The notes: generated from the letters alone by a model not told the origin. Positions 1-64,000 are shown, counted from the first letter of the stretch. The stretch: DNA of 64,000 nt from Candidatus Caldarchaeales archaeon (GCA_039630085.1 JBCNVM010000001.1:160001-224000); one strand, 5' to 3'. Translations and numbers: made by a program.

Positions 1-378
1 GACGCGGGGTTCGAGGGCGTGACCGCGATCAACACGCTGCTGGTCCGGGACGGGAGGCTCTCGACGGGCTTCGGGGGGCTGAGCGGGAGGCCGCTGCTGG
101 AGCTGACCTTCCGGGCCGTCTCGAGCATCAGGAGCGAGTTCGGCGAGGCCCTCGAGGTCAACGCGGTCGGAGGCGTCTTCTCGGGCAGGGACGCCCTCGG
201 GCTGCTGGCGCGCGGCGCCACGACCGTTCAGCTCTACACCGCCCTCGTCTACAGGGGGCCCTTCGTCGTCCGGGAAATACTCCGAGAGGTGGTCGAGGAG
301 CTCGAGAAGTCGGGATGCGGCGGCCTCGAGGAGCTCAGGGGATCCGTCGCTCTGGGCCGGGATCAGTCGCACCCGTGA
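1..378 (+). CDS. pyrD: Dihydroorotate dehydrogenase, C-terminal part (5' truncated by window edge)
   Basis: Open frame from base 1 with VTAINT, GGLSGRP, AVGGVFSGRDA and GATTVQLYTALVYRGP motifs typical of DHODase. Confidence 0.88.
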   Translation, partial: DAGFEGVTAINTLLVRDGRLSTGFGGLSGRPLLELTFRAVSSIRSEFGEALEVNAVGGVFSGRDALGLLARGATTVQLYTALVYRGPFVVREILREVVEELEKSGCGGLEELRGSVALGRDQSHP

Positions 379-421
379 GGAACACAAACTTTTTTACCGA
401 TCAGTTTCGCAAAGGAACAGG

Positions 422-1342
422 TTGAGCCCGCTGGGGGGAGGGAAGAAGGCTCCTGAAGAGCTAGCGGAGCTCAGGGCGATGATACAGGAGCTCCTCAACC
501 GCCTCGACGGCGTGAGCTCCGAGCTCTTAAGCGTTAAGGAGCAGCTGGAGGCAGCTCTGCGGAGGGATGAGAACCAGCTCGTCGCCCTCCAAGAGAGGCT
601 GACCAGGACCGCGGTGGAGGAGCTCCGCTCGATGAAGGAGGACCTGAACCAGCTCTTCAGGCTCGAGGCGGGCGTTATAGTCCTGAACCTCGAGAAGGTC
701 GTCGACGAGCTGAGGAACAACCTCCTCTTGGTGAAGAAGGTCCAGGAGTACCAGGACAGAATGGAAGAGTACCTGAAGATGCAGCTGAGCAGTGCCGACG
801 AGCTCGAGCGGGCCAGGAACCTCCTCGAGGAGGAGAGGGAGGCTCTGAAGGCGGAGCTCGCGAGGCTCACTGCCCTCAGGGAGGCAACGCTCAGGGCCAA
901 GCAGGAGCTCGAGGAGCGCGAGCGGAGGATAGGCGACTACGTGGCCCGGATAACGGAGCTCGAGGCCAGGAAGTCCGAGCTGGAGGGTAAGGTCAGGCAG
1001 CTCGAGGAGAGGTACTTGAGGGCGCTCGAGGAGGCCTCTTCCAGGATCGAGAGGGCCTTCTCCGACCTCGACAGGCGGTTCAGGGTCAGGGAGGCGAGGC
1101 TCATGAGGCTCTCAAGGCTGGAGGAGTCGAAGAGGGAGGAGCTCTCCAAGCTCGAGGTGGAGCGTTCCGTCCTCATGTCCTACAACGAGCAGTTCGCGAG
1201 GCTCGTGGAGGAGATCAAGAGGCTCGAGGCCAAGAAGGAGGCCCTCGAGTCGGAGATCAAGAGGCTCGAGGCCAACAGGAAGTACTACATGGAGGTCGAC
1301 GAGTCCGGCGTGGAGGAGGACGTAATAAGGGGGAGCCGCTAG
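422..1342 (+). CDS. Long coiled-coil protein (SMC-arm-like, no ATPase motifs)
   Basis: 306 aa, E/L/R-rich heptads throughout; T-rich TATA-like element at ~389-396. Confidence 0.75.
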   Translation: MSPLGGGKKAPEELAELRAMIQELLNRLDGVSSELLSVKEQLEAALRRDENQLVALQERLTRTAVEELRSMKEDLNQLFRLEAGVIVLNLEKVVDELRNNLLLVKKVQEYQDRMEEYLKMQLSSADELERARNLLEEEREALKAELARLTALREATLRAKQELEERERRIGDYVARITELEARKSELEGKVRQLEERYLRALEEASSRIERAFSDLDRRFRVREARLMRLSRLEESKREELSKLEVERSVLMSYNEQFARLVEEIKRLEAKKEALESEIKRLEANRKYYMEVDESGVEEDVIRGSR

Positions 1343-1734
1343 CCGACCCTCTTCGAGATCTTCTCAAGCAGGTCCACTGCGTAGGCCAGCAGGTCAAGCT
1401 GCTCGCTCATCTCGACCAGCGCCTCCTCGAGCCTCCTCACCCTCTCTTGGAGCGAGCGGATCTCCTGGAGGACGGCCGACCTTAGGTCCTCGTCGACGGA
1501 GGTTGGCCTCTGCGCCAGCGACGAGACGACCGACTCCAGCCTCCCGACGCGTCCCTCGACTCCGCCGAGCCTCTGCTCGTGGTCATCGAGGTACCTCTCC
1601 ACCTCGCCGAAGTAGTCGTCGTGTTCCTTGAGGGCCCTCAGGACGCCCTTCAGCGTGGGGACGCTGCCGTGCGGGGTCTCGATGTAGTCGATCTGGATCC
1701 TGTCCTCGACCTCCCGGTCCTCGGCCTCGCTCAT
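1339..1734 (-). CDS. Small acidic coiled-coil hypothetical protein
   Basis: 131 aa with ATG start; N-terminal IDYIETPHGSVPTLKG followed by heptads; convergent, stop codons share CTAG with the previous gene. Confidence 0.7.
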   Translation of the reverse strand: MSEAEDREVEDRIQIDYIETPHGSVPTLKGVLRALKEHDDYFGEVERYLDDHEQRLGGVEGRVGRLESVVSSLAQRPTSVDEDLRSAVLQEIRSLQERVRRLEEALVEMSEQLDLLAYAVDLLEKISKRVG

Positions 1735-1934
1735 CCCGCGTTCCGATCCTTCCGGCCGTAATTAAGGGCTCCCGTATGTGACCCGACGGCCGATGGTCTT
1801 CTCGTCTCCGTCTTGGCCGGTCGCTCCGCGTCTCAGAGGGTCGGGGCGCTCAAGACCAGCTTGTCCTGTTACCTCCGCGTCCCTCACGAATAGCTCTTGG
1901 AGGGTTCAGAGAGCCGGATTTCCCGGATCTCGGT

Positions 1935-1976
1935 CAAGTATCAGGGGTGATACCTAGGTATCAGTGGTGATACTTG
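1935..1976. promoter_or_regulatory. 42-bp double-palindrome operator-like element
   Basis: CAA-GTATCA-GGGG-TGATAC-CTAG-GTATCA-GTGG-TGATAC-TTG: two GTATCA-N4-TGATAC inverted repeats at 20-bp period, symmetric around CTAG, overlapping the TTG start at 1974. Confidence 0.7.
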
Positions 1977-2270
1977 CCCTTCGATGTCCTGCCCAAGACC
2001 AACAGGGAAGACATATTCGGAAGGGAGAAGGAACTCTCGAGGGTCTTCCTGAGGTCAAGCTACCGAAGGCTGATCCTGTGGGGCATCGGGAAGGGCAACC
2101 ACAGGTGGGTCGAGATCAAGCGGGCCGTTGAGACCTAGTCGGGAGCCCACGTGACCAACGCTCAGCTCACCAAGCTGCTCTGCTCCCTCGGTAAGTTGGG
2201 CTTGGTCGAGAAGGTCGGGGACTCGTACGTCCTCTCCGACCCGCTGATCGCTAGGGCGGTGGGACTCTAG
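1974..2270 (+). pseudogene. Archaeal ATPase (ATPase_2-type) + wHTH pseudogene with internal deletion and in-frame stop
   Basis: Single frame reads MPFDVLPKTNREDIFGREKEL (family N-terminus) joined to RRLILWGIGKGNHRWVEIKRAVET*SGAHVTNAQLTKLLCSLGKLGLVEKVGDSYVLSDPLIARAV (C-terminal wHTH); Walker A/B absent; TAG at 2136-2138. Confidence 0.75.
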
Positions 2271-2273
2271 CCC

Positions 2274-3314
2274 TCAGAACTCGACCATCACCTTTAGCGC
2301 CTTCCTCGCCGCGAAGAGCTCGAACCCCCTCGGAACCTCTTCAAGGGTCACGCGGTGGGTGATCACGACGCTCGGGTCTATCCTGTTGCGCGCGATGTAC
2401 GCGAGGAGCGTCTCGCCGTTCCTTATCGCGTCCCCTATCGAGAAGACGAGCCTCTTCTCCGTGAGCCAGAGCATCCCCGAAGGTATTGCGTACTCGTGGA
2501 GGTGGTACCCGACGACCGAGATCGTTCCCTTCCGCCTCGCGGCCTCGATCGCTGTCATCAGCGGCTCGACGGACCTCCCGACCGCCTCCACTACTATGTC
2601 CGCCCCCACGCCGTCAGTCATCCTCCTCACCTCCTCCGCGACGTCGACCTCGGCGGCGTTGAGCGTCGAGAGCCCGAGGCCCTCCGCCACCGCGAGCCTC
2701 TCCTTGACCGCGTCGACCATCACGACCTCCGACGCGCCCAGCAGACGCGCGAAGATCCCCGAGTAGAGCCCGACCGCACCGCAGCCTATCACGACCGCGA
2801 AGTCGCCCGGCCTCATGCCCCCTCCGACGATCGCCTCGTAGCCCGTGGCGAGGCTGTCGCCCACCGTGACCAGCTTCGCGTCGGGCACGCCCTCCGGGGC
2901 CCGCAGCAGGACCGTGTCGGCGTAGGGCACCCTCACGAGCTCCGCGAAGGCGCCGTCGAGGGTCTCGCCGTAGACCGGGCCCATCCCGTAGATGTTCACG
3001 TTCGCGCACTGCGTGTAATGTCCGCGCCTGCAAAACCAACAGGTGCCGTCGGCGATCCAGCAGGAGGAGATCACCCGGTCGCCGGGCCTGAACCTCCTGA
3101 CCGCGGGCCCTACCTCCTCGACTACCCCCATGAACTCGTGGCCCATCACGCTGCCCGGCACCGAGGTCAGCTCTCCCCTGTAGAGGTGGAGGTCTGTGCC
3201 GCAGATGCACGCGGAGGTCGGCCTGACCAGGGCGTCGGTCTCGCTCCGGAGCCTCGGCCTCTCGACCTCCTCGACCCTGATGTCGCCGGGCCCGTACCAC
3301 CTCGCGGCCCTCAT
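2274..3314 (-). CDS. Zinc-dependent alcohol dehydrogenase (MDR family)
   Basis: CGTDLH, GHEFMG, structural-Zn region with CWFC..C, GCGAVG Rossmann motif. Confidence 0.9.
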   Translation of the reverse strand: MRAARWYGPGDIRVEEVERPRLRSETDALVRPTSACICGTDLHLYRGELTSVPGSVMGHEFMGVVEEVGPAVRRFRPGDRVISSCWIADGTCWFCRRGHYTQCANVNIYGMGPVYGETLDGAFAELVRVPYADTVLLRAPEGVPDAKLVTVGDSLATGYEAIVGGGMRPGDFAVVIGCGAVGLYSGIFARLLGASEVVMVDAVKERLAVAEGLGLSTLNAAEVDVAEEVRRMTDGVGADIVVEAVGRSVEPLMTAIEAARRKGTISVVGYHLHEYAIPSGMLWLTEKRLVFSIGDAIRNGETLLAYIARNRIDPSVVITHRVTLEEVPRGFELFAARKALKVMVEF

Positions 3315-3324
3315 GCCCGACCCC

Positions 3325-3768
3325 TCAGGCGAGGAACTCCGTCGGGACCTTCTTGATCGCGTTGACGAAGGCCGCAGCCGCGGCCGCGTTCGAGAGGAGC
3401 TTGGCGACGTTCCCCTTGACCCTGAGCTGGCCGGTCATCACGGCCAGGGTCGGGCTGAGCTTCCCCTGGGCGACCTTCTTCATGTTCTCGTAGCTCCCGA
3501 CGATCACGATAGGCGCGGGCTTCTCGTCCGCGGTCCTGACGATCTCGAACTGCCTGCACTTCCCCCGGTGGAGGTCCAGCCAGGCTCCTATCTGCTCGGC
3601 CCCGAAGTACTCCCTGACGGCGGGCGGGAGGTTCGTCATCAGGAGCGTTATGGGGTCCTCCCAGTCCTTCGCAGCTGAGTTGTACTCGGGATCCCCGTTC
3701 AGGACCTCTACGAAGCGCTCGAACCACTCCCTAGAACCGAAGACGAACCTCCGCTGCTCCGACGACAA
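3325..3768 (-). CDS. SCP2 sterol/lipid-binding domain protein
   Basis: FGSREWF N-terminus and GKLSPTLAVMTGQLRVKGN SCP2 signature. Confidence 0.85.
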   Translation of the reverse strand: MSSEQRRFVFGSREWFERFVEVLNGDPEYNSAAKDWEDPITLLMTNLPPAVREYFGAEQIGAWLDLHRGKCRQFEIVRTADEKPAPIVIVGSYENMKKVAQGKLSPTLAVMTGQLRVKGNVAKLLSNAAAAAAFVNAIKKVPTEFLA

Positions 3769-3904
3769 GCCAACGCGTAATCCCGTCTCGGTTCATTTAA
3801 GCGTTCGAGGCCGATCGGCGCGAGAGCGGCCGTCCCTCGGGGCGGGGCCCCTCCCGGTCCGCGCCTCAAGGGTCTTTAGGAGCCGAAGGGCCGGAGTCCC
3901 GGGC

Positions 3905-5065
3905 TTGGGTCAACGGGAGCTCCCTAAGGTCGGCGACGTGATGAGCAGGCGGTTCGAGGCGGTCCAGGCCGACGATCCCCTGATCAGGGTCGCGAGCGTC
4001 TTCGCGGAGAAGGACGTCGACGTGGTTCTCGTGCTCTCGGGCGACCAGCTCGTGGGGCTGATCACGGAGAGGGTCCTCCTCAGGCCGAAGCTCAACCTAC
4101 AGCAGGTCAAGGCTAGGACCTTCGCGATCCCGGTGCCGAGGCTGAGGCCGGAGGACGGCGTCGCGAGGGCAGCCAAGCTGATGATGGAGAACAACATCAA
4201 GGCCCTCCCGGTGGTGGAGGACGGCTCCAGGCCCGTGGGGGTCGTCGGGGTCTTCGACCTCCTCGAGGGGTGCAGGGAGCTGCTCAGGGGCTACAAGGTC
4301 AGGCAGGTGATGACCGAGGACCCGATTACGGTTGGGGCCGACGAGAGCGTCGGCAGGGCCGTAGCCCTGATGAGGGACGAAGGCATCTCCAGGCTCCCGG
4401 TTGTCCAGGACGGAAGGCTGGTGGGAATAGTCACGCTCCACGACCTCATCGTGAAGGTCCTAGGGCCGAGGTACAGGTCGACCGTTGGCGAGGTCCTCGG
4501 CGAGAAGGTGCCGACGCTGGGGACGAGGGTGAGGGACGTCATGAACAGCCCCGTGATCACCTGCTCCCCCAACGACGAGCTCCTCGAGACCGTGGAGAAG
4601 ATGAGGCACTACGACGTCTCGTGCGTCGTGGTGACGGAGGGCCAGAGGGTCGTCGGGATACTGACGAGGACCGACGCGCTGGAGCCCCTCGCCTCGATGG
4701 GTGAGGAGGTAGCCGGCGTCCACGTCCAGGTGACGTTCAAGCTGGCGAACGCGCCCAGCGAGCAGGAGAAGTCGAGCGTCCTCGAGTCGGTGAGCTCGTT
4801 CGTGAAGAGGTACGGGAGCACGATCGGCGTCGGCACGATCACCCTCCACTTCAAGGAGCACAAGGAGAAGCACGGCGACGTCCACCTGATCCACTGCAGG
4901 GCGAGGCTCAACACGGACAGGTACAGGATAGTCGCGGTGGGGGAGGGATGGACGCTGACGCTGGCCGCGAGGGCCGCGCTCCACAGGATCGAGAGGCAGC
5001 TCACGGTCAGCAAGGAGCTCGAGGCCCGGTACGACTGGCTGACGGACCTGGCGGAGAGGTATTGA
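3905..5065 (+). CDS. Four-CBS-domain protein with C-terminal HPF/RaiA-like domain (putative Hib-type ribosome hibernation factor)
   Basis: Two CBS pairs (VGDVMS, LPVV, VGIVT/VVGILT) then a beta-alpha-beta-beta-beta-alpha module ending AARAALHRIERQL; likely TTG start at 3905. Confidence 0.8.
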   Translation: MGQRELPKVGDVMSRRFEAVQADDPLIRVASVFAEKDVDVVLVLSGDQLVGLITERVLLRPKLNLQQVKARTFAIPVPRLRPEDGVARAAKLMMENNIKALPVVEDGSRPVGVVGVFDLLEGCRELLRGYKVRQVMTEDPITVGADESVGRAVALMRDEGISRLPVVQDGRLVGIVTLHDLIVKVLGPRYRSTVGEVLGEKVPTLGTRVRDVMNSPVITCSPNDELLETVEKMRHYDVSCVVVTEGQRVVGILTRTDALEPLASMGEEVAGVHVQVTFKLANAPSEQEKSSVLESVSSFVKRYGSTIGVGTITLHFKEHKEKHGDVHLIHCRARLNTDRYRIVAVGEGWTLTLAARAALHRIERQLTVSKELEARYDWLTDLAERY

Positions 5066-5571
5066 GGATCGCGGCTCCCGAGGGAGGGGAGGGCAAGGCT
5101 GCGGTCGGAGCGATCTTCGACCCCGAGGGTGGAGTGCTGGTCGTGAAGAGGGCCGCGAGGGCCGACGATCCCTGGTCCGGCCAGTGGGCCCTGCCCGGGG
5201 GGAGGTGGACGTGGGGAGACCTGGACCTCTGGGAGACCGCGAGGAGGGAGGTGCTCGAGGAGACTGGCATCGACATCGAGGCGCTGGAGCCGATCGGGTG
5301 GTTCGGGCCGGTATCGCCGATGAACAGGCCCGAGCTGAGGGTCCACGTCGTCGCCCTGAGGGCCGGTTCGAGGCCTAAGGTCAGGTTGAGCGAGGAGCTC
5401 GTCGACTTCAGGTGGGTCAGGCCCTCCTCGATGAGGAGGTCCACGGTCAGGGTCCTGACTTCGTTCGGCGAGAGGGAGGTGGAGGCGCTAGTGGAGGGGG
5501 ATGTCCTGGTCTGGGGCCTCACCTACCGGATCCTCGGAATGCTGCTCTCGTCGGGCGTCGCGGTGGGCTGA
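5062..5571 (+). CDS. NUDIX hydrolase (CoA pyrophosphatase-like)
   Basis: DPWSGQWALPGG...TARREVLEETG Nudix box and VWGLTYRIL; TTG start overlaps the upstream stop. Confidence 0.88.
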   Translation: MRIAAPEGGEGKAAVGAIFDPEGGVLVVKRAARADDPWSGQWALPGGRWTWGDLDLWETARREVLEETGIDIEALEPIGWFGPVSPMNRPELRVHVVALRAGSRPKVRLSEELVDFRWVRPSSMRRSTVRVLTSFGEREVEALVEGDVLVWGLTYRILGMLLSSGVAVG

Positions 5572-5578
5572 GGCCGCC

Positions 5579-6256
5579 TCACGGGTCCAGCTCGGCGCGG
5601 CCGACCAAGAGCCTCCCCGAGTAACCGTCCCAGGTGCTCGTCCATTCGAGGAGCTTCAGCCTCTCCCTGAAGGTCGGCGCCCAGAGGACCAGCGTCTCGT
5701 AGTCGCCTCCCTCGCCGTCGGGGTCGAACCCGAACCTCTCCGACCGGGCCAGGAGCTCCCTCAGCGCCTCCGAGTCGATCCTCCTGCCTATCCAGCTTCT
5801 GTCGAGGCCGTGCGCGGAGACCGAGGAGACGACGACCTCGTAGCCCCTCCTCACCGCCTCTCCGACGACCGATCCCGGGGGCATTCCCCAGTTTGGGGCG
5901 ACGTGTTCGAGCCCGACCTCCGCCAGCATCGCGTCCATCCTCGACTTCTGGTAAGCGCTCCTGATCACCCCCGTTACCACCCCCTCTAACCCCAGAGGCC
6001 CCGCGAGCCTCGAGAGGAACTCCCCGAGGGCCTCGACCTCCCTCTCCTTCCCCGGCGGGACCTTGACGAACCTCTGCGGCAGGCCCATAGAGCGGGCCTG
6101 TAGCGGCGTGACCTCCAGGCAGACGTCGTGGAAGGCGTAGGAGTGGGGCTCTGGCAGGACCGTGACCAGCTCGACGACCTCGTGTCCCGCGGCCAGCGCC
6201 TTCTCGAGGGCCAGCGTCGAGTCCTTGCCTCCGGTGAAGAGCGCGACGACCCGCAA
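5579..6256 (-). CDS. dph6: Diphthine--ammonia ligase (PP-loop ATPase)
   Basis: FTGGKDS PP-loop, SAYQKSR, GEGGDYETLV. Confidence 0.85.
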   Translation of the reverse strand: MRVVALFTGGKDSTLALEKALAAGHEVVELVTVLPEPHSYAFHDVCLEVTPLQARSMGLPQRFVKVPPGKEREVEALGEFLSRLAGPLGLEGVVTGVIRSAYQKSRMDAMLAEVGLEHVAPNWGMPPGSVVGEAVRRGYEVVVSSVSAHGLDRSWIGRRIDSEALRELLARSERFGFDPDGEGGDYETLVLWAPTFRERLKLLEWTSTWDGYSGRLLVGRAELDP

Positions 6257-6335
6257 CCCACCCGAGTCCCCTCTCCGCCGAGATAACGTTAGCAGCCGTT
6301 GCAGGCTTAAGTGCGAGCTGCTATTGGTCGCTGGG

Positions 6336-8834
6336 ATGAGGACGTATCCCTACGCGAGGCCCGGAAGGGACTTCGCCTATCCGGAGTACGGCTCGGTCTA
6401 CCCGCAGGACCGCGGCTACGCGGTCAAGCACGTCAGGCTTGAGCTCCGGATCGACTTCGATGGCAGGAAGCTCTTCGGCGAAGAGGAGATCACGGTCGTG
6501 AGGAACGGCGAGAGGCCGGGCCCGATCGTCTTGGACGCGTGCGAGCTCGAGATCAGGAGCGTCACGGTCGACGGCGCCGAGGTCCCATGGCACTACGACG
6601 GGAACTCGCTCTCGGTCGAGGTGCCTGGGAGGGAGGCGAAGATCAGGGTCAGCTACGTCGCGGTCCCGAGGAAGGGCTTCCACTTCGTCGGCCCGGACCA
6701 GGCCAACCCCGACAGGCCTCCCCACTGCTGGAGCCAGGGCGAGACCGACTACAACAGGTACTGGATGGTCCTCTACGACCACCCTTCGGTGAAGCAGACC
6801 TCCGAGCTGATCGTCCGTGTCCCGAGGGGGATGGTCGCGGTCTCCAACGGCGACCTGGTGAGGCACGAGACCCTCGACGGCGAGGAGGTCTGGCACTACA
6901 GGATGGACGTGCCCCACTCCGCGTACCTGATCAGCGTCGCGGCGGGTCATTTCGAGGTCATCGAGGAGGAGCACAGGGGCGTGAAGCTCCAGTACTTCGT
7001 CCCGAGGGGGTGGAAGGACAGGGCACACCTTTCCTTCGGGAAGACCGCGAAGATCGTCGACTTCCTCAGCGAGTACCTCGGATACCCGTACCCGTACAGG
7101 AAGTACGCCCAGGTTGCGGTCAGCGAGTTCATCTTCGGGGGGATGGAGAACACGACGGCCACGACGCTCACCGACCTGACCCTCCACGACGAGAAGGCCC
7201 ACGAGGAGTTCTCCAGCGACCCGCTAGTTGCCCACGAGCTCGTCCACCAGTGGTTCGGGGACCTGGTGACCTGCAGGGACTGGCCCCACATCTGGCTGAA
7301 CGAGAGCTTCGCCACCTACCTCGAGAACCTCTTCGTCCTCCACGACAAGGGCAGGGACGAGTTCGTCTACGAGGTCCTCAGGGACATGGACGCGTACCTC
7401 CAGGAGTACAGGGACAAGTACGCGAGGCCGATCGTCTCGAGGGTCTACAGGTACCCGACGGAGCTCTTCGACGGCCACTCCTACCCGAAGGGGGCCCTCG
7501 TCCTCAACGCGCTCAGGGGACTGATAGGCGACGGGGCGTTCAGGAGGGCGCTGGGCGAGTTCCTGAGGAGGTACGCGTATAGGGTGGTCGACACGGAGGA
7601 CTTCAGGAAGGTCGTTGAGGAGGTCTCCGGGAGGAACCTCGAGCTCTTCTTCGAGCAGTACGTCTACAACGCAGGGCACCCGGTCCTCTCGGTGGAGGAG
7701 GAGTACGACCAGCCGACTGGGACGCTGAAGCTCAGGTTCAAGCAGACGCAGGGCGAGGACTCGCTCCCCGAGTACTGGATACCGCTGAAGGTCCTAGTGA
7801 GGCTGAAGGGAGGGTACAGGGAGTTCAGGGTGGAGCTCAGGTCGAAGGAGGAGGTCGTGGCACTTCCGGTCCCGGAGAGGCCCGAGTGGGTCTGCATCGA
7901 CCCGCACCTCGAGTCGTTCGCGGTCCTCGAGAGGAAGCTCGGCGACGAGGTTTGGATCAGGATCCTCAGGGAGGACGAGCACACTTACTGCAGGCTCCTC
8001 GCGGCGAGGGCCCTTGGCAGGATAGGGAGCGCGAAGTCGATCGAGGCCCTCCACCAGGTCCTCACCGACGGCGAGGCCTTCTGGGGGCTCGCGGCCGAGG
8101 CTGCGAAGGCCTTGGGCGCGACGAGGAGCGAGATGGCGAAGGAGCGACTCCTCTCGGCGCTGAGGACGGTCAGGAGGCCGAAGGTGAGGACCGCGGTCTG
8201 CGAGGCCCTCTCGAACTTCAGGGGCAGGGACGTTGCGGAGGCCCTGAGGTTGGTCCTCGGGGACGCGAACGAGGGCTACTACACGAGGCAGGCTGCGGCC
8301 ACGTCGCTGGGCAAGGCGGGGGACGAGTCGGACATCGACGAGCTGACCGCTCACCTAGAGGACCCCTCGCACAACAACGCGATCACGATCGGTTGCCTGA
8401 GGGGCATGTCGGAGATCGGGGGCGAGAGGGCCCTCGAGGTCGTAATGAGGTACACGATGCGCGACAAGCCCAGCCACGTGAGGGCCGCGGCCGCTTCGCT
8501 CCTCGGCAGGTTCCCGGGGAGGAGGGAGGTGATCAGGAGGCTCGAGGAGCTCGCGTCCGACGAGAGCTACAGGGTGAGGAGGGCAGTTGTGGCGGCCTGC
8601 GCCGAGCTGGTCACGCCGAAGGTCCTCCCGATACTGAACAGGCTCGCTGAGTCGGACCCGTACGAGATGGTCAGGAGGGACGCGAGGGACGCCGCGGAGA
8701 GGGTCAGGAAGTCCCTCGAGCGCGGGACCGAGTACAAGGTCCTCAGGGAGGAGCTGGAGAAGGTGAGGGAGGAGAACAGGAGGCTCGTCGATAGGATGGC
8801 CGCGCTCTCGAGGCTCGTCGAGCTGAAGGGCTGA
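6336..8834 (+). CDS. pepN: M1 family aminopeptidase with C-terminal HEAT repeats
   Basis: GGMEN, HELVH...NESFA zinc motif, YPKGA; HEAT-like repeats and coiled-coil tail; ATG at 6336. Confidence 0.92.
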   Translation: MRTYPYARPGRDFAYPEYGSVYPQDRGYAVKHVRLELRIDFDGRKLFGEEEITVVRNGERPGPIVLDACELEIRSVTVDGAEVPWHYDGNSLSVEVPGREAKIRVSYVAVPRKGFHFVGPDQANPDRPPHCWSQGETDYNRYWMVLYDHPSVKQTSELIVRVPRGMVAVSNGDLVRHETLDGEEVWHYRMDVPHSAYLISVAAGHFEVIEEEHRGVKLQYFVPRGWKDRAHLSFGKTAKIVDFLSEYLGYPYPYRKYAQVAVSEFIFGGMENTTATTLTDLTLHDEKAHEEFSSDPLVAHELVHQWFGDLVTCRDWPHIWLNESFATYLENLFVLHDKGRDEFVYEVLRDMDAYLQEYRDKYARPIVSRVYRYPTELFDGHSYPKGALVLNALRGLIGDGAFRRALGEFLRRYAYRVVDTEDFRKVVEEVSGRNLELFFEQYVYNAGHPVLSVEEEYDQPTGTLKLRFKQTQGEDSLPEYWIPLKVLVRLKGGYREFRVELRSKEEVVALPVPERPEWVCIDPHLESFAVLERKLGDEVWIRILREDEHTYCRLLAARALGRIGSAKSIEALHQVLTDGEAFWGLAAEAAKALGATRSEMAKERLLSALRTVRRPKVRTAVCEALSNFRGRDVAEALRLVLGDANEGYYTRQAAATSLGKAGDESDIDELTAHLEDPSHNNAITIGCLRGMSEIGGERALEVVMRYTMRDKPSHVRAAAASLLGRFPGRREVIRRLEELASDESYRVRRAVVAACAELVTPKVLPILNRLAESDPYEMVRRDARDAAERVRKSLERGTEYKVLREELEKVREENRRLVDRMAALSRLVELKG

Positions 8835-8839
8835 AGGGC

Positions 8840-9148
8840 TCACCGGTCGATCGGGATCCTGTTGACGGCGCCGCAGTTGCCGCACGTGACCACCACGCAC
8901 CTCGTCCTACCCCTCTTCACCCTGAACCTGGAGCCCTCCGTGAACCTGTAGAGCGAGATGCACCTCCTGCAGATCAGCCTCGAGTACCTCCTCGGCATCC
9001 CGGTCCTCGTCCTCCTGCAGAGCTCGACCGCGTGTCTGACCGCGGCCCTCCTCAGGACCTCGTCGTCGGTGCGCAGGGCCAGCTCCATCAGCCTCTCGAC
9101 CTCCCTCAGGACCGTTCTGCTCCGCTCCCTCGCCGCGTCCCTGGTCAA
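8840..9148 (-). CDS. rnp4: Ribonuclease P protein component 4 (Rpp21/Rpr2)
   Basis: Helical N-terminus plus ICRRC...VVTCGNCG zinc ribbon; basic. Confidence 0.7.
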   Translation of the reverse strand: MTRDAARERSRTVLREVERLMELALRTDDEVLRRAAVRHAVELCRRTRTGMPRRYSRLICRRCISLYRFTEGSRFRVKRGRTRCVVVTCGNCGAVNRIPIDR

Positions 9149-9208
9149 GCCCGCCGGTCCACCGCGACCGCGCCTCCGCTTTATTAGGACCCGGGGCCTC
9201 GGACTCCC

Positions 9209-9394
9209 GTGCCGAGCGTCAGGGTGATAATTCTGCCGAGCTGCACGTCCTGCAACAGGTCGATAACGCCCGAGGAGAAAGCCGTGAGGTTCCCGTGCCC
9301 GTCGTGCAACAGGGTGACCATCTGGAGGTGCGAGGTCTGCAGGGAGCTCTCGAGGACCTACGTCTGTCCAGTCTGCGGCTTCGAGGGTCCGTGA
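9209..9394 (+). CDS. Small zinc-finger protein (DUF1610/HVO_2753 family)
   Basis: Four CxxC motifs ending CPVCGFEGP; conserved position upstream of aEF-1beta. Confidence 0.88.
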   Translation: MPSVRVIILPSCTSCNRSITPEEKAVRFPCPSCNRVTIWRCEVCRELSRTYVCPVCGFEGP

Positions 9395-9396
9395 CC

Positions 9397-9666
9397 ATGG
9401 GCCGGGTGCTCTACGTCGTAAGGGTCATGCCCGCCGACGACCAAGTCGACCTCGAAGGGCTTCTGGACGCGATAAGGGACTCCGCGCCCGAGGGGGTGAT
9501 CGTGAGGAGCGCTAGGAAGGAGAGCGTCGCCTTCGGGCTCGAGAGCCTGCTGATCGCCTTCTCGCTCCCGGAGAGGGAGGGGGTGACCGACCAGCTCGAG
9601 GACTTCCTGAGGTCCCTCGAGGGCGTCGGGGAGGTGACGGTGGAGGCCCTATCGAGGGAGGGCTGA
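9397..9666 (+). CDS. ef1b: Translation elongation factor aEF-1beta
   Basis: VRVMPADDQVDL and ESVAFGL motifs; ATG at 9397. Confidence 0.88.
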   Translation: MGRVLYVVRVMPADDQVDLEGLLDAIRDSAPEGVIVRSARKESVAFGLESLLIAFSLPEREGVTDQLEDFLRSLEGVGEVTVEALSREG

Positions 9667-10521
9667 CTACCTCCTCATGCGCTCGATCGTCTTCTCGACC
9701 ATCATCCCCGCCAAGTCGAAGCCCGTGACCCTGACGGTGTTCCTGAACTCGACGACCGCGTTCACCTCGCTGACGTAGAGCCTCCCGTCCGGAGACTCCA
9801 TCAGGTCGACCCCGAGAATTCCGCCGCCCATCGCGTCGCCGGCCCTTATCGTCAGGTCCACCAGCTCCCCGGTGAGCTCCGCGGGCTCGGCCCTGCCTCC
9901 GAGCGCCGTGTTGGTCTTCCACCTGCTGCTGTACCGGTAGATCGCGACCGGGACCTCTCCCCAGACGTAAAAGGCCCTGATGTCCCTCCCGGGCTTGTTC
10001 ACGAACTCCTGGATGTAGTGGACCTTGAAGTAGGGAGATGGCATCGACTCCCTGAAGTCGATGATGTCGAGCAGGTCGTCCTCGCTCAGGGCCCTCGCCA
10101 TCATCCTGCCCCAGCTCCCGAAGATCGGCTTCACGACCACCGGATACCCGAGCTCCCTAGCGGCCTCTACCGCCTTCTGCCTCGAGAAGGCCACGCAGGT
10201 CCTCGGGACTGGGACGCCGTTCGCCGAGAGCCTGATCGTCGTCACCAGCTTGTCGCCGCAGTCCCTGATCACATCGTAACGGTTGACCACCTCGACCCCC
10301 TCGCCCTCTAAGAGCGCCGCGCTGGAGAGGGCCCTGTAGAAGCTCACGCACCTCTCGAAGGCGAAGTCGACGCCGTCGGCGAAGCCCGCGGAGGAGTCCT
10401 CGACCTTCACGACCATCGAGGGCACGTAGAGCGGCACTAGCTCGTGGCCCCTCCTCCTAATCGCCTCGACGATCTGCCTCTCCTCGTCCCGGACGACGTC
10501 GTAGGCTATTCCTATCCTCAA
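9667..10521 (-). CDS. lysX: LysX/ArgX-type ATP-grasp ligase (RimK family)
   Basis: KPIFGSWGR, QEFVNKPGRDIR, WKTNTALGG, EVNAVVEF; directly downstream of lysW. Confidence 0.9.
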   Translation of the reverse strand: MRIGIAYDVVRDEERQIVEAIRRRGHELVPLYVPSMVVKVEDSSAGFADGVDFAFERCVSFYRALSSAALLEGEGVEVVNRYDVIRDCGDKLVTTIRLSANGVPVPRTCVAFSRQKAVEAARELGYPVVVKPIFGSWGRMMARALSEDDLLDIIDFRESMPSPYFKVHYIQEFVNKPGRDIRAFYVWGEVPVAIYRYSSRWKTNTALGGRAEPAELTGELVDLTIRAGDAMGGGILGVDLMESPDGRLYVSEVNAVVEFRNTVRVTGFDLAGMMVEKTIERMRR

Positions 10522-10536
10522 GCCCCGCTTACCCTT

Positions 10537-10710
10537 CTACTCTCCCCAGTCCTCCGCGACCTCCTCGGCCATCTTCAGCCTCGGCCTCTCGCCTTCGAGG
10601 TAGTACTCCAGCTGTGCGCCGCAGGACCCGCACTCGAAGAGCTCGCCCTCGAGGGCGTCGTCGGGCACCTCCACCTTCCCGTCGCAGACCGGACAGCTGA
10701 GCGACCTCAC
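10537..10710 (-). CDS. lysW: Amino-group carrier protein LysW (missed by ORF track)
   Basis: 57 aa MRSLSCPVCDGKVEVPDDALEGELFECGSCGAQLEYYLEGERPRLKMAEEVAEDWGE; two CxxC and the diagnostic EDWGE C-terminus; GAGGTG SD upstream. Confidence 0.95.
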   Translation of the reverse strand: MRSLSCPVCDGKVEVPDDALEGELFECGSCGAQLEYYLEGERPRLKMAEEVAEDWGE

Positions 10711-10858
10711 GCCACGACCACCTCGCGCGGTCTCGACACGTCCCGCTCATAAACGTAATGTCCTTCCGATATCCGCTAATCTTCAGCGCAGAGACCCGAG
10801 GGACCCACGTATGTATGGTACGAATACCACACTGAATTTCCGAATAACGTCAGAGCGT

Positions 10859-12112
10859 TCAGAACCTAAGGACGAGGCCCTTCTTCTCGAGGCTAATGGC
10901 CTCGAAGGGGATGGAGAGCTCCCTCGCGATCCTGTACGCCTCCGCGATCTCCTGAGCCGTCGGGTACCGGGCTATGTCGGAGAGCCTCGGGTCGAACTCG
11001 GGCGACGTCGGGTCGGCGAAGCAGTCGGGGTGGTACTGGTCCATGACGTTAACGAGGGTACCGGGCATATTCCTGGCGATCCACTCTAGGACCGGCCTCG
11101 TGCAGCACTCGACGTGGTTGGGCATCACGAGGTGCCTTATCACGATGTCCTCGCCCCACTCGTAGATCGCCCTGTGGTTCGCGGTCACGGTCTCCCAGTA
11201 CCAGGGAGTCCTCGCGAGCCTTATCGAGCACTTGTCGTTCCCGAACTTGAAGTCCGGGAGCCAGATGTCCACAAGCTCCCTGAGCAGCTCGAGCGTCTCC
11301 GGCGTCATGTACATGTTCGAGTTCCAGAGGATCGGGACGTTGAACTCGCCGTCGATCGAGTACCTCTCCCTCGGGAGCCTCCTCCACCTCAGGTAGTCGG
11401 GCTTCATCAGCCACATGTAAGCGAGGTCCTCCTTCTCCGGGACGACCTTCCCTAGCATCGATATCGCCTCGACGATCGTGTGGAGGTGGACGGTGGGCTC
11501 GCCGCCGACGAGATTGACGTTGTGGCAGCCCTCGACCCTCAGCTCCCACATCATCTTCGCGAGGAGCTCCGGCGTCACGTCGAGGCCGTTGTCCTTGTCC
11601 TTGCTGATGTCGCCGTTCTGGCAGAACCCGCACCTCATGTTGCAGGAGGTGAAGAAGACGGTCCCCGAGCCGAAGGTTCCCCTGATCGGGAGCTCCTCGC
11701 CGAGGTGGTGAAAGTAGCTGCTGACCTTCGAGGTCCTCGCGAGCATGCAGGTCCCGAGCTTCCCTCCCGAGACCCTGTCGACCCTGCACCTCCACCTGCA
11801 GAAGGTGCAGGACCTTAGCGTCCTCCTCACGATCTCGACCTTCAGGTCCATCAGCGACGGCGAGGCCTCCTCCAAGTCCCTCAGCCTAAGCACGCCCTCC
11901 CTCACCTCCCTCTGGAGAGACCTGAACTCCTCAGCCCGCCTCCTGTGCTCCCTCCAGAGCTCCTCGGTCGTCGACTCGGGCCCGAACTCCGCCGGTATCC
12001 TCCTGCAGATCAGGTACTTCGCCGGGAGCTCGTTGTTCGCGACCCTGTAGTACCAGTCGAGCCTCTCCCTTACCTCCTCTAGCTCCCAGATCCAAAGCGA
12101 TTGAAACGCCAT
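10859..12112 (-). CDS. Radical SAM protein, PflX family
   Basis: CTFCRWRC auxiliary motif, SGTVFFTSCNMRCGFCQN, DIWLPDFKFGN, IRHLVMPNH. Confidence 0.88.
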   Translation of the reverse strand: MAFQSLWIWELEEVRERLDWYYRVANNELPAKYLICRRIPAEFGPESTTEELWREHRRRAEEFRSLQREVREGVLRLRDLEEASPSLMDLKVEIVRRTLRSCTFCRWRCRVDRVSGGKLGTCMLARTSKVSSYFHHLGEELPIRGTFGSGTVFFTSCNMRCGFCQNGDISKDKDNGLDVTPELLAKMMWELRVEGCHNVNLVGGEPTVHLHTIVEAISMLGKVVPEKEDLAYMWLMKPDYLRWRRLPRERYSIDGEFNVPILWNSNMYMTPETLELLRELVDIWLPDFKFGNDKCSIRLARTPWYWETVTANHRAIYEWGEDIVIRHLVMPNHVECCTRPVLEWIARNMPGTLVNVMDQYHPDCFADPTSPEFDPRLSDIARYPTAQEIAEAYRIARELSIPFEAISLEKKGLVLRF

Positions 12113-12229
12113 TCCTTCCGGTCCTGCTACGCGTTCGTCCAATAAAGGAATTTCCTGCCCCACTAATATGTCAACGACTCCGAGCCCCGATGAGGGGCGG
12201 CTCTTCTCGTTTATCCAAAGCCCTCATTA

Positions 12230-12372
12230 GCGTATTGATCAATTGTCTCTCTATTCCCTCAACCGACCACTGTCCAATTGTGTAGACGATTGTATATTAT
12301 TGTATGTAGCATATTACAAGAATTACGTTTAATAATGCACTAAGTGTAATTTTTGTTGAGGGGAAGGGGGAA
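12230..12372 (+). promoter_or_regulatory. AT-rich divergent promoter region upstream of the flavoprotein operon
   Basis: Sharp AT enrichment; ATTGT at 12242, 12277, 12289, 12299; TTGTA-N10-TACAA at 12300-12319; TATA-like TTTAATA at 12328; purine-rich SD before ATG 12373. Confidence 0.6.
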
Positions 12373-13872
12373 ATGTCCCAAGGTCAGACCCTCAGCAGGA
12401 GAGCTTTCCTCCAGGGTCTGGCCGCAGGGGTCGTTGTCGGCGGTGTGGGCGTAGGTGGGACGCTGACGGCACTGCGAATGGCTGAGCCCGTTTACTGGAA
12501 GATGCCGGAGAGGTGGGACCTCGAGGCGGACGTCGTGATAGCGGGGTTCGGCGTGGCCGGCGCGTCCGCGGCGATCGAGGCGGCCGAGAACAAGGCCTCG
12601 GTCCTAGTCCTCGACAAGTCCCCGACGCCGGGTGGCAACAGCGTGATGTCCGGCGGCAACATGGGGGTCATTAACTCCTCGGCCCAGAGGGAGAAGAACC
12701 TCGTCATGGAGGTGGCCGCCTGGAACCGCAGCGTCACCCGCGTGATGAAGGAGACGCACTGGGAGCAGGTCTTCCCGACGGAGAGGGACATGAAGTACAT
12801 GGAGAACTGCGGCAAGGAGGTCGGAGACTGGCTGAGGAACTTCGGCATCGAGTACGAGCTGGTCATCCCGACGCTCATTAGGAACAAGGGCGGAGGTCCC
12901 GGCCTGACATCGACGCTCCAGAAGGCCGCCCGGGAGAAGGGAGCTAGGGTCGAGACGGAGTTCAAGGTCACCCAGCTCGTGGCGAGGCCCGACAACAACA
13001 TGGTTCTGGGCGTAGTCGGAGAGAAGGGAGGGAGCAGGCTGTTCGTTAAGGCGAGGAGGGGCGTTGTGCTCGCCACAGGGCCGTTCTCAGCCAACAAGGA
13101 AATGCTCAAGCTCCACAGCCCGATCGGATATCACGCGCTCCCGATCACGGCGGCGGTCAGCACGGGCGAGGGTCTGATGATGGCTCAGGCGCTGGGAGCG
13201 GCGGTCGCGAACCTCCACCACATCAGCGGGTTCCCGGCGATACCCAAGGTCAACGCTAGGTTCAGACCACAGGGGATCTCGGCGATCTTCGTCAACGAGA
13301 AGGGCTACAGGTTCGTGAACGAGGCGGAGCACTTCGAAGTCCTGAACGACAGGATCTTCTACCAGCCGGGGCACCGCGCGTGGCTGATCACGGACAGCGA
13401 GCAGCTGAAGAAGAGCACCGGCAAGGGGATCAGCACTGCCCTCTCCGAGGACCTGGCCAAGGAGGTCGAGCAGGGGATAGTGATCAGGGCGCCGACCCTG
13501 GAGGCACTAGCGGACGCAATCAAGGTCCACAAGGAGAACTTCCTGAGGACGGTCAGGACCTGGAACGAGTGGGCCAAGACGACCAAGCGCGACCTTGACT
13601 TCGGGAGGGCCGACTCGCCGGCGTTCACCTTCTCGCCGATAGAGAACCCGCCCTTCTACGCGGTGGAGCTGGTCCCGAGCATCTCGGGGACCAACGGAGG
13701 CCTAGTCGCGGACGGGGAGTCCAGGGTCATCAACGTCCACGGCAAGCCAATACCTCGCCTCTACGCAGCTGGTGACATCGTCGCGGGAGGCTTAATCTCG
13801 CACCTCGGCGAGGCCATATTCTTCGGGAGGATCGCCGGGAGGAACGCCGCAAGGGAGCAACCTTGGGCCTAA
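12373..13872 (+). CDS. Tat-exported FAD-dependent oxidoreductase (FAD_binding_2 / flavocytochrome c flavin-subunit-like)
   Basis: SRRAFLQG twin-arginine signal; DVVIAGFGVAG, GGNSVMSGG, GVVLATG, TNGGL, RLYAAGD. Confidence 0.9.
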   Translation: MSQGQTLSRRAFLQGLAAGVVVGGVGVGGTLTALRMAEPVYWKMPERWDLEADVVIAGFGVAGASAAIEAAENKASVLVLDKSPTPGGNSVMSGGNMGVINSSAQREKNLVMEVAAWNRSVTRVMKETHWEQVFPTERDMKYMENCGKEVGDWLRNFGIEYELVIPTLIRNKGGGPGLTSTLQKAAREKGARVETEFKVTQLVARPDNNMVLGVVGEKGGSRLFVKARRGVVLATGPFSANKEMLKLHSPIGYHALPITAAVSTGEGLMMAQALGAAVANLHHISGFPAIPKVNARFRPQGISAIFVNEKGYRFVNEAEHFEVLNDRIFYQPGHRAWLITDSEQLKKSTGKGISTALSEDLAKEVEQGIVIRAPTLEALADAIKVHKENFLRTVRTWNEWAKTTKRDLDFGRADSPAFTFSPIENPPFYAVELVPSISGTNGGLVADGESRVINVHGKPIPRLYAAGDIVAGGLISHLGEAIFFGRIAGRNAAREQPWA

Positions 13873-15350
13873 ATCCCCGTAAACAAGCATCGTTTTTTTA
13901 TTTTGTCCTTAATGTAACACTAGTGCTATTCATAGTATCGCATGGACTTCTGTACGGAGCTTCAGCACAACAGACCGTCATCAAGGCCTATAGGGCTGAG
14001 GTGGTGCCGCAGATAGACGGCGTCGTGACGGAGGGCGAATGGGACGACGTTCCCCTCTTCAGGGAGACCGTGACGAGGGCGCGGATCGCCTTCAAGCACG
14101 ACGGCCAGAACCTCTACTTCCTCGCTGTCTACGAGGACGCGAGCCCGAAGCCGATCGACTATTACGCGTTGGAGTTCGATCCGGACGGCGACCAAGCGCA
14201 CATGGGCAGCGAGGAGGTCCCGGACTACGGGATAATCGTCAGCGCGGTCTACGGGGAGAACCACGCGAGGGAGGCGGTCCTGCCGGGTGCGGTCAAGCCG
14301 ATACTCTACGAGGACCTGGGGCTGAGGACGACGGCCGTCGCGAGGATGTCCTACCGGGAGGGCAAGTTCGTCGTCGAGCTGAAGCGGCCCTTCTCCAAGG
14401 ACGAGAGGGGAATGATGGAGCTCTCGGTGGGTAAGTCGATCGGCATAGGGTTCGCGGTGGGAGAGTTCGGGATGGGGATAGACCACAGGGCCACCGACAT
14501 GTCGACGTACGTGCTCGCGATCGTCGACGAGCGGTACGCTGGCGAGCCGATCGCGGAGGCCTTCGACCTCTACGGGCTCGTTTACACGTACGGGCCCTAC
14601 GCCTGGCTCGCGGCCCTGGCCGGCGTCGTGGCCCACTTCGGCAGGAGGAGGGCCTGGAGGGCCCCGAACTACGAGCGGTGGACGTTCCTCGAGAGGCACC
14701 ACTGGTCCGCGAGGCTCTCCCACTGGATCAGGGTGGCCGTGCTCGCGGTCATGATAGTCACGGGGTGGGGCATCACGGTCAAGCAGGCGCCCCTCGGGGC
14801 CCTGACCAGGGACGTCCACATCTGGGTCGCATTCGTGATCCTGTTGGCGGACCTCCCGCTTCACATCTACTCGATGGCCAGGGGCGAGTACAGGCACCTC
14901 CTGATGATCAACAGGGACGACATCGAGGTGACGATCACGATAGCCAAGAACTTCCTCGGGCTGACGAGGGCCTACCCGCCGCACGCCGTCTACGACCTCG
15001 AGTCAGGGGACTACTACATGGGGAGGAAGTACTGCTCCCTGCAGAAGCCGCTCGGCTGGTTCTACTTCGCCTCGATGCTCCTCATGGGCCTGACAGGGTT
15101 CGCGCTGGCCTACCCGTCGCTGTTCCCGTGGGTCTTCGCGCTGATGGGGGGAGGGCTGAACGTGAGGGCCGTGCATCTGCTTCTGTTCTACCTCTTCACG
15201 GCCGTCTTCTTCGTCCACGTCTACCTCTCGCTGATCCCTGCTAACTGGAACAGGCTCAGGGCGATCGTGCTGGGGAGCTGCAGGGTGCCGGTGCTAACGG
15301 CCAAAGAGGCTAAGGCCCTCGAGGAGGTCGCGGAGGTTCCCAGATCCTGA
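13863..15350 (+). CDS. Membrane protein: DOMON-like heme domain fused to cytochrome b (FdhC/Ni_hydr_CYTB-like)
   Basis: Signal peptide; PQIDGVVTEGEW...DGQNLYF...VVELKRP DOMON/CBM9-like fold with AHMG and DHRATDM; TM region with RLSHW, DVH, LH, AVH..FVH histidines and GRKYCSLQK. Confidence 0.78.
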   Translation: MGLNPRKQASFFYFVLNVTLVLFIVSHGLLYGASAQQTVIKAYRAEVVPQIDGVVTEGEWDDVPLFRETVTRARIAFKHDGQNLYFLAVYEDASPKPIDYYALEFDPDGDQAHMGSEEVPDYGIIVSAVYGENHAREAVLPGAVKPILYEDLGLRTTAVARMSYREGKFVVELKRPFSKDERGMMELSVGKSIGIGFAVGEFGMGIDHRATDMSTYVLAIVDERYAGEPIAEAFDLYGLVYTYGPYAWLAALAGVVAHFGRRRAWRAPNYERWTFLERHHWSARLSHWIRVAVLAVMIVTGWGITVKQAPLGALTRDVHIWVAFVILLADLPLHIYSMARGEYRHLLMINRDDIEVTITIAKNFLGLTRAYPPHAVYDLESGDYYMGRKYCSLQKPLGWFYFASMLLMGLTGFALAYPSLFPWVFALMGGGLNVRAVHLLLFYLFTAVFFVHVYLSLIPANWNRLRAIVLGSCRVPVLTAKEAKALEEVAEVPRS

Positions 15351-15423
15351 GGAGAAGGGCTCCCCCTGATGACCCTCGCCGTTCTCCTCTTTCCCGCAGA
15401 TACGGGAGCGGTGACCCTTCGGC

Positions 15424-16506
15424 TCAGCGCAGCCTCTTACCCTCGATGAACTCCTCGACCATCTCCCTCGCGACGTGGTCAGGGTACTGGACCGGCGGGG
15501 ACTTCATCAGGTAGGCTGAGGGCGAGTAGAGGACGCCTCCGACGCCCCTGTCCATCGCGAGCTTCACGCACCTGATCGCGTCGACAGCGACGCCCGCCGC
15601 GTTCGGCGAGTCCCAGACCTCGAGCCTGACCTCGACGGTGATCGGCGCGTCTCCGAAGAGCCTCCCCTCGAGCCTGATGTAGGCGACCTTCCTGTCCTGG
15701 AGCCATGGCACGTAGTCGCTCGGCCCTATGTGGACGCTCCCCCCGTCGACGGGCCGTCCGGACATCACGGAGGTCACGGCGCCGGTCTTGGACCTCTTCT
15801 TCGACGAGAGCCTCTCCCTCTCGAGCATGTTCAGGAAGTCCGTGTTCCCTCCGAAGTTCAGCTGATACGTCCTGTCGACGACCGCGCCCCTGTCGCCGAA
15901 GAGGGTCACGAGGGACCTGTGGAGGATCGTCGCACCAACCTGGCTCTTGATGTCGTCCCCGACGATCGGGACCCTCCTCCTCTCGAACTCCGACTGCCAG
16001 GCGGGGTCGCTCGCGATGAAGACCGGGATCGCGTTCACCATTCCGGCCCCTGCCTCGAGGGCCGACCTCGCGTAGAACCTAGTGGCCTCCTCGCTCCCGA
16101 CGGGGAGGTAGTTGATCAGCACATCTGCTCCGGCGCTCTTCAGCGCGTCCGCCACGTCGACCGGCCTTCCGGGGTGCTCGGGGACCTCGTCCCTCAGGTA
16201 CCTCCCGAGGCCGTCCAGCGTCGGGCCCCTCATCACCTCGACGCCCAGCTTCGGGACCTCCGCGAACCTCAGCGTGTTGTTGGGAGGGGAGAAGATCGCC
16301 TCTGAGAGGTCCTTCCCGACCTTCCTCGCGTCGACGTCGAAGGCCGCGACGAACTCTATGTCGCCCACGTGATATCCCCCGAGCCTGACGTGCATCAGCC
16401 CCGGGACCCGCTCGCCGTCATCGGCGTTCGCGTAATAGTGGACTCCTTGTACGAGGGCCGAGGCGCAGTTGCCCACGCCGGCTATAGCGACCCTGACCTT
16501 CGGCAC
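15424..16506 (-). CDS. ino1: Myo-inositol-1-phosphate synthase
   Basis: [35 protein letters not shown]. Confidence 0.95.
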
Positions 16507-16508
16507 AG

Positions 16509-16524
16509 TTTTATGCCCATAAAA
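16509..16524. promoter_or_regulatory. Perfect inverted repeat (candidate operator) immediately upstream of ino1
   Basis: TTTTATG-CC-CATAAAA, lying between a minus-strand TAAATA box (~16528-16533) and the ino1 start at 16506. Confidence 0.5.
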
Positions 16525-16543
16525 TACTATTTAGCCCTTAACC

Positions 16544-16918
16544 TCATCTCGAAGGCCCGGAGTCGGAGCGGCCGGTGAGCGCGTCGGCCACATCCCTTAG
16601 GAAACTCAGGGCGGACTCCAGCTCGGACATGCCCCTCTCGGTCAGCTCGTAGTAGACCCTGGCGCCGCCGGTCCTGCTCCGCTCGACCCTGCTGGAGGTG
16701 ATGAGCCCTTCCCGCTCGAGCCTGTAGAGGACCACGTAGCAGGTGACCCTGCTCGGCCTGAACCCGAACCTCCCCTCGATCAGGTCCACGAACTCGTAGC
16801 CGTACCTCGGCCCCTCTCTCAGTACCGCGAGGACGTAGAGCCAGAGGTTCTCGAGGGTGAGCTTCCTGACCAGCCTCCTCCCGGCCCTCGACCTCGGGGA
16901 CCACTCGGGACGCCTCAA
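16544..16918 (-). CDS. PadR family transcriptional regulator
   Basis: LYVLAVLREGPRYGYE, YVVLYRLEREGLI, RVYYELTERG; start uncertain (TTG 16918 or 16960). Confidence 0.88.
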   Translation of the reverse strand: MRRPEWSPRSRAGRRLVRKLTLENLWLYVLAVLREGPRYGYEFVDLIEGRFGFRPSRVTCYVVLYRLEREGLITSSRVERSRTGGARVYYELTERGMSELESALSFLRDVADALTGRSDSGPSR

Positions 16919-16974
16919 GACCTGACGGAGTTCGGGCCAGCGGGCTATTGTGTATTGCACGCGACCCCGAGCAC

Positions 16975-18657
16975 GTGACCGCGGAAAGTCCTAATCCGAG
17001 GGAGTCGGTCGAGGGCGTGTTCAGCGAGCTCTGGCTCAGCACCGGAAGGAACTACTTCACTGAGGACAGGCCGCTCCAGCTCCTCCTGAAGCACGTCGGG
17101 TTCAAGGGGGACCCGAACCTTGAGCGGCTCGGGCACTACGTCTCGACCGAGATGATGGAGGCGAGCCACTGGATCGACCGTTTCGCCAGGCCGACCCTGA
17201 GGAAGTGGAGCGCGACGGGCCGCGAGGTCGACGCGGTGCAGGTATCGCCGGAGCACCTGAGGACGGTCTACGACCTGCTGGGCTTCGGGGTCGTCTCGAA
17301 AGCCCTCGGCGGGGAGAGGGACCTGACTTACCACTTCGTCTCGGGCTACGTGATCTCGGACGCAGGGTTCTTCTGCACGATCACCCTGACGATGCAGACG
17401 GCCTGCGGGCTGATGAAGTACGGCGACGGCGAGACGAGGTCCCGGTTCCTCCCGAACTTCCTGAGGAGGGAGAGGCCTTGGACGGGAGCGACCTTCTACA
17501 CCGAGGTCCAGGCGGGGAGCGACCTGGGGAACATCGAGACCGTCGCGGAGGCTAGGGGCGGGAGGTGGCTCCTCAGGGGCCTGAAGTACTTCGCGAGCAA
17601 CGTGGGCCTTGCTGACGCGGCGATCATCACGGCCAAGCCTCTTCCGGCCGTGAGCGGGCCGAGGGGCGTCGCGGCGTTCTTCGCGCCTGCGAGGAAGGAG
17701 GACGGCTCGCCGAACTGGAGGGTCATCAGGCTGAAGGAGAAGCTGGGGACGGTCACGGTCCCGACCGGCGAGGTCGAGCTCAGGGACGCGGAGGCCTACC
17801 AGCTCGGGGATCAGGGCCAGGGGATCTACGTCGCGCTCGAAATACTCACGGTGGCGAGGATAGACAACGCGATCGCGGGGCTTGGCCTCGCGAGGAAGGC
17901 GCTCTGGGAGGCCGCGCTCTACGGCAGCCAGAGGAGGGCGTTCGGGAGGAGGCTCGTCGAGCACCCGCTCTACCTGAGGGACCTCGTCGAGATGGAGTCG
18001 AGGCTTCAGGCGAACCTCCTGCTCTCCCTGATCGCTGCGAAGGCCTTCAGTGAGGCCTCCGCTGAACGTCCTCCCTACTCCCAGGACTATCACAGGGCGA
18101 GGCTTCTGAGCCACGTCACCAAGAACATGGCCGCGTGGGCCTCGATCGAGCTGACGAGGTACGCGATGGAGCTTATGGGCGGCATAGGGTTCCTCGAGGA
18201 GTTCCCGATGGCGAAGGTCCACAGGGACTCCTTGGTGACCGCGATCTGGGAGGGGACCAGCAACGTCCAGTCGCTGGACATGGCGGAGGTCCTCTTCAGG
18301 AAGGGGCTCGCCGAGCGGCTGATGGAGGAGCTGGCCGCGGGGATCTCCAGTGTGGAGGACGGGGAGGCTAGGGTCGCCCTCGTAGCGCTCCTCGAGGGAG
18401 AGGTCAAGCGGGCCGTGGCAGCGGCGGCCTCGGACGGCGTCGAACACCACTCGAAGCACCTCCTCGAGAGGCTCGGGAGCCTGATCGCGGCCCTCCACTA
18501 CCAGAGGTGGGCCGAGGAGACCTCGAAGGAGACCGGTGAGGACTGGCCGCTCGCGATGAGCAGGGTCTTCCTCGAGAGCTGGGTCCGCAGGAGGGACATC
18601 CCTTCGGACTTGGTCAGGAGGGCGAGCGAGGGCGTCAGCTGGATGTTCGGCTCGTAA
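16975..18657 (+). CDS. Acyl-CoA dehydrogenase (AidB-like)
   Basis: TEVQAGSD, RLKEKLGT..VPTGEV, RRAFGRRL, MELMGGIG, IWEGTSNV. Confidence 0.9.
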   Translation: MTAESPNPRESVEGVFSELWLSTGRNYFTEDRPLQLLLKHVGFKGDPNLERLGHYVSTEMMEASHWIDRFARPTLRKWSATGREVDAVQVSPEHLRTVYDLLGFGVVSKALGGERDLTYHFVSGYVISDAGFFCTITLTMQTACGLMKYGDGETRSRFLPNFLRRERPWTGATFYTEVQAGSDLGNIETVAEARGGRWLLRGLKYFASNVGLADAAIITAKPLPAVSGPRGVAAFFAPARKEDGSPNWRVIRLKEKLGTVTVPTGEVELRDAEAYQLGDQGQGIYVALEILTVARIDNAIAGLGLARKALWEAALYGSQRRAFGRRLVEHPLYLRDLVEMESRLQANLLLSLIAAKAFSEASAERPPYSQDYHRARLLSHVTKNMAAWASIELTRYAMELMGGIGFLEEFPMAKVHRDSLVTAIWEGTSNVQSLDMAEVLFRKGLAERLMEELAAGISSVEDGEARVALVALLEGEVKRAVAAAASDGVEHHSKHLLERLGSLIAALHYQRWAEETSKETGEDWPLAMSRVFLESWVRRRDIPSDLVRRASEGVSWMFGS

Positions 18658-18853
18658 TACATGATCCCTGAGTTTGTAGAAGAAGCGGGCTACAGTTCGC
18701 GACGCTGCACACCCCCCTCCACGGAATCCTTGAAGGTTCACGCGTGACTCGGGGACTGAGGGCCACGCAGGCCCTCGCCTCGCGTCCGTCGCGGAAGCTT
18801 CGGGCCTCACATGGTATAAATCCCGGAGGCCGGGTGGTGCCGAGGCGCGGGAC

Positions 18854-19120
18854 ATGTCCGAGGAGCCGATCGACATGATAGTGATCGGGTTCGACGAGCT
18901 CGACAGGGCCCTCGTCTCGCCGACCTCGGGCTCGGGCGACATCGACCTTCCGTCGCTCGTGGGGAAGGAGGTCGTCTACCTCGACTACAACGGCAACCCG
19001 TGGAAGGGAAGGGTCGTAGAGGCCGCGGAGGACGTGCTGACCGTCGAGTTCGAGGCGACAAAAGAGGGGAAGGAGGTTCCGGGGCTAGGCCAAGGGAGCC
19101 TCGTAAGGGTAATCCCGTGA
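18854..19120 (+). CDS. Small hypothetical protein (beta-rich)
   Basis: 88 aa with ATG start; GTATAAAT TATA box ~35 nt upstream; typical codon usage. Confidence 0.7.
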   Translation: MSEEPIDMIVIGFDELDRALVSPTSGSGDIDLPSLVGKEVVYLDYNGNPWKGRVVEAAEDVLTVEFEATKEGKEVPGLGQGSLVRVIP

Positions 19121-19123
19121 GGT

Positions 19124-20539
<1,416 letters not shown>

Positions 20540-20596
20540 GTCCGCGGTCCCTACTGCGCAGCTCCACGAGAAAACCGTTTTACCGGCCGGACCGCC

Positions 20597-21478
20597 TCAG
20601 GGAGCCCTCCTCCCCACCACGACGCCCATCTCCCCGACCCACCTGACCACGAAGCCCGAGGCCCTCATCCTCCTCATCACGCCGACGTGGACCCTCTTCC
20701 CCGACCTCGAGCCGGGGTGGCCGACGTAGTGGACGATCCTCCCGCCGGGCCTCAGGACCCTCGCGAGCTCCCGGTAGAACTCCTCCGAGTAGAGCTCCCC
20801 GGCCAGCGAGAACCTCGGCGGGTCGTGGATCACCGCGTCGAAGTGCGCGCTCGGGAGGTTCCTGACGACCTCGGCGACGTCCCCGAGGATCAGCTCCGAG
20901 CTGCCCGACGAGAGGCCCTCCGACCAGGGGTTCAGCTCCGCGATCGAGAGGACGTTCGGGTCGACCTCGACCGTGACCACCCGCGCGGCGCCCCTCCTCA
21001 GCGCCTCGACCGCCGTGTAGCCGAGCCCCGTGCAGGTGTCGAGGACCGTCCTCCCCTTCAGCGCCCCCAGACGGCCCACCTTCGAGGATGCGTCCTCGGT
21101 GGGGGAGACGCCAGCGACCCTGTGCATGTGGATCCCGTCGACCTCGAGCGTCGGAGCCCTTCCCCTCCCGCAGTTCACCAGCTTGTAGTACCTCCCTGCC
21201 CTCGCCTCGACAGGCACGAGGCCGTCGGCCGTCGCCGCGAAGACAGTCCGCTCGTCCTCCGCGACCTCCTCCAGCTCCTCCCTCCGGACCAGCAGGGGCC
21301 CTATCCGAGCGCCCTCGGCCGTCAGCTCCAGCGCGACCCTCGAGACCCAGAGGTCCAGGCTCGTCGTGACGGTCGGCCGGCCCCGCCCGAGCGCCTCCAG
21401 CAGGTCGACCGCGACCTCAGATGTGATCAGGGGAAGCCTCCTGGGCCTGAACTCCCATCGCTCCCAGGGCATCCGCAC
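20597..21478 (-). CDS. SAM-dependent methyltransferase (COG2521-like)
   Basis: PTLEVDGIHMHR, VLDTCTGLGYTA, IHDPPRFSLAGELYS. Confidence 0.85.
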   Translation of the reverse strand: MRMPWERWEFRPRRLPLITSEVAVDLLEALGRGRPTVTTSLDLWVSRVALELTAEGARIGPLLVRREELEEVAEDERTVFAATADGLVPVEARAGRYYKLVNCGRGRAPTLEVDGIHMHRVAGVSPTEDASSKVGRLGALKGRTVLDTCTGLGYTAVEALRRGAARVVTVEVDPNVLSIAELNPWSEGLSSGSSELILGDVAEVVRNLPSAHFDAVIHDPPRFSLAGELYSEEFYRELARVLRPGGRIVHYVGHPGSRSGKRVHVGVMRRMRASGFVVRWVGEMGVVVGRRAP

Positions 21479-21527
21479 AGTTACATCGGGCAGGCCGGGG
21501 ATAGAGTTGAGCCTCCGTCCGGAGGGG

Positions 21528-22442
21528 TCAAAGGGCCCTCGAGAGCCTCCTGAGCTGTTCCGGCGACGGGTCGACGAGCCACCCGACGACCAGTCCGAAT
21601 CCCATCTCCCCGAGCCTGCCGATCCCGGCCCTAACCTCCTCCGGCCGCCCGAAGACCGTCAGCTCCCTCAGCCCCGCCTCGAGCTCCTGCCCGTCCGCGT
21701 CCCTGTACCTCGGCCTCCTCGAAACGTAAGACCTCATCCTCGACATCGCGGCCTCTGAGGGGTCGCCGACGAAGAGCGGGACGTAGACCGCGACCCTCTC
21801 CCAGATCCTGCCGAAGGCCTCGGCCCAGAGGCGCGAGTCGGCGTCCATCAGGACGAAGGGCACGACCGACCTGATCCAGCCCAGCGAGAGAACGGCCCTC
21901 TCGACGCGCTCGGTCCCGACCATCAGCTCCCTCTCGCGCCCGTTCAGTTCCGCCGCCTCGGTTGCGTAGGACCTCAGGAGCGCACCCGCTCCGGACCGCG
22001 GACCTCCTCCGTCGAGGTAGGCCGGGTGTCCCGCGACGAGGCAGAGCCCGAGGCCCGGCGACTCCGCGATGAGCCTGAGCAGACCCTCGAACCTCTCCCT
22101 CGCGTCCCGCCTCCTCACCGGGACCGTCACGACGAGCCTCGTCGAGTCCGCCTCCTCCGCCAGCATCCCGATCGACCCGAGCGAGAGGTCGTCGACCTCC
22201 CTCTCCGAGTCCAGCACGAGGTGGCTCAGCCCCAAGTCCTTGGAGAGCCTCAGGAGGGAGAGGGCGCTCCGGAGCTTCGACTCCTCGTCGTCACCGAGCG
22301 AGCTGGGCTTCAGGGCGATGCCGACTTGGAAGGCGCCCACCCATCTCGGGGCCTCCAGCTCTCGGGTCTGATTTATCCGTTTACCCGGCCGGAGGCGGTC
22401 GGTCCGTGGGGCCGCGGACTTCTCCCGGACAAGGTCTATCAC
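21528..22442 (-). CDS. Hypothetical protein, possibly luciferase-like TIM barrel
   Basis: C-terminal LTVFGRPEEVRAGIGRL resembles LLM-family tail; otherwise unassigned. Confidence 0.5.
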   Translation of the reverse strand: MIDLVREKSAAPRTDRLRPGKRINQTRELEAPRWVGAFQVGIALKPSSLGDDEESKLRSALSLLRLSKDLGLSHLVLDSEREVDDLSLGSIGMLAEEADSTRLVVTVPVRRRDARERFEGLLRLIAESPGLGLCLVAGHPAYLDGGGPRSGAGALLRSYATEAAELNGRERELMVGTERVERAVLSLGWIRSVVPFVLMDADSRLWAEAFGRIWERVAVYVPLFVGDPSEAAMSRMRSYVSRRPRYRDADGQELEAGLRELTVFGRPEEVRAGIGRLGEMGFGLVVGWLVDPSPEQLRRLSRAL

Positions 22443-22465
22443 GAGGGCAGAGCACCTTAGGGCCG

Positions 22466-23149
22466 ATGGCGAGGCTCAAGTGGTTGGGCCACGCCGCGTG
22501 GCTCATCGAGCTCGACGGGAAGAAGGTGCTGATCGACCCGTTCATCTCCCAGAACCCCGTGGCGCCGGTGAAGCTGGACCAGCTCGAGAGGGTCGACTAC
22601 GTCGTCGTGACGCACGACCACTTCGACCACGTCGGCGACGCCTTCGAGGTCTGCAAGATGTTCGACGCGCTCTTCGTCGGGATCTACGAGCTAAAGGTCA
22701 AGGCGGAACAGAACGGCGTGAGGAGGACCTTCGGGGCGAACGTCGGAGGGACCTTCAACGCCGACGGCCTCAGGGTCACCCTGACACCGGCCATCCACTC
22801 CGGGAACCCGACGGGTGTCGTCCTGCACGGCGAGGAGGCCGTGATCTACCACGCGGGCGACACCGCGCTCTTCGGCGACATGAGGCTGATCGGCCAGCTC
22901 TACCGGCCCGACGTAGCCCTGCTACCCATAGGCTCGCTCTTCACGATGGGCCCGGTCGAGGCGGCGGTCGCTGCCTCCCTGATCAGGCCTAAGGTCATCG
23001 TACCGATGCACTACAACACCTTCGACGCGATCAGGCAGGACCCGAGGGAGTTCGAGAGGCTGGTGAGGGCCAGGGCGAAGGGAGTGAAGGTGGTTGTCCT
23101 GAGCCCCGGCGAGGCCTACGAGTACTCTAGGAAGAGGGCCAAGAGGTGA
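22466..23149 (+). CDS. Metal-dependent hydrolase, MBL fold (UPF0173)
   Basis: WLGHA, IDPF, THDHFDH, YHAGDT, PMHY. Confidence 0.9.
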   Translation: MARLKWLGHAAWLIELDGKKVLIDPFISQNPVAPVKLDQLERVDYVVVTHDHFDHVGDAFEVCKMFDALFVGIYELKVKAEQNGVRRTFGANVGGTFNADGLRVTLTPAIHSGNPTGVVLHGEEAVIYHAGDTALFGDMRLIGQLYRPDVALLPIGSLFTMGPVEAAVAASLIRPKVIVPMHYNTFDAIRQDPREFERLVRARAKGVKVVVLSPGEAYEYSRKRAKR

Positions 23150-23158
23150 GCCGAGCGG

Positions 23159-24151
23159 TCAGGAGCCTCCCGAGAGGACCCTCGAGAACTCCTCCGGCGA
23201 GATGTTGCCACCGGTTAGCATCAGGACCACCTTCCTCCCGGAGATCTCCCGCCTCAGCTTGAACGCCGCCGCCGTCGCAGCTGCGCCCGCGAGCTCCGCG
23301 ACCTGCCTCACCGACCAGTAGAGGGCCCTGATCGCCTCCTCCATCTCCCCGTCGCTCACGACCACGACGTCCTTCAGCGCCCCCCCGAGGATCTCGAAGG
23401 GCACCTTGTACGTCCTCGCGACCGCCAGCCCCTCCGCCTTGGTCGAGACGCCGGGGAGGTTCACGAGCTCCCCCGACTTGAAGGACCTGTAGAAGGCGTC
23501 CGCGCCCTCAGCCTGAACGCCGTAGATCTCGATGCTCGGGTCGACGGACCTGTAGACCGAGACCGCGCCTATCGCGCCCGTCCCGCCGCCGATCGGGTTG
23601 ACGACCACCTCAACGTCAGGTAACTGCTCGAGCACCTCGAGGTGCATCGTAGCGACGCCGACGTGCAGCAGCCTCTCCTCGATCGCGTGGACGTAGAAGT
23701 ACCCCAGCTCCCGAGCGAGCTCCTCGGCGTACTCGGCGGCCTCGTCGTAGTAGGACCCGTACCTTATCACCTCGGCCCCGAGCTCCTCCACCGCCTCGAC
23801 CTTCACCCTCGAGACCCAGGAGGGCATCACCACCTTCACCGGGACGCCGAAGATGGACCCGGCGTAGGCGATCGACTGGGCGTGGTTCCCCATCGACGCG
23901 GTAACGACCCCCTTCAGTCCCCTCTCGCTCATCGTCCGCATGAAGTGGATCCCTCCCCGGACCTTGAAGGAGAAGGTCGGGTTGAGGTTCTCGAGCTTGA
24001 CGTAGACATCGGCTCCCAGCGCCCTCGAGAGCCTCCTCGAGCTGACCAGCGGCGTCTCGTTGAGGTACCTCCTGAGCTCCCTCTTGGCCCTGATGACCTC
24101 TCCCAGAGGTGGAGGCTCGGGCTTGGGTCCGTGTCCGGGGAGCGAAGTCAA
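23159..24151 (-). CDS. Threonine/serine dehydratase (PLP)
   Basis: KLENLNPTFSFKVRG, ASMGNHAQ, PIGGG, TGGN. Confidence 0.88.
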   Translation of the reverse strand: MTSLPGHGPKPEPPPLGEVIRAKRELRRYLNETPLVSSRRLSRALGADVYVKLENLNPTFSFKVRGGIHFMRTMSERGLKGVVTASMGNHAQSIAYAGSIFGVPVKVVMPSWVSRVKVEAVEELGAEVIRYGSYYDEAAEYAEELARELGYFYVHAIEERLLHVGVATMHLEVLEQLPDVEVVVNPIGGGTGAIGAVSVYRSVDPSIEIYGVQAEGADAFYRSFKSGELVNLPGVSTKAEGLAVARTYKVPFEILGGALKDVVVVSDGEMEEAIRALYWSVRQVAELAGAAATAAAFKLRREISGRKVVLMLTGGNISPEEFSRVLSGGS

Positions 24152-25161
24152 GGCTTCAGGATTATCTTCCCGAAGTGCTCCGACGCCTCCATCCTCCTGT
24201 GGGCCTCCCGGGCCTCCTCCAGCCTGAAGACCCTGTCGATCAGCGCCCTGAGCCTCCCCTCTGAGAAGAGCCTGAGGAGCCTGAGCAGGTCCGGCTTGCT
24301 GCCAACTCCCGCGCCGATCACGTGGTGCCTCCTGTTGTAGAGCGCCCTGATGTCGATACCCACGTCCTGGCCCGTCGTCGCACCAACCGTCACGAGCCTC
24401 CCCTTCAGCCCCAGCGACCTGAGCGCGGTCTGCCAGAAGTCCTTCCCCGCGTGCTCGAAGACGACGTCGACTCCCCTCCCGTTGGTGAGCTCCATCACCT
24501 CCTTCACCACGTCAGACTTCCTCCTGTTGATCACGTGGTCAGCCCCGACCTTGAAGGCCGCCTCGACCTTATCGTCGCTCCCGACCGTCGCGATAACCCT
24601 GCAGCCGTGGAGCTTCGCGATCTGAATAGCCGCGTAACCGACGCCGCTACCCGCCCCCACCACTAACACCGTGTCTGTCGGCCTGATCGCCGCGGCCCTG
24701 ACCAGCGCGTCCCACGACGTCAGGAAGTTGACCGGAATCGAGGCGGCCTCCTCGAACGACAAGTTGAACGGGATTTCGACGAGCGCCCTGCTCGGGACCG
24801 AGACCATCTCCGCGTAACCTCCCCACCTGTGCTGCCCGACCCGCTCCATCTTAGGGCAGAGGTTCTCCTCACCTGCCGCGCAGAGCTCACACCTCCCGCA
24901 CCCGACGTTCGGGTAGACCAGCACCCTGTCGCCAGGCCTGAACGCTCCCGACGGGTCTTCCAGTACCGTCCCAGCGACGTCGACTCCGAGGACGAGCGGG
25001 AGCTTCGTCGGGTAGAGGCCAGACCTGAGCCAGACGTCTATCCTGTTGACGCCGGTCGCCTCGACCCTGACCACCGCCTCGCCGGGCCTCCGGGGCAGCT
25101 CGACCTCCTTCGTCTCGAGGACCTCCGGACCTCCGGGCCTCTCGAAGACCGAAGCCTTCAC
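24148..25161 (-). CDS. Zinc-binding alcohol dehydrogenase / quinone oxidoreductase family
   Basis: GGPEVL, CGRCELC..C, GAGSGVG, HFGKIIL; GTG 25161 lies ~25 nt downstream of a TTAAAT box. Confidence 0.88.
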   Translation of the reverse strand: MKASVFERPGGPEVLETKEVELPRRPGEAVVRVEATGVNRIDVWLRSGLYPTKLPLVLGVDVAGTVLEDPSGAFRPGDRVLVYPNVGCGRCELCAAGEENLCPKMERVGQHRWGGYAEMVSVPSRALVEIPFNLSFEEAASIPVNFLTSWDALVRAAAIRPTDTVLVVGAGSGVGYAAIQIAKLHGCRVIATVGSDDKVEAAFKVGADHVINRRKSDVVKEVMELTNGRGVDVVFEHAGKDFWQTALRSLGLKGRLVTVGATTGQDVGIDIRALYNRRHHVIGAGVGSKPDLLRLLRLFSEGRLRALIDRVFRLEEAREAHRRMEASEHFGKIILKP

Positions 25162-25201
25162 GTTGTTTCGCGTTACCAAGAGGATTTAAGGTGACCGGTG
25201 G

Positions 25202-25287
25202 CTTTCGGTCCTCTTCGTGAGGTTCAGAGTTCTTAGCCCGTTTAAACGCCTGAAGAACTTCGACTTTCAATCCTCTTCGTGAGGTTC
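25202..25287 (-). CRISPR. Orphan mini CRISPR array: two 24-nt repeats and one 38-nt spacer (possible third degenerate repeat at 25327-25349)
   Basis: Repeats 25202-25225 and 25264-25287 are identical at 22/24 nt; minus strand GAACCTCACGAAGAGGATTGAAAG has the archaeal ATTGAAAG end; AT-rich leader-like region at 25377-25405; no cas genes in window. Confidence 0.75.
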
Positions 25288-25469
25288 CGGAGAGGCGAGC
25301 CCAATTTCCCCTCTCCGAGCCTCGGCGAGCCAATCCCCGTCTGGGATTCTGCGATGGTGCGCCTTCTGCGGCGCGGTATAAAAAGTGAAAAACGACAATT
25401 TAAACGTAACTCACCCAACGTCTCCCTCACCATCGGGGCAGGTGCTCCCTCCGCTCGCGTTCAGGTTTT

Positions 25470-26231
25470 ATGCCGCCGGAGAGAACGGCCGCCGAGAGGG
25501 GCCGCGGCTTGCTCGGCCGCGATTCCAGACCCGACAGGAAGGTAAGGGCGGTCCTCTTCGACCTCTTCGGGACGCTTGTCCCCAGGTACCCGGTAGAGGG
25601 GCACAGGGAGAGCCTGAGGAGGATGGGCGAGGTCCTTGGCGTGGACTGGACGAGGTTCGCCGAGGCTTGGGTCTCGAGGCTCGAGGAGCGGATCAGGGGC
25701 TCGTGCAGGGAGGTCGGGGAGTGCATCAGGAGGGTCCTCGAGGAGATCGGCGCGGAGGCAGAGGACCGGAGGCTCTCCGAGGCCGCGAGGATAAGGCTCG
25801 AGTTCGTGAGGTCCTGCGTCGTGCCCTTCGGGGACGTGGAGCCCTCGATCAGGGAGCTGAGGTCGATGGGCCTGAGGATCGGCATCCTCTCCAACTCCTC
25901 CCCCGAGGTCCCCGGGATCTGGAGGTCCCTCGAGGTCTCGAGGCTCGTCGACGTCCACGTCTTCTCCTGCGAGGTGGGGATCGCGAAGCCCGACCCGAGG
26001 GCCTTCCGCATCGCGTCCAGCATGCTCGGCGTCAACCCAGAGGAGGTGGTCTTCGTCAGCGACGGCCCCCTCGCGGAGCTTGAGGAGGCGAGGAGGGTGG
26101 GGATGCGGTCCGTGATGATCGACAGGTACGGGACTCCCGTCGGGTGGGACGGAGAGGTCGTGAGGGACCTCAGGGAGCTCGTGGAGAAGATGAGGGGAAA
26201 GCCCGGAGTCAGTCCAAGAGGTTCGTCTTAG
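25470..26231 (+). CDS. HAD-superfamily hydrolase
   Basis: AVLFDLFGTL, GILSN, AKPDPRAF, VFVSD. Confidence 0.88.
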   Translation: MPPERTAAERGRGLLGRDSRPDRKVRAVLFDLFGTLVPRYPVEGHRESLRRMGEVLGVDWTRFAEAWVSRLEERIRGSCREVGECIRRVLEEIGAEAEDRRLSEAARIRLEFVRSCVVPFGDVEPSIRELRSMGLRIGILSNSSPEVPGIWRSLEVSRLVDVHVFSCEVGIAKPDPRAFRIASSMLGVNPEEVVFVSDGPLAELEEARRVGMRSVMIDRYGTPVGWDGEVVRDLRELVEKMRGKPGVSPRGSS

Positions 26232-27292
26232 CCTCCCAGCTCTTCGAGCAGCCTCTCGATGTCCTCCGAGGCGCCCTCCGACCCGACCCTCGCGATCGGC
26301 GCCTTTTGCTCCTCCCTGGCCGGCGTCCTGAGCAGTGGCGCGACGGGACCCCTCACGTATGCTCCTCCCGCGAGTATCAGCGAGACGTGGAGCGTCGAGC
26401 CGTACCTCCTGTCGACCCTCGCTCCCCAGATCACCAAGCCCTCCTCGCCCATCAGCTCCGAGACGATCTCTCCAGGCCTCGTGGCGTCCTTCAGCTTCAT
26501 GTCCTCTCCGCCGCTGACGTGGACGATCGCCGCGCTTATTCCGTCGATGGTCCCCTCGAGTAGCGGCGACTGGAGCGCGTTGAAGGTCGCCTCCTCGGCC
26601 CTGTTCGGGGAGCTGCTCTTCCCCAGCCCGATCGTCGCGATCCTCCCCCTGCTCACGACCGCCTTGAAGTCCTCGAAGTCGATGTTGATCAGGCTCGGCT
26701 TGACCAGGGACTCGGAGATGCTGAGGACCATGTTGTGGATCACCTCGTCAGCGACCGCGAAGGCCGAGTTCAGGTCGTACTGCGGATAGAGGTCGAGGAG
26801 CCTGTTGTTGTCGATGATCACGACTGTGTTACAGACCTTCTGGAGCTCGTCGAGCCCCCTCATCGCGACCCTCCTCCTCACCGCGCCCTCGAACCTGAAC
26901 GGCAGCGTCACCACTCCCACCACGATCGAGCCCTGGTCCATCGCGGCCTTCGCCACCAGAGGCGCGGCTCCGGTCCCGGTCCCGCCCCCGAGCCCCGCGG
27001 TCACGAAGACCAAGTCCGCTCCGTCGAGCGCGGCCCTGATCTCGTCGAGGGACTCCTCCGCCGCAAGCCTTCCCATCTCGGGGTTCCCTCCGGTCCCGTG
27101 CCTCCTCGAGACGGTCGGGCCCAGCAGGATCTTCTGGTGCGACTTGATCAGGTCCAAGTGCTGCTTGTCGGTGTTCGCGGCTATGGTATAGACGTCCGAT
27201 ATGCCGACGTCCATCAGCCTGTGTACCGCGTTCGAGCCCGCGCCCCCGACGCCTATCAGCTTGATCCTGATCGCCGACTCGAGCTCACTCAA
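26228..27292 (-). CDS. ftsZ: Cell division GTPase FtsZ
   Basis: GVGGAGSNAV, ANTD, GLGGGTGTG, TLPFRFEG, T7 loop LINIDFED, IWGAR. Confidence 0.95.
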   Translation of the reverse strand: MSELESAIRIKLIGVGGAGSNAVHRLMDVGISDVYTIAANTDKQHLDLIKSHQKILLGPTVSRRHGTGGNPEMGRLAAEESLDEIRAALDGADLVFVTAGLGGGTGTGAAPLVAKAAMDQGSIVVGVVTLPFRFEGAVRRRVAMRGLDELQKVCNTVVIIDNNRLLDLYPQYDLNSAFAVADEVIHNMVLSISESLVKPSLINIDFEDFKAVVSRGRIATIGLGKSSSPNRAEEATFNALQSPLLEGTIDGISAAIVHVSGGEDMKLKDATRPGEIVSELMGEEGLVIWGARVDRRYGSTLHVSLILAGGAYVRGPVAPLLRTPAREEQKAPIARVGSEGASEDIERLLEELGG

Positions 27293-27434
27293 CCCCGAAC
27301 TTCGCCTCCGTCCTGATGAAGTCCCTTACCGCCATCCTGATGGCCTCCGCCCTGTTCGGATACCTCTTCGCCTTCACCAGCGCGTCGATCGCGTCAATGT
27401 ACGCCTCCGGCAGGTGAACGGTCACCACGCGCAC
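27285..27434 (-). CDS. Ribbon-helix-helix regulator, CdrS-like
   Basis: MRVVTVHLPEAYIDAIDALVKAKRYPNRAEAIRMAVRDFI; overlaps ftsZ start by 8 nt. Confidence 0.85.
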   Translation of the reverse strand: MRVVTVHLPEAYIDAIDALVKAKRYPNRAEAIRMAVRDFIRTEAKFGVE

Positions 27435-27662
27435 CCTCCCATCACCTCGAGGGGTCGTGTGAAGGTGAATCCGAGAAAAGCGTTTCAACGATCGGCTCAA
27501 ATACGATTAGCGAGCGATTTCCAGTACTTCCGCTCTTCCGTTCCATCTTTTGATAATCCGCTCCCACTTTCGGGCCACATCCTTCTCAGTCCATGAGAAC
27601 GCTGCGAACCGGCCGTTATGGCCAATAGAATTATGACTTCGACGAACGCGCGTTCACCGAGA

Positions 27663-28043
27663 GTGAGGAGAGCTCGCGGACCTGAACTCGTCGAGTCGGA
27701 GTGGTCGGAGATCCAGGCGCTGGTCGATGAGCTGAACCAGCTCGGAAAGGCCGTGCTCGTCGAGGGGAGGACGGACGCGGAGGCGCTGAGGTCCGCGGGC
27801 GTGAAGTGCGAAGTCCTAACGCTCTCCGAGTTCGATGAGCAGGTCGTCAGGGGAGAATTGAGCGAAGTCGTCGTCCTGACGGACCTCGACCGGGAGGGAG
27901 AGGCTCACCTGAGGAGGCTTACGCGCAGACATGGCGGATCCGTCAAGCTGTTAACGGGCCAGAGGGAGAGATTGAGGAGGACCTTGAGGTACAGGCGCGG
28001 GATGAGGAGCGTCTCCGAGCTCTTCAGGCCTCCAAGGAGCTGA
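27663..28043 (+). CDS. Stand-alone Toprim domain protein
   Basis: VLVEGRTD and VLTDLDREG motifs; start uncertain (27618 or 27663). Confidence 0.82.
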   Translation: MRRARGPELVESEWSEIQALVDELNQLGKAVLVEGRTDAEALRSAGVKCEVLTLSEFDEQVVRGELSEVVVLTDLDREGEAHLRRLTRRHGGSVKLLTGQRERLRRTLRYRRGMRSVSELFRPPRS

Positions 28044-29238
28044 GGAAGGCCTCGGCCGCGCCTCCGACGTCCGGCCTTCTCCCCGTCAGGTCCCCGACCG
28101 CCATCCCGATCGCAGCGATCGTGGGGAGCAGGTACCTCGCCGTCGCGGTGACGCCCATGTGCCCTACCCTGACAGCGCTCCCGTAGGAGCTCCCGAGTCC
28201 GTTGGCCAGCATGATGCCGTACCGCTCGAGCACGACGTCGATCAGCTCCTCCGCCCTTCCCCTCAGGTTATCCGGGAGGACGAGGCTCGTGACCGTGGGC
28301 GCCGCGATGTCCTCGGACTCGGCCATCGGCCTGAGGCCCATCGCGGACGCGGCCCTCCTGAACGCCCTCGAGGCCCTCACGTGTCTCCTCTCCCTCTCCT
28401 CCAGGCCCTCCTCGAGCGCGACCTCCGCGGCCTCGATGAACGCGAGGACCGCGTACGGGTTGATCGTCGTCGAGTACGGATGCCCGTCGGGGCCCCAGAG
28501 GTCGTGGTACCGCTTGAAGACCTTCGGGTTCGCGATCCAGCCCTCGTCGTCGGCGAACCTCTCGAGCGAGTTCCATATCTCCTCCCTGACGTAAAGCGGC
28601 GTCGCGCCGGGAACGCTGTTGAGGCACTTGTTCGGGTGGCCGACGCAGACGTCGATCCCCAAGTCCTCGACTCCGATGGGCAGGGCGCCGTAGGAAGCTA
28701 TCGCGTCGCAGACGAACTGCAAGCCGTGCTCCCTCGCGATCCTCGCGAGCTCCCCGGTGTTGTGGATCACGCCGGTCGCGGTCTCGACGTGGACCGACAG
28801 GAGGCACCTCGCGTCGCGGTTGCGCTTGACCGCGTCCTCGACCTGCTCCGGGGAAGGGACGCCCCCCTCGGGCGCCTCGACCACGACGGCCCTGCCGCCG
28901 ATCGACCTGACCAGCTCCGCCAGCCTGTAGCCCCAGAAGCCGCTCGCGAGCACGACAGCCTTCTCTCCCCTCCTGAGGACCGCCCTCGTCCCGAGCTCAA
29001 GAGCGAGCGACCCGGGCCCCGGCACGATCAACGTCCTCCCCCTTCTCGCGCCGAAGAGCTCCGCGGCCAGCCCGATCGCCCTCTCTATCTTCTCCTTCCA
29101 GACCTCGCCGTAGTGGGGGTAAGACCTCTCGACCGCGGCCCTCCTGACCCTCGGGTGGAGCTCTGTCGGTCCGGGTATTAATAGGACTACATCTGAGCTC
29201 CAGAGGCCTCTCGCCCTGTTCGCGGCCATCGCTTCCAC
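28024..29238 (-). CDS. Class V aminotransferase (alanine-glyoxylate / serine-pyruvate type)
   Basis: LLIPGPT, VHVETATG, DAIASYG, PNKCL, RVGHMG. Confidence 0.88.
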   Translation of the reverse strand: MEAMAANRARGLWSSDVVLLIPGPTELHPRVRRAAVERSYPHYGEVWKEKIERAIGLAAELFGARRGRTLIVPGPGSLALELGTRAVLRRGEKAVVLASGFWGYRLAELVRSIGGRAVVVEAPEGGVPSPEQVEDAVKRNRDARCLLSVHVETATGVIHNTGELARIAREHGLQFVCDAIASYGALPIGVEDLGIDVCVGHPNKCLNSVPGATPLYVREEIWNSLERFADDEGWIANPKVFKRYHDLWGPDGHPYSTTINPYAVLAFIEAAEVALEEGLEERERRHVRASRAFRRAASAMGLRPMAESEDIAAPTVTSLVLPDNLRGRAEELIDVVLERYGIMLANGLGSSYGSAVRVGHMGVTATARYLLPTIAAIGMAVGDLTGRRPDVGGAAEAFLSSLEA

Positions 29239-29272
29239 CGCCTCCTCCGAGCGTTCTCATTAGTGTTGTCTG

Positions 29273-29367
29273 CGGGCCCGCCGGGACTTGAACCCGGGAC
29301 CTCTGGCTCTCCCCACCGATGACCTCTTGCCGAAGGCCAGCGCTCCGTCCTGCTGAGCTACGGGCCC
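29273..29367 (-). tRNA. tRNA-Arg(TCG) with 21-nt intron at canonical position 37/38
   Basis: GGGCCCG acceptor stem, GCTC/GAGC D stem, CTGGC/GCCAG anticodon stem with CT-TCG-G, intron 29309-29329, CCGGG-TTCAAGT-CCCGG T arm; CCA not encoded. Confidence 0.92.
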
Positions 29368-29521
29368 TCCAGACTCTGTCCCCGCGCCGGTACAAATAAC
29401 CGAACCGCCTCGGGCCGCCGAGCTCACCTCGCCCGGGCTCCTCGACGGACGCCGTCCGCCGGTCGCCATCTGATCGCCGTTGCCCGACAAAGATAAATGA
29501 CGGTCCGAGCGTTCTCAACGC

Positions 29522-30916
29522 ATGAGCGGAAGGCAGTCCGGACAGGGCAAGCTGACGCCGCTGACGGCCGTCCTGATCGTTCTGGTCCTCGTCCTGGGAG
29601 GCGCCGCGGGTTACTTCGCGACTACCCAGCCGACCGTCACCAAGACCGAGGTCAGGACCGTGACCGCACCGGGGGCCGCGCAGACCCTGACGGTCCTCTC
29701 GACGGTGACCCGGACCGTTCCGACGACGATCGTCACCACCGCTGTCGTCACTGCGGCTCCGACTCGGATTGAGTACACGATAGGGTTCGCGATGGCGGTG
29801 AGCGGTCCTTACGCGGTCGACGGTCCCGTGCGGAGGGACGGAGGGATCCTCGCGATCGAGCACATCAACTCCTACCTCGAGTCGATAGGCTCGCCGGTGA
29901 GGTTCAAGTTCGTCCACGACGACACGAAGGGCACCGGGGCCGACGCCCTGAAGGTGATCCAGTCGATGTACGCGGCCGGGATCAGGGTGGTCGTGGGACC
30001 CTTCGCGTCCGGCGAAGTCAGGGGGATCATGGACTTCGTCAACACCAACAAGATGGTCGTGATCAGCCCCTCCTCAACCAGTCCACTCCTCGCGGCCTCG
30101 GACTACGTCTTCAGGGTCGTCCCGACCGACCTCTTCCAGGCCGAGGTCCTCGCACAGGTGATGAGCAGGGACGGGATCAAGAAGGTCGCCGTCATCTCGA
30201 GGAACGACGACTACGGCAGGGGCCTCACCGAGGCCTTCGAGAGGGTCTTCACGACCCAGTACGGCGGGACGGTCAGGAAGCTCCTCTACACGGTCGGCCA
30301 GCCCGACTACGCCTCTGAAGTCTCCTCGCTCAGCTCGATCGTCGCGGAGCTTGGCGTGAGTCCCGAGACCGCCGTCCTGATCATCGCCTTCGAGGACGAC
30401 GGCCTCAACATCCTCGGACACGCGAGGCTCGACGCGAGGCTGTCGAGGGTCAGGTGGTACGGCTCCGAGACCCTCAGGAGGCCAGCGGCCTACCTCCCGG
30501 CCCCTGAGGGCAGGGCGTCGCCGGACGTAGCCAAGTTCCTCGCCGACGTGAAGCTCACCGGCGTCTTCGCCTCGCCGAGGGGAGGTCCTCTCGCAGCGAA
30601 GTTCGAGAGCGACTACAGGTCCAAGTTCGGGAGGGAGCCCTCACCGTACGCATACTTCACCTACGACGCCGTCTGGGTCGCAGCGCTCGCGATCCTCTAC
30701 GCGGGGAAGTACGACGCCGACGCAGTCAGGGCGGCGCTCCCGATCGTCGGGGAGAGGTACATGGGCGTGACGGGCTACAAGGCCTTCGACCCGAGCGGGG
30801 ACGCGCTGGGGTCCGACTACACGATATGGCAGTACAGGATGGTCGAGGGCAAGTACAGGTTCGCCGACATCGGGACCTGGAGGTACCCGGCCAGGGTCAT
30901 CGAGTACTTCGGGTAG
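29522..30916 (+). CDS. Branched-chain amino acid-type ABC transporter substrate-binding protein
   Basis: N-terminal TM anchor, Thr-rich linker, VVGPFASG, SPSSTSP, FRVVPTD, YDAVW. Confidence 0.88.
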   Translation: MSGRQSGQGKLTPLTAVLIVLVLVLGGAAGYFATTQPTVTKTEVRTVTAPGAAQTLTVLSTVTRTVPTTIVTTAVVTAAPTRIEYTIGFAMAVSGPYAVDGPVRRDGGILAIEHINSYLESIGSPVRFKFVHDDTKGTGADALKVIQSMYAAGIRVVVGPFASGEVRGIMDFVNTNKMVVISPSSTSPLLAASDYVFRVVPTDLFQAEVLAQVMSRDGIKKVAVISRNDDYGRGLTEAFERVFTTQYGGTVRKLLYTVGQPDYASEVSSLSSIVAELGVSPETAVLIIAFEDDGLNILGHARLDARLSRVRWYGSETLRRPAAYLPAPEGRASPDVAKFLADVKLTGVFASPRGGPLAAKFESDYRSKFGREPSPYAYFTYDAVWVAALAILYAGKYDADAVRAALPIVGERYMGVTGYKAFDPSGDALGSDYTIWQYRMVEGKYRFADIGTWRYPARVIEYFG

Positions 30917-30921
30917 GGCCT

Positions 30922-31683
30922 TTGAGCCTTGAGGTAAGGGACCTCACCAAGCGGTTCGGCGGGCTGGTTGCCGTAAACCGCGTCTCTTTTTCCGTCGATA
31001 GGGGGGAGCTAGTCGGACTTATCGGCCCCAACGGATCGGGGAAGACCACGCTCTTCAACCTGATCGCCGGGGTTCTGAAGCCCGACGAGGGCGAGATAAT
31101 CTTCGAGGGCGAGAGGATCGACGGCCTAAGGCCCGACGAGGTCTTCAGGAAGGGTGTAATCAGGAGCTTCCAGATCCCAAGGACGTTCTGGCACGTGACC
31201 GTCGCGGAGAACCTCGCCCTTCCAGCTCACCCCCAAGTGGGCGAGAGGCCTCACGCCGCTCCCTTCAGGAGGCTCTGGAGGCGCCAGGAGTTGGAGGTCG
31301 CCCGGAGGGTCTCTGAGGTCGCCGAGTTCCTCAAGCTCGACGCCGTCCACAGGAACTGGGGCTCGGAGATCTCGGGAGGCCAGATGAAGCTCACCGAAAT
31401 AGGCAGGTCCATGATGTCCGGAGGGAAGCTGGTCCTCCTCGACGAGCCAGCGGCCGGCGTTGCGGTCCCGCTCGCTCACGAGATCTTCAGGCACATTCAG
31501 GCGATCAACAGGTCCTCGTTAACTACCTTCATTATAATAGAACACAAGCTGGACGTTCTGCTGGAATACGTGCGGAGGGTCTTAGTTATGCACGAAGGTC
31601 GCATAATATACGACGGGGATCCGACGGGAGCGGTCAGGGACAGGAGGGTGGTGGAGGCCTACCTCGGCACGGAGGCGAGCTGA
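30922..31683 (+). CDS. livG: BCAA-type ABC transporter ATPase (LivG-like)
   Basis: KRFGGLVAV, GPNGSGKTT, LLDEPAAG, VVEAYLG. Confidence 0.88.
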   Translation: MSLEVRDLTKRFGGLVAVNRVSFSVDRGELVGLIGPNGSGKTTLFNLIAGVLKPDEGEIIFEGERIDGLRPDEVFRKGVIRSFQIPRTFWHVTVAENLALPAHPQVGERPHAAPFRRLWRRQELEVARRVSEVAEFLKLDAVHRNWGSEISGGQMKLTEIGRSMMSGGKLVLLDEPAAGVAVPLAHEIFRHIQAINRSSLTTFIIIEHKLDVLLEYVRRVLVMHEGRIIYDGDPTGAVRDRRVVEAYLGTEAS

Positions 31684-31686
31684 GGG

Positions 31687-32388
31687 TTGCTGGAGCTTAG
31701 GAGCGTCACGGCGGGCTACGGCAGGCTTCCGATCGTAACCGAGGTGGACGTCTCCGTGAAGGAGGGCGAGACGGTGGCGATCATAGGCCCCAACGGCTCC
31801 GGGAAGAGCACGCTCGCCAAGACCGTGGTCGGCCTCACCAACGTCTTCGGGGGGTCGGTAGTCTTCGACGGGCAGGACATAACGCGCCGCCCGCCCTCCG
31901 AGAGGGTCAGGATGGGGATCGCCTACCTCCCTCAGACCAACAACGTCTTCCCGGACATGACTGTCCTCGAGAACCTCGAGATGGGAGGGTACGCGCTGTC
32001 GAGGGAGGAGCTCAGGGTTAGGATCAAGGAGGTCCTCGAGATGTTCCCGGAGCTCTTGGGCAGGCTCAGGCAGAGGGCCGGAACGCTCAGCGGCGGCGAG
32101 AGGCAGATGCTGGCCATGTCACGGCTCCTCATGACGTCGCCGAGGCTCGTGATCATGGACGAGCCCTCGGCGGGCCTCGCGCCCAAGATGGTCCACAGGA
32201 TCTACGAGAAGGTCGACGCCTTAAGGAGGTCCGGCCTCACGATGCTGCTGATCGAGCAGCACGCGAGGATGGCGATCACCCACTCGGAGAGGACGCTCGT
32301 CATGGTTGGAGGAAGGGTGGTCCTCAGCGACGCTAGCGAGAGGGTTGCAGGTCTGGACCTCGCGGCGGTCTTCTTCCAGAGGAAGTAG
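31687..32388 (+). CDS. livF: BCAA-type ABC transporter ATPase (LivF-like)
   Basis: GPNGSGKST, AGTLSGGERQM, DEPSAGLAP. Confidence 0.88.
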   Translation: MLELRSVTAGYGRLPIVTEVDVSVKEGETVAIIGPNGSGKSTLAKTVVGLTNVFGGSVVFDGQDITRRPPSERVRMGIAYLPQTNNVFPDMTVLENLEMGGYALSREELRVRIKEVLEMFPELLGRLRQRAGTLSGGERQMLAMSRLLMTSPRLVIMDEPSAGLAPKMVHRIYEKVDALRRSGLTMLLIEQHARMAITHSERTLVMVGGRVVLSDASERVAGLDLAAVFFQRK

Positions 32389-32426
32389 ACCTTTTTAACG
32401 GCCGGCCCGATTTCTCCGTCGGTTCG

Positions 32427-33329
32427 GTGATGATCGAGGAAGCCCTCGGCCAACTCCCCACCACGCTGCTGGCCTCCTCGCTCTACGCGATGGCGGCCGT
32501 GGGCCTCACGATGAACTACTCGGTCACGAGGCTCGCGGACTTCGCTATCGGCGAGTACATCACGATCGGATGCTACGTCGCCGCCCTCCTCACCCTCAGC
32601 AGGGTCGACCCGGTCACGTCGATGTTGCTGGCCGGAGCCGCGGGGGCGCTGATCGCCCTCTCGGTCGACGAGCTGGCATACAAGAGGCTGGAGAAGAGGG
32701 GGGCGACGCTGCTCCAGGTCTTCATAGCGAGCGTGGGCGCGAGCTTCACGATCAGGTACCTCTTCTCGATCTACGCCGACTTCGAGGACCTCCTCTTCCT
32801 CACCTCCGGGTTCAGCTCCCAGCCCGTCGTCTTCCTGGGAACAAGGCCCTTGACCAACCTGCACGTCCTGGCCCTCGCTACCCTTGCGGTGACCGTAGCG
32901 GGCCTCACCTACCTGATCCTGAGGACGAAGGTTGGGAAAGCGATGAGGGCGATAGCCAGCAACAGGGACCTCGCGATGGTCAGCGGGATACCGGTCTGGC
33001 GGATAAGGTCGATCACGAGGCTCCTCACGGGCTTCCTGGCCGGCGTCTCCGGAGCCCTCTGGGCCTACTACACGAGCATCAACCCGGAGTCCGGGTGGAG
33101 GATGCTCCTCTGGGTCTTCTCCGCGGCCATCATCGGCAACTTCACCAGCTTCCCGCTAACGCTTCTGGGAGGCTTCGTGATAGGGGCCGCGGAGAACCTC
33201 GGGATGTGGGCCCTGAACAGGGCCGTCGGCCTCGAGACCGCGTACAAGCCCCTGATACCCTACTTCGCGATCGCGGGCGTCCTCCTCTACCGGAACAGGT
33301 ACAGGTTCGCGAGGCTGGTGGAGCCTTGA
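32427..33329 (+). CDS. livH: BCAA-type ABC transporter permease (LivH-like)
   Basis: Multi-TM; AVGLTM..FAIGE and TKVGKAMRA..A..SGI. Confidence 0.85.
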   Translation: MMIEEALGQLPTTLLASSLYAMAAVGLTMNYSVTRLADFAIGEYITIGCYVAALLTLSRVDPVTSMLLAGAAGALIALSVDELAYKRLEKRGATLLQVFIASVGASFTIRYLFSIYADFEDLLFLTSGFSSQPVVFLGTRPLTNLHVLALATLAVTVAGLTYLILRTKVGKAMRAIASNRDLAMVSGIPVWRIRSITRLLTGFLAGVSGALWAYYTSINPESGWRMLLWVFSAAIIGNFTSFPLTLLGGFVIGAAENLGMWALNRAVGLETAYKPLIPYFAIAGVLLYRNRYRFARLVEP

Positions 33330-34381
33330 TCGGCGAGGGCGCGCTGGTCCTGGTCCAGAGCTTCACGTTCTACCTGCTGATCTACGTGATCCTCTCGCTC
33401 AGCATGAACCTCGAGTACGGCCTCACGGGGGTCCCGAACCTTGGGAAGGTCCTCTTCTTCTTCGTCGGCGCGATCACCAGCACCGTCATCACGGTCAACG
33501 TCTACGACTCCCTGCTCGGGATAGAAGACCCGCTATCGGCCCTGTCCGCCGCGAAGAGGACGGAGCTGGCCGCGTCCAATCCGCTCCTCGCGGTCGGGGT
33601 CTTCGCCCTCTCGCTGGTCGCGAGCTCCCTCGTAGCGGGGGCCCTCGGTTTCGTCGCTAGCTACCCCGCGCTAGCGCTGAAGGGGAGCATGCTCTCGATC
33701 ACGCTCCTCATCTTCGGCGAGGCCGTGAGGGTCTTCGTCAGGACCTACCAGCCGCTCGTCGGAGGCGTCTTCGGGATCTCGGGGATCTCGAACCCGTTCG
33801 TCTTCCTCAGGAACCCGCCGCTGGCGATGACGCTTTATGTCGCCCTCACGGGGGTCGTCGCGCTCCTCGTCTACCTCCTCGTCGATAGGCTGACCAACTC
33901 TCCGTTCGGGAGGGTGATGAAGGCGGTCCGGGACGACGAGCTCGCCGCCTACTCGCTCGGGAAGGACGTGCCAAAGGTCAGGGGTCAGGTGCTCTTCATC
34001 GGATCGGCGATCGCGGGCGCCGCGGGCTCCCTCTACACCTTCTACTCGCAGGCGATCTTCCCCGACGACTTCGTCCCAGCCCTCACGTTCTTCGTCCTGA
34101 CGATGGTCATCCTGGGGGGGTTGGCCAACAGCGTCGGTGCGGTCGTGGGGGCGCTGGTCCTCGCGGTCTTCGAGAGGTTCTCTCAAGCGAGCACGCTCGC
34201 GATCTTCGGCGTCGCGGTCGGTTTCGACATCTCCTACCTCAGGTATGCCGTCATGGGGGTGTTGATCGTGGCCGTGCTCCTCTACAGGCCGCAGGGGCTG
34301 ATACCCGAGAAGCCCGTCAAGACCGAGCTCTACGAGGTCCTCGCCGCGAGGGCCAGGAAGCCGTCCGAGGACCGGGGTTAG
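33326..34381 (+). CDS. livM: BCAA-type ABC transporter permease (LivM-like)
   Basis: LNLEYGLTG-like start, SPFGRVMKAVRDDE, RPQGLIPE; TTG start overlaps the upstream stop. Confidence 0.85.
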   Translation: MIGEGALVLVQSFTFYLLIYVILSLSMNLEYGLTGVPNLGKVLFFFVGAITSTVITVNVYDSLLGIEDPLSALSAAKRTELAASNPLLAVGVFALSLVASSLVAGALGFVASYPALALKGSMLSITLLIFGEAVRVFVRTYQPLVGGVFGISGISNPFVFLRNPPLAMTLYVALTGVVALLVYLLVDRLTNSPFGRVMKAVRDDELAAYSLGKDVPKVRGQVLFIGSAIAGAAGSLYTFYSQAIFPDDFVPALTFFVLTMVILGGLANSVGAVVGALVLAVFERFSQASTLAIFGVAVGFDISYLRYAVMGVLIVAVLLYRPQGLIPEKPVKTELYEVLAARARKPSEDRG

Positions 34382-34412
34382 GCTTTTCACGAGGCTCCCT
34401 TAAGCCCGTGCC

Positions 34413-34709
34413 GTGAGGGTCGTGGCCGTTGGCGGAGAGGCCTTCGTCTCCGCGATGAGGCTGGCCGGTACTGGGACCGTTCTGGCCTCGGGCCCCGAGG
34501 AGGCCCTCGCAGCGGTCAGGAGGCTGATCTCTGCCGGCGACGTGGGCCTGATCCTCGTCAGCGACGAGTACGGGCCCGAGTTCTCCCAGAGGCTCTCCGA
34601 GCTGAGGGCCGCGATCGCGGTCCCCGTGATCTACCTCCTCCCCGCTCCGGGCTCGAGGGTCCAGCCGGTCGACTACAGGGCGATCATCAGGCAGGTCCTC
34701 GGCGTCTGA
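34413..34709 (+). CDS. atpF: A/V-type ATP synthase subunit F
   Basis: MRVVAVG...MRLAG, DVGLILV, PVIYLLP, IRQVLGV pattern; 98 aa. Confidence 0.78.
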   Translation: MRVVAVGGEAFVSAMRLAGTGTVLASGPEEALAAVRRLISAGDVGLILVSDEYGPEFSQRLSELRAAIAVPVIYLLPAPGSRVQPVDYRAIIRQVLGV

Positions 34710-34718
34710 GGGGCGCGC

Positions 34719-35534
34719 TCAGGGCGGAGGCATCGGAGGAGGCTCGGAGCCCGTTAGCTCCGCGTAGAGGTCGGCGTCGCCGACGACCCGAACGCCGCGG
34801 GCGGAGAAGTACCTGTTGACGTTCCTGATGTCCCTCAGGAGGAGCCTCTCGGCCAAGGGGTGGTCCCTCAGCACGGACTGCGAGAGGTCGATGAAGTAGA
34901 CCTCGTCGGTCGAGGCGAGCATCAGGTTGTACTCGCTCAGGTCGCCGTGGACCAGCTCCGCCCCCGTATAGAGCGTCCTCAGGTTCCCGATGACCGACTC
35001 GTAGACCTCCTCCAGCTCCTCCCTTCCGAGCTCGAGCTCCCTCAGGAGCGGATGCCTCACGCCGTCCTTCCCGAGGAACCCCATCACGAGGACGTTCGCC
35101 CTGACCGCGTACGGCTTCGGGCACCTGACGCCGGCCGCGAAGGCCTGCTGGAGGTTCAGGAACTCCCTCCTCGCCCAAGCGTAGATTATCTTCCTCACCG
35201 AGCCACCGACCCTTCCGACCCTCGCGTCCATCGCTAGGTACTCGGACCTCCTCCTGAACTCCCTGTTGTTGACCAGGTAGATCTTCACCGCCAGCTCCTC
35301 TCCGGCCCTAGTCCTCGCGTGGTAGATCCTGGACTCCTTTCCCGCGTTGACGACGCCGTAGAGGTCATCGATGAGGCCGCTGGTCATCAGCCTGTAGACG
35401 GTCATCAGGGTCTGGGCGTCGAAGACCTCCTCGAAGGCGGCCCTCTCGAGCGACCTGTCCCTCTCGAGGAACCTGTTCCGTAACTCTGCGATCGCCTCCT
35501 GCCTCGTCAGCTTCTTCTCCCACCTGTTCGCCAC
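34719..35534 (-). CDS. rio1: RIO1 serine/threonine kinase
   Basis: GKESRIY, AVKIY, WARREF.NL, VHGDLSEYNL, IDLSQSV. Confidence 0.92.
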   Translation of the reverse strand: MANRWEKKLTRQEAIAELRNRFLERDRSLERAAFEEVFDAQTLMTVYRLMTSGLIDDLYGVVNAGKESRIYHARTRAGEELAVKIYLVNNREFRRRSEYLAMDARVGRVGGSVRKIIYAWARREFLNLQQAFAAGVRCPKPYAVRANVLVMGFLGKDGVRHPLLRELELGREELEEVYESVIGNLRTLYTGAELVHGDLSEYNLMLASTDEVYFIDLSQSVLRDHPLAERLLLRDIRNVNRYFSARGVRVVGDADLYAELTGSEPPPMPPP

Positions 35535-35849
35535 TCCCGACGTCAGAGGTCCACCTCCGCTATAAAATCACGCCCCCTGTCCCCGCTCCCAGCGAACTCC
35601 GGGCCGCCCAGCGGGCGAGACTTCGCGAGGAGACCGTCGCAGGTCAGACGCCTCCGCGGTTCGTACTGAGACTCGTCTCGGTTAGGGCGCCGTCACCCGC
35701 GCCTCACAGCCTCGCAGTTCGGCTGATGGCACTTCTCAACACGTCGTTAGAGCGCGTCCCGAGTCCGGAGCCCGGAGTTACTGACGGGGCTAGTACCGAA
35801 GTTCTCTAGTCTAAGAAGACTTTTATCTAAGAAGTTTCGACGAGGCATA

Positions 35850-38579
35850 ATGAAAGGAGCGCTAATCGTCTCCCTCCTTCTCCTTACGTTACTGTCGGGC
35901 ATCTTCATAGGCACACTTGCGTCGCCGGGCAGGACGGCCACCACGACCCTCGTCCTCACGGCCACCGAGACCCAGTTGAGGACCAACACGGTCAGATTGG
36001 TCGAGACGACGGTCCTGACTAGACTCACGACCCTCACCTCGGTCATAAGGACCACCGAGACGCAGCCCTTGACCTTCACTTCGACGTTAAGGGTTACTGA
36101 GACGCAGACCCAGAGGACCACAGATTACCGGTCCGTCACGTCGACCGTAACGCAGGTCTTCACGGAACACGGAACGGCCACCACGACCGTAAGAACGACC
36201 GAGACCAGAACGACCACCCAGTACAGAACCACTACGGTTACAGTCACGACGACGGAGTCCGGGGCGCTCCAGGCTCCGTCTAACCTTAGGGTCACGGGGG
36301 TGGATTACAACCGCATCTCGCTCGCGTGGCAGGACAATTCCGCGAATGAGGAGGGGTTCATCGTCGAGAGGAGCGAGGACGGGCGGACGTTCTCAGCGAT
36401 AGGGAGGACCGGTCAGAACGCGGCCTCTTACACCGATGGGACTGTGCGGGGCGAGAGGACCTACTACTACAGAGTTAGGGCTTTCCGGGGGAACTCGGTC
36501 AGTAGGCCGTCCAACACGGTCATGGAGACCGCGACGCCTTCACGGGCTCTACATCACCAACTACTTCGGCGGGCTCGGCGAGCTCGAGACGGCCTCCGTG
36601 AATTAGGGGGCTGGGGCTTCCGGGCTTCGATCGCGGACCTCTTCTGGGTCGCGTGGAACTGAGAGAGGTATCCCAGGGGCTCCAGAGGGGCGGAGGCGGT
36701 CTTCTCCATCGACTTCGGAGACCGCGCGTCTGGCGCCGGCAGCCAGAAAATCGTCGTCCGGAGGACAGACCAATCGGGACAGGACACTACCCTCGTGCTG
36801 CTCACTAGGATGATAAGGAACATGAATCCCGCTTACGCGGCTTACTACCCGAGGCCCGGCGACACGGTCGTCTTCTCCTTCCACTACAGGACCAGTCAGG
36901 TCGTTGAGAACTTAGAGATCAGGGTCTGGTTCAACTTCCTGTTCTTGAACAGGGGCAGTGGCAACTACGAATACCTCTCCAGACATGAGGTCTTGAGGGC
37001 TAGGGACCCGTCACCGAACTGGCAACGGGTAACGTATTCGACGGTCGTCCCGGAGAACGCCACTGCTTTCAATGCGTGGGTTCACATAACGTGCCGTGGT
37101 GTGTGTGCAGGGACTGTCTGGCTCGACAACTTCGTCTTGAGGACAGAGCCGGTCAAGAGGCTCCCGCTCATAGGGAGGGACCGAATCAACTTCAAGCTGG
37201 CCGCGATTCACGGCGAGATCTGGAACACGGACATGCTGGAGCTCGCTCAGAAGATGGACCTCCTGCTAGGGGGTGACGTGGAGGCCAAGATCGTGAAGGG
37301 AATAAAGCCTGAGTCGGTGCATCTTTATTATTTCAACGATCCATCCCTTATGACTAGCAGGCGAAACAACAGCAACAACCTTCCCTGTATGATTAGATGG
37401 GAGGGCGGCAGGCCGGTATATGAATTCGTTCCGTATTATAATTATCAGACGCACTTCGATGAGAGATGGCTGCTCACCAATTCTACGAACACAAGGTACG
37501 TCAGGCCAGAAGGAAGAGGAGGTTACGTGGTCAGGGAGGTATACTGTGAGTTCCTAGTCGACATAGGCAATCCCGATGCTATCAAAGCTGCGATAGAGAG
37601 CAAAGAGCAACGCCACATTATGGCTGGCTTCTACAACCCAAATCTCTCTTCACACCTATTCCACGACAACTTCTTCAACTTTTATTACCTCTGGGGCATG
37701 GAGGGCGCTCCCCCGTCCAGATATCCGCGACGGGACGAGGACAGGCTTCCCGTGCTGCGTAACATGTTGAGGGAGATTAAGGAGAGGCTCCTCGACCCAG
37801 AGCCGAAAAGGGTTATAATCCCCAACGTCGGGGTCTTCGATCAGCGACAGTTTGAGATACTCAATGAGTTCGGGTACGACGGTATCTTCATCGAGTTCTT
37901 CACCCGGATCTTCGGCAGATTTCATGACTCTCCCGTCCTCTACAACATGTTTACGGCGCTCAGGGACTACCCGGAGGACAGGCTCGTCGTGCTGGTTGAC
38001 TGGCTGCCGCATAGTTACATCGATCAATGGAACAGGAACCCAGCAGGAGCGCCGGCCGAAGTGAGGAGGGTAGTGAACTTCGTCGTCGCGGCCCTTTACC
38101 TAGTCAACGGGCCTAATGTGTACGTACATGTCCGGGACCAGGAGGAAACTTACCGAAGATCACACGTCCTAGAGGACTTCTATCTCCCCATCGGAAAGCC
38201 ACTGGGGAGGCTTCAGCTCGTGAGCGGGGACAGGAACGGTGCCCTCTTCGTCAGGAGGTTCGAGAACGGGATCGTCCTCCTGAACACGGCAGCCAGCGGT
38301 CGGAGCTTCACTTACACGCTTGACGGAGAGTATCGCGACAGGGCGGGCGGAATCTACTCCGGGCGGATCGAAATCCCTCCCCAGACCGGATACGTCCTGA
38401 TCAGGGCGCCTCAATTATCTGTTATGTCCTCGACCGTCTTCGATGACGCAGGATCCTCTTCGGCATGGTCTCTGACGACCGTAGTTCTCTCCGTCCCGGT
38501 GGCGTCCTTCGCGTTCGTTCTAGTTCGCGAGGTGTGGCCGCCGAGAAGTGACCGGGTCGGGAGGCCTCCGGCGCACTAG
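35850..38579 (+). pseudogene. Disrupted secreted protein: signal/TM, Thr-rich linker, FN3, CBM-like and putative glycoside hydrolase (GHL15-like) domains
   Basis: ORFs 35850-36662 and 36795-38579 are in the same frame and separated only by TGA 36660-36662; a probable pair of compensating frameshifts at ~36535-36605; FN3 LAWQDNS..EEGF.VERS..YYYRVRA; C-terminal FVRRFENGIVLLN; visibly lower GC. Confidence 0.68.
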
Positions 38580-38622
38580 GGCTTCAGGTTCTCAGGGGAG
38601 CTGCAAGGCCTCGGGGCTGAGC

Positions 38623-39168
38623 TTAGTGGTCTGACCCTTTCGATTGTCTCCTCTCCCTGACCAGCGCGAGCCCGAGCAGCGCCGCGACGCCCCAGAAGGC
38701 CGCCAGGACCGTTGAGAAGACCAGGAGCGACGAGAAGAGGGCCCTGCTCCCCTCCATCACGGTGACCGGGACGTTGACGAGGTAGGTGCCGTTCTCTCCG
38801 AGGACCGTGAACCCGAGGACGTACCTGCCGGGCCTCTGGAAGGTGTACTCGACTGAGAAGACGCCGTTCCTCACCTCGACGGGTTTGAAGAAGGCCTCCG
38901 GGAGCAATTCGGTCGCTATCAGGAGCGCTACGTGGACCCTCGCGGCCCTGCCGTCCAGCGTGCTGACCACCGCGGTGATCCTCACGGGAGAGCCCGCGGT
39001 CGGGTTGTTGGGCTCGAGGAGTATCTGGAGCCTGTAGTCGCCGACCTGCCACATCACGCAGACCAGCTGGCTGAACTCGTAGACCTCGAAGCCCGGCGGG
39101 GAGTAGGAGGTCGAGTTCGCCGCGCCGGCTGTCGCGAGCGCGACCAGCACGAGGAGGGCCGGCTTCAT
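38623..39168 (-). CDS. Exported Ig-like protein (YtkA/FixH-like) with C-terminal membrane anchor
   Basis: Signal peptide, LEPNNPTAGSPV, GVFSVEYTFQRPGRYVL, C-terminal TM; ATGA overlap with the Sco gene. Confidence 0.6.
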   Translation of the reverse strand: MKPALLVLVALATAGAANSTSYSPPGFEVYEFSQLVCVMWQVGDYRLQILLEPNNPTAGSPVRITAVVSTLDGRAARVHVALLIATELLPEAFFKPVEVRNGVFSVEYTFQRPGRYVLGFTVLGENGTYLVNVPVTVMEGSRALFSSLLVFSTVLAAFWGVAALLGLALVRERRQSKGSDH

Positions 39169-39848
39169 CTCGAGAGCAGGTACCTCGCGGCCTCGATGTA
39201 CTCCCTTTCCTCCATCTCGGGCGTGAGGGCAAGGACGATCTGGTGGTTCCTGTCGGCGCCCAAGACCCAGCTGAAGTGGTTCACGAAGTACCTCGAGCCC
39301 GGTGGGAGCTTGGTTGGGTCGACCGGGTTGCCCTTCTCGTCGGTGTAGAATACCGGGACCTTGTAGTCGAGGATGACCTTCACGATCTCCGCCTCGGTCC
39401 CCGTCAGGGCGATGATCTTCGGGTGGTAGTACTTGTCGACGTACTCCCTCAGCACCTCGGGCGTGTCCCTCCAGGGATCGGCGGAGACGAAGATGAAGGC
39501 CATCTTGTCCGCGTCCCTCCCCAGCGCCTCTATCGTCTTCTTCATCTTCGAGAGCACGATCGGGCAGACGTCCGGGCAGTTGGTGTATCCGAAGTAGATG
39601 AAGACCGGCTTGCCCTTGACCATGTCGAGCGTGAACCTCTTGCCGTACTTGTCGGTCAGCTCGAGCGGTGCCAGCTTACCTCCGGTCACCTTGATCGTCG
39701 GCTCGTAGCCCTTCGCGCCGGGTACCGGCAGTGTCGGGAGGAAGGCGAGCACCACGATCGCGATCGCGAGGCCCACCGAGACGCCGAGGACTCCGAGCAT
39801 ACCCGTTTTGCTGAGCCCCCTCTTGGACGCGGGGGTCATTCTATTCAC
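39165..39848 (-). CDS. sco: SCO1/SenC copper chaperone
   Basis: N-terminal TM, YFGYTNCPDVCP, DPWRDT, conserved His in VNH. Confidence 0.92.
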   Translation of the reverse strand: MNRMTPASKRGLSKTGMLGVLGVSVGLAIAIVVLAFLPTLPVPGAKGYEPTIKVTGGKLAPLELTDKYGKRFTLDMVKGKPVFIYFGYTNCPDVCPIVLSKMKKTIEALGRDADKMAFIFVSADPWRDTPEVLREYVDKYYHPKIIALTGTEAEIVKVILDYKVPVFYTDEKGNPVDPTKLPPGSRYFVNHFSWVLGADRNHQIVLALTPEMEEREYIEAARYLLSR

Positions 39849-39890
39849 CTGTAGGCTAAAGGGCTGAGCCCTCGGTAAATACTTGCCCCG

Positions 39891-40424
39891 TCAACTCCCG
39901 CGGCTCAACCTCTCCCTTATCAGGCCGATGAGGAGCTCCACCGCCTCCTCCGGAGTCGAGGCGGATCTGATCAGCACGGTCCTCCGCTCGTCGAGGTACT
40001 TGTCCGCGAGCTCGTCCGCGACGCCTCCGCTCCCCCTCACGGCGACGATCGGCTTGCCCTCGATGTACGCGGCCGCGACCTCTGTCAGCGTTCCGGCACC
40101 GCCGCCCACGACGATCACGCCGTCGGAGGAGTAGACGTTCAGGAAGTTCCTGAGGTGGCCCATTCCGGTCGCTACGACTACGTCGCAGTAAGGGTTCGCC
40201 TCCTTCGTCTCCTTCTGCGGAATGATCCCGAGGACCAAGCCTCCTGCCTCGCTCGCGCCCCTGCTCGCGGCCTCCATCACGCCCCCGAGCCCTCCGGTCA
40301 CGAGGACCGCTCCCCTCCTCGCGACCTCCCTCCCCACCCTGTACGCTAGTTCCGCGGCCCTCTCGGTGCAGGTGTCCCTGTTGTACCCGACTACGAGGAC
40401 CTGCAGCCTCCTCCTCGAGTTCAT
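39891..40424 (-). CDS. LOG family protein (TIGR00725-like)
   Basis: TGGLGGVMEAA, TGMGHLRN, GGGAGTLTE. Confidence 0.88.
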   Translation of the reverse strand: MNSRRRLQVLVVGYNRDTCTERAAELAYRVGREVARRGAVLVTGGLGGVMEAASRGASEAGGLVLGIIPQKETKEANPYCDVVVATGMGHLRNFLNVYSSDGVIVVGGGAGTLTEVAAAYIEGKPIVAVRGSGGVADELADKYLDERRTVLIRSASTPEEAVELLIGLIRERLSRGS

Positions 40425-40612
40425 GTCGGGGAGGTCACCAGCTGTGCCGGCGATAAAGGGAACTCCAAGCTCAGAGGGTCCGGTCGGCCCTCCGGACGCG
40501 GATGTTCCCCGTCGTTCTCCCCGTCGAGAAGGAGAGGAGAGTCGGGAGAGCGGGAAGGGTCGAAGTTTCCGGGAAGACCTTAATAGAGAACGGGAGCGGA
40601 GTGGTGGCGAAG

Positions 40613-41050
40613 TTGCCGACGAGGTTCAGGAAGATCAGGAAGCTGAGGGGCTCTAGGACGGTCGGGTGGGGCCAGATAGGCCAGCACAGGAAGCACGGCG
40701 CGAAGGGAGGCCGAGGACGCGCGGGGATGCACAAGCACAAGTGGACCTACACGGTCAAGTACGCACCGGACCACTTCGGCGAGAAGGGGTTCGTTCCGCC
40801 GACGAGGAGGGAGGTGAGGGTCGCGACGCTGACCGAGCTCTCCGCGATCGCCGAGCGTCTGATGAGGGAGGGGGACGGGAGGAGGACCGAGGACGGGAGG
40901 CTCGTGGTCGACCTCAGGTCGATGGGCTACGACAAGCTGATCGGGTCCGGCGTCCTCTCGGTGAGGGGGCTGAAGGTCGTGGTGGACAGGTGGACCGAGT
41001 CGGCTGCGAGGAAGCTCGCCGAGGCGGGGTCTGCGGTCGCGGGTGGCTGA
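40613..41050 (+). CDS. rpl15: 50S ribosomal protein uL15
   Basis: RKLRGSRTVGWG, GGRGRAGMHKHKW, GYDKLIGSG. Confidence 0.93.
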   Translation: MPTRFRKIRKLRGSRTVGWGQIGQHRKHGAKGGRGRAGMHKHKWTYTVKYAPDHFGEKGFVPPTRREVRVATLTELSAIAERLMREGDGRRTEDGRLVVDLRSMGYDKLIGSGVLSVRGLKVVVDRWTESAARKLAEAGSAVAGG

Positions 41051-42491
41051 GTTGTCCGAGGAGGCCACAGGCTTCAGGAGGGCCTTCGAGGCGATCTCGA
41101 GGGGAATACCCGAGGTGAGGAAGCCGGGGAGGAAGCTCTCCCTCGGCCAGAAGCTGATCTGGTCGGCCCTTGCGCTGGTGATCTACGAGTCGATGTCCTC
41201 GGTCACGCTCTACGGCCTCCCGCAGGAGTTCACCGGCGGCGTGAGCCCCACGCTCCTCAGCATCATCTTCGCCTCGAGCGTCGGGACCCTTACGACCCTG
41301 GGGATAGGCCCTATAGTGACCGCGGGCCTGATACTGCAGCTCCTGGTCGGAGCGGAGATCATCAGGCTCGACCTCAAGAAGCCCGAGGACAGGAGGCTCT
41401 TCACCGCCGCGAGCAGGCTCCTGACGCTGGTGATCGCGCTCTTCCAAGGAGCGGTCTACGTCTACGCCGGGTTCTTCGGGAACGTCGACCCCCGGGTCGC
41501 TCCCCTGCTCTTCGCCCAGCTGGTACTGGCCACGTTCATCGTCATGCTCCTCGACGAGACCGTCCAGAAGTGGGGCCTCGGGAGCGGAATATCCCTCTTC
41601 ATCGCGGCCGGAGTCGCGGGTCAGATCTTCAACGACCTCTTCTCGCCCTTCGTCCTCCAGGACGGCTACTACCACGGAGTTCTCCTCGCGCTCGGTCAGG
41701 CGATCGTCGAGGGGAAGCCTATCGGCGAAGTCTTCGTTAGGCAGGTGGGAGGTAGGGGCGACCTCCTCGGGCTGATCTCCACGGCCGCGATCATAGGGCT
41801 CCTGATCTACGCAGAAGGGGTCAGGGTCGAGATCCCGGTTGCGCACTCGAGGGCCGCGGGATACAGGGGGACCTACCCGGTGAAGCTGCTCTACGTCTCG
41901 AACGTGCCGGTCATCCTCGCCTCGACGATCTTCACCAACGTCTACTACATCGCATCGATCGTCTGGTCGAGGTTCAACCCCAACAACGAGAACCAGCTCC
42001 TCAACCTGCTCGGGACCTTCAGGATCCCGGAGGAGGGCCAGCAGCCCGTTCCCACCGGAGGGCTCGCGTACTACGTGATGGGCCCGACGTCTTACACCGA
42101 CGCAGTCGCCGACCCGGTCAGGTCGGTCGCCTTCGTGCTGCTGATGGTCGGGACCTGCGTCGCGCTCGGCAAGTTTTGGATCTCGGTCGCGGGCCTCTCG
42201 CCGGAGAAGATCGCGGAGCAGCTGATCAGCTCCGGGATGCAGGTGCCAGGTTTCAGGAGGGCGCCGACCGTCGTCGCCGCGATCATCAGGAGGTACATCG
42301 ACGTCGTCACGATCATCGGGTCGGTCATCGTCGGGCTCCTGGCGAGCGCCGCGGGCTACGTCAACGCCTTCGGGACCGGGACCGGCCTCCTGCTGATGAT
42401 CGGGATCCTCTACCAGTACTACACGCTGCTGCTGAGGGAGAGGATCGTCGAGATGTACCCGGCCATCTCGAGGGTCCTCGGTGAGGCGTGA
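41043..42491 (+). CDS. secY: Preprotein translocase subunit SecY
   Basis: LGIGPIVTAG, KWGLGSGISLFI, YPVKLLYVSNVP, PGFRR, GTGLLL. Confidence 0.96.
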   Translation: MAELSEEATGFRRAFEAISRGIPEVRKPGRKLSLGQKLIWSALALVIYESMSSVTLYGLPQEFTGGVSPTLLSIIFASSVGTLTTLGIGPIVTAGLILQLLVGAEIIRLDLKKPEDRRLFTAASRLLTLVIALFQGAVYVYAGFFGNVDPRVAPLLFAQLVLATFIVMLLDETVQKWGLGSGISLFIAAGVAGQIFNDLFSPFVLQDGYYHGVLLALGQAIVEGKPIGEVFVRQVGGRGDLLGLISTAAIIGLLIYAEGVRVEIPVAHSRAAGYRGTYPVKLLYVSNVPVILASTIFTNVYYIASIVWSRFNPNNENQLLNLLGTFRIPEEGQQPVPTGGLAYYVMGPTSYTDAVADPVRSVAFVLLMVGTCVALGKFWISVAGLSPEKIAEQLISSGMQVPGFRRAPTVVAAIIRRYIDVVTIIGSVIVGLLASAAGYVNAFGTGTGLLLMIGILYQYYTLLLRERIVEMYPAISRVLGEA

Positions 42492-42979
42492 TGCCCCTCA
42501 CGGTCCAGGCGGTCGAGATCGCGCTCCTCTCGCTCGGGCTCTCGCTGGCCTCCTCGCTCCTCAGGAGGTTCACCTTCTCCAAGGAGGACATGATGCTGAT
42601 GGCCGAGGCACAGAGGTTCCAGAGGGAGATGCTGAGGGCGGTTAGGGAGAGGGACTCGAAGGCCCTGAGCAGGCTCGAGAAGCAGAAGGACTACTACCAG
42701 AGAGTCCAAGGTCGGCTGATGGGGAAGAACCTGGCGCTGATGCTCGCGTCGATGGCGCTCTACCTTGGGTTCTTCAGCTGGGCCGCGGGCCACTACGGCG
42801 AGGCCAGAGTCCTGAGGGTCCCCGAGGGCTTCGCGATCCCCCTGCTCACCGTCGACGGCGGCATGACCTGGTTCGGTTGGTACCTCTTGACGGCCCTTGC
42901 CTTCGGCACCATGCTCAACAGGGTCATCAATCCTATGCCGGTCGTGGAGCAGCGCCCTCCGGCCAAGAGGCCCGACTGA
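42488..42979 (+). CDS. DUF106 / EMC3-TMCO1 (Oxa1 superfamily) membrane protein
   Basis: TM, coiled coil, TM, then WFGWYLL; conserved position after secY. Confidence 0.78.
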   Translation: MMPLTVQAVEIALLSLGLSLASSLLRRFTFSKEDMMLMAEAQRFQREMLRAVRERDSKALSRLEKQKDYYQRVQGRLMGKNLALMLASMALYLGFFSWAAGHYGEARVLRVPEGFAIPLLTVDGGMTWFGWYLLTALAFGTMLNRVINPMPVVEQRPPAKRPD

Positions 42980-43036
42980 CCGGTCCTCCGGGGCTGCGGT
43001 TAGACTTATCAGGCGTCGTTCTCCCCGGTCACGGCA

Positions 43037-44263
43037 TTGGAGTCGCTCGAGGCCGAGATAAGGCGGAACTCCAGGATACTGATGGCGCACCAAGCGATAA
43101 CTGCCCTCGCGATCCAGTCGGTGGTCTCGCTGGGCCCGCTCGCGATGTTCGAGATGACCCGGTCGCCGGTCCTCTCCGGTCTGGTCTCCGCGATCACCTG
43201 GGGAGGGAGGCTCTCGGTGGTCGTCCAGTCGGGCGTCCTGATGGACAGGCTCGGCAGGAGGAAGGTGCTCGCGGCCGGGACGCTTCCCGCGTTCCTCGGG
43301 ACGCTGGCCGTCTCCTGGGCCGCGCTCGCCGGCGACCCGGTGCTGATGGTCCTAGGCCTAGGGGCCTTCGGCGTCGGAGCAGGAATAGCGATGCAGAACA
43401 GGGTCGCGATGGCCGACATGTTCCCGCCACGTCGCAGGTCCTACGCGGTAGGAGTGCTATACACTGCCAGCGTCGTCGGCAGCCTGGCGGCTCCGGCAAT
43501 CACGTGGGCCGGGGAGTCCCTCGAGGGAGTGACCTCGTTGAGGCCCTACGTCTTCGTCTGGCTGGCCTGCGGGGCCCTAGTCCTCCTCTGCCTCCCGCTC
43601 GTCCTCGGCATGAGGGTCGACCCGAAGGAGATAGCCCGGACGGTCGAGGACGGACGCGGCGACTCCGGAGTACCGAACGGCGGTTCGTTGGAGGGCCCGG
43701 TTCACGTGTCGCCGCTGGTCGCGGTCTTCATCTCCTCCGCCGCCTCGCAGGGCAACATGGTCATGATGATGGGCCTCTCCTCTCTGTACCTCTTCGACCT
43801 CGGCTACTCCCAGACGCTGGTCTCCCTGGCCGTGACCGTGCACGTAATCGGAATGTTCGGCTTCTCGACGCTGCTCGGCCGACTCTCGGACTCCGTGGGC
43901 AGGAGACCGGTCTTGGCTGCGGGGCTAGTCGTCTCGGGGCTCGGCTCGCTCGCGATCCCCCTCACGGCGGACCACCTGGTCGTGGACCTGGGAATGTTCC
44001 TCATCGGGCTGGGATGGAGCGCGGTCGTCGTCTCCTCGACGGCGCTGATACCGGAGCTGGTCCCGTTGGGCGTGAGGGGCAGGTACTTCGGCCTGAACGA
44101 CGTCGTCATGGGTTTCAGCTCGCTCGCGCTGCCCCTTCTCGGCGGCGCGGTGGTCACCTCCCAAGGCTTCCTCCAGCTCGGGCTTCTGGGACTGGCCGCG
44201 TCCCTCGCGCCGCTGCCGCTGCTCTCGCAGAGGGCGGGGCTCTTCAGGGACATCCGCAAGTAA
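43037..44263 (+). CDS. MFS transporter
   Basis: About 12 TM segments; GVLMDRLGRR and GRLSDSVGRR motif A. Confidence 0.9.
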   Translation: MESLEAEIRRNSRILMAHQAITALAIQSVVSLGPLAMFEMTRSPVLSGLVSAITWGGRLSVVVQSGVLMDRLGRRKVLAAGTLPAFLGTLAVSWAALAGDPVLMVLGLGAFGVGAGIAMQNRVAMADMFPPRRRSYAVGVLYTASVVGSLAAPAITWAGESLEGVTSLRPYVFVWLACGALVLLCLPLVLGMRVDPKEIARTVEDGRGDSGVPNGGSLEGPVHVSPLVAVFISSAASQGNMVMMMGLSSLYLFDLGYSQTLVSLAVTVHVIGMFGFSTLLGRLSDSVGRRPVLAAGLVVSGLGSLAIPLTADHLVVDLGMFLIGLGWSAVVVSSTALIPELVPLGVRGRYFGLNDVVMGFSSLALPLLGGAVVTSQGFLQLGLLGLAASLAPLPLLSQRAGLFRDIRK

Positions 44264-44299
44264 ATTAGGCGGTCGTGTCCGACGGCAGCCCGAGGGAGG

Positions 44300-44587
44300 A
44301 TGCCGACGAGGGCTCTCCGGACGAGGTCGATCAGGAGGGTCAAGGTGAGGACGCCTGCGGGGAGGACCGCGGTCCACTACGAGCCGAAGAGGCCGAAACC
44401 GAGGAGGTGCGGGAGGTGCGGCAGGCCGATAGCCGGAGTCCCGCGGGACGACGTCAGGCCGATCCCGAAGTCCCAGAAGAGGGTGTCGAGGTACCACGGC
44501 GGCAACGTCTGCCACGAGTGCCTCGAGAGGAGGATCGAGGAGGCGGTCGCGGCGGAGTGGGGCCCGTCGGTCACCGGGTCGACCTGA
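44300..44587 (+). CDS. rpl34e: 50S ribosomal protein eL34
   Basis: VRTPAGR, CGRCG, KSQKRVSRYHGGNVCHEC. Confidence 0.92.
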   Translation: MPTRALRTRSIRRVKVRTPAGRTAVHYEPKRPKPRRCGRCGRPIAGVPRDDVRPIPKSQKRVSRYHGGNVCHECLERRIEEAVAAEWGPSVTGST

Positions 44588-45152
44588 CGTAGGACCTGAC
44601 CGCGGTCAGTGCGATCCTCAGCACGTCCTCCTTCGAGAGGTCGGTCGTGTCCAGGACCAAGTGGAAGGGCTCGAGGTCCTCCCCCCACCTTATCCCGTAG
44701 ATCTCCCGGTAGAGCGTCCTGTTCCTCTCCTCCCTCTCCCTCAGCACCCTCAGCGCATCCTCGTAGGGCATCCTGCCCCTCCTCGCGAGCCTTTTGGCCC
44801 TCACCTCCAGCGACGCCTTCAGCCAGATCTTGTAGCCCTCGTCCATCAGCCAGGGCAGGACCCAGCTGTCGATGACCGCGGGCCGCTCCTCCGCGATCCT
44901 CATCAGCTCCTGGTCGACCATCCTGTCGAAATCGAAGTTCGCCTCCCTCTCCGCGAGGAACTTCATCCCCTCGGGAGTGTCCCACCACTTCCTCCCCTTC
45001 GCGTCGTAGCCCATCCTCCTCGCCAGCCTCATCAGCGCGTCCCCGCCCGAGTAGTACCTGACGCCGAGCCTCCTCGCGAGGGCCTTCCCGAGCGTGCTCT
45101 TCCCGGTAGCCGCCTGTCCGCTGATCAGGACGACCACCTTCGCCCCCGCCAC
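44571..45152 (-). CDS. cmk: Cytidylate kinase (archaeal type)
   Basis: ISGQAATGKST, IWLKASLEVRAKR, LYREIYGI, LVLDT. Confidence 0.85.
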   Translation of the reverse strand: MAGAKVVVLISGQAATGKSTLGKALARRLGVRYYSGGDALMRLARRMGYDAKGRKWWDTPEGMKFLAEREANFDFDRMVDQELMRIAEERPAVIDSWVLPWLMDEGYKIWLKASLEVRAKRLARRGRMPYEDALRVLREREERNRTLYREIYGIRWGEDLEPFHLVLDTTDLSKEDVLRIALTAVRSYVRSTR

Positions 45153-45173
45153 GCCGTCCGGTCCTCGAGCCTT

Positions 45174-46076
45174 CTAAAATGGGTCGCGGCCGGCCCTCTC
45201 TAGTATCGACTCGACCCCGGCCCTCAGCCTCGAGAGCTCCTCCTCCCTCAGCGGCCTCACCGGCTCCGGTGAGGGCCCCAGGTCGATCCCCCTGAGCCTG
45301 AGCGCGGACCTCTGCGTCTCCATCTCGAGCCCTATCGAGTCGAAGAGGCTCGAGGCCTCGTTGATCAGCTCCTGGAGCTCGAGGGCCCTCTCCGCGTCTC
45401 CCCGCCTCACCGCTCCGTGCAGCTCGACCGCGAGCTCCGGGAAGACCGACGAGAGCCCGCTGACGACGCACCTCGCGCCGATGGAGAACGCGAAGAGCAT
45501 CAGCCTGTCGGCCCCGATCGCCACCATCTTCCTCCCCCTGAACCTCCTCACCAGGGAGACCGCGATCGCCGGGTCGCCGCTGCTGTCCTTGATCCCCTGG
45601 ACGTTCGCGACATCCTCAAGGATGGAGGCCAGCGTCCCCGGCGCGACGGAGTAGCCCTGCCTCGAGGGTATGTTGTAGAGGAGCACCGGTATCCCCGAGA
45701 GCTCCGCGAGCCTCCTGTAGTACCTCGTCAGGGTCTCGGCGTCGGGCCTGTAGTAGAAGGGCGCGACCGCGGCCGCGGCGGAGGCGCCGATGTCGTTCGC
45801 GTGCCTGAGTAGCGCCACGACCGCGTCCATGTCGGAGGACCCCACGTGGACGACCGCGAGCTCTCCGGACCTGACAGACTCGACCGCCTTCTCCGCGACC
45901 CTCATCCGGTGCTCGACGCCGTGCCTCGGGCCCTCCCCCCACGTGCCCAAGACGAAGAAGCCCCTGACCCCGGCCCTCCTGAGGAAGTCGTAGTACTCCG
46001 GGAGCCTGTCGAGGTAGCCCCTCGACGGCGTCAGCGCCGCAGCTATCACGCCCTCGAAGGAGGCCAGACCGGCCAC
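45174..46076 (-). CDS. Dihydrodipicolinate synthase / KDG aldolase family protein
   Basis: GTWGE, APFYY, LYNIP, GIKDSSG Schiff-base lysine. Confidence 0.88.
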   Translation of the reverse strand: MAGLASFEGVIAAALTPSRGYLDRLPEYYDFLRRAGVRGFFVLGTWGEGPRHGVEHRMRVAEKAVESVRSGELAVVHVGSSDMDAVVALLRHANDIGASAAAAVAPFYYRPDAETLTRYYRRLAELSGIPVLLYNIPSRQGYSVAPGTLASILEDVANVQGIKDSSGDPAIAVSLVRRFRGRKMVAIGADRLMLFAFSIGARCVVSGLSSVFPELAVELHGAVRRGDAERALELQELINEASSLFDSIGLEMETQRSALRLRGIDLGPSPEPVRPLREEELSRLRAGVESILERAGRDPF

Positions 46077-46136
46077 AGATGTCGGCCGCTGCCTGGCCCT
46101 ATTTGTCTTTCCTGCGAGGCCCGAGCCCGTCGACCT

Positions 46137-46931
46137 TCAGAACGCCCTCCTCCTCAGGGACCTCTCGGTCAGAGCGAGCGCCAGCAGTCCCAGCGCGAGC
46201 AGCGAGGCGACGGAAGCAGAAGACGTCAGGGCGAGCTCCGCGTCGGTCAGCGGGAGGGATGCGGTCCCTACGACGGCCCTCCTGAGGGCCTCGAAGGGGT
46301 GGGCGAAGGGCGAGAGGATGACCGCGGACCTGAACCGGTCGGGGAAGAGCTCAGGTGGTATCATCCCGGAGGTCGCCGGGAGGACGAACTGGAGCGCGTT
46401 GATCACGACCCACGCGTGCCTCATCCTGAGGAAGACCGAGCCGACCGTCATCGAGAGCGCCACTAGGGCCAAGTGGAGCGCGAGGAACGCCGCGAGGGTC
46501 CGGATCGGGTCGACCGCGGATGGAGGGAACCCCAGGAGCGACGACATCGCCGCGTAGGAGGCGGCCATCGCGGGAGCCGTGAAGAGCGCGGAGACCAATC
46601 CCCTGGAGACCATCATGACGGGGAGGCGGCCGTTGGAGAGGACGCAGGCGTGGAGCGTCCCCTCGTCCCTCGCCTGGACCAAGAAGCTGCCGACGTTCCA
46701 GAGGACCGTAGAGGCGACGACGAAGTAGCCCGCGCCGAGCGCCAAGGCCCTGGCCTGGGAGACGTCCGAGATCACGGAGGGCGAGTGGATCGCGAAGGTC
46801 AGCCCTATCCCGATCGCCCAGACTGGAGACGAGAGCATCCCGACGAGCATCCACGTCGACCTCCTGTTGGTGATCGAGAAGGCCCAGAGGAAGGCCTTCA
46901 GCTCACTCGGTAACGACCTCGTACCTGCCAC
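46137..46931 (-). CDS. ABC-2 type exporter permease
   Basis: About 6 TM; RDEGTL, SGMIPP, SPFAHPFEALR. Confidence 0.8.
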   Translation of the reverse strand: MAGTRSLPSELKAFLWAFSITNRRSTWMLVGMLSSPVWAIGIGLTFAIHSPSVISDVSQARALALGAGYFVVASTVLWNVGSFLVQARDEGTLHACVLSNGRLPVMMVSRGLVSALFTAPAMAASYAAMSSLLGFPPSAVDPIRTLAAFLALHLALVALSMTVGSVFLRMRHAWVVINALQFVLPATSGMIPPELFPDRFRSAVILSPFAHPFEALRRAVVGTASLPLTDAELALTSSASVASLLALGLLALALTERSLRRRAF

Positions 46932-47715
46932 CCCTCCTCACGCTCCGCTCGAGCCTGCTGTAAAGCACGTAGGAGAAGGCGCTGTAGGCCAGCACGACCG
47001 CCGCGAACGGCAACAGCCTCGAGGGCTCCATCATCCCCAAGAGGACCGCTCCCCTCACGACCTCCGCGACGTGGGTCTGGGGCAGCAGCGTCGCCAGTGC
47101 TTGGACGACCGCGGGGAACACGGTGAGCGGGTAGGCGACGCCGGTGAATGTGTAGACGATCGAGGAGACCAGGTCTATCAGGGCCTCGGTCCTCAGGAGG
47201 AGCACGACCACCGCGACCACCACCGCGAAGAGGAAGATCGGGACCAGACCCAGGACCAGGACGAGCATCGCGGGGAGGAAGTGGGGGAGCGCGTCCGGCG
47301 CCCTGGCCTGAACGAACGGCACGGTGACCGCGACGTAGTAGAAGAGCGACATCAGTGTCGTGATGACGAACCTCCCCGCCACGACGACCCTGAAGTCCGT
47401 GGAGGTGGTCTGGAGCTGCTCGAGCTTCCCGCCCCTCCCCAGCTCTATCACGAACTGACCTATCGCCCAGCTCATCCCTATGCTCAGGAAGAGGATCGGC
47501 ATCCCCGCGACCTGGTAGAGGACCGAGTCGCCGTAGCCTGCGAGCCGCGCGAACTCCTGCTCCTCCCTCCTCAGGGCCGACCCGATGACGAAGAAGAGCG
47601 CCTGGAAGGACCCCATGACCAGCAGCATCAGAGGGAGCTCTCCGGACCTGGCCATCGTCTTCAGGTCGGCCTCCACGACCGCGGCGAACGGCCTGAGCGC
47701 CCTAGCCGCCCGCAC
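46903..47715 (-). CDS. ABC-2 type exporter permease
   Basis: About 6 TM; GKLEQL, TGVAYPLTVFP, LLPQTH. Confidence 0.82.
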   Translation of the reverse strand: MRAARALRPFAAVVEADLKTMARSGELPLMLLVMGSFQALFFVIGSALRREEQEFARLAGYGDSVLYQVAGMPILFLSIGMSWAIGQFVIELGRGGKLEQLQTTSTDFRVVVAGRFVITTLMSLFYYVAVTVPFVQARAPDALPHFLPAMLVLVLGLVPIFLFAVVVAVVVLLLRTEALIDLVSSIVYTFTGVAYPLTVFPAVVQALATLLPQTHVAEVVRGAVLLGMMEPSRLLPFAAVVLAYSAFSYVLYSRLERSVRRGGRYEVVTE

Positions 47716-48664
47716 CTCCCACCGCCCTCACGAAGGCCTCCTCCAAGGTCGGCTCCCTGACGGTCACGGAGCGCACCATGACCGACCTGCTCCTCAGCTC
47801 CGAGACGATCGTCGGTATCAGCTCGGCAGGGTCGGCGTCGACGGCGATCTTCAGCACCGAGTTCCCCCTCTCGCTGACCGAGGCCTCGGCATGCCAGGGA
47901 AGCCCCTCGAGGGCCAGATCCCCCTCCACCTCCAGCTCCACGTACCACTTCAGCCCGAAGGCCCTCTTCACCTCTGCCGGGGGACCGAGCGCGACCAGCC
48001 TCCCCCTGTTGATGACCGCGACCTCGTCGCAGACCTGTTCCACCTCCCAGAGGTTGTGTGATGTTACCAGCAGCGCCTTCCCCTCCCTCCCGAGCCTCCT
48101 CAGCATCGACCTCACCTCCCTCGCGGAGATCGGGTCGAGCCCGCTCGTGGGCTCGTCGAAGATCAGGACCTCCGGGTCGTGTATCAGGGCCCTGCAGATC
48201 GCGAGCCTCGCCCTCATGCCCTTCGAGAAGCCCTCGACCAGTCTGTCCTCGGAGCCCTCGAGCCCCATCTCCCTCAGGAGCTTCAGGCCCCTCGACCTGG
48301 CCTCGGACCTCGGGAGGCCCTGGAGCATCCCGTAGAAGGTGAGGTTCTCGAGCGCGGTCAGCCTGAGGAAGTGGCCCCTGTCGGGGTCCAGGACCACTCC
48401 TATCCTCTCCCTCACCCTCCTCGGCTCCCTGATCGCGTCGTGCCCCGCGACCGTGACCTCGCCCTCGTCGGGGAGGACTAGCGTGCTGACTATCCTGACC
48501 GTCGTGGTCTTCCCGGCTCCGTTGGGCCCCAGCAGCCCGAAGACCCTGCCGTATCCGACCTCGAAGGAGAGGCCGTCCAGCGCCCTGACCTCCCTGTCCC
48601 TCCTAAGCAGCCCTCCCTCCCTGTAGGTCTTCACGAGCCCCCTCGCCGAGATCGCGACCTCCAT
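47702..48664 (-). CDS. ABC exporter ATP-binding protein
   Basis: GPNGAGKTT, FSKGM, FDEPTSGLD, EPTLEEAF. Confidence 0.92.
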   Translation of the reverse strand: MEVAISARGLVKTYREGGLLRRDREVRALDGLSFEVGYGRVFGLLGPNGAGKTTTVRIVSTLVLPDEGEVTVAGHDAIREPRRVRERIGVVLDPDRGHFLRLTALENLTFYGMLQGLPRSEARSRGLKLLREMGLEGSEDRLVEGFSKGMRARLAICRALIHDPEVLIFDEPTSGLDPISAREVRSMLRRLGREGKALLVTSHNLWEVEQVCDEVAVINRGRLVALGPPAEVKRAFGLKWYVELEVEGDLALEGLPWHAEASVSERGNSVLKIAVDADPAELIPTIVSELRSRSVMVRSVTVREPTLEEAFVRAVGGAGG

Positions 48665-48746
48665 CCGCGCTCGGTCGCTCCGCGGCGAATATCAACCCTC
48701 GGGAGTCCGGCAACCCTAGATAGTCGGCGCTCCAGAGCTCCGGCGC

Positions 48747-49388
48747 TTGGGGACGGAGGACCTGCTCATGGCCCTGGGGATCGAGGAGGGCGTCGTCTAC
48801 GAGTTCGTCTGCACGACCTTCTCCCCCGACGGCTCGCCTCACGCCTCCGCGATGGGCTGCACGTTCCTCAGGGACTCAGGAGGGCTCTCGACTGCCTCGA
48901 AGCTCTCGAGGGCCAGCAGGACCGCCGCGAACGTCCTCGCGAGGAGGTGCTTCGCCCTGAACGTCGTCCACCCGGAGGCCGTCGTGGAGGCCGCGCTGGA
49001 CTTGGGCGTCCTAGAGATGGAGTTCGAGGCCGCCGAGTCGGTCGACGCCCCGAGGCTCAGGGGCGCCGCGGCCGTGATCGAGTGCTCCGTCGTCGATGTC
49101 TCCGAGGACAACGACTGGTTCCACGTCCGCTCCAGACCTGTGCGCGTCTCGGTCCTGGGATCCCTGCTGAGGCCCTTCTCGAGGGGGCACGCGGCCCTGC
49201 TCGAGGCCGCGGTCCACGCCTCGAGGATACGGGTCTACGAGGGGCTCGGCGAGCCGGAGAAGGCGGGGGAGCTGAGATCCAGGGTCTCCGCACTCCTGGA
49301 GAGCGCGGTGAGGCTGGCGCCCACGCCGACGGTCGTCGCCCAGAGCAGGGCCATCAGGTCGAGGTACCTCCGGATCCAAGGGCCCTGA
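48747..49388 (+). CDS. DUF447 family / flavin reductase-like split-barrel protein
   Basis: YEFVCTT..DGSPHASAMG, SRTAANV, FSRGHAALLEAAVHASR. Confidence 0.78.
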   Translation: MGTEDLLMALGIEEGVVYEFVCTTFSPDGSPHASAMGCTFLRDSGGLSTASKLSRASRTAANVLARRCFALNVVHPEAVVEAALDLGVLEMEFEAAESVDAPRLRGAAAVIECSVVDVSEDNDWFHVRSRPVRVSVLGSLLRPFSRGHAALLEAAVHASRIRVYEGLGEPEKAGELRSRVSALLESAVRLAPTPTVVAQSRAIRSRYLRIQGP

Positions 49389-49435
49389 CGCGGTCTCGGG
49401 ATATGCACAAATAGCTTCCGGGGCGTCGAGCGTCC

Positions 49436-50218
49436 GTGGTGACTCTGGCTGAACTGCTCCCGCGGTGCGGTCTCGTCGTCCGCGGACCTGCGGCCCGTTC
49501 GCTCGAGGGGTTCGAGGTCCCCGTGGGCTTCGTCGGGCCTCCCGAGTCGGACTTGGTCGTCCCCGGCGATCTCAGGGAACCGGCGCTCTACCTCATCGGC
49601 CGTCAGGCGCTGGTCGAGTCCCACGAGGTCGTCCTCGCGCTGGGCCTGGGGCTGAGGGAGCTCGCGGAGCTGGACGCCCGGCACGCGGCGGTGCTGGTCC
49701 GCTTCGTCGGTCCCGAGGGCCTCGAAGCTCAGGTCGGAGGGCTCGGAGGCCCCTGGCAGGTCGAGGGCGGAGCGGCTTCGGCCGTTCTACTCGCCTTCGC
49801 GAAGCTCGCGTCCCTTATGTGCTCCGAGGTCCTGAGCGAGTCGGGGGTGAGGTCCGAGGCCCTGAGCAGGGTCGCGAGGGAGGAGTCGGAGTCGATCGAG
49901 GCCCTCATCGGGTCCGTCGGCAGGTCGCTGGTCGGGTCCGCCCAAGCCGGACTCTTCGGCGCGCTGCAGGGCCTGAGGCCGCTTCTCGAGCGGTGGTTCC
50001 TGGTCGAGGGGGAGGCGAACAGGGCCGCTTCTGTCCTGCTGGGAGGCGGGACTTCCGAGGACTCCGTCGAGCTCGGGTCGGGAAGGCTCGCCTCGATCCA
50101 GGAGGAGTTCCACCTGAGGAGGGTCAACGCGCTCCGGTCGATGGGCCTGGACCTGCTCGAGGCCCAGAAAATCGCCGAGCTGCCCGGGGGCACCGTCAAG
50201 CCGGGCTGGGGGTGCTGA
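49436..50218 (+). CDS. Hypothetical protein
   Basis: 260 aa ORF filling the gap with typical codon usage; no confident family. Confidence 0.55.
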   Translation: MVTLAELLPRCGLVVRGPAARSLEGFEVPVGFVGPPESDLVVPGDLREPALYLIGRQALVESHEVVLALGLGLRELAELDARHAAVLVRFVGPEGLEAQVGGLGGPWQVEGGAASAVLLAFAKLASLMCSEVLSESGVRSEALSRVAREESESIEALIGSVGRSLVGSAQAGLFGALQGLRPLLERWFLVEGEANRAASVLLGGGTSEDSVELGSGRLASIQEEFHLRRVNALRSMGLDLLEAQKIAELPGGTVKPGWGC

Positions 50219-50269
50219 TCCCGGGACGTCGCGGAGCAGATTAATCTGGGCGCGATCGCTCTCCGGAGC

Positions 50270-51022
50270 GTGTCAGTCCAGCAGGACCCGAAGGAAGTCG
50301 CCGACCATCTGATCGTGACCATCGCCGATCGCATCGCCGACGGGTTCAAGGTCGTCACCGGGCTCAACTCCCACGTCCCGCTCCTCGCGATCGCGGTCGC
50401 GAAGGTCGTCCACGGGAAGAGGGTAAGCCTCTACACGGTCGCGGAGGCCTACGACCCGGACCTCGAGAGGGTCAAGCTAAGGCCCTCGACGGGCGATCCG
50501 GCGCTCGCGGAGGACGCGACAGTCATCCCGATGGTCGAGACCTTCGACCTCGTCCAGAAGGGCCTGATCGACGTGATGTTCCTCGGGCCTGTCCAGATCG
50601 ACGCGGAGACCAACATCAACCTCTCGGTGATAGGGAGCTACCGGCGCCCGAAGGTCAGGCTCCCGGGCGGTGCGGCTTCGGCGTTCATCGTGCCGCTCGT
50701 CAAGAGGGTTTACTTCTGGAGAACGAGGCACACGTCGAGGGACCTCGTCAGGCGGGTCGACTTCGTCACCGCGACCGCGAAGCACTCCGACAACGAGGTC
50801 TACCTCTTCACCAACCTCTGCGTCCTCAGGTACAACAGGGAGAGGTCGATGTGGGAGCTGGAGGCCCGTCACCCCTGGGCCGGGAGGGACCTCATAGCCT
50901 CGAACACCGGCTTCGAGCTCCTCGTCCAAGACGACCGCGTCACGAGACCGCCCTCCCGGGAGGAGAGGGAGCTGATCAGGGCCCTCGACCCGAACGACCT
51001 GCGGGTGAAGGCCTTCCTCTGA
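50270..51022 (+). CDS. CoA-transferase beta subunit (GctB-like)
   Basis: DVMFLGPVQID...NINLSVIG..PKVRLPGG, VDFVT, TNLCV. Confidence 0.85.
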   Translation: MSVQQDPKEVADHLIVTIADRIADGFKVVTGLNSHVPLLAIAVAKVVHGKRVSLYTVAEAYDPDLERVKLRPSTGDPALAEDATVIPMVETFDLVQKGLIDVMFLGPVQIDAETNINLSVIGSYRRPKVRLPGGAASAFIVPLVKRVYFWRTRHTSRDLVRRVDFVTATAKHSDNEVYLFTNLCVLRYNRERSMWELEARHPWAGRDLIASNTGFELLVQDDRVTRPPSREERELIRALDPNDLRVKAFL

Positions 51023-51079
51023 CCGAGGATCGCCGTTTCGCGCAAAGGCTTTAGGCGGCTGGCTGACGTCTTTCGCCCG

Positions 51080-52240
51080 ATGCCGAAGGAGACCTTAGTG
51101 ACCAGCGTCGTCGGGAGCTGGCCGAGGCCCAGCTGGCTTCTCTCGGAGCTGAGGAGGAAGAACAGGGGCGAGGTGACCTACGAGCGGTTCAGCGAGGCCG
51201 CCGACGAGGCCGTGCTCCTGGCCGTGAAGTACCAAGAGGACGCCGGGATAGACGTGGTGACCGACGGCGAGCAGAGGCGCGACAACTTCTACTCCTTCGT
51301 GGCCGACAAGCTGGAGGGCATCAAGCTCGTGTCGGTCGCGGAGCTGATGGACTTCGTCCAAGACAAGAGGAGGTTCGAGGAGGTCCTGAGCAGGCTCGAC
51401 GTCCCCGCCTTCGCGATCAAGAGCCCGGTCGTCGTGGGGCCCATCAGGAAGAGGAGGCCCTTGGCCCTGGACGAGCTCGAGTTCCTCAGGGAGCACACCC
51501 GCAGGAGGATCAAGGTCCCGCTTCCCGGACCTTATATGCTGACGAGGGCCAGCTGGGTCGAGCCGCTCAGCAGGAACGCCTACTGGTCGAGGGAGGACCT
51601 CGCGACCGAGTACGTCAGGCTCCTCAGGGAGGAGATCGTCAGGCTCGCGGAGGCCGGCGCGTCGTTCGTCCAGCTCGACGAGCCCACGCTGATGGAGGTC
51701 GTTTACGGAGAGGCCTCGCAGCAGACGTTCATGTGCGCCGCGATAATGGCCAAGGTCGACCCGAAGGAGGAGCTGGAGTTCGCGACCGAGCTGATCAACA
51801 GGACCGTGAAGGGTGTGACCGGCGTGAAGGTCGGGATCCACGTCTGCAGGGGCAACTGGACGAGGTCCGAGGAGTCACTGCTCTCCGGCGACTACTCGCC
51901 GCTGATACCGTACTTCCAGGAGATGAAGGTCGACCAGTTCGTGCTGGAGTTCGCCACCTCCAGGGCCGGCGAGGTCAGGGTCTTCGCCGACGCCTCCGGG
52001 ATCAGGGAGCTGGGGCTCGGAGTCGTCAACCCGAGGACCGACGAGGTCGAGCCCACCGAGTCCATAAGGGCCAGGGTCCGCGAGGCGCTGAACTACTTCG
52101 ACCCCGAGAGGATCTACCTCAACCCCGACTGCGGCTTCGGGACGTTCGCCGAGTCGCCCGTCAACAGGGCTCCGGTCGCGTACAGGAAGCTGAAGTCGAT
52201 GGTGAGGGCCGCGGAGGAGCTGAGGAAGGAGTACGCCTGA
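51080..52240 (+). CDS. Cobalamin-independent methionine synthase II family (single catalytic barrel)
   Basis: VGSWPRP, TDGEQRR, QLDEP, zinc ligands HVC / E / NPDCG. Confidence 0.88.
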   Translation: MPKETLVTSVVGSWPRPSWLLSELRRKNRGEVTYERFSEAADEAVLLAVKYQEDAGIDVVTDGEQRRDNFYSFVADKLEGIKLVSVAELMDFVQDKRRFEEVLSRLDVPAFAIKSPVVVGPIRKRRPLALDELEFLREHTRRRIKVPLPGPYMLTRASWVEPLSRNAYWSREDLATEYVRLLREEIVRLAEAGASFVQLDEPTLMEVVYGEASQQTFMCAAIMAKVDPKEELEFATELINRTVKGVTGVKVGIHVCRGNWTRSEESLLSGDYSPLIPYFQEMKVDQFVLEFATSRAGEVRVFADASGIRELGLGVVNPRTDEVEPTESIRARVREALNYFDPERIYLNPDCGFGTFAESPVNRAPVAYRKLKSMVRAAEELRKEYA

Positions 52241-52294
52241 GGCGCGTAGACGCATCGTACGTCAGCACTATATAACCAGTCCGAGTTCTGGTCG

Positions 52295-52816
52295 GTGATG
52301 AGCAGGAGACTGCTCTTGGCCGGAGTCGCGATCGGCGTGCTGGCGACGCTGCTGGTGGCGGGACTGCTGATCCCAGCGACGATTGGGTATTCGGAGCCGG
52401 TCTTCGTCCACCACGGGAGGGGACACGGGAGAGGAGGCGGGGCGTGGAGGAACGCCACGGTCACGCAGGAGCAGGTCGTGATAACCGGAAGGCTCGCGGA
52501 CCTCGACTTCGGCGTGATGACGATCAGCACGGCCTCGGGGGACGTCCAAGTCAAGTACCCGATGGCCCTGTTGGTCGACGGGAGGCCCGTTAGCGTCGTC
52601 AAGCTGGTCTTCGACGGGAGGCTCCGGAAGGACGACGCCGTTGAGGTCACGGCCCTGCGGATCACCGTCACCCTCCCCGACGGGACCACGAGGACCAAGA
52701 CGGTGCTGGTCAGCATCTACGACCAGACAACGGGGTTGAGGGCCGAGGCTCCCGGAAGGGGCGCGGTCGGCCCAAGGGCGCCCTCTCAGACGCAATCCGC
52801 TGCCCCGAGCACCTGA
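52295..52816 (+). CDS. Exported or membrane-anchored hypothetical protein
   Basis: N-terminal hydrophobic helix, His/Gly-rich linker, beta-rich domain; TATATAA upstream; T-tract downstream. Confidence 0.7.
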   Translation: MMSRRLLLAGVAIGVLATLLVAGLLIPATIGYSEPVFVHHGRGHGRGGGAWRNATVTQEQVVITGRLADLDFGVMTISTASGDVQVKYPMALLVDGRPVSVVKLVFDGRLRKDDAVEVTALRITVTLPDGTTRTKTVLVSIYDQTTGLRAEAPGRGAVGPRAPSQTQSAAPST

Positions 52817-52873
52817 ATTCCCCCCAATAAACCGAACCGTTTTTTATTTTGCGTTTTCTCGATCGACCACGGC

Positions 52874-53497
52874 TTGCTGGGAGCGTTGGCTCTGCTCAGA
52901 CTCGACGCGATACTGGAGCTCATCAGCTTCTTCATCTGTGCCGCGATCAGCGCGGGCTTCGTCAGGGCCCACTTAAGGCTGAGGGCAGGGGTCTTCCTCT
53001 GGCTCGGCGCGGGCTTCGGGCTGATGGCGGGGGCGATGCTGGCCCGCTCGCTCTTCATCATCCTAGCGATCTCCGCGGAGAGGGGGTTCGGGAGGCCGTT
53101 CCAACAGCTCCTCCAGCTCTACCAGGTCGAGCTCTTCTACTCGGCCGTAAGGGTTACCGCGTACGTGCTGTTCATAGTCGCCTACGTGATCCCGCTCGTC
53201 CGCGCAAGGGTCGAGCTCGGGGCTGTCCCGCCGATGACAATCGTCTACAACGCGACCTTCGAGATAATCTCCGCTGGGCTCTTGGTCTACGTGGTCGTGG
53301 TGACCACGGTCAACTGGTACGCCAAGAGGAGCGCGGGGTCCTCGCTCATAGCCGCGGGCTTCTGGGCGCTGATGCTGAGCCACGTCGCCTTCTTCCTCAC
53401 GCCTCTGAGCATCATGTATTACCTGCTCGGACACGGCCTCCAGCTCTCCGCGCTGGCGCTGATCGCGCTGGGGACCTTGGAGGCTGGGAGGGGTTGA
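52874..53497 (+). CDS. Integral membrane hypothetical protein (6-7 TM)
   Basis: Alternating hydrophobic segments; overlaps the following wHTH gene. Confidence 0.7.
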   Translation: MLGALALLRLDAILELISFFICAAISAGFVRAHLRLRAGVFLWLGAGFGLMAGAMLARSLFIILAISAERGFGRPFQQLLQLYQVELFYSAVRVTAYVLFIVAYVIPLVRARVELGAVPPMTIVYNATFEIISAGLLVYVVVVTTVNWYAKRSAGSSLIAAGFWALMLSHVAFFLTPLSIMYYLLGHGLQLSALALIALGTLEAGRG

Positions 53498-53769
53498 GGA
53501 AGCACTACAGGTCCAAGGTGAGGATCTACGCGGACATCATCGCCACGGTCCTTGAGCAGGGCGAGGCCAGGATATCGACGATCATGAGGGACGCGAACCT
53601 GCCCTACGACAGGCTCCAGCGGTACGTCGACGAGCTCTGCAGCAAGGGCCTCCTGACCAGGCGGGAGCTCGGAGGGCCCCTCTACTCGGTTACCGAGAAG
53701 GGGTCGGAGTTCCTCTCGGAGTTTAGGAAGTTCGAGAGGATCTCCAGGGCCTTCGGGATCGAGCTCTGA
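53494..53769 (+). CDS. Winged-helix regulator (archaeal HTH_45-like)
   Basis: YRSKVRIYADII, IMRDANLPYDRLQRYVDEL..KGLL, YSVTEKG.EFL. Confidence 0.85.
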   Translation: MRKHYRSKVRIYADIIATVLEQGEARISTIMRDANLPYDRLQRYVDELCSKGLLTRRELGGPLYSVTEKGSEFLSEFRKFERISRAFGIEL

Positions 53770-53802
53770 ACCGCTAAAAGGGCCCGTTCGCATCGGAGCT
53801 CG

Positions 53803-54735
53803 ATGTCGGCCGTCAGGGACCTCAGGTTGACGGGCAGCTCCACCGTCCTCGAGGTAATGAGGGGCATGTCGGAGATGGGCGGGTTCATGGGCCCGAACCT
53901 AGCCAAGGCGCTGGAGGTACTCGCGGAGATGGTCGGGGCTCAGGGCTGCCTGAGGGTCATCACCTTCACCGGGAATCTGATCGCGACCGGCGTCAGGGGA
54001 ATCGTAGCGGACGCGCTAAGGAGGAGGCTCTTCGACCTCGTCGTCACGACGTGCGGCGCCCTCGACCACGACGTGGCCAGGACCAGGTCCGAGTACCTTC
54101 ACGGGTCCTTCGACGCGGACGACCTCAAGCTAAGGGAGGAGGGCTTCCACAGGCTCGGGAACGTCTTCATACCGATGAGGAGCTACGGCGTGGTGATCGA
54201 GAGGGAGATCGCGGAGCTCCTGAAGGAGCTCGGGGAGGGCAGGTCGATCTCGACCCACGAGCTCTGCTGGGCCTTGGGGGAGCGGCTGGGGTCCGAGTCC
54301 TCCTTCCTCTACTGGGCCTGGAGGAACAGAATACCGGTGGTGGTCCCCGGGATCTACGACGGCGCCGTCGGGTACAACCTCTGGCTCAGGGGCAGGGCGA
54401 GGAGGTTGACCGTCGACGTTGCCAGAGACCAGGACCTCCTCAACGACCTGATGTGGGCGAACAGGCTGAAGGGAGCGCTGATCCTCGGAGGGGGGATCTC
54501 GAAGCATCACGCGCTCTGGTGGGCCCAGTTCGGGGGCGAGGGCTTCGACTACGCGGTCTACGTCATCAGCTCCGACGAGTACGACGGGAGCCTCAGCGGC
54601 GCCAGGCCGAAGGAGGCGGTCACCTGGGGGAAGGTGGGCCCTAGGTCCAAGAGCGCCTTCGTTAAGGCCGACGCCACTTTGGTCTTACCTTTCCTCTACG
54701 TCGGGCTCCTTTCGCTCCTGAGCGGCACCGCGTAG
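53803..54735 (+). CDS. dys: Deoxyhypusine synthase
   Basis: TGNLIATG, HRLGN, GGGISKHH, DGSLSGARPKEAVTWGK. Confidence 0.93.
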   Translation: MSAVRDLRLTGSSTVLEVMRGMSEMGGFMGPNLAKALEVLAEMVGAQGCLRVITFTGNLIATGVRGIVADALRRRLFDLVVTTCGALDHDVARTRSEYLHGSFDADDLKLREEGFHRLGNVFIPMRSYGVVIEREIAELLKELGEGRSISTHELCWALGERLGSESSFLYWAWRNRIPVVVPGIYDGAVGYNLWLRGRARRLTVDVARDQDLLNDLMWANRLKGALILGGGISKHHALWWAQFGGEGFDYAVYVISSDEYDGSLSGARPKEAVTWGKVGPRSKSAFVKADATLVLPFLYVGLLSLLSGTA

Positions 54736-54801
54736 CGGCTACGTCCGTTCAGTTTACGGAAAACGGTAATATACGCAACCGGGGAGTTTGAAGCAGTAGT
54801 C

Positions 54802-55812
54802 TTGACGACGAGCTTCAGGACGCAGGCGAAGCAGACGCTGGAGGTCGCGGAGTTAGCTAAGGTGTTAGAGGTCAACCTCAAACCGGGACAGGAGCTCCGG
54901 CCGGAGAGGTCCCTGGGGAGCGGGGTCTACTACGACGTGGGGGGTCTCAAGCTCCCCGAGAGCAGGATGTACCTCCTCGCGGAGATAGGGGTACTGAAGG
55001 TCGAGCGGCACGTGGCCTTCCCCTCCTGTCCCATCTGCGGGAGCCTCGACTTGGCGATCGACATCCACTGCCCCAACTGCCTCAGCACGGACATCGAGAA
55101 GGTCGACCTGGTCATCCACTACGAGTGCCACTACGCGGACGACATCTCGAGGTTCAGGACCGGTTCGGGGGAGCTGGTCTGTCCGGTCTGCTCCAAGACC
55201 CTCAAGACCGTCGGGATAGACTACGGCAGGCCCGGGATCGGGTACTCGTGCAACGCCTGCAACAACAAGTTCCAGTTCCCCCTCTACAGGATCACCTGCA
55301 GGAACGGGCACATCATGAAGCTCGACGAGCTGGCCCTGATCAGGGTTCCCGTCTTCGTCTACAGTCCCTCCGCGCCCGTCAGCAGGTATGAGGTCCTCGC
55401 GGTAGTGGCCCGGGAGCTGGAGAGGCGCCTGCCCAGGGCGACGATTGAGCAGTTCGTGAACAAGAGGGGCCTGCTCAGCTCCAGGGAGCATTTCATCCCG
55501 CTCTACGTCGAGAGCGCCAACGGGAAATTCGCGGTCACCGTCGTCGACGAGGAGGCCACGGCCTTCGAGCAGCTGACGGACATCATGGTGACGGCCCTAG
55601 ACCTGGGCGTGAAGTTCTTAGTCCTCATGCCGGAGTCAGTCGAGCGGTCGCTGAGGAACTCCATCTCCGGCAGGTCCGGCGGGCAACCCCAAGGGCTTGA
55701 GGAAATCTTCAGCCCCCGCCTCCTGAGAGCGATGACTTACAGGAGCGCCGAGCCCTCCGCCGCGGCCTCAGAAGTCCTCCCTAGGCTGGAGAGGGAGATC
55801 CGTGAGGGGTAG
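54802..55812 (+). CDS. TackOD1-like multi-zinc-ribbon protein with C-terminal degenerate endonuclease-like domain
   Basis: CPICGS..CPNC..IHYEC..CPVC.K.L..VGIDY..CNAC..CRNGH. Confidence 0.75.
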   Translation: MTTSFRTQAKQTLEVAELAKVLEVNLKPGQELRPERSLGSGVYYDVGGLKLPESRMYLLAEIGVLKVERHVAFPSCPICGSLDLAIDIHCPNCLSTDIEKVDLVIHYECHYADDISRFRTGSGELVCPVCSKTLKTVGIDYGRPGIGYSCNACNNKFQFPLYRITCRNGHIMKLDELALIRVPVFVYSPSAPVSRYEVLAVVARELERRLPRATIEQFVNKRGLLSSREHFIPLYVESANGKFAVTVVDEEATAFEQLTDIMVTALDLGVKFLVLMPESVERSLRNSISGRSGGQPQGLEEIFSPRLLRAMTYRSAEPSAAASEVLPRLEREIREG

Positions 55813-57145
55813 GAGGGCCAAGAGGATAGGGATACTCGTTCTCCTGTTGCTCGCTCTGTCCGTCTCGCTCTACCTCTGGACAAAGGAGACCCTGACCGTC
55901 GTCGCATGGTCGATCGTCGGGCTCTACACGCTCTGGGGAGCGTTCCACACGGCCTACTTCGTCGCAGGCCGCAGACCCCCTTACGCTCCGTCAGGCCCCG
56001 CGCTGAAGAAGCTGAAGTTCTCGCTGATCGTCCCGGCGAGGAACGAGCCGCTCATAGAGAGGACCGTGAGTCACATCGTCCACGAGGTGCGGTACCCGAA
56101 GCACCTGAAGGAGATAATACCGGTGGTTGACGACGAGGGGACGGAGAGGATCGTCTTCCACCTCCAGCAGCTCTACCCGGGTTACGTGAAGCCCATAGCC
56201 AGGAGGAGGCTCTTCCCGACGAAGCCCAGCGCCCTCAACGACGCACTCGCCCTGGCTACCGGCGACGTGGTGGGAATCGCCGACGTGGAGGACCTCCTCG
56301 ACAACGACATCCTCGAGAAGGTGAACGCGGCCGTGGTCAACGACGACCACAAGGTCATCCAAGCCATACTGAGGGTGAGCAACGTGAAGGACTCCTGGAT
56401 AACGGAGCTCTTCGCGTGCGAGTACGCCGGGTGGTTCAGGGTCCTCCTCAACGGACGGAGCAAGCTGAGGCTCTACGCTCCCCTGGGGGGGACGGGCAAC
56501 TACATCGAGAGGACGACGCTGATGACTGTGGCCAGGTGGGACCCGCTCAACCTCGCCGAGGACGCCGAGCTAGCGCTGAGGCTGCACCTCCACGGCTACA
56601 GGACCGTCCTGATCGACGCGAGACACTGGGAGGAGGCGCCGGTGGACTTCAACGCCTGGCTGAGGCAGAGGACCAGGTGGTTCAGGGGTTGGCTCCAGTC
56701 GCTCTTCGCGCACGGCCCCGCGATAACTTGGATGGGGATCAGGCACCCGAGGTCTCTGGTCAACGTCCTCTCGATACTGATGATGCTGATGGCACCGCTG
56801 GTCGTCGTCTTCAACTGGGTAGCTTACGGCATGACCGCCTTCTACCTCCTCGAGCACTTCGACGTCATCGGGACCGATTACATGTCTGGGACCTTCCCGG
56901 TGATCGCGATACTGCCGCTCTTCTTCAACGTCCTCTACTACGGCGTCTGGTACGTGGGGAAGGAGCTCGAGCGGATACCCGTGAGCTTCCTGAGGAGGCT
57001 CCCGCACTTCGTCTTCTACGCGAACGTGATGATGCCGATCGCGGCGTTGAGGGCCCTGTACCAGGAGCTCTTCAAGGACGTCTTCTGGGAGAAGACCAGA
57101 CACCCGGGTAGGGGCGCGAGGTGGGCGATGGTCGAAAGGGCCTGA
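55802..57145 (+). CDS. Processive family 2 glycosyltransferase (membrane)
   Basis: IVPARNE, TKPSALN, DVED, LAEDAE, QRTRW; N- and C-terminal TM helices; WEKTRH. Confidence 0.9.
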   Translation: MRGRRAKRIGILVLLLLALSVSLYLWTKETLTVVAWSIVGLYTLWGAFHTAYFVAGRRPPYAPSGPALKKLKFSLIVPARNEPLIERTVSHIVHEVRYPKHLKEIIPVVDDEGTERIVFHLQQLYPGYVKPIARRRLFPTKPSALNDALALATGDVVGIADVEDLLDNDILEKVNAAVVNDDHKVIQAILRVSNVKDSWITELFACEYAGWFRVLLNGRSKLRLYAPLGGTGNYIERTTLMTVARWDPLNLAEDAELALRLHLHGYRTVLIDARHWEEAPVDFNAWLRQRTRWFRGWLQSLFAHGPAITWMGIRHPRSLVNVLSILMMLMAPLVVVFNWVAYGMTAFYLLEHFDVIGTDYMSGTFPVIAILPLFFNVLYYGVWYVGKELERIPVSFLRRLPHFVFYANVMMPIAALRALYQELFKDVFWEKTRHPGRGARWAMVERA

Positions 57146-57149
57146 GCGC

Positions 57150-57638
57150 TCACTCCCTTCCCGGGGGCTTGTAGTCCTTCCTGAGCGGCGGCAGGTCGGA
57201 CCACCACTCCGGCAGCAGGAGCCTCCTGAGGTCGGGGTGACCCTTGAAGACGACGCCCAGCATCTCGAAGGTCTCCCGCTCGTGGTACTCCGCGCTCCTC
57301 CAGACGCCGGTGAGCGAGGGCATCTCAGGCCCGTCCCTCGGCAGCTTGACCGAGATCGTGAGCACGGTCCCGGCGAGCTCCTCATCGGTGTAGGAGCCCG
57401 CGTGGTACATCACCTCTATCGCGTTCTCGGGCTTCGTCAGCGCGATCAGGTCCACACCAGTGACGCCCTTGACGTGGTCGAAGCCCCTCTCCTTGAGGAA
57501 CGCGGCGGCCTCCACGACCACGGACGGGTCGACCTCGACCTTGACCATCTTCCTGTCCATCGAGACCAATCTCACCTTGTCCCCGAAGGCGGCCCTCAGC
57601 TCCTCCACTATCTTGGCTACCTTAGACAACGCGTCCAC
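57150..57638 (-). CDS. nuoC: NADH-quinone oxidoreductase subunit C
   Basis: AEYHERETFEMLGVVFKGHPDLRRLLL...PLRKDY. Confidence 0.92.
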   Translation of the reverse strand: MDALSKVAKIVEELRAAFGDKVRLVSMDRKMVKVEVDPSVVVEAAAFLKERGFDHVKGVTGVDLIALTKPENAIEVMYHAGSYTDEELAGTVLTISVKLPRDGPEMPSLTGVWRSAEYHERETFEMLGVVFKGHPDLRRLLLPEWWSDLPPLRKDYKPPGRE

Positions 57639-57639
57639 C

Positions 57640-58296
57640 CTAAAGGCGCTCGTTCAGTATCTTGTCCCTCAGTAGGATGAAGCCCTGAATGAGGGTCTCG
57701 GGGCGGGGCGGGCAGCCGGGGATGTAAACGTCAACCGGGACGATGTCGTCGATCCCCTGGACGACGTTGTAGGAGTCCTTGGCGTATAGGCCTCCGGAGA
57801 TCGAGCAGGCCCCCATCGCGATCACCCACTTCGGGTCCGGCATCTGGTCGTAGATCACCCGGACTCTCTGGGCCATCTTCGTGGTGACCGTCCCCTCGAC
57901 CAGCATCAGGTCCGACTGCCTGAGCGACCCGACCGCGTTGAGTATCCCGAACCTCTCTGGGTCGTACCTGGACCCGACCGTGCCCGCGTACTCCACGGAG
58001 CAGCAGGCGGTCGTGAGGTGCACCGGGAATATCGAGGAGAGCTTCCCCCAGTTCACGATGTACCTGATCAGTGACCTGTTCCGGATCCACTGGAGGACGA
58101 AGTTCACCTCGCCCTTCCTCTTCACCTCGCTGACCTTCCCCACGCCGTACCTCCTGATCGCCTCCCTGACCTCGCTGACAGGGACCTCGACCGCCTCGAT
58201 CGAGTCGACCACGTGCTTGGACGACCCGAGCGTCAGGTTGAAGGCCCCCGTCTTCGCCCGGCCCGTGGAACCCGAGCCGAACCAGCAGGAGTGCAT
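57640..58296 (-). CDS. nuoB: NADH-quinone oxidoreductase subunit B
   Basis: TACCSVE, YDPERFG, QMPDPKWVIAMGAC, YIPGCPPRP; ATG 58296 lies ~25 nt after a TTTTATA box. Confidence 0.92.
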   Translation of the reverse strand: MHSCWFGSGSTGRAKTGAFNLTLGSSKHVVDSIEAVEVPVSEVREAIRRYGVGKVSEVKRKGEVNFVLQWIRNRSLIRYIVNWGKLSSIFPVHLTTACCSVEYAGTVGSRYDPERFGILNAVGSLRQSDLMLVEGTVTTKMAQRVRVIYDQMPDPKWVIAMGACSISGGLYAKDSYNVVQGIDDIVPVDVYIPGCPPRPETLIQGFILLRDKILNERL

Positions 58297-58407
58297 TCGA
58301 GCAATCAGGCACCTGGCGCCTATAAAATCCTGCTCCACGACGCCCGACTTGGCTCGGAGAGGCCCGTGATACCGATAAATGCGACCCGAGCGTCGGAGCA
58401 GCTCGGA

Positions 58408-58632
58408 ATGGGGAAGATCAGGACGGCGAAGGTGAAGAGGACCGCGAGGGAGATCATGGAGGCCTTCAGGGACAGGGTATCGACCTCCTTCGATGAGAAC
58501 AAGCTGCTGGTGGGCCAGGTCCTGAGGGGCCAAGTCTCGAAGAAGTTCAGGAACAAGGTCGCCGGGTACCTGACGAGGCTCGCGCGCCTCTCCGCCAAGG
58601 GTGAGGCGGCCGGCGAGGCGCCGGTGCAGTGA
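58408..58632 (+). CDS. rps17e: 30S ribosomal protein eS17
   Basis: MGKIRTAKVKR, FDENK, SKKFRNKVAGYLT. Confidence 0.93.
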   Translation: MGKIRTAKVKRTAREIMEAFRDRVSTSFDENKLLVGQVLRGQVSKKFRNKVAGYLTRLARLSAKGEAAGEAPVQ

Positions 58633-59720
58633 TTTTGCCGGAGGAGCTGAGCAGGAGGAAGAGTGACCACATCCGGATAGCGGCCGGAGGGGGCGTCGAG
58701 TACCGGAAGACCAACTGGCTGGAGCTCGTCGAGCTGGTCCACAGGGCGGTGCCGGAGCTCTCGCTGGACGAGGTCGACACGAGGTGCGAGTTCCTCGGGA
58801 GGACCTTCTCGATGCCCTTGCTGATAGAGGGGATGACCGGGGGGACCGATGAGGCGATGAGGATCAACGAGGCCCTCGCGAGGGCCGCCCAGTCCTTGGG
58901 GATACCGCTCGGCGTGGGGAGCCAGAGGGCGGGGATAGTTGACCCCAGCGTCAGGAGGAGCTTCACGGTCGCGAGGGAGGTCGGGGCCGGGGTCTTCCTG
59001 ATCGCGAACGTCGGGGCCGCGCAGCTGGTGAGGGAGGGGCCGTCGTTCGCGGCGAAGGCCGTCGAGATGCTCGAGGCCGACGCGCTCGCGGTCCACGTCA
59101 ACGTCCTGCAGGAGCTCGTCCAGCCGGGGGGCGACGCGTCCTTCGCGGGCGTCCTCAGGAGCCTCGGGAGGACGGTCGAGGAGGTGGGCGTGCCGGTTAT
59201 CGTGAAGGAGGTCGGGTGCGGGCTCAGCTACGAGGACGTTGTCCTCCTGAGGGAAGTCGGCGTGGCCGCGGTCGACGTCGCGGGGTCCGGGGGCACCAAC
59301 TGGACTGAGATCGAGAGGAGGAGGGCCGTCGAGGCGGGAGACGAGGAGAGGGCTGGACTCGCGGAGCTCTACAGGGAGTGGGGGATACCCACGGCCGCAT
59401 CGGTGCTGGAGTCGTCCCGCGTCGAGGGTATCGAGGTCGTCGGGTCGGGAGGCATCAGGAACGGCCTCGAGGTCGCGAAGGTGATCGCCCTGGGAGCGGA
59501 GATGGCCGGGATGGCGAGGCCTTTCCTGCTCGCCGCGCTGGAGGGCCCGGACTCGGTGGTCAGGTTGGCGCAGAGGGTGCGGTCGGAGCTGCGGGTCGCG
59601 ATGATGCTGACCGGTTCGAGGACCGTGAGGGACTTGGGGAGAGCGCCTTACGTCCTCCACGGGCCCCTCCTCGAGTGGTACAGCCAGCGGGTCGCGCCCA
59701 GGCTCGGGCAGGCCAGGTGA
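58629..59720 (+). CDS. fni: Type 2 isopentenyl-diphosphate isomerase
   Basis: RKSDHI, MTGG, GSQR, HVNVLQE, KEVGCG, GGTNW, WGIPT. Confidence 0.94.
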   Translation: MILPEELSRRKSDHIRIAAGGGVEYRKTNWLELVELVHRAVPELSLDEVDTRCEFLGRTFSMPLLIEGMTGGTDEAMRINEALARAAQSLGIPLGVGSQRAGIVDPSVRRSFTVAREVGAGVFLIANVGAAQLVREGPSFAAKAVEMLEADALAVHVNVLQELVQPGGDASFAGVLRSLGRTVEEVGVPVIVKEVGCGLSYEDVVLLREVGVAAVDVAGSGGTNWTEIERRRAVEAGDEERAGLAELYREWGIPTAASVLESSRVEGIEVVGSGGIRNGLEVAKVIALGAEMAGMARPFLLAALEGPDSVVRLAQRVRSELRVAMMLTGSRTVRDLGRAPYVLHGPLLEWYSQRVAPRLGQAR

Positions 59721-59727
59721 GGCGCCA

Positions 59728-60900
59728 CTACATCCCTATGCCGACGGTGTTCCCTATCCCCGCGACGACGACCGTCCCGTTCTCCGGGACGTTCTTCCTT
59801 ATCGTCTCCTTGAGCTTCGCCAGGATGACGTCGCTGGCCTTCGCGATCGACTCCTTCATCGGGGTTATCGCCTCGCCGATCGACTGGAAGATCACGTATG
59901 CGTAGAGCGGGACGCCCCTGTCCTTCGCTATCGTCTCGATCTTGAACTTGTCGATCCCCGGGCCCCCGATCGCCACGCCGACTCCCTCCGCAACCTTCCC
60001 CGTCTCTTCCCCCTCGAGCTTAAGCGCGGCGTCGATCGTCACGACGAGGTCAACCTTCCCCTCGGCCTCGATGACCTTCTTCACCGCGTCCCCCGGCCTC
60101 CCTACCGTCCCGCCGGGGCCCTTCGCCCTGACGACGTAGACCCTCCTGCCCTCGAACTGCCCCAGCATCACGACCGTGTCCTTCACGCTCTCGTCGACCG
60201 GGACCGCGTTAATCTCCCTCGCGAACTTGGCCGCGACCAGTACCCCGGCTCCGTCGCCGATCGGCTGGCCGTTGTAGAAGGCGAACGAGGCCTGCCTGTA
60301 GGCCTCCGCGAGCTCCATGATCATCGGGAGCTGCATCTGGATCTGGAGGGCGATGAAGTAGTTGGCGGTCTTCCTGCCGAGGAGGTAGTAGTGCCTCACG
60401 ACCCTGTAGATGATGTTCATGGCCCTCGCCACCTCGACGAGGTTCGTGAGGGTCTTGAGCCTGTCCCGGTCCTCGGTCCTCACGAGGGCGGCGACCTGAT
60501 CCTCGAACCTGTTCTCGCCTATGTTGAGGATGTGCTCCAGCTTGTAGACGATGCCGTACGGGTCCATCGACTCGGGGGCTATGTAGAAGTAGTCCAAGAG
60601 GACGTCCAGCTTCTTCCCGATCTCCTCCTCCGACTCGCTGCTGCCGCTCTGCTTGATCGCCGCTATCGTCCGGGACCTGACGTCGTCCCTCATGGCCTTG
60701 AGCCTGTAGAGCTTCCTGTCGATGTCCCTCAGGATGTTGATCAGCTGCATCCTCTGTCCGAGCATCGGATAGAAGAAGAACGAGAGCATGATGAACAGGA
60801 ACCAGAAGAGCATGAGCAGCGTCGAGTCCTCCAGCTGTCCGGTGCCCGGAGCCGCGGCCAACGCCATCCTGAGCTGCATCACGCTGTTATCCCACGTCAC
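59728..60900 (-). CDS. DUF1512 family protein
   Basis: MDPYGIV.KLEH, PIGDGAG, AKGPGGTVG.PG, IDAALKLEGE, GIGNTVGI. Confidence 0.85.
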   Translation of the reverse strand: MTWDNSVMQLRMALAAAPGTGQLEDSTLLMLFWFLFIMLSFFFYPMLGQRMQLINILRDIDRKLYRLKAMRDDVRSRTIAAIKQSGSSESEEEIGKKLDVLLDYFYIAPESMDPYGIVYKLEHILNIGENRFEDQVAALVRTEDRDRLKTLTNLVEVARAMNIIYRVVRHYYLLGRKTANYFIALQIQMQLPMIMELAEAYRQASFAFYNGQPIGDGAGVLVAAKFAREINAVPVDESVKDTVVMLGQFEGRRVYVVRAKGPGGTVGRPGDAVKKVIEAEGKVDLVVTIDAALKLEGEETGKVAEGVGVAIGGPGIDKFKIETIAKDRGVPLYAYVIFQSIGEAITPMKESIAKASDVILAKLKETIRKNVPENGTVVVAGIGNTVGIGM

Positions 60901-61065
60901 CAGCTCTCACCCTCTCTTATAGCTTCGTCCCGAGAGCGTCCTCGGCGAGTCTTCCGGCCTCCGGGGCGTCCGGAGAGGCGCGCGGGTAATACGAGATCGG
61001 CGCGGAGGAACGGAAGGCGTCTGCTCGGGCAAGCGGCGAGGGAGCGCGAGGTCCTCCGAGCCGGA

Positions 61066-62010
61066 TCAACTTTGGACTTCGGCCCTCGCCGGGCCCTCGA
61101 GGACCTCCTTCAGGCCCTTGAACCTGTTCCTCACGGTGACCTCCGTGACGCCCGCGGCCCTCGCGATGTCCTTCTGGGTGACGTTCTGCATCGTCTCCTG
61201 GCAGGCCATGTAGAGCGCAGCGGCGGCTATCCCCACGGGGTCCTTCCCGATCGTCGCGCCCCTCTTCGCGGCCTCGGTGAGGATCCTCACCGCCTCCTGG
61301 GCGGTCCTCTCGTCGACGTTGACCTTCGCGGCGATCTTGGAGACGTAGATCGTCGGGTCGGTGACGGGGACCCTGATGTTCAGGTGCTTCAGCATCAGCC
61401 TGTACCCCTGGGCGATCGTCTTCCTCTTCACCAGCGGGTAGGCCTTCTCGAACTCCCTGAGGTCCCTGGGGATCCCGTTGAGCCTGCAGGCCGCGTAGAT
61501 CGCCGCTGCCATGATGCTCCTGATGGACCTGCCCCTGACCAGCCCGGCCTTCAGCGCCTTCCTGTAGATCAGCATCGCCTGCTCCGCGACCGCCTGCGGA
61601 AGGTTCAGCTTGTCCATGTAGATACCGAGGATGTTCGCGGCCTGCTGGAGGTTCCGGGTCTCGGAGGCGTTGACCTGCGAAGTCTGGTCGAGCTTCTTCA
61701 GCCTCAGCATCTTCTCCCTCACCTCCTTCGGGAGCCTCCTGCCTCCCGCGTCCTCGCTGGTCTTGTCGATTACCGTCGATAGCCCGAAGTCCTTGTACAT
61801 GATCGAGAGCGGAGCTCCCGCCCTCGCCCTGCTCTCCTCTCCCTCCTCGGCGCCCCTCCACTCGGGGCCCCTGTTCACCCCTTTCTCAACGACGACGGCC
61901 CCGCACTCCTCGCAGCTCACCTCCCCGGTCATGGGGTCGGAGACGAGCCTCATGCTCCCGCACTCGGGGCACATCAGGTCCTCCCTCCAGGCCCTCACGC
62001 GACCGCTCAT
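61066..62010 (-). CDS. tfb: Transcription initiation factor IIB
   Basis: CPECG..CEECG zinc ribbon, GPEWR B-finger, GRSI and GKDP cyclin repeats, VTEVTVRNR. Confidence 0.96.
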   Translation of the reverse strand: MSGRVRAWREDLMCPECGSMRLVSDPMTGEVSCEECGAVVVEKGVNRGPEWRGAEEGEESRARAGAPLSIMYKDFGLSTVIDKTSEDAGGRRLPKEVREKMLRLKKLDQTSQVNASETRNLQQAANILGIYMDKLNLPQAVAEQAMLIYRKALKAGLVRGRSIRSIMAAAIYAACRLNGIPRDLREFEKAYPLVKRKTIAQGYRLMLKHLNIRVPVTDPTIYVSKIAAKVNVDERTAQEAVRILTEAAKRGATIGKDPVGIAAAALYMACQETMQNVTQKDIARAAGVTEVTVRNRFKGLKEVLEGPARAEVQS

Positions 62011-62107
62011 GCCTTTATCCCACCCCTGACTGAATTTTTATTTGATCCCATCATGGAGAGATAAGGGTTACTCAATATTAAATCTTTCCATCCGACAACT
62101 TCTGGGT

Positions 62108-63538
62108 TTACCGGCGTAGTACGCGTCTGCCGGCGAACCTCCAGCGGGGACCCGATGCGGTGTCCTCGACCCTGATGCCGATCGCCGAGAGGCCCGCCCT
62201 GATCGCGTCGGCGAGCTCGAACCTCCTCTCCGACCTGAGCCTCTCCCTCATGTCCAGCAGCAGCGAGAGCACGTCCTCGAGCAGCTCGCCGCCCCTCGCT
62301 CGTCCAGAGGGCAGCACGCCGAGCGCCGAGTCGACAGTCGCGTAGAAGGCCTCGCCCTCGGCCCTGAGCTCCTGCGGCACCGAGTCGTGGGACTCGAGGT
62401 ACCTGGCAAGGGCCCTGGTGGCCTCGTGGAGCGCCGATAGGGCCTGGGGCGTGTTCAGGTCGTCCTCCAGCGCCGAGAGGAGCCTCGACCCGCTCGCCTT
62501 CAGCTCCCCGAGCGTTGCCCTCCCTTCCTCGTCGAGCCCCTCCTGGGCGACGTCCCTGCCCCTGAACTCCTGCAGGACCGAGACTATACCCTCGAGGGCC
62601 CTCGAGGCCGCGTCCAGGTTCTCCCAGCCGAACTCGACAGGGCTCCTGTAGTGCGAGGAGGCGTAGAAGTACCTGAGCTCCTCTGCCGTGTACCTCCTCA
62701 GGACGTCCCTGATCGTGATGATGTTCCCGAGGGACTTGGACATCTTCTCTCCGCCAACCGTGAGGAGGCCCGTGTGGACCCAGTACCTCGAGAAGGGCGA
62801 GACTCCCGTCGCGGCCTCGGCCTGGGCCCTCTCGGCCTCGTGATGGGGGAAGATCAGCTCGATCGCGCCGCCGTGGACGTCCAGCTGGGGCCCGAAGTAG
62901 GTCAGGATGATCGCGGTGTCCTCGATGTGCCATCCGGGCCTCCCGTATCCCCAGGGCGAGTCCCACCCGAGCTCGGTCTCGGGCCTCAGCTTCCAGAGCG
63001 CGAAGTCCTGCGGCCTCCTTTTCGTCGGGTCTGGTTCGATCCTGTGGACGCTCAGCTCCTCCGGCTCCCTCCCCGAGAGCTCGCCGTAGGGCCCGAAGGC
63101 CTCCGTGTCGAAGTAGACCCCGGTTCTGGTCTCGTAGGCGAACCCCCTCTTCAGGAGCCCCCGGATCAGCTCGATGATCTCCTCGATGTGCTCGGAGGCC
63201 CTCGCGAAGAGGTTGACGCTCTCTATCCTCAGGTCCCTCAGGTCCTCCATGAAGTACCCCTCGAACTCCTTCGCCAGCTCGAGCGGGTGGACTCCCCTCT
63301 CCGCGGCCCTCTGGATGATCTTGTCGTCGACGTCGGTGATGTTCATCAGGTAGAAGAGCGAGTACCCCGCGCCCCTGAGGTACCTCGCGAGGAAGTCGTA
63401 GGCGACGTAGGTCCTCGCGTGGCCGACGTGCGCGTAGTCGTAGACCGTGGGCCCGCAGACGTACATCTTGACCCTGTTGCCCCTCAGCGGCCTGAACTCC
63501 TCGACCATCCGGGTCAGGCTGTTGTAGACTCGGAGCAC
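62108..63538 (-). CDS. cysS: Cysteine--tRNA ligase
   Basis: CGPTVYD..HVGH, DFALWK, GRPGWHIE, FPHHE, KMSKS. Confidence 0.95.
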   Translation of the reverse strand: MLRVYNSLTRMVEEFRPLRGNRVKMYVCGPTVYDYAHVGHARTYVAYDFLARYLRGAGYSLFYLMNITDVDDKIIQRAAERGVHPLELAKEFEGYFMEDLRDLRIESVNLFARASEHIEEIIELIRGLLKRGFAYETRTGVYFDTEAFGPYGELSGREPEELSVHRIEPDPTKRRPQDFALWKLRPETELGWDSPWGYGRPGWHIEDTAIILTYFGPQLDVHGGAIELIFPHHEAERAQAEAATGVSPFSRYWVHTGLLTVGGEKMSKSLGNIITIRDVLRRYTAEELRYFYASSHYRSPVEFGWENLDAASRALEGIVSVLQEFRGRDVAQEGLDEEGRATLGELKASGSRLLSALEDDLNTPQALSALHEATRALARYLESHDSVPQELRAEGEAFYATVDSALGVLPSGRARGGELLEDVLSLLLDMRERLRSERRFELADAIRAGLSAIGIRVEDTASGPRWRFAGRRVLRR

Positions 63539-63652
63539 AATATCCCGGGCACCGCGCTGCCTTCCCCCCGCCCCTATTTAACCGAGAGCCGGGAGCGTGA
63601 GGCCCATCGGGTCTCGCGGCCATCAATCTTATAGCAAAGGCGGGAAATCGAG

Positions 63653-64000
63653 ATGAGGCCGGTGAACGGAGTGTCGGTCAAGGTGACGCAGGAGGACCTG
63701 CAGAGGGCCTTGGACGAGCTGGCCGTCCTCGAGCAGCTGATACCGGACCTCCAGGCGAGGATAGCGGCGCTCAACGCCTCGATACTCGACCACGAGAGGG
63801 CCCTCCAGCTGATCGACTTCCTCACCAGCAACCCGGGCCAGCACAAGGTCCTCTTCTCGATCGGGGGAGGCTCGCTCCTCGAGACCGACGTCTCGTTCAC
63901 GGGGAGGCTCAAGGTCGGGATAGGGCAGAACGTGGTCCTCGACGCGCCTGTCGAGAGGTGCAGGAGGATAATCAACGATAGGAAGGCGGTGCTGGAGAGG
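63653..64000 (+). CDS. pfdA: Prefoldin alpha subunit (3' truncated by window edge; absent from ORF track)
   Basis: Open frame from ATG 63653: helix, KVLFSIGGGSLL, KVGIGQNVVL, helix. Confidence 0.78.
   Translation, partial: MRPVNGVSVKVTQEDLQRALDELAVLEQLIPDLQARIAALNASILDHERALQLIDFLTSNPGQHKVLFSIGGGSLLETDVSFTGRLKVGIGQNVVLDAPVERCRRIINDRKAVLER

Follow-up and report, generated by a model that had tools for sequence, protein, structure and literature searches.

Organization of the locus

Two overlapping genes lie on the plus strand at positions 12373 to 15350 of the window, which is the whole 64,000-nucleotide stretch of archaeal DNA that was analyzed. The upstream gene encodes a flavoprotein (FP) and the downstream gene a multidomain protein that joins a putative heme domain to a membrane cytochrome b (CB). 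The following features were assigned:

12164..12372, plus strand: AT-rich intergenic region 5' of FP, read from the sequence as a putative promoter or leader
12373..13872, plus strand: FP, FAD_binding_2 flavoprotein of 499 amino acids, predicted to be exported (open reading frame, Pfam and PDB matches)
12373..12483, plus strand: twin-arginine signal or anchor of FP, residues 1-37, with SRRAFL at residues 8-13
12544..12561, plus strand: GxGxxG dinucleotide-binding motif of FP, G58-G63
13863..15350, plus strand: CB, 495 amino acids with a TTG start; signal peptide, EbdC-like outer domain, extra membrane helix, and predicted diheme cytochrome b
13863..13967, plus strand: Sec-type signal peptide of CB, residues 1-35, ending ASA/QQ (the slash marks the presumed cleavage site)
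13968..14537, plus strand: EbdC/NxrC-like (EB_dh, DOMON-superfamily) beta-sandwich of CB, a putative mono-heme-b domain
14568..14648, plus strand: extra membrane helix TM0 of CB, residues 236-262 (a helix in the model; topology predicted)
14673..15308, plus strand: FdnI/HyaC-type four-helix cytochrome b of CB, predicted to be diheme (Pfam, structural alignment, His positions)

Both open reading frames match exactly the positions that an earlier note on this DNA had given for two overlapping genes. The shared 10 nt (13863..13872) suggest translational coupling, and this overlap is kept in the orthologous loci L001-L006. The TTG start of CB is supported because in these loci the orthologs have an ATG at this very place, with the same overlap of 10 nt; one database gene call (P0001, 475 amino acids) begins 20 residues downstream of the start of the 495-residue protein. 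Upstream of FP, a TATA-like tttaataa is found at 12328-12335, a G-rich stretch immediately precedes the ATG, and the GC content falls to 0.594 in the bin 12001-14000. The genes flanking the pair encode a radical-SAM protein (divergent) and inositol-1-phosphate synthase (convergent). No conserved third gene was found, as the radical-SAM neighbor recurs only in L001 and the other orthologous loci are flanked differently. The view that the pair has no ferredoxin-type or CxxCH partner was borne out for both proteins and the flanks: no ferredoxin-type gene adjoins the pair there, and neither FP (one Cys) nor CB (two Cys) contains a CxxCH or Fe-S motif. The stretch was found whole or in part in four DNA runs from hot-spring metagenomes.

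The flavoprotein

FP matches Pfam FAD_binding_2 at 1e-40, and its SRRAFL motif is followed by a hydrophobic stretch, in agreement with the twin-arginine FAD protein described earlier. The top NCBIfam match is TIGR01813 (209.2 bits, below the cut-off of 285.45), and among PDB matches found by phmmer over residues 52-495 are 1qo8 (8e-50) and the urocanate reductase UrdA (6t85, 1e-42). The orthologue clade of FP (P0012-P0019) spans 55-95% identity, and the next matches reach at most 37%. An RR motif is present in all 12 flavoprotein homologs with a complete N-terminus from the loci L001-L013, and TatC is encoded in the host genome (134.9 bits), so that motif and genome together predict FP to be a Tat substrate. 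In alignment A2, neither G58 nor G63 varies. Neither a multiheme c domain nor an FMN_bind match was detected in FP.

At the positions aligned with H365, R402, H504, and R545 of the fumarate reductase Fcc3, FP carries F287, F321, S438/G439, and H477, respectively. The numbering His365, Arg402, His504, and Arg545, which we take to be that of the Fcc3 active site, agrees with counting along the 1d4c alignment. Likewise, the 'ERRD' of UrdA (6t85) pairs with 'EHFE' in FP. To judge from these alignments, FP is without the active-site residues of the fumarate and urocanate reductases, and its FAD is read as noncovalent because no His occupies the SdhA-type site. Since the active site of the FP clade is unlike that of any characterized member, it probably marks a new substrate of hot-spring Aigarchaeota and, for the split form described below, of peat and soil Nitrososphaerales.

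Passages of a preprint (10.1101/2022.12.26.521950) describe two active-site arginines in UrdA, present the signal-peptide-bearing members of the superfamily as mostly respiratory reductases, and mention several exported PF00890 reductase clades without the two canonical arginines. The closest characterized sequence relatives of FP (Fcc3, UrdA) are reductases too, which speaks against an oxidative role.

The outer domain of the cytochrome protein

CB starts with a predicted signal peptide whose hydrophobic segment covers residues 7-34, and its homologs are alike in this respect. In an AlphaFold2 model of CB (pLDDT 78), residues 37-224 superimpose on EbdC (2ivf_C) with a Z of 19.4 and an rmsd of 2.3 Å over 174 residues, and on NxrC (7b04_C) with a Z of 18.4 (VIA-align); the cytochrome domain of cellobiose dehydrogenase (1pl3_A) reaches a Z of 9.8. 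An EB_dh-type fold is also indicated by Foldseek (E 1.8e-7) and by the Atlas (TM 0.78), where the look-alikes of the domain are EB_dh gamma subunits. At the sequence level, Pfam EB_dh (PF09459) stays below threshold (21.3 bits vs a cut-off of 33.3, E 3e-4), TIGR03477 gives no match at E 0.01 or better, and Pfam DOMON does not match CB. The outer-domain profile aligns by hhalign with seven bona fide DMSO_red_II_gam proteins at a probability of 95.4%. Of the DOMON-like domain claimed in the earlier note, the fold relationship thus stands, and 'DOMON-like' is presumably acceptable as a superfamily label, but DOMON proper is not matched and EB_dh is the closer relative; the most fitting name for the domain is EbdC/NxrC-like (EB_dh, the heme-b gamma subunit of type II molybdoenzymes).

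Sequence searches of solved structures with CB alone and with profiles A1 and A3 returned no EbdC-type chain, only a weak match to HyaC (E 0.071) and chance matches. The outer-domain profile also detects true EB_dh proteins and CbsA, the latter at a probability of 95.7% over 43 columns; TIGR03154, the CbsA equivalog, does not match CB. Six weak matches of the profile (E 1e-9 to 1e-10, open frames of ~196-499 amino acids) were rejected as family members, and L025, the one among them that was examined, is CbsA (TIGR03154, 790.8 bits).

Candidate Met and His ligands, as suggested earlier, are present: M114 (nt 14202), H208 (14484), and M213 (14499) are invariant, and K78 (14094) is invariant or nearly so. 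M114 aligns with the sole invariant Met of the seven true gamma subunits. The alignment of the gamma-subunit profile stops short of the Lys column; the CB segment at that place contains H208 and M213, and K78 lies elsewhere in the CB sequence than the gamma-subunit Lys segment. The heme b of EbdC is described as Met/Lys ligated in a passage of PMC8840923, by analogy with which we infer that M114 is an axial heme ligand. Heme binding by the outer domain as a whole is likewise a prediction, since the second ligand appears to differ from the family Lys and the profile alignment ends before it. The potential of a Met-ligated heme may be too high for menaquinone reduction, which would speak against an oxidative direction.

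The membrane part of the cytochrome protein

Pfam Ni_hydr_CYTB (PF01292) matches CB with 52.2 bits, above its cut-off of 30.1. Residues 271-482 superimpose on FdnI (1kqf_C) with a Z of 13.2, a value near chance level for helical bundles that is to be read jointly with the PF01292 match; the alignment with 6g94_A gives a Z of 9.8. Four His residues are located on helices I, II, and IV, namely H287 (nt 14721), H319 (14817), H438 (15174), and H452 (15216), the last two being 14 residues apart, and their spacing is the canonical one. In the profile alignment to HyaC, H287, H438, and H452 pair with HyaC His residues, and H287, H319, and H438 are nearly invariant. The His-bearing cytochrome b of the earlier note is hence confirmed at the level of family and His pattern, and sequence and model together predict the C-terminal part of CB to be a diheme four-helix cytochrome b of the FdnI/HyaC type. 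Ahead of it, TM0 ends in the invariant H258 and an RRR run, with positive charges after the helix, from which we infer that TM0 leads the chain inward across the membrane, so that the N-terminus of the cytochrome b lies in the cytoplasm. A conserved long loop (residues 340-393) is placed on the cytoplasmic side, and both FP and the outer domain of CB are predicted to face the outside.

Linkage, distribution, and host

The pairing that the earlier note took for one module recurs elsewhere. In each of the 13 genome loci, a flavoprotein homolog adjoins the outer-domain gene, and the same holds for all five metagenome loci in which both flanks are long. Over all 52 metagenome loci, a flavoprotein lies on the available DNA in 21; of the 16 whose upstream flank measures at least 1500 nt, it is found upstream in 11 and downstream in two (L037 and L059), and L034, L047, and L056, each with at most 1.1 kb of downstream sequence, show none. 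The linkage persists over ~30% sequence identity and occurs in the gene orders flavoprotein-outer domain-anchor, outer domain-anchor-flavoprotein, and divergent. In the split forms of Nitrososphaerales (for example, L010), the outer domain and the cytochrome b are encoded by separate genes, the flavoprotein is still linked, and the outer domain carries a Ser/Thr-rich stalk and a C-terminal anchor. In a quick tree, the flavoproteins linked to the fused form and those linked to the split form are not united in a single clade. Among the loci examined, no Mo-bisMGD alpha or Fe-S beta genes stand beside the outer-domain gene. FAD_binding_2 was found in none of 17 long proteins matched by the outer-domain profile, and no EB_dh or cytochrome b domain in three long FP relatives, both being a weak type of evidence.

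The outer-domain family has very few members and a patchy distribution. CB has eleven relatives, all from Aigarchaeota or Nitrososphaerota, and the family occurs in four of 14 genomes of the host's family; a search of three further genomes of the genus did not detect it. The host genome (~90% complete) contains no members of the Cytochrom_C and Cytochrom_C_asm families, and it encodes COX1 and a Rieske/cytochrome b pair.

Proposed electron transfer and alternative readings

FP and CB may together make up a single membrane-bound enzyme at the outer surface of the archaeal membrane, with FP being exported folded, FAD bound, via Tat. Its substrate, which would be neither fumarate nor urocanate, would be oxidized outside, and the electrons would pass three noncovalent b hemes: one in the outer domain, with Met114 and probably His208 as ligands, and two in the FdnI-like bundle, with H319/H438 as the outer and H287/H452 as the inner pair. 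This wire would end close to the cytoplasm, at a quinone site, and the reduction of quinone inside would complete a redox loop like that of formate dehydrogenase-N or hydrogenase-1, which would feed the organism's aerobic chain. As a whole, with heme binding, docking, topology, and direction all predicted, this oxidative FP-CB complex is our tentative choice, somewhat short of an even chance. A heme-b wire running in whichever direction is probable. The earlier note had drawn the flow from quinone to FAD; the direction from FAD to quinone is at least as likely and, on balance, slightly more so.

Run in reverse, electrons would pass from quinol through the cytochrome b and the EbdC-like heme to FAD and an external organic acceptor, which would make the pair an accessory reductase of anaerobic respiration; we consider this possible, though rather doubtful. 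Thiosulfate reductase PhsC, a member of Ni_hydr_CYTB, works from quinol to acceptor in this way, but FdnI and HyaC are electron-input modules and most such subunits reduce quinone. The best characterized relatives of FP are the fumarate and urocanate reductases already named (1qo8, 6t85), yet FP has other residues in place of the Fcc3 proton-donor Arg and substrate-binding Arg/His. According to passages of 10.1101/2022.12.26.521950, an exported enzyme of PF00890 is as a rule a respiratory reductase, and several reductase clades are without the two canonical arginines. The patchy, accessory distribution (4/14 family genomes) would fit an optional electron acceptor; on the other hand, the organism has an aerobic chain, and since a Met-ligated b heme usually has a higher potential than FAD, the last step from heme to FAD would probably be uphill.

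It is improbable that the outer domain holds no heme and acts as a CBM9-like ligand module or docking scaffold, so that FP would pass electrons directly to or from the outer heme of the cytochrome b, or use a soluble acceptor. CBM9 structures do match the domain strongly (Z 14.6, 14.5, and 13.9), but its heme-binding relatives score higher (19.4 and 18.4 vs 14.6). Pfam EB_dh falls under its cut-off and solved structures gave no sequence-level match to the domain, whereas the profile detects true EB_dh proteins and CbsA, and in the Atlas the domain resembles EB_dh gamma subunits. Moreover, the family Lys does not appear to be conserved at the aligned end, but the invariant H208 and M213 sit at the expected place of the second ligand and the invariant Met is aligned with that of the gamma subunits.

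Slightly less probable still is that FP and CB form no electron-transfer complex and are adjacent through co-regulation or a shared pathway (for example, with FP using O2 or a soluble acceptor and the cytochrome another partner): no FP-CB interface was obtained by modeling (FP 38-499 with FAD, heme, and outer domain 36-236 scored 0.00 without controls, a result that carries no weight on either side of the binding question), a fusion of flavoprotein and outer domain did not turn up among the 17 and three long proteins, and L034, L047, and L056 are without a flavoprotein upstream, but these three have short downstream sequence on the side where L037 and L059 carry theirs, both products are predicted to be exported, the 10-nt overlap is conserved, and the linkage is kept over ~30% identity, three gene orders, and partner fusion or fission.

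Comparison with known systems

Exported FAD_binding_2 enzymes exchange electrons by way of FMN-binding domains, multiheme c domains, or Fe-S subunits. Known partners of EbdC-like heme-b subunits are molybdoenzymes and, in Sulfolobales, Rieske/cytochrome b or Fox complexes. If the proposed FP-CB complex is real, the flavoprotein would be a third type of partner for EbdC-like heme, joined with an FdnI-like cytochrome b, and it would illustrate how extracytoplasmic redox enzymes are assembled in archaea that have no cytochrome c maturation. More broadly, we see about even chances that the pair represents an archaeal respiratory module in which a Tat flavoenzyme with a new active site and substrate is linked to quinone by b hemes only, in organisms free of c cytochromes, the EbdC/CbsA-like domain serving as a portable adaptor for at least two divergent flavoprotein lineages and two anchors (in one case an FdnI-like cytochrome b, in the other a small membrane protein that bears His and belongs to no family). 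As the unit comprises two genes in ~3 kb, it is directly testable by expression. The suggestion that the pair had not been characterized before agrees with full-text literature searches, in which no description of a DOMON/EB_dh-cytochrome b protein with a flavoprotein partner was found; the sole DOMON paper that surfaced (PMC8805035) concerns an MtrA-DOMON c cytochrome.

Like FP, the flavocytochrome c3 fumarate reductases Fcc3/Ifc3 of Shewanella (1qo8, 1d4c) and UrdA (6t85) have the FAD_binding_2 catalytic fold; they act outside the cytoplasm and bind FAD noncovalently, as is predicted for FP. The tetraheme c domain of Fcc3 and the FMN-binding domain of UrdA are absent from FP, whose electron partner would instead be a b-heme membrane protein.

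EbdC of ethylbenzene dehydrogenase (2ivf_C) and NxrC (7b04_C), both extracytoplasmic, are the best structural matches to the outer domain of CB and share the Met column. Their partner is a Mo-bisMGD/Fe-S alpha-beta pair and that of CB would be a flavoprotein; the Lys ligand of the gamma subunits does not appear to be conserved in CB at the aligned end, where His208 and Met213 are found; and the CB domain is, unlike EbdC and NxrC, fused to a membrane cytochrome b. With FdnI, the gamma subunit of formate dehydrogenase-N (1kqf_C), and HyaC, the cytochrome b of hydrogenase-1 (4gd3_A), CB shares the four-helix bundle, predicted to be diheme in CB as well, the four His residues, and the spacing of 14 in helix IV. 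CB differs in adding an N-terminal membrane helix and a putative outer heme domain in one polypeptide, in its long loop at residues 340-393, and in that it would serve a flavoprotein without an intervening Fe-S subunit.

That extracellular EbdC-like b cytochromes take the place of c cytochromes in archaea is an earlier idea (CbsA, FoxC); the flavoprotein partner appears to be new. As described in passages of PMC13741234 and PMC5461723, CbsA/CbsB and FoxC/FoxD of Sulfolobales each combine an extracellular, glycosylated EbdC-like mono-heme-b protein with a membrane protein, and CbsA and FoxC stand where bacteria use c cytochromes. Their layout of a Ser/Thr stalk and a C-terminal anchor is shared by the split outer-domain forms. 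CbsA is part of a Rieske/cytochrome b complex, FoxC is part of an Fe(II)-oxidation cluster, and no flavoprotein is paired with either of them; the relation of CB to CbsA is distant, the 43-column profile match being the only link.

The working principle proposed for FP and CB is found in fungal cellobiose dehydrogenase, an extracellular flavoenzyme that passes electrons from its flavin to a DOMON-fold heme b; a Met/His ligand pair as in that enzyme is plausible for the outer domain of CB. The flavin domain of cellobiose dehydrogenase belongs to the GMC family, not to FAD_binding_2, and the enzyme is secreted, soluble, and without a membrane link, and its flavin domain is fused to the cytochrome domain, whereas FP is a separate polypeptide; the likeness is one of analogy, not membership. 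If our reading is correct, FP and CB would constitute a prokaryotic counterpart of this hand-over from flavin to DOMON heme.

Gene organization and the flavoprotein

The earlier note had reported two overlapping genes, and both ORFs were found, on the same strand, exactly where it had placed them. They encode a flavoprotein predicted to be exported (FP) and a membrane fusion protein (CB):

10859-12163, minus strand: radical-SAM gene, divergent flank
12373-13872, plus strand: FP, 499 aa
13863-15350, plus strand: CB, 495 aa, TTG start
15424-16506, minus strand: inositol-1-phosphate synthase gene, convergent flank

The FP and CB ORFs overlap by 10 nt and form a two-gene operon, because they are flanked by the divergent radical-SAM gene and the convergent inositol-1-phosphate synthase gene. 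The spacer 5' of FP is AT-rich and carries a putative TATA-like element. The TTG start of CB is supported because orthologous loci carry an ATG at the equivalent overlapping position; one database gene call for CB (P0001) starts 20 residues downstream of the TTG. Two further minus-strand ORFs, one for a protein of 102 aa that contains two C-x2-C pairs (8840-9148) and one of 284 aa that by reading alone has a RimK/LysX-type ATP-grasp look (9667-10521), appear unrelated to the pair.

FP belongs to the FAD_binding_2 family (Pfam, 1e-40), with a GxGxxG motif (residues 58-63) and a twin-arginine motif, S-R-R-A-F-L (residues 8-13). The closest solved structures are the flavocytochrome c3 fumarate reductase 1qo8 (8e-50) and the urocanate reductase 6t85 (1e-42). 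None of the curated NCBIfam cut-offs was reached (209 versus 285 for TIGR01813), and FP has a single cysteine and neither a haem c motif nor an FMN-binding domain. The active-site positions of flavocytochrome c3 (Fcc3), which we take to be His365, Arg402, His504, and Arg545, were mapped by counting along the 1d4c alignment, and the columns were checked in an alignment of 42 sequences. Here, FP carries F287, F321, S438/G439 (together at His504), and H477. The Fcc3-type active-site residues are thus replaced, and FP was therefore ruled out as a fumarate or urocanate reductase. According to a preprint by Little et al. (10.1101/2022.12.26.521950), the two arginines are the mark of the fumarate/urocanate type, and further reductase clades of the superfamily also lack them, so that their absence from FP leaves the direction of electron flow unsettled. 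Among 8000 candidates scored, 751 were related to FP at E 1e-30 or better. FP itself falls in a compact clade made up of eight clusters (55-95% identity) from Aigarchaeota, Caldarchaeum, and Geothermarchaeales, beyond which identity drops to at most 37%.

Fold and topology of the membrane protein

CB matches Ni_hydr_CYTB above the Pfam cut-off and EB_dh below threshold. The AlphaFold2 model of CB, for which 11 sequences were used (mean pLDDT 78), consists of a signal-like helix, a beta-sandwich (the outer domain, residues ~38-225), a membrane helix (236-262), and a helical bundle (281-470). In VIA-align comparisons, the sandwich is closest to EbdC (2ivf_C; Z 19.4, rmsd 2.3 A over 174 aligned residues) and NxrC (7b04_C; Z 18.4), followed by CBM9 modules (Z 13.9-14.6) and the cytochrome domains of cellobiose dehydrogenases (Z 9.6-9.8), and the bundle resembles the cytochrome b subunits FdnI (1kqf_C; Z 13.2) and HyaC (Z 9.8). 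Foldseek likewise returned 2ivf_C (1.8e-7) and 1kqf_C (1.1e-4), and the ESM Atlas look-alikes of the outer domain are EB_dh and steroid-C25-dehydrogenase gamma subunits. We infer that the signal peptide is cleaved after ASA, which would leave the sandwich outside, and that the extra helix runs inward and ends in H258-F-G-R-R-R, with the bundle starting from the cytoplasm as in FdnI.

Beyond the four canonical ligand candidates, CB has an invariant H258 (window position 14634) and H279 (14697), a nearly invariant H374 (14982), and a strongly conserved R-K-Y-C-S-x-Q-K stretch in the loop of residues 340-393, all predicted to lie on the cytoplasmic side. We know of no counterpart of these residues in FdnI; they could be part of a quinone-binding site or hold an additional cofactor.

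Candidate haem ligands

M114, H208, and M213 of the outer domain are invariant among relatives in which this domain is fused to cytochrome b and those in which it is a separate protein, and K78 is invariant or nearly so. PMC8840923 gives Met/Lys as the haem b ligands of EbdC. For comparison, seven Thermoproteota proteins above the TIGR03477 cut-off were taken, whose sole invariant Met lies in PYICMG and whose sole invariant Lys lies in GLKATS. Profile-profile comparison with the outer domain (probability 95.4%, E 1.9e-8, 124 columns) places Met114, in the HMGS of CB, on the invariant PYICMG Met. The alignment stops at a common FAVG/FAVW motif ahead of the Lys column, and past this motif CB carries the invariant H208-x-A-T-D-M213. 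The ranges aligned by VIA-align suggest that H208 may lie approximately at the place of the EbdC Lys ligand, presumably Lys201. By analogy with cellobiose dehydrogenase, our best guess for the ligation of the outer domain is the candidate pair Met114/His208. In the bundle, the candidate ligands are H287 (helix I), H319 (helix II), and H438 and H452 (helix IV, 14 residues apart), and profile alignment pairs H287, H438, and H452 with His residues of HyaC.

Conservation of the pair

One genome per species was scanned for relatives of CB, and in 13/13 of the resulting loci a flavoprotein homologue adjoins the CB relative. In seven of them (L001-L007), FP (70-87% identity) precedes the fused form. 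In the six others (L008-L013, from Nitrososphaerales and Gagatemarchaeum), the match is limited to the outer domain, which is a separate protein of at least 261 aa with a Ser/Thr-rich stalk and, where the sequence is complete, a C-terminal anchor; its gene adjoins that of a Tat-signal flavoprotein with 26-38% identity to FP. Every flavoprotein homologue whose N-terminus is complete (12/12) has the twin-arginine motif; in L011 the N-terminus is cut by the contig end. In L010, a Nitrososphaerales locus, the order is divergent flavoprotein, outer-domain gene, separate Ni_hydr_CYTB gene (31.8 bits, above cut-off), and UbiA; just upstream of this cluster lie a second, very divergent FAD_binding_2 gene (L010:1503-3200, Pfam 1.9e-64) and then a 220-aa ORF without family (L010:3343-4005).

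The available DNA includes a flavoprotein in 21 of 52 metagenome loci. Where at least 1500 nt are available upstream (n=16), it lies upstream in 11, downstream in two (L037 and L059), and is absent in three (L034, L047, and L056), each with at most 1.1 kb of downstream DNA. When at least 3000 nt downstream are available as well, a flavoprotein is found in 5/5. The conserved co-occurrence that the earlier note proposed to look for is thus borne out in both the genome loci and the long-flank metagenome loci.

The membrane partner was assessed in 25 loci that extend 900 nt or more downstream: it is a cytochrome b (fused or separate) in 10, a membrane protein of ~208 aa in 10, and neither in five. 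The ~208-aa protein, which replaces cytochrome b 3' of the outer-domain gene at about every second split-form locus (L013:6923-7591, L009:6786-7415, L059:4818-5435, L043:4786-5415, and others), matches no Pfam or NCBIfam family. It has conserved His residues, with W-H-x6-H-(T/S)-G in the first helix, and may serve as membrane anchor or haem carrier in place of the cytochrome b.

Some copies appear damaged: the CB orthologue in L007 (6001-7400) matches in two frames (6001-7155 and 7116-7400), the database relative P0008 is missing its N-terminal domain and is out of register at its end, and the gene for the small membrane protein in L008 (6916-7371) stops early. Either errors of assembly or the decay of an accessory module could account for such copies.

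Distribution and host context

Searched against 1.84 billion representatives, the outer-domain profile retrieved 88 proteins with an E-value of at most 1e-3, of which 35 reach 1e-10 and 29 reach 1e-30, with true EB_dh proteins in the weak tail. Within the phylum, 14/401 genomes match at E 1e-8 or better, namely seven (including the genome studied here) at 1e-94 or better, one fragment, and six weak matches. The one weak match tested (L025) was rejected as a family member: it is CbsA (TIGR03154, 790.8 bits; L025:1489-2913, minus strand) with CbsB next to it (L025:566-1492, minus strand), and L026-L030, likewise from other Thermoproteota, may have this arrangement too. The outer domain is present in 4/14 genomes of the same family and 3/17 of the neighbouring family and was not found in the three other searched genomes of the genus; this patchy presence makes FP-CB an accessory module. 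In a quick, midpoint-rooted tree with SH-aLRT as the sole support measure, the flavoproteins of the fused form are one clade (support 100), and those of the split form lie across a branch with support 98, beside three proteins of unknown context. The tree suggests, but does not prove, that the haem adaptor works with more than one flavoprotein lineage.

The genome (GCA_039630085.1; 1.41 Mb, ~90% complete) contains a single copy of CB, TatC, a haem-copper oxidase subunit I (contig 11), and a Tat-signal Rieske protein adjoining a 446-aa cytochrome b (G000:C12:18268-21525). It gave no match to Cytochrom_C (PF00034) or to PF01578, the family for cytochrome c assembly; 9/14 control genomes match both. 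An O2-respiring organism that lacks c cytochromes would have to rely on b-haem carriers on the outer side of the membrane, and CbsA and FoxC are described as such carriers in Sulfolobales (PMC13741234, section 23; PMC5461723). The outer-domain family profile reaches a CbsA (probability 95.7%, 43 columns), and CbsA in turn weakly matches the DMSO_red_II_gam model (3.7e-11), which gives a sequence link between the EbdC family and the extracellular b cytochromes of archaea.

Proposed mechanism and direction

FP would be exported and dock at or close to the putative haem domain on the outside of CB, the two forming one enzyme in which three predicted b haems of CB would connect FP to a site for quinone next to the inner haem. 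We consider it probable that such a three-haem-b wire operates, in either direction. An oxidative (dehydrogenase) role can be proposed tentatively: FdnI/HyaC-type subunits usually serve electron input, the flavin of cellobiose dehydrogenase hands its electrons to a haem in a DOMON fold, an aerobic chain is present in the host, and the reductase-type arginines are gone from FP. Set against this, the nearest characterised relatives of FP are reductases, respiratory reduction is the general role of exported proteins in this superfamily, and an accessory distribution suits an optional electron acceptor; we rate a reductive role as only slightly less likely than the oxidative one. An outer domain without haem is improbable, given the invariant M114 and H208, and so is mere adjacency of FP and CB, in view of their conserved linkage.

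Comparison with known systems

The earlier note had called the complex possibly undescribed, and this view holds for the systems compared here: every part of FP-CB belongs, or is related, to a known family, and the combination matches none. Unlike flavocytochrome c, FP lacks c haems and has a different active site; unlike a type II molybdoenzyme gamma subunit, CB lacks Mo/Fe-S partners; and the pair is neither CbsAB nor FoxCD. In the main text of openly accessible papers, searched in full, a pairing of a flavoprotein with an outer-domain/cytochrome b protein was not found. FP-CB is classed among the extracytoplasmic respiratory flavoenzymes.
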